Below, in pieces: positions 1 to 32,000 of a DNA stretch of 32,000 nt (position 1 is the stretch's first letter; each line of letters opens with the position of its first letter). The notes beneath the pieces are model-generated. The model was given only the letters and a program-made list of their open reading frames with translations, searched no databases and had not been told where the DNA came from. Origin of the DNA: Planctomycetales bacterium (GTDB lineage: Bacteria > 4484-113 > JAFGCY01); the NCBI GenBank assembly GCA_022646745.1, contig CP060262.1, positions 60,001 to 92,000 of the forward strand. Direction: 5' to 3'. Both the position numbers and the translations under genes were made by a program.

Positions 1-136
1 CCTCGAGGCTGTATGCGCGAGACTTCACCACCACGGCCTGGAACGGCAGTTCGCTGACCGGGCAGGTGTATTCCTTCACATAGTATTCAGACGGCAGCTT
101 CAGTCTGCTGTCCGCCACGGTTGTGACTCGGTGCAA
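1..136 (-). CDS. hypothetical protein, N-terminal part only (continues past the window start)
   Basis: The minus-strand frame is open from the window edge up to an in-frame TGA at 154-152. A TTG at 136-134 is preceded by AGGAAGG (148-142). It reads (M)HRVTTVADSRLKLPSEYYVKEYTCPVSELPFQAVVVKSRAYSLE. Only 45 codons are visible. There is a faint resemblance to N-termini of DUF2225-type zinc-ribbon proteins, which is not enough to assign a family. Confidence 0.3.
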   Translation of the reverse strand, partial: MHRVTTVADSRLKLPSEYYVKEYTCPVSELPFQAVVVKSRAYSLE

Positions 137-174
137 AGTGACCTTCCTTGCTCACCTCTGGGAAAAAGTATAAC

Positions 175-203
175 GGGACAGCACAGCCCGCATGATTTAG
201 AAT
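175..203 (+). promoter_or_regulatory. candidate sigma70-type promoter giving a (near) leaderless amidohydrolase mRNA
   Basis: GGGACA (175-180), a 17-nt spacer, TAGAAT (198-203), then 6 nt to the ATG at 210. No Shine-Dalgarno sequence lies in between. Confidence 0.25.
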
Positions 204-209
204 TGGTGA

Positions 210-1487
210 ATGCCAGTACATCTGATCAATGCTGAAGTCTACGTCGGCCGCGGGAAATTTGACAAGCGGTCCAATGTTGCCATTTCCGGCGGGAAGATCA
301 AGTCCGTCGGCACGGCCGCCCCGCCGCGCGGGGGAAAGCGCGTCAGTTTCGGCGACCTGCACGAGCAGTACCTCGACTGGACCCAGGGCCCGCTGACCGA
401 GGTCGGCAAGCGCCCGGTGCCGAAGGATGCCGGCAACCTCGTCGTCGACTGCAGCGGGCTGCGGATCTACCCTGGCATGATCGAGCCGCATTGCCACATC
501 ACCTGCTTCGAGGATGGCGCCGGCCCCGTCGGCTCGCAGGGCAATGACACCTCCGACCCGAACACCGCGCACCTCGACATCAAGGACAGCATGTGGCCGG
601 AGGACCTAGCGGTGCCGGATGCGCGCCAGGCGGGCATCACCACCGCCGCCGTGTTCCCGGGCAGTGCCAACCTGATCGGCGGCATGATCGTGGTTGCCAA
701 GATGTACGGCCGCACCGTGGACGAGATGGTGATCGTCGAGAAGCAGGGCCTGAAGATGGCGCTCGGCGAGAACCCGATGCGGGTCTACGGCCAGGGCCAG
801 AACCGCTTCCCGAAGACCCGCTTCGGCAACGCGGCCGGCATCCGCACAGCGCTTGATGAAGCGCTGCACTACGGTGCGACGCTGGATGCCTGGAAGAAGA
901 AGAGCAAGGCCGAGCAGGCAAAGAGCCCGTTCAAGCGTGACCGCAAGCTGGAGAACATCCTCGGCGCGCTGCGCGGTGAGTACCCGGTGCGCTGCCATGC
1001 GCACCGCGTTGACGACATCTACACCGCGATCCGGCTGAGCAAGGAGTACGGCTTCGAGCTGGTGCTGGAGCACATGACCGAGGCCTACAAGATCGCCGAG
1101 TACATCGGCCGCGAGAAGATCAAGGGCACGCTCGGGCCCTACCTCACATCACGCGTGAAGTATGAGCTGCGCGAGCGCAGCACCAGGAGCGGCGGGATCC
1201 TCGATGACAACGGCATCCTTTTCGCCTTCCAGACGGACCATCCCGTGCTGCCGATCCAGACCCTGCCGCTGGCGGCCGCCTGGGCCGTGAAGGACGGGAT
1301 GGACGAGGCGGCGGCCGTTGACAGCATCACGATCAACGCGGCGAAGGTGCTCGGCATCGACAAGCGCACCGGCAGTATCGCCGCGCGCAAGGATGCCGAC
1401 CTGTTCATCACGGATGGCGACCTGCTGGACACGAGGCACCACGTGCTGGCCACCTTCATCGACGGCTTCTGCGTCCACGCTGTGTAG
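210..1487 (+). CDS. amidohydrolase-superfamily metallohydrolase (COG1228-like)
   Basis: 425-aa ORF with an ATG start. It has the H-x-H metal motif IEPHCH, the N-terminal composite-domain pattern VAISGGKIKSVG, and a C-terminal KDADLFITDGD motif typical of amidohydrolases. The antisense ORFs here are shadows. Confidence 0.85.
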   Translation: MPVHLINAEVYVGRGKFDKRSNVAISGGKIKSVGTAAPPRGGKRVSFGDLHEQYLDWTQGPLTEVGKRPVPKDAGNLVVDCSGLRIYPGMIEPHCHITCFEDGAGPVGSQGNDTSDPNTAHLDIKDSMWPEDLAVPDARQAGITTAAVFPGSANLIGGMIVVAKMYGRTVDEMVIVEKQGLKMALGENPMRVYGQGQNRFPKTRFGNAAGIRTALDEALHYGATLDAWKKKSKAEQAKSPFKRDRKLENILGALRGEYPVRCHAHRVDDIYTAIRLSKEYGFELVLEHMTEAYKIAEYIGREKIKGTLGPYLTSRVKYELRERSTRSGGILDDNGILFAFQTDHPVLPIQTLPLAAAWAVKDGMDEAAAVDSITINAAKVLGIDKRTGSIAARKDADLFITDGDLLDTRHHVLATFIDGFCVHAV

Positions 1488-1745
1488 GAGGTCCGGCGAA
1501 GCTGTGTTACGGAGGCCAGGCTGTAAGCCTGGCTCGGGGGTCCGGCGCAAGCCGGGCTAGCAAGTGATGAGCAAGTAAGAATGAGCAATGAGCCTGACAA
1601 AGGTCCTTGATTACCACGACCTGCGACACGCTCATTGCTCATTGCTCCTCGCTCAGTCTTCATTGCTGAGCGAAGCTGTGCTACGGAGGCCAAGCTGTAA
1701 GCTTGGCGACTGCCAGGCAAACTGCCTGGCCTCCTGCACGTCACG
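1487..1745. repeat. composite structured spacer between convergent genes: GGAGG-hairpins, 37-nt direct repeat and a heptamer-built long dyad
   Basis: TAGGAGG lies at 1485-1491. Hairpins are at 1515-1533 (GCCAGGCT-GTA-AGCCTGGC), 1542-1555 (CCGGC-GCAA-GCCGG) and 1712-1730 (GCCAGGCA-AAC-TGCCTGGC, with GGAGG on the minus strand at 1734-1730). A direct repeat spans 1497-1533 and 1671-1707. There is a 13-bp perfect pairing between 1581-1593 and 1630-1642. A TTGCTCA-like heptamer array runs 1635-1669. Confidence 0.8.
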
Positions 1746-1748
1746 CCT

Positions 1749-2942
1749 CTAATGCGTGCGGCTCAGGCGTGCCGGCAGGCTCAGCTTCAGCACCGCCATC
1801 ACCATAAGCAGGATCACTCCCAGCACCAGCAGGTTGCCAAGCCAGGACAGCATGATCGCGCTGCCTGTGCAGGGGAACAGCACGAGGCTCGAGTCGCTGT
1901 ACAGCACGAGGTGCTCGCGGAAGCGCAGTGCTTGCTCACCTTCGATCATGGAGGCCTTGACCTGGAACACCGGCCCGGCGATGCCGTAGTACATGTAGCG
2001 CAGTGAGTTCACCAGCCGCGCAAACAGGGTGTCCTCATAGAACAGGCTGGTTGGCAGCACCGTGGTGAAGAAGGCGGGCGCCAGCGCCAGCATTGCCAGC
2101 AGCGTCAGCGCCGCCGTTCGCGACCAGCGCCGCGCAATGCCGAACAGCGCCACGGCCGTCAGCATCAGCGGGATGCACCACCAGAACTCGCCGATTGGCA
2201 GGGCCTCCCTGATCAGCGGCCGCCCGCTGAAGATATGTCCGTCCCCCAGCACCAATACACCGCTGAGGATCGCCACATCCAGCGAGCGCAGCGCGAGGAA
2301 GCTGCCGCCGGCCAGTGATCCCCCGGCCACGGCCAGCGCAGTGATCCACAGTGACAGCGCCCCGATCGCGAATGCGCTGGAGCTGAACTGCGAGATTGAT
2401 TCCACCAGGTTGACATAGTGCCCCGGCAGCAGCACATTCGTGGACGAGCCGCCAAAGCTTGTGCCGAACTGCACCATCGTCTGGATGCTGTGCGGTGACA
2501 TCCGGTCCGCCAGCGCGCTGAGAAAGCCCAGCCCGGTGTACACGATCAGTGCCACCGGCATGATCAGCGTGCCCTGGCCGTAGCAGACCAGCAGCCGCTG
2601 CAGCGGGCTGGCGTCAAAGCTCGGAGCCGCACTTTCGTAGAGCAGGCGGCGCATCTCTCGCTGGCAACTGATTGCCGCACTGGCCCACAGGCCGATGAAG
2701 GCATACAACAGCAGCATGATCGGGACGCTGAGGAAGCGCTGCGCACTCTTGATCATCGCACTGCTGGCGACCTGCTTGTTGATCAGCCACTCCTGCAGCG
2801 GCATGTTGGGCATCAGCATGTAGTGCAGCGCTGCCCCGGCCGTCAGCAGGGCGACCGGCAGGATCAGCCAGCGTCCGGCCCTGTCCCACCAGCGCGCCAT
2901 CGGCAGTCGCATCAGTCCCCAGAGGTTCGTCAGGTCATTCAT
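1749..2942 (-). CDS. polytopic integral membrane protein, unknown function
   Basis: 397-aa ORF with about 9-10 hydrophobic segments, GC-rich third codon positions and a TAG stop at 1751-1749. I recognise no family motif. Confidence 0.7.
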   Translation of the reverse strand: MNDLTNLWGLMRLPMARWWDRAGRWLILPVALLTAGAALHYMLMPNMPLQEWLINKQVASSAMIKSAQRFLSVPIMLLLYAFIGLWASAAISCQREMRRLLYESAAPSFDASPLQRLLVCYGQGTLIMPVALIVYTGLGFLSALADRMSPHSIQTMVQFGTSFGGSSTNVLLPGHYVNLVESISQFSSSAFAIGALSLWITALAVAGGSLAGGSFLALRSLDVAILSGVLVLGDGHIFSGRPLIREALPIGEFWWCIPLMLTAVALFGIARRWSRTAALTLLAMLALAPAFFTTVLPTSLFYEDTLFARLVNSLRYMYYGIAGPVFQVKASMIEGEQALRFREHLVLYSDSSLVLFPCTGSAIMLSWLGNLLVLGVILLMVMAVLKLSLPARLSRTH

Positions 2943-3045
2943 CTCATCAGTGGCAGGCCGGCATTGCAGCGCCGGCTATCCAATCCAGACGCAGTGCCAC
3001 TGCACCTGTTCAGCTTATCAGATAAGGGGATTCCGCCAGCCTTGC

Positions 3046-4182
3046 TCAGCTGAAATCCACGGTGATCAGCGAGACATCATCGCGCCACTGGCCATGTTCG
3101 GTCAGCTCGCGGCTGCGCTTCAGCAGCATGTCGCAGTACTCGTCGGCATCCAGCTCCAGGCCGCTGCGCATCACCTGGTCACGGAACTGCTCCTCGCTCA
3201 GCCAGCGGCTGTCGTCCTGCTTGAACTCCACCAGCCCGTCCGTGAACAGCACCAGCCGGTTGCTGCTCCAGCCCAGCTGCAGTTCAACCGTGTCAATCTC
3301 ATAGCTGTCAAACATCCCGAGTGCGGGGCCGCTGGACGGGATCGATACGAATTCCGCAGTGTCGCGGTTCAGCCAGTAACTGTTGCGGTGGCCAGCATTG
3401 GCGATCCGTAGGCGCCGCTTGCTGAGGTCGATCAGCAGGCAGACCGCGGTGGATATCTGGAAGTGTTCACCAAAGCTGAGCATCGCCGTATTGAGACCGC
3501 GCAGGAATGCATCAGGCGTTTCGCACAGGGCCACATTGTCATCAAACCAGCCCTTGATGCGGGAGGCCACCATCGCGGTGACGAATCCATTGCCGCTTAC
3601 GTCGGCCTGCAGGATCGCGAGCCTGTTTTGATCAAGCAGGCGGTAGTCCTGGTAGTCCCCGCACAGCCGGCCACCGGGTATCAGCCGAGATGCCAGCCTG
3701 AAGGATCCGGTCTGCATCCCGGCCGGGGGCAGCATGCTCTGCTGCACCTGCTGGCCCTTCAACAGTTCCTCCCCCTCCGGATCGCTGCGCTTGCGGTCCA
3801 GCAAGCCGAGCAGTTGCTGGCGGTAGCGGATCATCGAGCCGACGTTTGCATTGAGCAGCTCGACCTGCAGCGGCGTGCGCAGGATCTGCATTGCGCCGTT
3901 GCTGACGGCTTCCTCGGGTTGCAGGCCGGACTTTTCATCGTGGACCGCCAGCAGCGGCACGTCGCGCAGCCGGGTGTCACCACTGATGCCCCGGATCAGG
4001 CCGGCCAGCTCGGGATGGCCATCAAGGTAGACGATCACGCATTCTGGATCGACAGCGGCAATGTCCCTGACGTAGTCTGTGCTTCCCCTGACGATGCTTA
4101 CCGCGTAGCGATCCGCGTCTAGTGAGTCCGCCAGGAACCCAAGGTCATTGTCGCCTGGATCGTAGAGGACGACCCGGGACAA
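3046..4182 (-). CDS. REC-like domain / PP2C (SpoIIE, RsbU-type) serine phosphatase
   Basis: PP2C/SpoIIE motifs are present: GDYQDY...ILQADVSGNGFVTAMVAS, ANAGHRNSYWL and LVLFTDGLVE. The N-terminal ~120 aa is receiver-like (VVLYDPGDND ... VIVYLDG ... PLLAV ... RTP). I prefer the TTG at 4182-4180 with GGAGG about 10 nt upstream over the longest TTG at 4332, which would overlap the divergent gene. Confidence 0.8.
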   Translation of the reverse strand: MSRVVLYDPGDNDLGFLADSLDADRYAVSIVRGSTDYVRDIAAVDPECVIVYLDGHPELAGLIRGISGDTRLRDVPLLAVHDEKSGLQPEEAVSNGAMQILRTPLQVELLNANVGSMIRYRQQLLGLLDRKRSDPEGEELLKGQQVQQSMLPPAGMQTGSFRLASRLIPGGRLCGDYQDYRLLDQNRLAILQADVSGNGFVTAMVASRIKGWFDDNVALCETPDAFLRGLNTAMLSFGEHFQISTAVCLLIDLSKRRLRIANAGHRNSYWLNRDTAEFVSIPSSGPALGMFDSYEIDTVELQLGWSSNRLVLFTDGLVEFKQDDSRWLSEEQFRDQVMRSGLELDADEYCDMLLKRSRELTEHGQWRDDVSLITVDFS

Positions 4183-4305
4183 GCTGCATCCACCTCCACT
4201 GAATTGCCCGCAAAACCGTGCAGTCCTGACTGCACTTGTCTCAATACCGTGCAATCCCCACTGCAAACTGATATTACCCCATCGTATTAGGAATCCCGGT
4301 ACATT

Positions 4306-5976
4306 ATGGAAAATCCCACTGCCGGCGGGCAAAAGCCCAGCCTGCTACAATCTGAGCCCGGAGGCATGATGACCGCTATTTCAGACCTGATCAGCTCCCT
4401 GGAGACACGCGTGGACCCGCTCAGCCGCGAAATCTGCGAGGTTTACTGGGAGATGGCCAACACGGGCAATGAGGAACTGCACGCGCGCATGGTTGAGCTG
4501 GAGATGGGTATGCACGCCATCTTCTCCGATGCGCAGGCCTTCGCTACGATCCGCGAAGCGCTGGCCGACGAGCAATACAGTGGCGAGACCCGCCGCGTGC
4601 TGGAGCTTTTGCACAATGAATTCGCCGGCAGCCAGGAAAGTGAGGAGATCGCGCGGCGCAAGGCCGAACTGTCCACTTCGATTGACGGCGACTATGCCAA
4701 TTTCCGGGCGGAGCTGAACGGCGAGAAACTCAGCGCGAACGACATCCTCGATGTGCTGAAGCACTGCAATGCCAGCCCGGTGCGCAAGGCCACCTGGCAG
4801 GCCGCCAAGCGCATCGGCCCGGTGGTGGCCCCGAAGATCCTCGAGCTCGTGGAGCTGCGCAACCGCACCGCCCGTGAGCTTGACTACCGCGACTACTACG
4901 ACATGTCCCTCAAGCTGCAGGAGATCGACGAGCATGAAATGCTCACGGGATTCCGCAAGCTGGAGGAACTGACCCGTGAACCCTTCGCCGCGCTGAAGGC
5001 CGGGCTGGATGCAAGGCTCGTGACGCGCTTCCGCCTCGGATCAACTGAGGAGCTGCGCCCCTGGCACTATGAGGATCCCTTCTTCCAGGAGGCCCCGGCC
5101 ATCGTCGAGCTGGACCTCGACAGCCTGTTCGCCGGTGCGGACCTCGAGAAGCTGACAACCGACACCTTCGACCGCATTGGGCTGGACATCCGCCCCTCGC
5201 TCGCCATCAGCGACCTCTACGAACGTGAGAACAAGGACCAGCATGCCTTCTGCATGATGGTCGGCCGCGATCCCTCCCGCGTGCACGTGCTGTGCAACTG
5301 CCGTGACAACGAGAGCTGGGCCGCCACGATGCTGCATGAGTACGGCCACGCCGTCTACGACATGGGGCTGGACCCGCTGCAGCAGTACTTCCTGCGGGAC
5401 TGCGCGCACATTTCCTCCACCGAGGCGATCGCGATGCTGTTCGGCCGCCTGACCCATGACGAAGCCTGGCTGGTTGACATCCTCGGCGTGGACAGCGCGA
5501 AGGCCGCCGCGGCTTCCGCCGATGCCCGCCGCCAGCAGTCCTGGGCGATGCTTTTGTTCGTGCGCTGGATGATGGTGATGGTCAACTTCGAGCGCAGCCT
5601 GTACAACGACCCCTCCCAGGACCTGAACAAACTGTGGTGGGACCTGGTCGGGCAGTACCAGATGGTGACGCGCCCCGACAACCGCGACGAACCGGACTGG
5701 GCCACCAAGACGCACATCGCCCAGGCCCCGGTCTATTACCAGAACTACCTGCTCGGTGAGATGACCGCCAGCCAGCTCAAGCACTACATCGAGCACAAGC
5801 TTGGCAACGAACCGCTGGTGCGCCAGCCGCGCACCGGTGAGTGGCTGCGCGACGGCCTGTTCCGCCGCGGCAGCCTGCTGCACTGGAACGAGACCCTGCG
5901 CGAACTGACCGGCGAACGGCTCAACCCGCAGTACTTCATCGACGACTTCGTATCACAGCAGGAGGCCGGGGCATGA
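4306..5976 (+). CDS. gluzincin zinc metallopeptidase, M2 (ACE-like peptidyl-dipeptidase)-like layout
   Basis: HEXXH motif LHEYGHAVY with a downstream STEAIA (candidate third Zn ligand Glu). The upstream D-x-RV-x-x-LCNC segment and the N-terminal EVYWEMANTGNEE resemble ACE/M2 family patterns. An M3 or M32 relationship cannot be excluded by eye. Alternative starts are ATG 4366/4369, just after GGAGG at 4360-4364. Confidence 0.7.
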   Translation: MENPTAGGQKPSLLQSEPGGMMTAISDLISSLETRVDPLSREICEVYWEMANTGNEELHARMVELEMGMHAIFSDAQAFATIREALADEQYSGETRRVLELLHNEFAGSQESEEIARRKAELSTSIDGDYANFRAELNGEKLSANDILDVLKHCNASPVRKATWQAAKRIGPVVAPKILELVELRNRTARELDYRDYYDMSLKLQEIDEHEMLTGFRKLEELTREPFAALKAGLDARLVTRFRLGSTEELRPWHYEDPFFQEAPAIVELDLDSLFAGADLEKLTTDTFDRIGLDIRPSLAISDLYERENKDQHAFCMMVGRDPSRVHVLCNCRDNESWAATMLHEYGHAVYDMGLDPLQQYFLRDCAHISSTEAIAMLFGRLTHDEAWLVDILGVDSAKAAAASADARRQQSWAMLLFVRWMMVMVNFERSLYNDPSQDLNKLWWDLVGQYQMVTRPDNRDEPDWATKTHIAQAPVYYQNYLLGEMTASQLKHYIEHKLGNEPLVRQPRTGEWLRDGLFRRGSLLHWNETLRELTGERLNPQYFIDDFVSQQEAGA

Positions 5977-6971
5977 TCCGCCATTGCCAATTGACCCTGA
6001 TCATCCTCCTGCTGCTGGCAACGGCTTCCTGCCAGCGCAGCATGTCCGGCGAGGAGCGCGGCATCAGTGGCAACAATGCCACGCATCCCTGGCAGCTGCC
6101 CTCCGGCTCCGATGACTACGTCCGCCGTCCGACCCTGGCCGACACGCCGGAGATCCCGGCCGACGGCGAGGTGGACCGCCCGCTGGGCCGCGGCCCGGAC
6201 TTCCTGCCGCAGGACACCCTTGAAGAGGGCCTGCTGCCCGGCTCCTGGGTGATGGTCGGCTCCTGCGTGAATGAACGGCTCGACCTGCAGAGCAACACCG
6301 TCTACAACACGCTCACGATCCAGTCCAATGGCATGTTCCGCCTGTTCGTCTACGGTGACGGCCAGCTTTCTCGCGAGACTTCGGGCAACTGGGACAAGAC
6401 CGCCCCTGGCGTGCTGACGCTGCTCGTGAACGACCAGAATGGCAACCCGATCACCACTGAGATGTACTGCGAGATGTTCGACGCGGACTTCCTCTTCATG
6501 TGGAGCTACAGTGACCACCGCGGCTACTGGTACGCCCGCCAGGTGCTGGATGAGCCAGTGCAGCAGATCGGCTGGAACCGCTATGACAGCAACCTCGGCA
6601 CCTTCACATTCACAAACGTCGGCCGCCAGTCCTACTACGGTGTGCTGACAACCGCCGACGGCAGCAGCTGGCAGCTCAACGGCTACCTTGTGGACGGCAT
6701 CCTCAACTTGGCCTGGAGTGACAGTGCCAACAACGGCAGCGGCTTCGCGGCCTTCATCGTCGAGGATGACTGGGACCGCCTGCGCGGCACCTGGTGGAAG
6801 AACGACTACGAGGCCCGCCCGTTCAGCGATGCCTTCCTGGCGCAGGCCGACCGCGCCGCGGGCTCGGTGCCGCAGCCCACGGAGGATGTCCCACAGTCGT
6901 CCGCGGAAGCGGATGCACAGGAAGGCACAACTGATGCCGAACCCACTGCGGACACGGACGCCGGCGCCTGA
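5973..6971 (+). CDS. lipoprotein, unknown function, acidic C-terminal tail
   Basis: The ATG at 5973 overlaps the peptidase stop (ATGA, 5973-5976), with GGAGG at 5961-5965. The signal peptide MIRHCQLTLIILLLLATASC has a lipobox-like Cys. The 132-nt upstream extension in the ORF track overlaps the peptidase and is rejected. Confidence 0.65.
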   Translation: MIRHCQLTLIILLLLATASCQRSMSGEERGISGNNATHPWQLPSGSDDYVRRPTLADTPEIPADGEVDRPLGRGPDFLPQDTLEEGLLPGSWVMVGSCVNERLDLQSNTVYNTLTIQSNGMFRLFVYGDGQLSRETSGNWDKTAPGVLTLLVNDQNGNPITTEMYCEMFDADFLFMWSYSDHRGYWYARQVLDEPVQQIGWNRYDSNLGTFTFTNVGRQSYYGVLTTADGSSWQLNGYLVDGILNLAWSDSANNGSGFAAFIVEDDWDRLRGTWWKNDYEARPFSDAFLAQADRAAGSVPQPTEDVPQSSAEADAQEGTTDAEPTADTDAGA

Positions 6972-6992
6972 TCCACATTCGGGGCTGGCCGC

Positions 6993-9422
6993 CTAGTTGA
7001 TCGTGATCTCCGGATTCTCCGCCTGCAGGTCGGTCTTGGCGCGCACCCGCAACGTGATCGAATTGTCAGGCTGCAGCAGTTCCGCCACCGGCAGCATCGC
7101 ATCACGAGTGCCGGACTGGATCGGGATCGCCACCCAGTCACCGTTCGTACTGAGGCCCTCCAGCGTGGCAATGCCCGCGGCGTCACTGGCCATCATCGCG
7201 TCGCGGTCATCACTGAACAGCCTGAGCGTGGCCGCCATGAAGTCGCGCTCCGAGGGGCTGCCCTGCATGTCCAGCTGGAATTCCAGGTAGCCGCCGGCCA
7301 GCACCACGTAGCGCCGCGTATCGTATTCCGGCCGGTAGCCGCCGAAGCCGCTGTAGTAGTTGTTCTGGAACAGGCGGAAGTTGCGCCCACCGGTCAGCAG
7401 CGGTCCGTTGCTGGCCAGCCGCAGGCCGCCGCTGCGAGTGTGCTGCTTCTCACAGGGCAGGTGGATCACCACCATTGACAGCGTGTGCTGCACGTGCGCC
7501 CGGTCGAACTCCGCCAGCCGCTCGAGGTCCTCGGTGAAGCCCACCAGCAGCAGGTCGTTGCTGTAGCGCAGGCCCTCGCTCATCGAGTTGCGCACGCCGT
7601 CCAGCAGGTCCTCGCGGTAGCGCGCGACGTAGTTGTCATCCTCGAACCAGCTGCCGCGGCCACTGCCCAGCTGGTCTAGCTGGAAGCTGCCCTTGGCGTC
7701 GAGGTCGCCGATGTCGCGGCTGTAGTTCTGGCGGCCCAGCAGGCGGCAGCCATGCAGCGCCCAGGGCAGGTCGAGATCGAATGAGCCCTCCGGCGTGAAG
7801 CTGCCGTCGCGCGAGCTGTCAGTGTCCTTCAGGTCGCCACTGGCAACGGCCTGCAGGTTGCGGAAGCCGCGGTAGTAGTATTCCTTCGCGGCCCACTTGC
7901 CCTGGCTGATGTTCAGCTTCGGGTTGACCGTGTTGTCAAGGCTTCTCGTGATGAACGGATTGATGCCGCCGCGGTTGGCCATCTGGGTGCCGAACTGGTT
8001 GCCGCTCACCACCGGGTAGTCCGTGTAGAGGAAGGCCGAGGGGTCCTGCACCTCCAGCTCATAGCGCACCGGCTCCGCCGTGAACACGTACATCGCATCC
8101 TGGTAGGGCATCAGCGTGCTGTCCGGGTAGACGTGCACCTCCTGGAAGTTGGCGACGACATTGTCGGCACCGCGTGTGATCCGGCCGGTCTCCAGCCCGA
8201 ACCAGGAGAAGCCGATGATGATGATCGGGATCGTCAGCCAGACAAGCGTGCTGCGCTTCATGCGGCCCAGCACGAAGAAGTTCAGCGGGCCGATCAGCAG
8301 CACGTAGAGCACGATGAACAGGGCCACGAAGCCCGGGTCCATCGGCTTGGCCTCGTCCAGGTTGCGCATCAGGTTGAAGATCGCCTGCGGGTGCAGGAAC
8401 CAGTTGTTCACGTCCACGCTGTTGCGCACGTTCATCGTCAGGTCGGAGAACATCTCCCCGAGCCCCGGATGCTGGCGGAAGGGCCGGTCCGTGAAGCTGA
8501 AGGCCAGCGCATAGACATTGCCAGCGCCCCAGCTCCTGCGCACGATCGCCGGGTAGCTGCCGGCGTAGCTGACGACCTCCGCCCCGTCCCGCAGCGGGCC
8601 GGTTGACAGCGTCGCCAGCGCATTGCCGGGGTTGATGCCGTAGCGGCGGCCCAGCTCACCGAGCTCGCCGGTCTCCACCGTGCCACTGTAGCCCATCGGG
8701 CAGAGCTGTCCGACCGGGCTGGAGGCCACGCGGTTGCCGTTGCTGCCCAGCGAGAAGATCAGGTTCGCGCCGCGCGACACGCTTTCCATCAGCGCGCGGC
8801 CGGTCGGTTCATCCAGCTGCAGGTAGTCGATGTCCGCCAGCACGATGCTGTCAGCACGCTCGAAGAATTTTGCGTTGTCATCCACCTCGTCGATGTCGAA
8901 GTAGGACACGTAGCTCTTTGACGACTCCATCCCCGCGCTTTCGCTGACCCACTCGTCACGGGTGATGCGCGCGCTCTCGACCTGGTTGGCGGCCTGCAGG
9001 CTGCCGGGCTGGTCCGTCAGCACGACGATGCTCGTGTCCGAGGCCTCACAGGTCTTGATCTGCCCGAGGTCCATCTCGTCCGTCCACTGGTCCGTGCGCA
9101 CCATCAGGCTGAGCTGCGGGTAGGCCTGGCTGCAGGGGAAGTAGAGGTAGAAGCGCTTCTTCGAAGGGCTCGGCAGCTCCAGCCGCGTGGTGTACTCCGT
9201 GCCCTCGTACTTCAGCACCAGCTCGCCGGACAGGTTCAGCCCGCCGGGGTTCTGGTTGTCAATCTCGACCGTGACCGGGTTGAGGCGGCCCTTCTGCACG
9301 ATGCCGTCGTAGCCCACCTCATAGGTCACGCCCACGCCCTCCGGCGGGGCGGCGATCGCCAGCCGGCTGCCTGCCAGCAGGGTGAACAGTGCGATTGCCA
9401 GTATTGCCAGCTGCCTGATCAT
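6993..9422 (-). CDS. large secreted/membrane protein (signal peptide plus central TM hairpin), last gene of the vWA/ABC-2 operon
   Basis: The ATG at 9422 overlaps the upstream permease stop (ATGA at 9422-9419). It has an N-terminal signal peptide (MIRQLAILAIALFTLLAGSRLAIA-AP) and central hydrophobic segments (FVALFIVLYVLLIGPLNFFVL, LVWLTIPIIIIGFSWF). Its position after an ABC-2 permease is GldG-like, but I assign no family. Confidence 0.7.
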   Translation of the reverse strand: MIRQLAILAIALFTLLAGSRLAIAAPPEGVGVTYEVGYDGIVQKGRLNPVTVEIDNQNPGGLNLSGELVLKYEGTEYTTRLELPSPSKKRFYLYFPCSQAYPQLSLMVRTDQWTDEMDLGQIKTCEASDTSIVVLTDQPGSLQAANQVESARITRDEWVSESAGMESSKSYVSYFDIDEVDDNAKFFERADSIVLADIDYLQLDEPTGRALMESVSRGANLIFSLGSNGNRVASSPVGQLCPMGYSGTVETGELGELGRRYGINPGNALATLSTGPLRDGAEVVSYAGSYPAIVRRSWGAGNVYALAFSFTDRPFRQHPGLGEMFSDLTMNVRNSVDVNNWFLHPQAIFNLMRNLDEAKPMDPGFVALFIVLYVLLIGPLNFFVLGRMKRSTLVWLTIPIIIIGFSWFGLETGRITRGADNVVANFQEVHVYPDSTLMPYQDAMYVFTAEPVRYELEVQDPSAFLYTDYPVVSGNQFGTQMANRGGINPFITRSLDNTVNPKLNISQGKWAAKEYYYRGFRNLQAVASGDLKDTDSSRDGSFTPEGSFDLDLPWALHGCRLLGRQNYSRDIGDLDAKGSFQLDQLGSGRGSWFEDDNYVARYREDLLDGVRNSMSEGLRYSNDLLLVGFTEDLERLAEFDRAHVQHTLSMVVIHLPCEKQHTRSGGLRLASNGPLLTGGRNFRLFQNNYYSGFGGYRPEYDTRRYVVLAGGYLEFQLDMQGSPSERDFMAATLRLFSDDRDAMMASDAAGIATLEGLSTNGDWVAIPIQSGTRDAMLPVAELLQPDNSITLRVRAKTDLQAENPEITIN

Positions 9423-10276
9423 CCGACACCTCCCGCCTTGGAGGCCCGGTAGCGCGGGTAGATCACCGTCGTCGCCAGCAGGATCAGTGCCGCGACCACG
9501 GCCTGGAACAGTGCGCTCCAGATCCACAGCAGGCCGTTGTTCATCAGGAATGGCATCGTGACCGGCCCCTGGCTCCAGGTGAACACCGAGGGGTTGAAGA
9601 TCTCCATCGCGCTGAACAGCGGGTTCATCAGGAAGGAGAACACCCCGAGCCAGTAGATCGGCACCACCGGTGGGGTGGATGACAGCGCACCCTTCATGAT
9701 GCCGCCGAAGATCAGCGTCACCGCGCCGAGCGTGATCAGGAAGAAGAAGCTGCGCCCGAGTGCCGTGCGCACGTCGTCGCTGATCAGCGAGAGCATCAGC
9801 CCGAGCGCCGAGATCATCAGCGTCATGCCGACCACCACCACCGCCAGCTGCATGAACTGCAGCGTCGTCAGGCCGCCGAAGGTGAAGGCCAGTGCGTAGA
9901 TCGGCATCGCCGTGATCACCAGCAGGAACAGGAAGCCCGTCGAGCTCAGGTACTTGCCGAGCACGATCTCGAAGCTCTTGAACAGTGTCAGGTTCAGCAG
10001 CTCAAAAGTGTCCTGGTCCTTCTCATGCGCGATCGTCGAGGCATTCAGTGACAATGCCAGCAACAGCGACATGATCATCTGCGCGATGAATGTCGTGATG
10101 CACAGCGCCAGCCCGACCTGGCTGGAGGTCGAGGCGCGCGTCTGCAGTTCGGTGTAGCGGGCGAGGTACACGAAGAAGGACACGCCGCCGAGGATGATCG
10201 TATATGTCATGATCAGCCCCAGGGTGGCGATGCCCCGTGCCCGCTGCCTGTATTCCTTCAGGATGATTGACAACAC
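9419..10276 (-). CDS. ABC-2 type transporter permease
   Basis: 285 aa with a GTG start and six hydrophobic segments. The N-terminal IILKEYRQRAR and loop motif HEKDQDTFELLNLTLFKSFEIVLGKYL match the ABC-2 (NosY/GldF/COG1277-like) permease pattern. Confidence 0.7.
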   Translation of the reverse strand: MLSIILKEYRQRARGIATLGLIMTYTIILGGVSFFVYLARYTELQTRASTSSQVGLALCITTFIAQMIMSLLLALSLNASTIAHEKDQDTFELLNLTLFKSFEIVLGKYLSSTGFLFLLVITAMPIYALAFTFGGLTTLQFMQLAVVVVGMTLMISALGLMLSLISDDVRTALGRSFFFLITLGAVTLIFGGIMKGALSSTPPVVPIYWLGVFSFLMNPLFSAMEIFNPSVFTWSQGPVTMPFLMNNGLLWIWSALFQAVVAALILLATTVIYPRYRASKAGGVG

Positions 10277-10278
10277 TG

Positions 10279-11946
10279 TTAGCTTTCCCCCCCTGGCTCA
10301 AGCCAGTCGAATGCGCTGATTCCCCGGTCGCCGCCCTGCCAGAAGCTCATGTACCAGCAGGAGGCGGTCCCGGAGGACTCAAAGACAACCTTGTCAACAG
10401 CCGGGACAAAGCCGCCCCGCACCCAGTGCGGCAGCTCCATCCCGTCAATCCGCGACCCGTCCTGCGGGTCCAGCACCTCAAGTGCGGTGTACATCACCTG
10501 CAGCGGTTCACCGTCACGCACCGCCTGGCGCATCTCGCGCTGCTTCTCCTGCTGCTCCTCACTGGCCATCTGGCGCAGGGCCAGCGTGTCAGCGGTCAGC
10601 TGCTCGAGCCGCTCGCGGTTGGCAGCGATTGACTGCCAGACCGGCGGGTCGCCCAGCGGCAGCGGCGAGACCCGCATGAACAGGTCCTGCGGTGCCAGCT
10701 CCGGCTGGTACCAGTAGTTCTGCACCAGCAGGCCGTTGGCAAAGCCGCGCAGGCTGGCAACCGGCTGCAGGTCGCGCCGTTCCCAGCGCAGCTGGCCATC
10801 ACTGCCGATGAACAGCATCAGGCCGTAGTCGAAGGCCAGCACGATGCCGTCCGGCCGGACCACGGTGGAGATGTTGTCCAGCAGCGCCCCATCAAAGGCG
10901 CTCTGGCCCTCCAGCCCGATCCGCTCGTTGGCGTCCTGCACCATCCGCTCGCGCTGTGCATCATCCAGCAGGTAGCTGTAGTCATAGCTCCAGGCCACGC
11001 TGCCATCCTGCTGGTTCAGCGCATCGCAGCGCTCGTCCAGGAAGCACAGGTACAGCAGGCCGTTGGCATCATCCACCGCCATCGCGGTCACATCTGAAGC
11101 GTCAGCCATGCTCCAGCGCAGCTCCCCGCCGGCGGCATCCCAGGCCCAGATATTGCGAGCCGTGTTGCGCGCGAACAGCATCCCGTCCTCCGAGCGCACG
11201 ATGTCAACCGGGGTGGATTGTGTCGCTCCACGCCAGCTGGTCTCGCCATCCAACCCCAGCACGTTGACGCTGTCCTCGTCGCCAAATGTGATCGATTCAT
11301 CATGCAGCAGGAAGCCGATCGGCCGCCGGTCGCGGAAGCCCTGCCAAAGGCACTGCGGCTCATCCACGCTGACATCGAAGATCATCTTCTCGCCGTTCAG
11401 TCCCATTAGCATCAGCAGCTTCCCGCTGGGATGCATGCACTGCCCGGAGAACAGGATCGTGTCCCCGTTGCTGCGGGCGGCACGGCTGCGCGTGGCATTC
11501 TGCGTGGCAGCCGGGACCTGCATCCCCATCAGGTAGCGGTTGAAGATCTCCTCGCCGCTATCCACGTCGAGGCAGGCCAGCTGCTGGGAATAGGCCGTGA
11601 TGTACAGCCGGCCGTCATAGTGCGTCATGCCGGACAGCCACCAGCGCGAGAAGCTGCCCGCACTGTACTGCCAGTCCCAGCTGGATTCGCGGGCCAGCGG
11701 CATCTTCAGTTCCGCGCTGCAGTAATTGCTGTCGCCCTGCCCGCCGTAAGCTGACAGCCAGGCGCGGCTGTCATTGCCCTCCAGCTTACTGCCCTGCACC
11801 AGCTCCGCCAGCCTTGCGCTGTCCACCCGGCGTGCCGGGTCCTCGGCCTGCCTGCGTTCACCGCAGGCGGACAGCAGGCACAGCAGCACAGCGGACGCGA
11901 GGCCCGCGGCCCGGATATGCGTGCGGATGTTGCTGCTGAAAATCAC
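10279..11946 (-). CDS. PQQ-like (BamB-type) beta-propeller lipoprotein
   Basis: The GTG at 11946-11944 overlaps the upstream stop (GTGA). The lipoprotein signal is IRAAGLASAVLLCLLSAC. Propeller motifs recur (GGELRWS, DGSVAWSYDY, DGQLRWERRD, IWAWDA). The 162-aa N-terminal extension in the ORF track is an out-of-frame overlap with the upstream gene. Confidence 0.7.
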   Translation of the reverse strand: MIFSSNIRTHIRAAGLASAVLLCLLSACGERRQAEDPARRVDSARLAELVQGSKLEGNDSRAWLSAYGGQGDSNYCSAELKMPLARESSWDWQYSAGSFSRWWLSGMTHYDGRLYITAYSQQLACLDVDSGEEIFNRYLMGMQVPAATQNATRSRAARSNGDTILFSGQCMHPSGKLLMLMGLNGEKMIFDVSVDEPQCLWQGFRDRRPIGFLLHDESITFGDEDSVNVLGLDGETSWRGATQSTPVDIVRSEDGMLFARNTARNIWAWDAAGGELRWSMADASDVTAMAVDDANGLLYLCFLDERCDALNQQDGSVAWSYDYSYLLDDAQRERMVQDANERIGLEGQSAFDGALLDNISTVVRPDGIVLAFDYGLMLFIGSDGQLRWERRDLQPVASLRGFANGLLVQNYWYQPELAPQDLFMRVSPLPLGDPPVWQSIAANRERLEQLTADTLALRQMASEEQQEKQREMRQAVRDGEPLQVMYTALEVLDPQDGSRIDGMELPHWVRGGFVPAVDKVVFESSGTASCWYMSFWQGGDRGISAFDWLEPGGES

Positions 11947-14900
11947 TTCTTCTTCTTGATCTTGTCCAGCAGGGAGCTGGTCAGCTCGCGCTCCGTCTGC
12001 GGGCGCTTGGCCTCCGGCTCCTGCTTGCGGGCGGCACTGTCTCCACCGCCGGTCTGGAAGCGGCTCGGGTCGAACCCGCTGCCGGCCTGTCCCCGGTCCG
12101 CCATCTTGCGGCGCAGGTCGGCCAGTCCGCCGCTGTCCTGCTCCGGCTTCTGCTTCTGCACGATATTGCCGGCCGGCACATCCTTCGGCGCTTCGCTGGC
12201 AACACGCCCGCCGGCCTGCTGGATCTGACCCGCACTGCGGTCGAGCTGCTCGCGGCGGTTGGCTGTCTGGGCCTTGCTCTGGGCCTGGGCCTCCCGCGTC
12301 TGGATCTGGCGCGCCTGGGTCTTCCCGGCCACGCCCTGCTTCACGTTGAGCAGCCCGGCTAGGCTCTCGGATGTCTGCTTCGCCCGCGCACTGCCACCGG
12401 CGGTGAGCAGGGCCGCGAAGGCCTCGCGCCATTCCTTGGAGTCAAGCACCAGGCGGCGCACAGCCACGTCAATCAGCCACAGCAGCAGTGCGATCAGCGC
12501 GAACTGCTCCCAGAAGTCCTCGGTCTTGCGCTGGCTGACGCGGTTCTCCGTGAACAGCTGGTCAATGCCGAGCTGCGTCGGGGCCAGGCTGCCGTCCTTG
12601 AGCTGGCTGAGCAGGAAGGTGTTGGGCTGCAGGTCGCGGTACTCCGGCGAGTAGCTCACGCTCAGTCCGCTGAGCTGCACGCCGGCCACTTCCTCATTGC
12701 CCTCATCGTCCGCTTCCTTGCGCGTGATGTTGACGTAGTAGTTGCCGTTGTCAGTGATGTCGAAGTCCGACTCATAGGTGCCCGGCCCGGTCTGGGTCAG
12801 GCGCACTTCCTGGGTCTTCAGCTCCGGGTCAACCACCGTCGCCGTGAAGCTCTGGTAGTTCACGCTGGAGCCCGCATCATCCGTGGCCGTGACCACGATG
12901 TGGCCCTCGTTGCCATTCATCTCGGTGACGACGTCCACCCCGCTGTCATCCAGGTCACTGCGGATCCAGCGTGCCACGCCGGTCCAGAAGCGCTCATAGC
13001 CGCCCCAGCCCAGCCAGTCGCGGGCCCAGCGGTTCTTCGCGTCACTGGTGAAGGCAGCGCTCTTGCCGAGGCCGTAGTGCCAGGTTGCCAGCAGCGGGTC
13101 CTCCTTGTGCGTCACCAGCGGCACCTCGGCGCTGTCCTTCGCGCTCGTTGCCACATAGCCGTACAGGTAGGGCGCGCTGCCCCAGCCGATCGCGTTGATC
13201 AGCGGGTGGTCCATCGTCGGGATCGCGCTGAACGGGTCCTCGTTGATGGTGGCCTTGTTGGCCATGAACACCTCGCGCGTGAAGATGCGCGGCAGGTCGG
13301 AGAGGTCCTTCGCCTCGTACATCCGGCCCTGGCCGACCTCGGCGAGGTCCTGCATGAAGGGGATGTCCGCATCCGCGCCGAAGGCCACGGTGGACACGGT
13401 GAACTTGTTGTCAACCATGTCTGTCACCAGCTCCTCGAAGGGGCCTGGTGCCACCACGCCGTCGGTGAAGATGATCACGTGCTTGATCTGGGCGTTGATC
13501 TGCTGCCCGGCGTCGTAGGCGTTCTTCAGCGCGGGGTAGAGGTCGGTGCCGCCGCCGGCCTGCATCGAGCCGAGGATCTCCAGCACCTCCTGCTTGTTGA
13601 TGCCCGCCTGCGGTTCGACGACCCACTGCCCGACGCTGTCAAAGCCCATCACGCCGACGTAGTCCTCTTCCCGCTGCAGGCGCACCAGTTCCTTGCAGGC
13701 CTCGCGCGCCATCTCGATCTTGGAGACGCCGTTGACGGTCATCGACATCGAGCCCGACTTGTCAACGAGCGCGATCACGAGTGAACTGGGGGTGATCTTC
13801 TTGCGGCGGAAGTCCATGTCCACCGGCAGCACTTCCTCGATCGGGGTGTTGAAGTAACCGCCGGGGCCGAAGCTCTCCTCGCCGCCGATCATCATGAAGC
13901 CCTTGCCGAACTCATGCACGAGGATCTTGATCATCTCCATCTGGTCCGGCGTGATGTCATACGCCGCCACGTCGGAGAAGATGATCCCGTCGTAGATCTG
14001 GAAGTCCTCCATCGCGTACGGGATGCCGCCCGGCGGCACCACGTCAACCTCGATGTTGTTCGTGCGGATGGTCTGCGGCAGGTAGTTGATCTCGCCCGGG
14101 TCGCCCGTCGCGTACAGCAGGCGCGGCTGGCCGCTGACCACGCTGAAGGCGTAGGCGCTGTTGTTCTCGGCGATGGTGTCGCTGTCCGGCTCGAGCTGCA
14201 GCTCGTAGGTCGTCACGCCGCTCTGCTCCACGTCCGTGATGAACTCGTACAGCTCCTTGCCGGGCTTGATGTTGATCCGTTCCTTCTGCGCGAACTGGCC
14301 GTTCTTGCGCAGGGTGATGTCCGCGCCGGTGGCCACGGTGCTGTCCACCACGAAGCGCAGGCGTACGCTCTCACCGAGTGAGGCCCGGCCCGGGGCCTTC
14401 AGGTCGCTCAGCACGACCTCCTCGCCCTTGCGGCTGCCGACCTCGGCGACGTAGATCTCCACGTCGTTGTCACGCGCCACCCGGCTCTCGGCCAGGGCGT
14501 TGCCGATGTTCTCGTTGCCGTCGCTGATCAGCAGCAGGCGCTTCTGGGAGTTGTCAGGGAAGATCGCGGTGGCGAGCTGGATGCCCTCCGCCAGGTTCGT
14601 GAAGTTGCCGCGCGGGGTGGTCTGCCACTGCGAGAGCATGTCGGCGTCCATGCCGTTGATCGGCAGGTTCTCCACGTAGGCCAGCGCGCCGGTGTTGACA
14701 CGCCCCAGCGTGTCATCCTTCTTCATCCCCTCGCGCATCACTTCCAGCGAGCTGTTGACCGTGCCGACGTCCTCGTTGTCAATCGAGTCCGAGCTGTCGC
14801 GCACCACCACCACGCTCACGCGGTCCAGCCGGTGCACCAGCTGCACGCCGGCCAGCGCGCTCACGAGCAGGAACCAGATCACGATGCGCAGGCCGAGGCT

Positions 14901-15014
14901 GACCCACTTCTGCACGGGGCCGAGCGAGGCAAAGCTCATGCGCATCGCCACCCAGGCGATCCCCGGGATTGCCAGCAGCAGCAGCAGCCATACCGGCCTC
15001 GTGAAATCAATCAT
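11943..15014 (-). CDS. BatA-N-terminal / von Willebrand factor A domain membrane protein with GATase1-like modules and low-complexity basic tail
   Basis: 1023 aa. The N-terminus (MIDFTRPVWLLLLLAIPGIAW ... LRIVIWFLLVSALAG) matches the double-TM BatA_N pattern. A vWA domain carries the MIDAS motif DKSGSMS and a later GGGTDL. A C-terminal TM segment (FALIALLLWLIDVAV) is followed by a ~190-aa Q/K/R/A/G-rich tail ending KKKK. Confidence 0.8.
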   Translation of the reverse strand: MIDFTRPVWLLLLLAIPGIAWVAMRMSFASLGPVQKWVSLGLRIVIWFLLVSALAGVQLVHRLDRVSVVVVRDSSDSIDNEDVGTVNSSLEVMREGMKKDDTLGRVNTGALAYVENLPINGMDADMLSQWQTTPRGNFTNLAEGIQLATAIFPDNSQKRLLLISDGNENIGNALAESRVARDNDVEIYVAEVGSRKGEEVVLSDLKAPGRASLGESVRLRFVVDSTVATGADITLRKNGQFAQKERINIKPGKELYEFITDVEQSGVTTYELQLEPDSDTIAENNSAYAFSVVSGQPRLLYATGDPGEINYLPQTIRTNNIEVDVVPPGGIPYAMEDFQIYDGIIFSDVAAYDITPDQMEMIKILVHEFGKGFMMIGGEESFGPGGYFNTPIEEVLPVDMDFRRKKITPSSLVIALVDKSGSMSMTVNGVSKIEMAREACKELVRLQREEDYVGVMGFDSVGQWVVEPQAGINKQEVLEILGSMQAGGGTDLYPALKNAYDAGQQINAQIKHVIIFTDGVVAPGPFEELVTDMVDNKFTVSTVAFGADADIPFMQDLAEVGQGRMYEAKDLSDLPRIFTREVFMANKATINEDPFSAIPTMDHPLINAIGWGSAPYLYGYVATSAKDSAEVPLVTHKEDPLLATWHYGLGKSAAFTSDAKNRWARDWLGWGGYERFWTGVARWIRSDLDDSGVDVVTEMNGNEGHIVVTATDDAGSSVNYQSFTATVVDPELKTQEVRLTQTGPGTYESDFDITDNGNYYVNITRKEADDEGNEEVAGVQLSGLSVSYSPEYRDLQPNTFLLSQLKDGSLAPTQLGIDQLFTENRVSQRKTEDFWEQFALIALLLWLIDVAVRRLVLDSKEWREAFAALLTAGGSARAKQTSESLAGLLNVKQGVAGKTQARQIQTREAQAQSKAQTANRREQLDRSAGQIQQAGGRVASEAPKDVPAGNIVQKQKPEQDSGGLADLRRKMADRGQAGSGFDPSRFQTGGGDSAARKQEPEAKRPQTERELTSSLLDKIKKKK

Positions 15015-15618
15015 CCTGTTGTCCCCGCTCCATCCGGTCCAGCTGGCTGTTCAGTTCGCCAAGCATGTGGACCGCCAGCCCGATATGGCTGAATATCTTC
15101 GAGTCTACCAGCTCTCCGGCCCGGCTGCGAGCCAGCATCGTGTCGAACAGCTCGGCAAAGGGCACAAGCTCCACTTCAATGTCCTCGCTGGCCGTTCCGC
15201 CTCCCGCGCTGACCTTCTCAAGCCCGAGCGCGAGGAATGCGTTGTACATCTCATCGCTCAGGCCGGGGGTGACCGTGCCGCGCATCAGGTGCAGCACCTG
15301 CTGGCCGCGGTAGCCAGTCTCCTCCTCGAGTTCACGCAGGGCGGTCTGCGTCATCGCTTCTCCTTCAATGTCGCACAGCCCGGCCGGCAGTTCCCAGACC
15401 GGGGCCTCCAGCGGATAGCGCCACTGGCGGATCACGGGCACCAGCCCGTCATTCGTCAGGCCGAGGATGTGCACGGTCTCCGGGTTGGGGCGCTTGGCCG
15501 AATACCAGATGTGTTCCTCGCCGTCCCCACTGCGGAACTTCCTGGTTTCAACTCTCCAGTAAGGGCAGTGCCAGACGGTCTTTGCGTCCTTCTCCTCCAC
15601 ACATCCAGTATATATCAA
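15007..15618 (-). CDS. Nudix hydrolase (ADP-ribose pyrophosphatase-like)
   Basis: Nudix box GLCDIEGEAMTQTALRELEEETGY (E-x7-REUxEExGU). Its stop overlaps the next gene's start by 8 nt. The start codon is uncertain: TTG 15618 or GTG 15600. Confidence 0.85.
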   Translation of the reverse strand: MIYTGCVEEKDAKTVWHCPYWRVETRKFRSGDGEEHIWYSAKRPNPETVHILGLTNDGLVPVIRQWRYPLEAPVWELPAGLCDIEGEAMTQTALRELEEETGYRGQQVLHLMRGTVTPGLSDEMYNAFLALGLEKVSAGGGTASEDIEVELVPFAELFDTMLARSRAGELVDSKIFSHIGLAVHMLGELNSQLDRMERGQQDD

Positions 15619-15684
15619 CCCGCTTTATCAGACGCCGTGTGCGGCATCCGTGTTTCGTTACAGCGGACCCTGTGCTGGAGCCGC

Positions 15685-16377
15685 TCAGAGCACCCTGTCG
15701 TGGGTCTCACCGCGCAGGAAATCCCCGAGCGCCATCTGCACCGCGCTGCGCTTGAGCATCACCATCCCCGCCATCAGGCAGCCGAGCCCGGCCAGCGCCA
15801 GCGCGATCAGCACCAGCCAGCGCGGAGCCCCGCCGCCACCGACGAGCGCAGGCAGCAGTAGCACCGGGATCACCACGCACAGGATCCAGCCGCCCAGCCC
15901 GAGCATCAGCGGGTCACGCATGCTGCGTGCCATCCGGCTGCCCTCCGGGTCCGTCAGTGCGCCGAACCACAGCGCGATCCCGGCCAGCTCGCTGCGCACA
16001 TTGCGCACCGGGCGCGGCCTGAGCCACATCAGCAGGGGATGGAAGCGCGTGCTGCGGCGGATCTGCTCACAGCGCTCGTCGTCCATGATCATCTGCACGA
16101 CGTAGTTATTGCGGATCTGGAAGCCGGTCTCGCGGTACTGCTCCATCACGTAGATGTCCGCAATGCCGTAGAGGATGAAGGGACCGAGCATGGCAAGCAT
16201 CGCCTCCCAGAGGTAGAAGCCGATCAGGTCGGGCACGCGCAGGTAGAACTCGAAGCCGAGCAGCGCGTAGGATCCGAGCACCAGCAGGATGTAGCCGAAC
16301 GCGAAGCTGAATGCGGTGTCCCGCGATACCCGGAACCCACTCGAATTGTGCAGCTTGTCACCCCAGCGCATATCCAC
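15685..16377 (-). CDS. integral membrane protein, unknown function
   Basis: 230-aa ORF (GTG 16377, or ATG two codons later) with 5-6 hydrophobic segments. It lies 67 nt upstream of the Nudix gene on the same strand. Confidence 0.55.
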   Translation of the reverse strand: MDMRWGDKLHNSSGFRVSRDTAFSFAFGYILLVLGSYALLGFEFYLRVPDLIGFYLWEAMLAMLGPFILYGIADIYVMEQYRETGFQIRNNYVVQMIMDDERCEQIRRSTRFHPLLMWLRPRPVRNVRSELAGIALWFGALTDPEGSRMARSMRDPLMLGLGGWILCVVIPVLLLPALVGGGGAPRWLVLIALALAGLGCLMAGMVMLKRSAVQMALGDFLRGETHDRVL

Positions 16378-16419
16378 AGTATGCCTGACGTCGCGAGCTG
16401 AACCGGAGGTTCAGAAAAA

Positions 16420-16447
16420 GGCAGGAGGCAAAAGGCAGAAGGCAGAC
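16420..16447. repeat. GGCAGNA heptamer x4 (reverse complement of the CTGCCTT array); left inverted arm of the four-helix-bundle cassette
   Basis: The units read GGCAGGA GGCAAAA GGCAGAA GGCAGAC and start 6 nt after the stop at 16454. They are preceded by the hairpin CTGAACC-GGA-GGTTCAG (16398-16414). Confidence 0.85.
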
Positions 16448-16453
16448 TCCCAA

Positions 16454-16828
16454 TCAACTGTTGCTGGAAATGCTTTGACGCAATGACCAGAGCATTCTCC
16501 TGCACTCTTCAAGCCGCGCAAGTGCCGGACGGATTGCATCCTGTTTGGCAACATTAACGCGAACTGACAGTTTCAACAAAGTCTCCAGCTCCCTTGCCGA
16601 ACCGTGGGCAATAGCCAGGAATCTGGAATAGTCCTTGCCAGAGAACCGTCCATAGCCTTCCGCAATATTGGCCGGGATGGATACAGCCGCTCGCCTGATC
16701 TGACTAGTCAAGCCATAGAGCTCTTCCTTTGGAAAGGTCCGTGTGAGTCGGTAGACATCATCAACCAGGTCAAATGAACGTTGCCAAACTATCAGGTCCT
16801 CAACAGATTCAATTCGTTTTTCCTGCAT
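16454..16828 (-). CDS. four-helix-bundle protein (23S rRNA intervening-sequence protein / Avd-like family, TIGR02436-type)
   Basis: 124 aa. The N-terminal DLIVWQRSFDLVDDVYRLTRTFPKEELYGLTSQIRRAAVSIPANIAEG and the later AHGSARELETLL are the hallmark motifs of this family. Confidence 0.85.
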   Translation of the reverse strand: MQEKRIESVEDLIVWQRSFDLVDDVYRLTRTFPKEELYGLTSQIRRAAVSIPANIAEGYGRFSGKDYSRFLAIAHGSARELETLLKLSVRVNVAKQDAIRPALARLEECRRMLWSLRQSISSNS

Positions 16829-16834
16829 GTCACA

Positions 16835-16862
16835 ATATTAACATATTTTGTCTATTTGACAA
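16835..16862 (-). promoter_or_regulatory. candidate promoter for the four-helix-bundle gene (leaderless geometry)
   Basis: On the minus strand: TTGTCA (16862-16857), a 16-nt spacer, TAATAT (16840-16835), then 6 nt to the ATG at 16828. The region is locally AT-rich. A plus-strand TTGACA overlaps at 16856-16861 but has no convincing -10 box. Confidence 0.35.
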
Positions 16863-16883
16863 AGTCTCTTTTCCCTCTTCTTC

Positions 16884-16932
16884 CTGCCTTCTGCCTTCTG
16901 CCTTCTGCCTTCTGCCTTCTGCCTTCTGCCTT
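16884..16932. repeat. perfect tandem heptamer array CTGCCTT x7
   Basis: Read directly from the sequence: seven exact units. The array is complementary to the 16420-16447 array. Confidence 0.95.
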
Positions 16933-16941
16933 TTTCTCCCC

Positions 16942-16980
16942 CTCCAACCTCCAACCTCCAAACTCCAACCTCCAACCTCC
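16942..16980. repeat. tandem heptamer array CTCCAAC x5.5 (one CTCCAAA variant)
   Basis: Read directly from the sequence. The array contains repeated ACCTCC and ends 37 nt before the tdh ATG. Confidence 0.95.
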
Positions 16981-17017
16981 TTTTGCTACACTTCAATCAC
17001 TTCCAACAGGAGCCCCC

Positions 17018-17995
17018 ATGTCCCCCTTTTCACGGATCCTCGTAATCGGTGCCGCCGGCCAGATCGGCAGTGAGCTCACGCTCGTGATGCGCGAGCGCTA
17101 CGGCGCGGCCAATGTCGTCGCCTCCGACGTGCACCCGCTCAAGGACGGCCCGCTCAAGGAATCCGGCCCGCATGCCACGCTCGACATCCGCGACCGCAGT
17201 GCCATCGCCGCGCTCGTCAAGCAGCACGACTGCGACTGCATCGTGAACCTTGCTGCCCTGCTCTCGGCCACCGCCGAGCAGCATGTCCAGGCGGCCTGGG
17301 AGATCAACATCGGCGGGCATTACAACACGCTCGAGGTCGCCCGCGAGCTGGGGCTCAAGCAGGTGTTCTGCCCCTCCAGCATCGCCGCCTTCGGCCCGAC
17401 CACCCCGCGTGACAACACCCCGCAGAGCACCGTGCTGGAGCCGACCACCATCTACGGTGTGACCAAGGTCTCCGGCGAGCTGCTCGGCAACTACTACTTC
17501 CAGCGCTTCGGCGTGGACTGCCGCGGCCTGCGCTACCCCGGCATCATCAGCTCTGACACCCTGCCCGGCGGCGGCACCACCGACTACGCCGTGGACATCT
17601 TCTACCAGGCGATCCAGCACGGCAGCTACGAGTGCTTCCTCAGGGAGGACACGATGCTGCCGATGATGTACATGCCGGACTGCATCAAGTGCACACTGGA
17701 CCTGATGGAGGCCGACCGCGAAAAGCTGTCCAATGCGGCGGGCTACAACATCACGGCGATGAGCTTCACCGCCGGAGAGCTGGCTGCCGAGATTAAAAAG
17801 CACCTGCCGGAGTTCACGGTGACCTACGTGCCGGATGTGCGCCAGAACTACGCGGACAGCTGGCCGCGCAGCATCGACGACTCGGCGGCGCGCAGCGAAT
17901 GGGGCTGGCAGCATGATTTCGACATGCCCACGATGGTGGCGGACATGCTGGCGAAGCTCACGCCCCGCCTGAAGGGCAACGGCGCGGCAGGTTAA
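17018..17995 (+). CDS. tdh: L-threonine 3-dehydrogenase, SDR/epimerase-type
   Basis: ATG at 17018 with AGGAG at 17008-17012. It has the Rossmann motif ILVIGAAGQIGSEL and the YGVTK catalytic Y-x3-K, and it sits directly upstream of kbl. The 79-codon upstream extension in the ORF track reads through the heptamer arrays and is rejected. Confidence 0.8.
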   Translation: MSPFSRILVIGAAGQIGSELTLVMRERYGAANVVASDVHPLKDGPLKESGPHATLDIRDRSAIAALVKQHDCDCIVNLAALLSATAEQHVQAAWEINIGGHYNTLEVARELGLKQVFCPSSIAAFGPTTPRDNTPQSTVLEPTTIYGVTKVSGELLGNYYFQRFGVDCRGLRYPGIISSDTLPGGGTTDYAVDIFYQAIQHGSYECFLREDTMLPMMYMPDCIKCTLDLMEADREKLSNAAGYNITAMSFTAGELAAEIKKHLPEFTVTYVPDVRQNYADSWPRSIDDSAARSEWGWQHDFDMPTMVADMLAKLTPRLKGNGAAG

Positions 17996-18059
17996 TCCCG
18001 GCCCGCAAGCGATAGAATATGGGTGAGGACGCAAGTGTGGTCGCGTCCTTGAGGAAGGC

Positions 18060-19289
18060 ATGTACACAATCAGGGAAGATCTGCAGCGCGAGCTCGACGA
18101 GATCCGCGCACAGGGGCTCTACAAGTCCGAACGCATCATCACATCACCGCAGGGCGCTGACATCATCGTCGCACGCCCGGGAGGCAACGGCAGCGGCCCG
18201 CGCGAGGTGATCAACTTCTGTGCCAACAACTACCTCGGCCTCGGCGGCCGCCAGGAGCTGGTCGACGCCGCCAAGGAAGGCCTCGACAGCCATGGCTACG
18301 GCCTGTCCAGCGTGCGCTTCATCTGCGGCACGCAGGACATCCACAAGGTGCTGGAGCGCAGGCTGGCCGACTTCCTCGGCATGGAGGACGCGATCCTCTA
18401 CATCGCCTGCTTCGATGCCAACGGCGGCCTGTTCGAGAGCCTGATGGGGGCGGAGGACGCGATCGTCAGCGATGCCCTCAACCATGCCAGCATCATCGAC
18501 GGCATCCGCCTCTCAAAGGCTATGCGCTTCCGCTACAACAACACCGACATGGACGACCTGCGCACCCAGCTGCAGGCTGCGAAGGATGCCAACGCGCGGC
18601 GCATCATGATCGCCACCGACGGCGTATTCTCGATGGACGGGCATATCGCCCCGCTGGACAGGGTCTGCGAACTGGCCGACGAGTTCGGCGCGCTGGTGAT
18701 GATCGACGAATCCCACAGCACCGGCTTCATGGGCCGTACCGGCCGCGGCGTGCATGAACTCTGCGGCGTGATGGACCGCATTGACATCGTGACGACGACG
18801 CTTGGCAAGGCGCTCGGTGGAGCCTGTGGCGGCGCGACCGCCGCCCGTCGTGAGATCGTGGAGTACCTGCGCCAGAAGAGCCGCCCCTACCTGTTCAGCA
18901 ACACGGTGCCGCCGGCGATTGTCAGCGCCGCGCTGAAGGTGCTGGAGATGCTGTCAGCCAGCACCGAGCTGCGCGACCGCCTCGAGGTCAACACCGCCCG
19001 CTTCCGCCAGGGCATGGAGCAGGCCGGCTTCAACATCATCCACGGCACGCATCCGATCGTGCCGGTGATGCTCGGTGACGCCGCGCTGGCCTCACGCTTC
19101 GCCGACGAGCTGCTGGACGAGGGGATCTATGTAATCGGCTTCAGCTACCCGGTGGTGCCGCAGGGCAAGGCACGCATCCGCGTGCAGGTCTCTGCCGCGC
19201 ATACCGAGGAGCATATCGACCGCGCGATTGCAGCCTTCACCAAGGTTGGCGAACGCCTCGGCGTGCTTGGCAACAGCGTCGGCGCATAA
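18060..19289 (+). CDS. kbl: glycine C-acetyltransferase (2-amino-3-ketobutyrate CoA ligase)
   Basis: 409 aa of the alpha-oxoamine synthase family: [35 protein letters not shown] and TLGKALGG (PLP lysine). GAGGAAGG precedes the ATG, and the gene is paired with tdh. Confidence 0.9.
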
Positions 19290-19440
19290 CGGAGGTCAGC
19301 TGCAAAGCTGACAACGGAGGCCTGGCGCATGCCAGGCGATGGAGCTACCCGCTTTAGCGGTAGTCGGAGGCCTGGCGCAAGCCAGGAGGTGGAGGCCCGG
19401 AGCAATCCGGGCATTGGTGGCCAGACGCAAGTCTGGCAAC
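19290..19440 (+). repeat. array of six tandem GGAGG-prefixed GC hairpins (possible 3' end/terminator module)
   Basis: The array starts 1 nt after the kbl TAA. Stems and loops: 19295-19312 (loop GCAA), 19321-19336 (GCAT), 19345-19363 (TTTA), 19371-19386 (GCAA), 19396-19411 (GCAA), 19421-19436 (GCAA). Each is preceded by GGAGG or a close variant (GGAGC, GGTGG). The array ends in CAAC. No U-tracts are present. Confidence 0.85.
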
Positions 19441-19450
19441 GGCTTTGCGT

Positions 19451-19533
19451 AGTCAACGAGTCACATAGTCAATCAGTCAATATCACCAGCTCGTTGCCAC
19501 ACATTGACTCTTTGACTCCGTGACTTTTTGACT
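19451..19533. repeat. octamer-periodic four-segment stem-loop (AGTCAA/TTGACT blocks)
   Basis: Left blocks are AGTCAA 19451-56, AGTCAC 19459-64, AGTCAA 19467-72 and AGTCAA 19475-80. They pair in nested order with TTGACT 19528-33, GTGACT 19520-25, TTGACT 19512-17 and TTGACT 19504-09. The blocks are separated by 2x2 internal loops, and the terminal loop is 23 nt. Confidence 0.85.
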
Positions 19534-19593
19534 CTTCCCACCGCCGCTTCCTCGAGCTGGAACCTCGCACTCTCTTCTGCCTTCTGCTTTCTA

Positions 19594-19621
19594 CACCCTG
19601 CACCCTGCAACCTGCAACCTG
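19594..19621. repeat. tandem heptamers CACCCTG x2 + CAACCTG x2
   Basis: Read directly from the sequence. Confidence 0.9.
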
Positions 19622-19720
19622 ATTGTCAGACTCTCATCTGACTTCCTGACTATCGTCTGAGCTCCTGAATCCGGCGGCAGTAGTGCCGCCGCTACTCCCC
19701 ACTCCAACCTCCTACCTGTT

Positions 19721-19762
19721 GTTCCCTGTTCCCTGTTCCCCGTTCCCTGTTCCCTGTTCCCT
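19721..19762. repeat. tandem heptamer array GTTCCCT x6 (one GTTCCCC variant)
   Basis: Read directly from the sequence. The array ends 14 nt before the ATG at 19777. Confidence 0.95.
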
Positions 19763-19776
19763 GCTAAACTCCCTTC

Positions 19777-20025
19777 ATGGCTACAAAGGCATTGCTCTGC
19801 GGTTCCTGCGGCTTCGGCTCAGATGAAAAGCGCTGCGTGAAGTGCGGCGACCCATTCGGCGAGATCCCGGCCAAGCTCTGTGATTCCTGCGGCTTCGGCT
19901 CGGACGGGGTGAAGTGCATCAAGTGCGGCGACCCCTTCGGCAAGGTGCCGGCCCTGCTGTGCGGCTCCTGCGGCTTCGGCAGCGCGGCTGACAACTGCGT
20001 CAAGTGCGGCGGCTGGGCCAGCTGA
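19777..20025 (+). CDS. small cysteine-rich protein: three tandem C-x2-C-x8-C-x2-C (zinc-ribbon-like) repeats
   Basis: 82 aa with 12 Cys at a strict 27-aa period (LCxSCGFGS-x4-C-x-KCGDPFG-x2-PA). Differences between the three 81-bp DNA repeats are largely synonymous (tgc/tgt, tca/tcg/agc, cca/ccc), which supports translation. There is no obvious SD, and the antisense 79-aa ORF is a shadow. Confidence 0.6.
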   Translation: MATKALLCGSCGFGSDEKRCVKCGDPFGEIPAKLCDSCGFGSDGVKCIKCGDPFGKVPALLCGSCGFGSAADNCVKCGGWAS

Positions 20026-20040
20026 ATAAGTGGAGAGTTG

Positions 20041-20183
20041 TCAGTGGTGAGTGGTCAGTATCAGTTTGCAGAATCAGAATCAGAATGAGAAGAAGGAACA
20101 GTATCGAGGTTCAGGCAACAGCCTTCTGCTGATTCTGTTTCTCATTCTGTCTGCTGGTCCTCACCACTGCCCACTGACCACTG
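20041..20183. repeat. dyad-symmetric low-complexity region built from CAGTGGT and CAGAAT units and their complements
   Basis: The left arm carries CAGTGGT/GAGTGGT (20042-20055) and CAGAAT x3 (20069-20086). The right arm carries ATTCTG-type units (20130-20149) and ACCACTG/CCCACTG/ACCACTG (20163-20183). Perfect complementary blocks are 20081-20091 with 20139-20149 (11 bp) and 20042-20048 with 20177-20183 (7 bp). Confidence 0.8.
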
Positions 20184-20207
20184 TTGCCAGACTCTCGTCT
20201 GGCCTCC
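20183..20207 (-). repeat. GGAGGCCAGACGAGAGTCTGGCAAC element (exact copy of 24381-24405, opposite strand)
   Basis: The reverse complement of 20183-20207 is identical over 25 nt to 24381-24405. It begins 2 nt after the minus-strand TAA stop at 20212-20210. Confidence 0.95.
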
Positions 20208-20209
20208 AG

Positions 20210-21052
20210 TTAGCCCTTGTCAATCATCCCGCTGGTGCGCACGCTCAGACGCGGCAGTTCCTTGCGCAGCACCTGCAGTTCCTGCCAGCGGATGTTGTAG
20301 GCCGCCACCACGTCCTCATCCACCATCCCGAGCTTCTCCAGCTTCGGGAAGAACAGGTACTTCATGTCTCCGATGTGCTGGAAGTGCTCGTAGCGCCGGA
20401 TCGTCTCGAGGATGTCCCGCTTCTGCACCCGCTTCGTCAGGATCAGGTACATCATGTTCGTGCGCAGCCAGTAGCGGTCGTCGAGCCAGCCCGTCGCGTT
20501 GACAAGCTGCTCCTGGTAGGCCAGCTCCACGAAGGGCAGATGGTCCGTCACGTAGCCGATCGTCCCGAGGTGGTACCACAGCAGGCTTGGCCGCAGCGGG
20601 GGCGGGATGCAGTCCAGCAGTACCTGCACCTCATCCACGTTGATCGAATGCTGCATCCGGTAGTAGGCATAGCTGCGCAGCACGATCTTCTTGTAGCTGA
20701 GCACGACGGCGCTGAAGTCCCCCAGCGGAGTGCACAGCAGGCGCTGCTCCAGTTCCTCAAAGCGGTCCTGTGCGCTGCGCACGTCCGGCACATGGAAATG
20801 GCGATGGATCACATAGTCCCAGTCGGTCAGCTCCAGCATCAGCCCGAGTGCCTCATCGGGGTCGCCCGCCACCTGGCGGACGGTCAGCCGCGCCTCATGC
20901 AGCTGCTGCTTCATCTCCTCGGGCTGGCTGTAGTGCATCAGCCGCCACAGCGGCATCTCCCATTCGGCTCCCCAGTGCGACAGGTGCCGCAGGTGCGCGA
21001 ACATGCGCTCGGTGGCAAGCTGGTCAATATTGAAGCTGTCAGCATATTCCAT
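20210..21052 (-). CDS. hypothetical protein (helical, W/Y/H-rich), no recognised family
   Basis: The minus-strand frame has protein-like composition, while the overlapping plus-strand ORF 20051-21073 looks like an antisense shadow. I prefer the ATG at 21052 with GGAG 8 nt upstream; the longest form starts at the TTG at 21121. Confidence 0.6.
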   Translation of the reverse strand: MEYADSFNIDQLATERMFAHLRHLSHWGAEWEMPLWRLMHYSQPEEMKQQLHEARLTVRQVAGDPDEALGLMLELTDWDYVIHRHFHVPDVRSAQDRFEELEQRLLCTPLGDFSAVVLSYKKIVLRSYAYYRMQHSINVDEVQVLLDCIPPPLRPSLLWYHLGTIGYVTDHLPFVELAYQEQLVNATGWLDDRYWLRTNMMYLILTKRVQKRDILETIRRYEHFQHIGDMKYLFFPKLEKLGMVDEDVVAAYNIRWQELQVLRKELPRLSVRTSGMIDKG

Positions 21053-21190
21053 CTGCCCTGCTCCAAGGCGTAGCAATCGTCTACCTACAATGTAGTACAG
21101 GCCGTAGTCCTGCGATGCCAATTGCGATCAAATCCAGATCAAATCAGGCTCGACGGAATGAGGACGAATCCCGTCCGGAATTAGCTGCAG

Positions 21191-21199
21191 TGCTATAAT
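21191..21199 (+). promoter_or_regulatory. candidate extended -10 promoter element for the sdh operon
   Basis: TGCTATAAT (TGn + a perfect TATAAT at 21194-21199) lies 35 nt upstream of the sdhC ATG. No good -35 box is present. Confidence 0.4.
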
Positions 21200-21233
21200 C
21201 GGAGCGTCCGGGTGGCACACCCATGGAGGAGAC

Positions 21234-21920
21234 ATGAGCGCCGCAATCCAGAAGAACTACTTCCTGCTCAGACGGCTGCACAGCCTGTCGGGGATCATCC
21301 CGGTCGGTGCATTCTTCCTGTTGCACATGTTCCTCAACAGCCGTGCCGCACAGTCCCCGCAGCAGTACCAGTGGGTCCCCGATTTCCTCGACCAGATCCC
21401 CTACCTCTGGGCGCTGGAGATCGGCGGTATCTTCATCCCGATCCTGTTCCACGCCATCCTCGGCGTGGTGATCGCAACCAAGGCGGAGCACAACGTGACC
21501 CGCCCGAAGCACGGCTGGGCCGAGAACTGGGGCTACACCTTCCAGCGCATCACCGGCGTGCTGCTGTTCATCATGATCATGGTGCACCTCTGGCAGACCT
21601 GGTGGGTGCACACCCGCATCAAGCTTGGCAACGCCCAGAACGGCACGCATACCGAGTTCGAGATCTACAGCCTGATGAACGGCCTGCTGAAGGACAGCTG
21701 GGTGATGACTACGCTCTACGCCCTGTTCGTGCTGATCGCGGCCTGGCACTTCGGCAACGGCATCTACAACTTCGCCTGCAAGTGGGGCTTCTCTACAAGC
21801 AGGGAGAGCCAGCGCTTCGCGCTCACACTGGGCCTCGGAATCGGCGCAATCGGCGTGCTGCTGGGCTTCGCATCGATCTGGGGCCTGACCCTGGCTCCCT
21901 GGGCCGCGGCGGCCCAGTAG
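21234..21920 (+). CDS. sdhC: succinate dehydrogenase/fumarate reductase cytochrome b subunit (b558, type B)
   Basis: 228 aa with five TM segments. The N-terminal NYFLLRRLHSLSGIIPVGAFFLLHMFLNS and several conserved His residues are typical of the b558 family. GGAGGAG precedes the ATG. Confidence 0.85.
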   Translation: MSAAIQKNYFLLRRLHSLSGIIPVGAFFLLHMFLNSRAAQSPQQYQWVPDFLDQIPYLWALEIGGIFIPILFHAILGVVIATKAEHNVTRPKHGWAENWGYTFQRITGVLLFIMIMVHLWQTWWVHTRIKLGNAQNGTHTEFEIYSLMNGLLKDSWVMTTLYALFVLIAAWHFGNGIYNFACKWGFSTSRESQRFALTLGLGIGAIGVLLGFASIWGLTLAPWAAAAQ

Positions 21921-21926
21921 GAGGAA

Positions 21927-22454
21927 ATGGCAATGGTCCAGCAGGACAACAGTCGCAAGCACCCGGTCTACTTCTGCTTCCATGCGGAACGCGACCGGCA
22001 GCGCGCACTGCATGTCTCGGCCCTGACCGGCACGGTGGACCAGAACCGCCTCAGTGACTGGACGGACGAGAGCTGGGAAGCGGCAGCTGAGCTGGGTGAG
22101 CAGGGCCTGCAGGAATTGATTGACGAGAAGCTCGGCGACAGCGCGGTCACCTGCCTGCTGGTCGGCGAACGCACCTTCGAAAAGCCCTGGATCGGCGCGA
22201 TGTTGCAGCGCAGCCTCGAACTTGAGCGAGGCATCCTGGCAATCCATGTGCACGACATACCGGACGAGAATGGCAATACCGTGAAGAAGGGGCCGAACCC
22301 GATGGGCCGCCTGACATACCCTGGACGCGACAGGCAGCAGTACCCCTTCACATCTGCCTACCCGACATATGACTGGAAACATTCTGACGGCGACCGGAAT
22401 GTCGCAGCCTGGATCGAGAAGTCAATGGACCCGTCAGGGACGGGCATAGATTAG
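21927..22454 (+). CDS. TIR-like domain protein (MTH538/DUF1863, ThsB-type pattern)
   Basis: 175 aa. The ATG lies 6 nt after the sdhC stop, with AGGAGG in between. Motif layout is VYFCFHAERD ... VTCLLVGERTFEKPWIGAML ... GILAIHVHDIPDENGNTVKKGPNP. This follows the ThsB/DUF1863 pattern recalled from memory, not from a search. Confidence 0.6.
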   Translation: MAMVQQDNSRKHPVYFCFHAERDRQRALHVSALTGTVDQNRLSDWTDESWEAAAELGEQGLQELIDEKLGDSAVTCLLVGERTFEKPWIGAMLQRSLELERGILAIHVHDIPDENGNTVKKGPNPMGRLTYPGRDRQQYPFTSAYPTYDWKHSDGDRNVAAWIEKSMDPSGTGID

Positions 22455-22499
22455 GAGCACCACGGTGCCGCCTGGTGGCTGCACCACAGGAAACTGGCA

Positions 22500-24356
22500 A
22501 TGAGTGATGAAAAGAGAGTGATCATCGTCGGAGGCGGGCTGGCCGGCCTGATGGGGGCCATCACCGCCTGCGAGAACGGCTGCAGCGTGGACCTCGTGAG
22601 CTACGTGCCCGTGCGCCGCAGCCACAGCGTCTGCGCCCAGGGCGGCATCAACGGCGCCGTCAACACCAAGGGCGAGGGCGACAGCCCGGAGTTCCACTTT
22701 GACGACACCATCTACGGCGGCGACTTCCTTGCCAACCAGCCGATGGTGCGCGACATGTGCTACGACGCGCCGAAGGTGATCTACCTGCTGGACCGCATGG
22801 GCGTGACCTTCAACCGCACGGCCGAGGGCCTGCTGGACTTCCGCCGCTTCGGTGGCACGCTCTACAACCGCACGGCCTTCGCCGGCGCCACCACCGGCCA
22901 GCAGCTGATCTACGCGCTGGACGAGGGCGTGCGCGCCTGGGAGGCCAGGGGCAAGGTGCGCAAGTTCGAGCACCATTCCTTCCAGTCCATCATCAAGGAT
23001 GGCAACAACAACTGCCGCGGGATCGTGATGACCGACATGCACTCGATGCAGAACATGGCGCTCAAGGCGAACGCCGTGGCGATCTGCACCGGCGGCATCG
23101 GCAGCATCTTCGGCAAGACCACCAACTCCGTGATCTGCACCGGCAGCGCCGCCGCGCGGCTCTACCAGCAGGGAGTGTGGTATGCCAACGGCGAGTTCCT
23201 GCAGATCCACCCCACCGCCATTCCCGGCACCGACAAGAACCGCCTGATCTCTGAGTCCGTCCGTGGCGAGGGCGGCCGCGTCTGGGTGCCGAAGAAGGCC
23301 GGTGATACCCGCAGGCCCGCGGACATCCCGATGGCTGAGCGCTGGTACTTCCTCGAGGAGAAGTACCCTGCCTATGGCAACCTGGTGCCACGCGATGTGG
23401 CTTCGCGCGAACTGTTCGACGTCTGCGTCAACCAGGGCATGGGCATCGGCGGCCGCTGGGAGGTCTACCTCGACGTCTCGCACATCCCGAACGACGTGCT
23501 GCACCGCAAGCTGGCAGGCGTGCTGGAGATCTACGAGAAGTTCATGGGCGAGGACCCCTACAACGGCCCGATGCGCGTCTTCCCCTCGATGCACTACACG
23601 ATGGGCGGGCTGTACATCGGCTACGGCGCGGAGACCAGCCGCAAGTCCGACCTGCCGGAGAACTGGGACCATTACCAGCACATGTCAAACATCAACGGCC
23701 TGTTCGCCGGTGGCGAGGCTGACTACCAGTACCATGGCGCCAACCGCCTCGGTGCCAACAGCCTGCTGTCCTGCCTCTGGGCCGGACGCGTGCTCGGCCC
23801 GCAGATGGCGGCCTACATCGCTGCCAACAGCGCGCTTGGCGAATGCAGCGATGCCGATGCCAGTGCGCATGTGAAGCAGCAGGACGATGCCTACGCCGCC
23901 GTCAGGAAGATGGATGGCAGCGAGAATGCCTACCGCCTGCAGGCCGAACTGCAGGAGAACATGACGAAGTTCTGCACGGTGGTGCGCAACAATGACGACC
24001 TGCAGAAGCTGGATGTGAAGCTGGACGAGCTGCTGGACCGCTGGGACAGCATCAACCTGCATGATGCCAGCACCACCTCCAACCAGGAGATCATCTTCAT
24101 CCGCGAGCTGCGTGACCGCCTGCTGCTGAGCAAGGTGATCGCGCGCGGCGCGCTCAACCGCAATGAGAGCCGCGGGGCGCACTACAAGCCGGCCTTCCCG
24201 GAGCGTGACGACGAGAACTGGCAGAAGACAACCATCGCCAGTTACGACGGCACCCGCAACCCGCAGTTCAGCTATGAGGACGTCGACATTTCCCTGATCA
24301 AGCCGCGCAAGCGCAGCTACAAGGCTGCATCGCACGGCGGCCAGGAAACGAAATAG
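22500..24356 (+). CDS. sdhA: succinate dehydrogenase/fumarate reductase flavoprotein subunit
   Basis: 618 aa. It has the FAD dinucleotide motif VIIVGGGLAGL, the covalent-FAD His context RSHSVCAQGGIN, and the active-site region HYTMGG ... RLGANSL. Confidence 0.95.
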   Translation: MSDEKRVIIVGGGLAGLMGAITACENGCSVDLVSYVPVRRSHSVCAQGGINGAVNTKGEGDSPEFHFDDTIYGGDFLANQPMVRDMCYDAPKVIYLLDRMGVTFNRTAEGLLDFRRFGGTLYNRTAFAGATTGQQLIYALDEGVRAWEARGKVRKFEHHSFQSIIKDGNNNCRGIVMTDMHSMQNMALKANAVAICTGGIGSIFGKTTNSVICTGSAAARLYQQGVWYANGEFLQIHPTAIPGTDKNRLISESVRGEGGRVWVPKKAGDTRRPADIPMAERWYFLEEKYPAYGNLVPRDVASRELFDVCVNQGMGIGGRWEVYLDVSHIPNDVLHRKLAGVLEIYEKFMGEDPYNGPMRVFPSMHYTMGGLYIGYGAETSRKSDLPENWDHYQHMSNINGLFAGGEADYQYHGANRLGANSLLSCLWAGRVLGPQMAAYIAANSALGECSDADASAHVKQQDDAYAAVRKMDGSENAYRLQAELQENMTKFCTVVRNNDDLQKLDVKLDELLDRWDSINLHDASTTSNQEIIFIRELRDRLLLSKVIARGALNRNESRGAHYKPAFPERDDENWQKTTIASYDGTRNPQFSYEDVDISLIKPRKRSYKAASHGGQETK

Positions 24357-24405
24357 GAGGCCCGGTGTCAGCCGGGCAACGGAGGCCAGACGAGAGTCTG
24401 GCAAC
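24356..24405 (+). repeat. two GGAGG-prefixed hairpins directly after the sdhA stop
   Basis: TAGGAGG lies at 24354-24360. The first hairpin is CCCGG-loop-CCGGG (24361-24376), followed by CAAC. Then comes GGAGG + CCAGAC-GAGA-GTCTGG + CAAC (24381-24405). Confidence 0.9.
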
Positions 24406-24570
24406 TAAGCTACTTGTTTAAATGGTTGCGGGGGCTACCCGTTGCAGTGCTTGTACGGAGCTCTGCTGACAACATGGTCAAGCAGCTGCCTTCCGGAGTG
24501 CATTGCACCCCTTGACAGGCCGTCCCTATACAGGCAACCAGGCTGGATACGATTTGCAGCCTGACCCTAC

Positions 24571-26490
24571 CTACTTCAGGATGCTCAACTTAAGCGGGTC
24601 ATTCAGCCTGGAGGTGAAGGCGGCAGGCAGACCACCCAGTGTTCCCGCCTCCACCATCGAATAGGAGTAGGAGGAGACATTCTCCGTGACTGAGGTGATC
24701 ACACTTGCACTCGCCGGCCAGCTGCTGCCGCTGCTGTCCAGCGCGCGGATGTACTTCGCCTCCGCAATCGTATAGGGAGTCAGCGAGGACCAGCTCAGTG
24801 CCGGATGGCCAAAGCTGTCATGGAACGCCAGACTGAAGCTGAAGGCAGTGTTGGCCACAACCTGCGGGCTGTCCCAGGAGCTTGCAGTGCCATCCGTTGA
24901 CCGCACGATGTACACATTGCTGAAATCCAGGTAGGCTATCGCAAGCTTCCCGTCAAGCTCTGCCATGGCTGGCGGACAACTATCAAACAGATCAGTCTGG
25001 ATCACCAGTTCATCCGCCTGCCAGCTGCCGCCCTGTGGATCCGCAGCACGAGCCAGTCGCAGCTCTGTGTCGGGTGATCCCAAAGGTGAATGGGCAAATG
25101 CCACGCAGGGGACACCACCAAACACAAGAAGGTTGGACTGTTCCTCAATTGTCACATCGAGCTCGCTGACCTTCACCGGACTGCCCCATGTATCGCCCAG
25201 GCTGTCGCTGGCCCGGTTGTAATAAAGGTAGGACTTGCTATCGGCGTGCACGAATTGCTGGAACAGAACAGCCGGGTTTCCGTCAACGATTGCCAGACCG
25301 ACCACTGATTGCATCAGCTCCGTTTCAGGAAGCGTCACCGGGGTGCCCCAGGCGGTGCCTGCCGCATTCTGTGCCAGAACGAACCTGAGTTCGAGGTCTT
25401 CCGGCGATCCCGCGTCAATGTCCATGGAATAGGCCACACATGGCCGGCCCTGAAGCTTCGCAATGAACAGGTTCTTCAGGTAGCCATTGCTGTCAATTGC
25501 GGTCGGACCCGCCGGCCAGCTTTCGCCACTTCCATCCAGTGCACGGGTATGGCTGAGGCCGAAGTCATTACCCGTGTGCACAATCAGCGGCGCTCCGTCC
25601 GCATCGAAATCCACCCTGCCCACGACATAGGTATCTGTGCTGATGGTCGCCCCGCTGTCCTGCCAGCCGGATCCTGCAGTTACAACCACGGTTGTCAATG
25701 CACTGGCCCCGCCATCATCCGTAATGCGCAGCTTAATGGGGTAACTGCCTTCAGTGCTGATCTCGAAGCTTCCAGCCGGCGCCGTGTCCTGGCTTGTCTC
25801 GTAAGTCCCGTCGTCATCCAGATCCAGCTCATACAGAGTGATGCTCCCGTCCTGGTCTGAGCTGGCACTCGCGTCATAATTGACCGTGAATGGCGCTTCG
25901 CCGAAGGCATTGTCAACATTCAGCACTGCCAGCGGCGGCTTGTTGCCGGCAGGAGGTGTACCGATCGCAAGCCGCTCAACCGTGGCCTGTGCATCTGCCG
26001 CGATGAGCACAGCCACCAGGAACCCGCCGTCAGCCGCAAACATCCCAGTCGGATTGCCGAATGGAATGTTCTGGATCGGCGCGCTGCCCGCCTGCACGAA
26101 TTTCCAGCGGCCGCTGCCGTAATCACTGAACCCGACATACAGCCCGTTCACCGCTGCACTGCACTGCAGCTCCAGTTCAGGGTCTCCTGTGTAATCCGGC
26201 AGGCTGAAGCTGTAGATCACATAGGCAATCTCGCCTCCCATTGCTCCGCCGGCGGTAAGCACACCGCTGTTTCCTTCGATTGCCGCGTTCTGGCTGGGCA
26301 GTATCGCGGAATACTGTGCTCCGTTCAGCTCTGCACCACTTGTTTCACTGCTGCTGCGCACCAGGCTGCCCAGCGGCGGGAGTTGCTGCTGCAGCGATGC
26401 CGGTGTCATTGAGTGGTTGCTGCCGGACTGCAGGCCGGAGCTGCATCCGGCGAGGAGCAGAAGGATTAGTAAAAAAGCTGCTGGCTTCAT
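24571..26490 (-). CDS. lipoprotein with PKD domain and BNR/Asp-box beta-propeller repeats
   Basis: The signal and lipobox read MKPAAFLLILLLLAGC. A PKD-like segment reads FTVNYDASASSDQDGSITLYELDLDDDGTYE ... LRITDDGGA. Six Asp-box-like motifs are present (S/A-x-D-x-G-x-x-W: DGSGESW, AAGTAW, SLGDTW, PQGGSW, DGTASSW, SSGSSW). Confidence 0.75.
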   Translation of the reverse strand: MKPAAFLLILLLLAGCSSGLQSGSNHSMTPASLQQQLPPLGSLVRSSSETSGAELNGAQYSAILPSQNAAIEGNSGVLTAGGAMGGEIAYVIYSFSLPDYTGDPELELQCSAAVNGLYVGFSDYGSGRWKFVQAGSAPIQNIPFGNPTGMFAADGGFLVAVLIAADAQATVERLAIGTPPAGNKPPLAVLNVDNAFGEAPFTVNYDASASSDQDGSITLYELDLDDDGTYETSQDTAPAGSFEISTEGSYPIKLRITDDGGASALTTVVVTAGSGWQDSGATISTDTYVVGRVDFDADGAPLIVHTGNDFGLSHTRALDGSGESWPAGPTAIDSNGYLKNLFIAKLQGRPCVAYSMDIDAGSPEDLELRFVLAQNAAGTAWGTPVTLPETELMQSVVGLAIVDGNPAVLFQQFVHADSKSYLYYNRASDSLGDTWGSPVKVSELDVTIEEQSNLLVFGGVPCVAFAHSPLGSPDTELRLARAADPQGGSWQADELVIQTDLFDSCPPAMAELDGKLAIAYLDFSNVYIVRSTDGTASSWDSPQVVANTAFSFSLAFHDSFGHPALSWSSLTPYTIAEAKYIRALDSSGSSWPASASVITSVTENVSSYSYSMVEAGTLGGLPAAFTSRLNDPLKLSILK

Positions 26491-26594
26491 GAATTGAACC
26501 TGTCTGGCTGGATTGGCACAGATATTCTACTACGCAAAGCGCTCTGCAGGGACCAGCCGCCTGGCCGGACCTTACGCTTTGCGGGCACTTTCCA

Positions 26595-28646
26595 TCAAAG
26601 AAGCCGTTCGAATTCCCTGCGGAAGTCCTCCTGTACCTGCTTCGAAAGCAGGTATGCGCTGTGGTTGACAACCCAGGGTGATGGCAGCGGGTACTTCCTG
26701 TTCTCCGGCACGCAGGCCCCGGCATGCCACAGTAACTTGGCACTGACCACATCCCCGTGGTGCCACCAGTTGACCCAGCGGCAATGCGCGAACACACCGG
26801 GTGAACCGTGCAGGTAGCGCGCGTTGCTGACAACGCGGTCAAACACCGGCTTGCCTGAATGCAGGGCGTTGAAGGCCATCCCGATGGTGTCCAGCGGCGA
26901 GCCGAAGGTCACGAACAGCTTCAGGCGCGACTGCATCTCTCCGGCGAGGCGCATGCCCACACGCCGCTGTCCGCTGCGAAGCGTGTTCAGGTCCTCAATG
27001 CGGTCAAGCTCCTGCAGGCGTTCGAAGTAGCGGCACAGCGCCTGGTAGGCCACCACCGTGCCAAGGCTGTGGGACAGCACGATCACGTTCGGTGCCCGCC
27101 GGCGTACGTCCTCACTTGCTTCATAGCGGTCCGGCAGCTGGTTTGGCATCAGGTCGCGGCCCAGCACCTGTTCCAGCTTCTCCTCGCTGAATTGCAGGAT
27201 CTCGCGGCGCAGCCGGAACATGTCGTCATTTTCATTGGTTGACACGAAGGCTGCGACATCGCCGAGGTACTCACGGAAGAACAGCAGGCCGCGGTGGATC
27301 AGCGCCAGCCAGGTGCCAGCCAGGATCAGCAGCACAGCCAGCGCGGCACCGGTGCTGTCGCCTGCCAGCCAGCCCCTCAATGCCATTGCGATCAGCACAA
27401 GGCCTGTGCCGAATCCGAGCAGTCGTTGCCAGCTGCAGCCTTCCCTGAGGATGCGCAATCCCATCATGGCCAGCAGGGCGAGGAGGCTTGCCAGCGGAAG
27501 GGAGAGCGCCAGCCAGGCCCAGGCATGCAGCCGTGGCAGCTGTCCCAGGGCATCCGCACTGGCCTGCATCTGGGATGTCAGCACCTGCCAGTGCTGATGG
27601 CAACCCCCGGCCACCAGCCAGTATGCGATCGCCAGCAGCAGCAGGAAGCAGCTGAACACAGCTGGCCTGGCCCGTCGGTGGCGGTCGTTGCGTTTTGTGT
27701 CATTGCCGGAATGCGGAGTGCTCACGCTGCCAACAAGCACGGCTGTGCCGACATAATGCACCAAAAGCGGTAACAGCACTGCAAGCAGTGCCAGCCAGGT
27801 CGACTGCTGCAGGAGCGGCGAGTCCCCCAGCATCCATGGGTTGGCAACCACGTCATGCACACTGGCATGCAGACCTTCCCACCAGCGGTTGATCTCCATG
27901 ATTGCAGGCAGGCGGCTCGCCAGGTGCACCGCCCAGCCCGCCAGCCATCCGAGCACCACCATGCTCAGGGACATCACGATCAGCGGCAGCACGATGATTA
28001 CCACAGCCAGCCTAGTCAGCAGTTTAATCAGCCGCCAGACCTCAGCCAGGCTTTCCATCTGGCCAAAGGCCTGCCCACGGTCCTCCCCCGCTTGCTCGCC
28101 ACTGCGGCTGCGGCCCCGGGCCCGTGCCGCTTCCTGCTCATCCTGCCTGTCCGGACGTTGCCAGCGCTGCATCGTCACAAAGGCGCGCACCACTGAGCTG
28201 AGCCCTCCCAGCAGCCACAGGATGGTCTTCCAGGCCTTGGCCCGGCCACTTGTGATTGGCGCCCAGTAAACTTCGGAACAGCGGATCACCAGCCTGCGTC
28301 CGCCGAGCCTGGCTGCGATATCGGGATGCAACTGCGACGGCTGCAGTGAAAGTACGACATCGCGGTCGCGGCGTTCGCGGTGCGTATGGGTGGAGACGCG
28401 GATCTGCCTGCCATCCTGCATGATCCGGTCCGGCTCGCTGCAGAGGCTGCGTATCATGAACTGGACCAGCTCATCAAGTGTGGCATAACGGTTCTGCAGC
28501 CCCATGCCATGGAACAGTGCAATCACGAATTCACAGATCCGCTCGCCGGAATGCTGCACCTCTGCCCCTGCCGATTCATCACTGGCTGCTTTCTGCCTGA
28601 CCATCCACTGCTCCAGGATCGGATGTGTGCCTGACTTTCGGTACAC
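26595..28646 (-). CDS. membrane-embedded alpha/beta-hydrolase-like protein (catalytic core split by ~6-7 TM segments)
   Basis: The N-terminal strand with the oxyanion-type motif FVIALFHGMG and EVYWAP is followed by about 330 aa of hydrophobic segments. After that come YLGDVAAFV, the nucleophile elbow VLSHSLGT, TFGSPL, and C-terminal HHGDVV and VVNHSAYL (candidate Asp and His). The longest start is the GTG at 28646; an alternative ATG at 28604 has GGAG 7 nt upstream. Confidence 0.6.
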   Translation of the reverse strand: MYRKSGTHPILEQWMVRQKAASDESAGAEVQHSGERICEFVIALFHGMGLQNRYATLDELVQFMIRSLCSEPDRIMQDGRQIRVSTHTHRERRDRDVVLSLQPSQLHPDIAARLGGRRLVIRCSEVYWAPITSGRAKAWKTILWLLGGLSSVVRAFVTMQRWQRPDRQDEQEAARARGRSRSGEQAGEDRGQAFGQMESLAEVWRLIKLLTRLAVVIIVLPLIVMSLSMVVLGWLAGWAVHLASRLPAIMEINRWWEGLHASVHDVVANPWMLGDSPLLQQSTWLALLAVLLPLLVHYVGTAVLVGSVSTPHSGNDTKRNDRHRRARPAVFSCFLLLLAIAYWLVAGGCHQHWQVLTSQMQASADALGQLPRLHAWAWLALSLPLASLLALLAMMGLRILREGCSWQRLLGFGTGLVLIAMALRGWLAGDSTGAALAVLLILAGTWLALIHRGLLFFREYLGDVAAFVSTNENDDMFRLRREILQFSEEKLEQVLGRDLMPNQLPDRYEASEDVRRRAPNVIVLSHSLGTVVAYQALCRYFERLQELDRIEDLNTLRSGQRRVGMRLAGEMQSRLKLFVTFGSPLDTIGMAFNALHSGKPVFDRVVSNARYLHGSPGVFAHCRWVNWWHHGDVVSAKLLWHAGACVPENRKYPLPSPWVVNHSAYLLSKQVQEDFRREFERLL

Positions 28647-28811
28647 AAATCCTTAATCCGTGGAGCATATCACAGCGGTTGCCCAAGATCCTCAAGCATC
28701 GTCCAGGCCATCATCAGGCCGCTGCCTGTCCTCGGACCGACTTCCGGTGTTAAGCTATTACTCACTCCGGAAGGGCCCGCGGGCCATCCGGGCCAGACAA
28801 GGACGTTTGCA

Positions 28812-29570
28812 ATGGCACAGACAGTGAGAGTTAAGGTCCTCCGCCAGGATGAGCCTGGCGCGAAGTCCTACTGGCAGGAGTTCGATGTCCCCTGGACGCC
28901 GGGCATGAACGCGCTTTCCTGCCTGCAGGAGATCCAGAAGAATCCCGTCACCGCGGATGGCAAGCCGGTCGCCCCGGTGGTCTGGGAAAGCTCCTGCCTG
29001 GAGGAGGTCTGCGGTGCCTGCAGCATGCGCATCAACGGCATCCCCCGCCAAGGCTGCAGCTACCTCGTCAGCGAGGGTGAGCACATCAGCTTCGAGCCGA
29101 TGAGCACCTTCCCGGTGGTGCGTGACCTGCTGATCGACCGCGACCGGATGTTCCGCGCCCTGCTGGAATCACACTCCTGGATCGACATCGACGGCACCCA
29201 TGACCTCGGCCCCGGCCCGCGCCAGAGCCCGAAGGACCAGAGCTGGATGTACGTGCTCAGCCGCTGCATGACCTGCGGCTGCTGCCTGGACGCCTGCCCG
29301 CAGGTGAATGACAGGTCGGATTTCGTCGGCCCGAGCGTGATCAGCCAGGTGCGCCTATTCAATGCGCACCCCTCCGGCAAGATGCACGAGGACAAGCGCC
29401 TCGAGTACCTGATGCAGCCCGGTGGCATCGTGGACTGCGGCAATGCTCAGAACTGCGTGAAGGTCTGCCCGAAGGAGATCCCGCTCACCCAGGGCATCGC
29501 CGAGATGGGCAAGGCCACGATGGCCTACTCCCTCAAGCGCTTCTTCCGCAAGGCCGACCTGGAAATGTAG
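28812..29570 (+). CDS. sdhB: succinate dehydrogenase/fumarate reductase iron-sulfur subunit
   Basis: 252 aa with three Cys clusters: SSCLEEVCGACSMRING (2Fe-2S), CMTCGCCLDACP (4Fe-4S) and CGNAQNCVKVCP (3Fe-4S). Confidence 0.9.
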   Translation: MAQTVRVKVLRQDEPGAKSYWQEFDVPWTPGMNALSCLQEIQKNPVTADGKPVAPVVWESSCLEEVCGACSMRINGIPRQGCSYLVSEGEHISFEPMSTFPVVRDLLIDRDRMFRALLESHSWIDIDGTHDLGPGPRQSPKDQSWMYVLSRCMTCGCCLDACPQVNDRSDFVGPSVISQVRLFNAHPSGKMHEDKRLEYLMQPGGIVDCGNAQNCVKVCPKEIPLTQGIAEMGKATMAYSLKRFFRKADLEM

Positions 29571-29643
29571 GAGGCCTGGCGCAAGCCTGGCGCGGTATTG
29601 CGGCGCATGCCGCTCAAAGGATACCGGACAAAAGTCTGGCAAC
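29570..29643 (+). repeat. GGAGG-hairpin module after the sdhB stop
   Basis: TAGGAGG lies at 29568-29574. Hairpins: CCTGGC-GCAA-GCCTGG (29575-29590, one mismatch), GCGGC-GCAT-GCCGC (29600-29613), and CCGGAC-AAAA-GTCTGG (29624-29639), followed by CAAC. Confidence 0.8.
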
Positions 29644-29719
29644 AGTCGGCGGAAGCAGAAGCAACAAACGCAAGCATGGCTGTCAGCCTGGCAATAGCCG
29701 GATCAACGATCTGGCCTCA

Positions 29720-29786
29720 TGTCAATAAGTCCACATCAGCAGCTCGTTGCCATACATTGACTCATTGACTCTTTAACTCATTGACT
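29720..29786. repeat. second, partly decayed copy of the octamer-periodic TTGACT element
   Basis: Right-arm blocks are TTGACT 29757-62, TTGACT 29765-70, TTAACT 29773-78 and TTGACT 29781-86. The 24-nt core CAGCTCGTTGCCATACATTGACTC (29740-29763) differs by 1 nt from 19487-19510. The left arm is degenerate (TGTCAA, AGTCCA). Confidence 0.8.
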
Positions 29787-29958
29787 CTTCACCCCCCTCC
29801 CGCCTGCCTGCTGTCGCTGCCAACAGATGTATCAGACAGCACTCTCATCCCTGATGTCAGGCTTTGTGCGATTTCCGGCAGGGGCTGTCAATTCAGGCTA
29901 AACTAATACGCCCTGCCCTGCCGGGCCGGCGAACCAGATAGATAATCCGGAGACAGCC

Positions 29959-32000
29959 ATGCGTACCCGCACTGATGTCAGAACCGGCGTCCTGCGCCTC
30001 GTTTCGATCCTCCCAGCCTTGCTGCTGGGGATTGCCAGCCTGTCCTGCGGCGGGAAGCAGCAGGGCCTGGAACCAGCAACGGAAACCGCACTGCAGACCG
30101 GGCAGCCGCTCGAAGGAATTCCCGGCTGGCCTTCCGCTGTACCAATTGACAAGGTACAGCCCTGGGAGCAGCTTGACGGCAACGGCCAGGTCATTCCCGC
30201 ACAGCGCACAGCCAGCGCCATCAACCAGCAAAGTGAGTTCATCCCCGGTGTGGAGCGCTTCACTTCCTCCGGCAATGTGACTGACAACGGCGAAGCCAGC
30301 AGGATTGCCAGTACCGCCGGCACCAGCGCGCAGGCCACCTTCCGCATCCAGCTCGCTGGCGGTCATCCCGGTGTTGTCAGCGTGGATGCCAACCTGCTGG
30401 CCGGCAAGGGCTACTACCTCGGCCTCGCCGACTACGGCAGCGGCCGCTGGCAGTGGCACGGCCCGTTCACCGACAACCATGTGCGCATCTCCACCGCCCT
30501 GCAGGGCCCCTACACTTCCAGCCTCGGCAACCTGTTCATCAGCGTGCTGGTGCACGGCGGCACAGCAGCCGACATCGTCGGCATCGGCATGAACCCGGAG
30601 GACCCGGCGGACAGCAGCGCTCCACCCCAGCCCAGCGGCCTGTCAGCCACTGCGCTCAACGGTACCCTGCTGCTTGACTGGGACAGCGTGATCGCAGGCG
30701 ACCTGGCCGGTTACCGGATCTACCACTCAGGCGCTGAATTCACCAGCGGCGACGAGGCGGGCGTGCTCCGGCTTGACAGCCTGGAGGGCTTCAACCAGCA
30801 CCTGCTGGCCCTGCCGTCCGGCAATGCGGCGTACGTCCGCGTCAGTGCCGTTGACATCTCCGGCAATGAGTCCCCGCTCAGTGAGATCGCTTCCGCTGTC
30901 CCGCTTGCAGGAACTCCGCCGCAACTGGCAATAAACGTTGACAAGCCCAGCGGGATGCTGTCCGAATCCGTATCGCTGACAGCCAGCGGTGCAGAGCTGT
31001 ATGACTTCGACCTGGACGGCGACGGCATCTATGACATCACCGGCAGCTCGTCAGGCAGCGCCCAGGTTGATACAACCAGCCTCGGCATCATCCGGCCAAG
31101 GGTGCGTGGCACAGGCCCGGAGGGTACGGCGGTGGCGCTCGGCGCCGTCAGCCTGGTGGTCACCGGCAACAGCCGCCCGGTGGCTGTCGCCAGCTCCGAC
31201 CTGTCAAGCGGGGCCGCCCCGCTGGATGTCAGCTTCAGCGGCAGCGAAAGCACGGACTTCGACGGCAGCGTGGTCGGTGGTGGCTGGGACTTCGACGGTG
31301 ACGGCACATACGATGTCTGGGACGACACGGACATCGTGCATGTCACTTCCGCCATGCACACTTACTCCGCGGCCGGCGTCTACAACGCCAAGCTGCGTGT
31401 GCTGGATGACCAGGGGGCATGGGACGTGGACACGGTCACAATCGTCGTCACGCCCGAACCCGACCCTGACAACATCGATCCGTCCGCACACCTCTCCGTT
31501 GACCCGACATACGGCGACACGGGAGTCCTCGTGACACTGGATGCTTCCAGCTCCGCAGACCTTGATGGCAGCATCGTTCTGTACGAGTACGACTTCAATG
31601 GCGACGGCCTGTATGACGGAAGCGGCGCCGTGAGCAGCATCAGCCGCAAGTACGATGAGATGGGTGTATTCAATGTCGGCGTACGAGTCACGGATGACAA
31701 CGGCGCGCAGGACACAGCAACTGCCAGCCTGCGCATCAACGAAGTGCCCAGCCTGCACACCTCCTGGCCAGGCCTTGGCCGTGACAACCGCAACACGCGG
31801 CGCAGTCCGTACAACGGGGCGCAGACCAACAGTGTGAAGTGGGCATTCAGTCCAGGCGGTTCGGTGTCTTCATCACCTGCCATCGGCAGCGACGGGACGA
31901 TATATGTCGGCAGTGCAAACCACAGGATTAACGCAATCAATCCGGACGGCACCCTCAAGTGGTACTACACTACACCTGAAGGATTCTATTCTTCACCTGC
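29959..32000 (+). CDS. large lipoprotein (N-terminal module paralogous to the 24571-26490 protein, FN3, PKD x3, PQQ-like beta-propeller start); 3' end beyond the window
   Basis: I translated frame 1 by hand from the ATG at 29959 and found it open to the window end (680 codons). It is absent from the ORF track because it has no stop. Signal and lipobox read MRTRTDVRTGVLRLVSILPALLLGIASLSC. An FN3-like segment reads PPQPSGLSATALNGTLLLDWD ... VRVSAVDISGNESP. PKD-like segments include DFDGDGTYD and YNAKLRVLDDQGAWD. The C-terminal part reads WPGLGRDNRNTRRSPY ... SSPAIGSDGTIYVGS. Confidence 0.75.
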   Translation, partial: MRTRTDVRTGVLRLVSILPALLLGIASLSCGGKQQGLEPATETALQTGQPLEGIPGWPSAVPIDKVQPWEQLDGNGQVIPAQRTASAINQQSEFIPGVERFTSSGNVTDNGEASRIASTAGTSAQATFRIQLAGGHPGVVSVDANLLAGKGYYLGLADYGSGRWQWHGPFTDNHVRISTALQGPYTSSLGNLFISVLVHGGTAADIVGIGMNPEDPADSSAPPQPSGLSATALNGTLLLDWDSVIAGDLAGYRIYHSGAEFTSGDEAGVLRLDSLEGFNQHLLALPSGNAAYVRVSAVDISGNESPLSEIASAVPLAGTPPQLAINVDKPSGMLSESVSLTASGAELYDFDLDGDGIYDITGSSSGSAQVDTTSLGIIRPRVRGTGPEGTAVALGAVSLVVTGNSRPVAVASSDLSSGAAPLDVSFSGSESTDFDGSVVGGGWDFDGDGTYDVWDDTDIVHVTSAMHTYSAAGVYNAKLRVLDDQGAWDVDTVTIVVTPEPDPDNIDPSAHLSVDPTYGDTGVLVTLDASSSADLDGSIVLYEYDFNGDGLYDGSGAVSSISRKYDEMGVFNVGVRVTDDNGAQDTATASLRINEVPSLHTSWPGLGRDNRNTRRSPYNGAQTNSVKWAFSPGGSVSSSPAIGSDGTIYVGSANHRINAINPDGTLKWYYTTPEGFYSSP

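Follow-up and report, generated by a model that had tools for sequence, protein, structure and literature searches.

The gene lying between sdhC and sdhA in the 32-kb stretch of DNA analysed here (the window) encodes a protein that seems to be a domesticated, catalytically dead ThsB, that is, an immune protein that has been re-purposed. In the current view, TIR domains are either enzymes or adaptors of immunity; this one, of the ThsB type and lacking catalysis, has long been kept by selection within a housekeeping respiratory gene cluster. Overall, we tentatively favour, at somewhat less than even probability, a pseudoenzyme TIR of the ThsB family that was anciently captured and would act as a non-enzymatic binder, its likeliest partner being the flavoprotein of complex II.

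Organisation of the sdh locus

The first-pass annotation of this DNA described a TIR-like ORF wedged inside a succinate dehydrogenase operon. The same-strand ORF of 175 aa is present where it was reported, beginning 6 nt downstream of sdhC and with the sdhA start 45 nt further on (Table 1), but the cluster is not intact: sdhA and sdhB are 4.4 kb apart, with two minus-strand genes between them (24357–28811). The AGGAGG assigned to the ORF is likewise present, and it refines the start. As it is placed 8 nt from the ATG at 21933 and only 2 nt from that at 21927, the true start is probably 21933, giving a protein of 173 aa, and gene callers use the equivalent start for P0001, which is 99% identical to the TIR protein of the window. 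No promoter-like or terminator-like sites were seen between sdhC and sdhA. L005, L003, L014 and L015 keep the motif that precedes the sdhA start, and in L006/L001/L002 the TIR gene overlaps the sdhA start. The G+C content of the window is ~60–66%, with a dip to 54–58% near 16–17.5 kb; there was no compositional break at the TIR locus and no tRNA gene in the window.

Table 1. Features of the sdhC–sdhB region, in window coordinates.
Feature	Coordinates	Strand	Evidence
sdhC, dihaem cytochrome b558-type membrane anchor, 228 aa	21234–21920	+	Pfam Sdh_cyt 8.4e-13
AGGAGG, ribosome-binding site of the TIR gene	21919–21924	+	Read from sequence; overlaps sdhC stop codon
TIR gene, ThsB-family, without catalytic Glu, 175 aa (173 aa from 21933)	21927–22454	+	PF08937, PADLOC ThsB1, AF2/Foldseek, omega
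Codons 74–98: strand beta-3, GERT loop, helix alpha-C (former active-site region)	22146–22220	+	Conservation across subclades
Met92 codon ATG, catalytic-Glu position (BcThsB E85)	22200–22202	+	Alignment to solved ThsB structures
45-nt spacer with sdhA ribosome-binding region (CACAGGAAACTGGCA ahead of ATG)	22455–22499	+	Sequence
sdhA, flavoprotein subunit, 618 aa	22500–24356	+	NCBIfam NF006392 924 bits (cut-off 855); Pfam FAD_binding_2 and Succ_DH_flav_C
Lipoprotein with PKD domain, 639 aa	24571–26490	-	Pfam PKD_4 2.2e-9, weak LPAM_1 match
683-aa gene, family not recognised	26595–28646	-	No Pfam, PADLOC or PDB match
sdhB, iron-sulfur subunit, 252 aa	28812–29570	+	Pfam Fer2_3 6.4e-28 and Fer4 domains

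The sdhC product also matched NCBIfam TIGR02046 (b558 family) at 5.8e-24, under the model cut-off, and a search for SdhC homologues found 996. Of the two genes that separate sdhA from sdhB, the 639-aa lipoprotein has Asp-box-like repeats (by eye only), and the translation of the 683-aa gene, read by eye, is hydrophobic in its central part and contains SHSLGT, a GxSxG-like motif. Orthologues of both occur in L004, L006 and L003 (order swapped in L003) and are absent from L005, where sdhC-TIR-sdhA-sdhB are contiguous; because of this contiguous cluster, the sdhA/sdhB split is taken as a separate event of narrower extent.

Several further genes were observed around the sdh genes. Proteins ~30% identical to the C-terminal repeat region of the 639-aa lipoprotein adjoin sdh genes in three arrangements, namely downstream of the detached sdhC in L009 (5000–5884), between sdhC and sdhA in L011 (6699–7343) and at 24571–26490 in the window; this proximity may reflect chance within a large paralogous family or a real association. 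Upstream of sdhC, an 82-aa protein with repeated CxxC zinc-ribbon units (19777–20025, plus strand; Pfam PHF5-like and DZR matches) is conserved ahead of the sdh genes of L003, L005 and L006 (77–83% identity), and a 79-aa antisense ORF runs over nearly the whole of its gene. A 303-aa ORF of no known family (20210–21121, minus strand) is divergent to sdhC; it is found at 68–99% identity in L004, L006 and L003, with omega 0.2–0.3, and is absent from L005.

Family and fold of the TIR protein

The TIR protein matched Pfam PF08937 (ThsB_TIR/DUF1863) at 40.8 bits, over a cut-off of 21.2, with 97 of the 100 profile positions covered. The only other Pfam hit, PF13676 (TIR_2), which the first-pass annotation had named beside PF08937 for an HMM check, fell below its cut-off. 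Among PADLOC profiles, ThsB1 (PDLC00431) gave 3.5e-31 and PDLC00433 1.1e-24, the top-scoring model being PDC-M50B (1e-31), which covered nearly the whole protein. Sequence matches in the PDB were to ThsB chains, 9B7D/6LHY at 6e-18 and 8WCF at 9e-16.

An AlphaFold2 model, built from a 63-sequence alignment, gave a pLDDT of 93.1 and a pTM of 0.88. The top Foldseek matches of this model in the PDB were 8WCF (1.1e-12; TM 0.69/0.75), 9B7D and 6LHY (E-values from 1e-12 to 1e-10), and after these EcThsB and BcThsB structures came a Bacillus TIR, DNPH1/NDT enzymes and the SARM1 TIR. Structure prediction and fold search, proposed at the outset as checks, thus agree with the profile searches, and the initial ThsB/DUF1863 assignment is borne out; the three motifs quoted in its support are all present in the protein. 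The family core is also retained, since 22 of the residues that are invariant in the sdh-linked clade described below are the majority residue of 148 family representatives, among them D23, R26, W50, G80, T83, W88, S96, H109, D113, G122, P125, Y148, W150 and W162. Judged from profile matches and predicted structure, the protein is a member of the ThsB family with a ThsB-type TIR fold.

The catalytic position

In BcThsB, E85 is the catalytic glutamate, and the substitution E85Q abolishes both defence and 3'cADPR production (10.1101/2021.01.06.425286; PMC10022894). Solved ThsB structures carry WVRYE or WVKYE at the stretch which reads W-I-G-A-M in the TIR protein, so that the BcThsB glutamate (W-V-R-Y-E), and likewise that of EcThsB, aligns with Met92. 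The same result was obtained in three independent alignments, upholding the Glu-to-Met replacement that had been suggested from the window sequence.

A HMMER search of 1.84 billion cluster representatives returned 1032 family members, and the catalytic column was read from an alignment of the best 149 representatives outside the window's own subclade (A). Glutamate is found there in 127, alanine in 16, threonine in three, glycine in two and methionine in one, the sole methionine being that of P0127, which itself belongs to the sdh-linked clade (subclade B). Met92 is present in all nine clade members and in none of the 148 other family representatives, 86% of which have glutamate. The tyrosine preceding the catalytic glutamate, present in 126 of the 149, has been lost in the clade.

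Furthermore, E81, R82, I89 and L93 are invariant together with Met92 in the nine clade sequences. Residues 74–98 form the most conserved part of the protein, with 12 of 25 (48%) invariant across both subclades, compared with only 8–10% in the alpha-B region and C-terminal tail; in total, 37 alignment columns are invariant over all nine sequences. Because these signature residues and the 74–98 region are so conserved, the former site has been remodelled and afterwards held fixed, rather than merely decaying. With the catalytic glutamate missing, the protein is predicted neither to consume NAD+ nor to produce a cADPR-type or His-ADPR signal upon infection.

Two other readings of the site were considered. 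The possibility that C17, H19, M92 and H109 make up a new metal site was ruled out, H19 being Asn in P0276 and C17 being Ser in P0277. A relocation of the catalytic glutamate to E81 or E85 is unlikely, both residues also occurring in Glu-bearing members (17/149 and 21/149, respectively).

Outside the clade, 16 of the 149 nearest ThsB-family representatives have alanine at the catalytic position and a further five have threonine or glycine, so loss of the catalytic glutamate recurs in the subfamily, well beyond the sdh-linked clade.

Gene order in related lineages

Close homologues of the TIR protein (59–99% identity) were found in MAGs labelled 'UBP7 HKST-UBA01' and 'HKST-UBA03', in 'Planctomycetales bacterium Ww346' and in metagenomes, and wherever their context is visible, sdhC and sdhA flank them. 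Three of the MAGs with the gene include the contigs JAGRNR010000067.1, JAGRNT010000015.1 and JAHEFU010000034.1. Subclade A, with the order sdhC-TIR-sdhA, comprises the window, L004, L006/L001/L002, L005 and L003. Subclade B consists of P0127, P0276 and P0277, which are 35–46% identical to subclade A in the TIR protein and keep the methionine; two of its three lineages (L014 and L015/L016/L018) have the order sdhC-TIR-sdhA(-sdhB). The survey of synteny suggested by the first-pass annotation therefore finds an sdhC-X-sdhA order that recurs in relatives of two subclades, between which the TIR proteins are ~40% identical and SdhA+B ~73%. In eight of the nine clade lineages with visible context, the TIR gene is located exactly between sdhC and sdhA, even where the remaining cluster has been rearranged. 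P0277, on a 1.4-kb contig (L017), is found outside sdh, beside an unrelated membrane-protein fragment and, on its other side, a gene resembling a mechanosensitive channel by eye. The upstream fragment was tested as a divergent SdhC and is not SdhC.

Not every lineage with a related enzyme has the TIR gene. At 50–64% SdhC identity, the TIR-less relatives L012/L013 and L022 have plain sdhCAB, and in L011 the sdhC/sdhA junction holds an unrelated 702-aa gene and the sdhA/sdhB junction a DUF6448 gene. The plain sdhCAB clusters of L012 and L022 indicate that the TIR protein is dispensable for complex II as such. Detachment of sdhC from sdhA was seen in L007, L009 and the P0050 locus. A search for TIR remnants in the sdhC–sdhA spacers of L012 and L022, and across L007, L009 and L011, gave only noise. 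No extra clade members were found in IMG/VR, and JGI metagenome contigs yielded one locus, apparently a second copy of an already-known contig; as the clade is rare, wide synteny statistics could not be drawn from it.

Selection and evolutionary history

The TIR gene is under clear purifying selection, with an omega of 0.23–0.26 at dS > 1, and its reading frame is unbroken in nine of nine lineages. The first-pass annotation had left room for an ORF with no fold match, or with neither conservation nor selection; what was found instead are strong matches, a kept position and this low omega. The protein nonetheless changes quickly in comparison with its neighbours. Amino acid identity to the window among relatives is 59–67% for the TIR protein and 81–94% for SdhC, SdhA and SdhB. 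The rate of the TIR gene is 3–4 times (roughly 3.4-fold) that of the sdh genes. The dS of the TIR gene is 2–4 times that of the flanking genes, partly because of weaker codon bias, GC3 being 0.78 for the TIR gene and 0.90–0.92 for the sdh genes.

By SdhC (94% identical), L006 is the sister of the window, but their TIR proteins are only 61–65% identical, and that of the window is nearer to the TIR proteins of lineages whose SdhC is only 82–83% identical, so the TIR and SdhC trees are in conflict. Between the window and L006, nucleotide identity falls sharply at the borders of the TIR gene. This pattern suggests either in-place (cassette-style) exchange of TIR alleles or strong rate variation between lineages. 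For the L006 TIR gene itself (9989–10546), dS to the window is 1.2, the flanking genes showing 91–94% identity and dS values of 0.28–0.41.

In the tree of SdhA+SdhB, L014, which has the TIR gene, is placed with L022 (81% bootstrap) and L012 (92%), both of which lack it, and not with the subclade of the window. Moreover, the ~40% TIR identity between subclades is the value expected from a ~3.4-fold rate at the observed Sdh distance. Since both the Sdh trees and the TIR rates fit, these sequences are most simply explained by a single old insertion with clean losses afterwards. Inheritance of the TIR gene since its capture is mostly vertical, in a lineage that includes MAGs of the candidate phylum UBP7. 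The position in sdh is fixed across two deep subclades, which differs from a mobile, patchy, island-type distribution, and the only trait of the clade that recalls mobile genes is the disagreement of the TIR tree with that of SdhC. The earlier proposal of a defence-derived domain that landed in a respiratory operon agrees with the existence of canonical kin beside SIR2 ThsA, but the capture is ancient rather than recent.

Possible roles of the TIR protein

A role linked to complex II, as suggested by gene position, is the single most likely option, at a probability that nevertheless stays below one half. The TIR gene entered the sdhC–sdhA junction long ago and has since been kept by purifying selection; its protein would be made from the sdh transcript, with translation coupled to that of sdhA in some lineages. 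As a non-enzymatic binder, the protein may hold a nucleotide-like ligand or another protein through the face of the former active site, which is still highly conserved. The complex II flavoprotein would be the likeliest partner or process, the TIR protein serving, for example, as a non-essential accessory in SdhA assembly or regulation, and an immune TIR domain would thereby have been domesticated into respiration. The narrower proposal, that an immune TIR pseudoenzyme was recruited as a lineage-specific complex II accessory, either a helper of SdhA assembly or flavinylation or a nucleotide-sensing (NAD+, ADPR, FAD-like) regulator, is rather unlikely when taken by itself. Arguing against a complex II role are the relatives with plain sdhCAB, the permissive junctions, the location of P0277 outside sdh, the weaker codon bias and the defence-like tempo. 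As junctions take up unrelated genes and sdhC is often detached, the position of the TIR gene could also be a historical accident.

A second reading is a functional passenger: the protein would have some role in the cytoplasm that concerns neither complex II nor defence, and its gene would stay in place only because selection keeps sdhC and sdhA together. Unrelated genes do enter the sdh junctions of the lineage, and the cluster is often disrupted; sister lineages have complex II and no TIR gene, P0277 has its place elsewhere, and the rate and codon bias of the TIR gene are unlike those of sdh genes. However, eight of the nine clade lineages with visible context keep the exact position, and the junctions are tight to the point of overlap with the sdhA start in L006/L001/L002. 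We consider a passenger unlikely.

The protein might still serve defence. It would then be a ThsB-like paralogue without catalysis, acting as a sensor, decoy or regulator alongside a catalytic TIR or an effector whose gene lies elsewhere, and the sdh promoter would merely keep its expression steady. Its best HMM matches are to ThsB1 and the defence candidate PDC-M50B, and plasmid-borne relatives with W-V-x-[YH]-E adjoin a SIR2-family ThsA and a second TIR gene, forming canonical Thoeris loci. Fast evolution together with tree conflict fits a defence gene better than a stoichiometric subunit: dS is 2–4 times that of the flanks, and the disagreement with the SdhC tree hints at in-place allele exchange. 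The gene has been lost in several lineages, with one copy outside sdh, and the loss of the catalytic glutamate is recurrent in the subfamily (Ala in 16/149).

On the other side, without the catalytic glutamate no signal is to be expected (10.1101/2021.01.06.425286; PMC10022894). Neither Pfam nor PADLOC detected a ThsA-like or other defence gene in the 32-kb window, which upholds the original remark that a ThsA-like partner is missing there; a PADLOC scan of 10 neighbouring proteins gave no match, and no SIR2, SLOG or Macro protein is listed in the Pfam gene tables of related loci. P0128, the nearest Glu-bearing relative, has a GGDEF neighbour on a short contig and is uninformative on ThsA. Moreover, the gene occupies one chromosomal site across ~27% SdhA+B divergence, unlike patchy, island-borne defence genes, and no copies of the clade were found in phages, viral contigs or plasmids. 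A continuing role in defence is, on balance, likewise unlikely. Finally, a decaying pseudogene or chance ORF without function, as might be suspected from the lost catalytic residue and the absence of the gene from related lineages, is extremely improbable and effectively refuted by the intact frame in nine of nine lineages, the omega of 0.23–0.26 at dS > 1, the 37 invariant columns over nine sequences from subclades only ~40% identical and the confidently predicted fold.

Two loci carry other genes of note. In L015, a gene for a patatin-like phospholipase (109–1368) immediately precedes sdhC on its strand (patatin-sdhC-TIR-sdhA) and has no counterpart in the window; patatin domains are common defence effectors. 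A HicB-like/HicA toxin-antitoxin pair (2994–3439) occurs in L003, upstream of syntenic epimerase-aminotransferase genes, and is not found at the equivalent place in the window.

If the proposed link to complex II is true, the TIR protein would add a new type of accessory factor to an enzyme that has been studied very thoroughly, and it would be an example of an immune protein domesticated within bacteria. Even without that link, the clade is a natural, conserved Glu-to-Met ThsB pseudoenzyme, with which the function of a TIR pocket unable to cleave NAD+ could be studied. The case also shows that a match to a defence HMM, here PADLOC ThsB, is not enough to infer a defence system.

Comparison with known systems

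Complex II has known accessories, such as the flavinylation factor SdhE/SDHAF2 and supernumerary subunits, for example the mycobacterial SdhF. Like these, the clade protein is small and not universally required; it is encoded in the sdh cluster beside sdhA and may serve complex II. It has no homology to them, however, Pfam giving only ThsB_TIR and TIR_2. A review of complex II covers SdhE/SDHAF factors and supernumerary subunits and nothing TIR-like (PMC10238741). In the literature searched, we found neither a link between DUF1863 and succinate dehydrogenase nor a description of a Thoeris-type TIR fold in core energy metabolism.

Non-catalytic adaptor TIR domains are known, for instance, from animal MyD88/TLR proteins. 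The clade would resemble these in using a TIR-type fold for binding rather than for NAD+ cleavage, but there is no sequence relation beyond the fold (Foldseek E 0.04–0.06), and the context of the clade is metabolic, not immune.

Component B of the PADLOC candidate system PDC-M50 is the best-scoring model, over nearly the whole protein. However, no partner gene in the window matches any PADLOC model, and the TIR protein scores 108 bits against PDC-M50B, far under ordinary subfamily members (P0128, 197 bits).

The closest likeness is to Thoeris ThsB (type I, ThsB1 class; BcThsB 6LHY/9B7D and EcThsB 8WCF), with which the clade shares PF08937, a length of ~160–175 aa, the predicted fold and the 22 core residues. 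In contrast to ThsB, which has W-V-x-Y-E, the clade has W-I-x-x-M, both the glutamate and the preceding tyrosine being replaced, and there is no adjacent ThsA (SIR2-SLOG or TM-Macro). Furthermore, ThsB is carried in a defence island or on a plasmid, whereas the TIR gene of the clade is found in a respiratory operon and is inherited mostly vertically.
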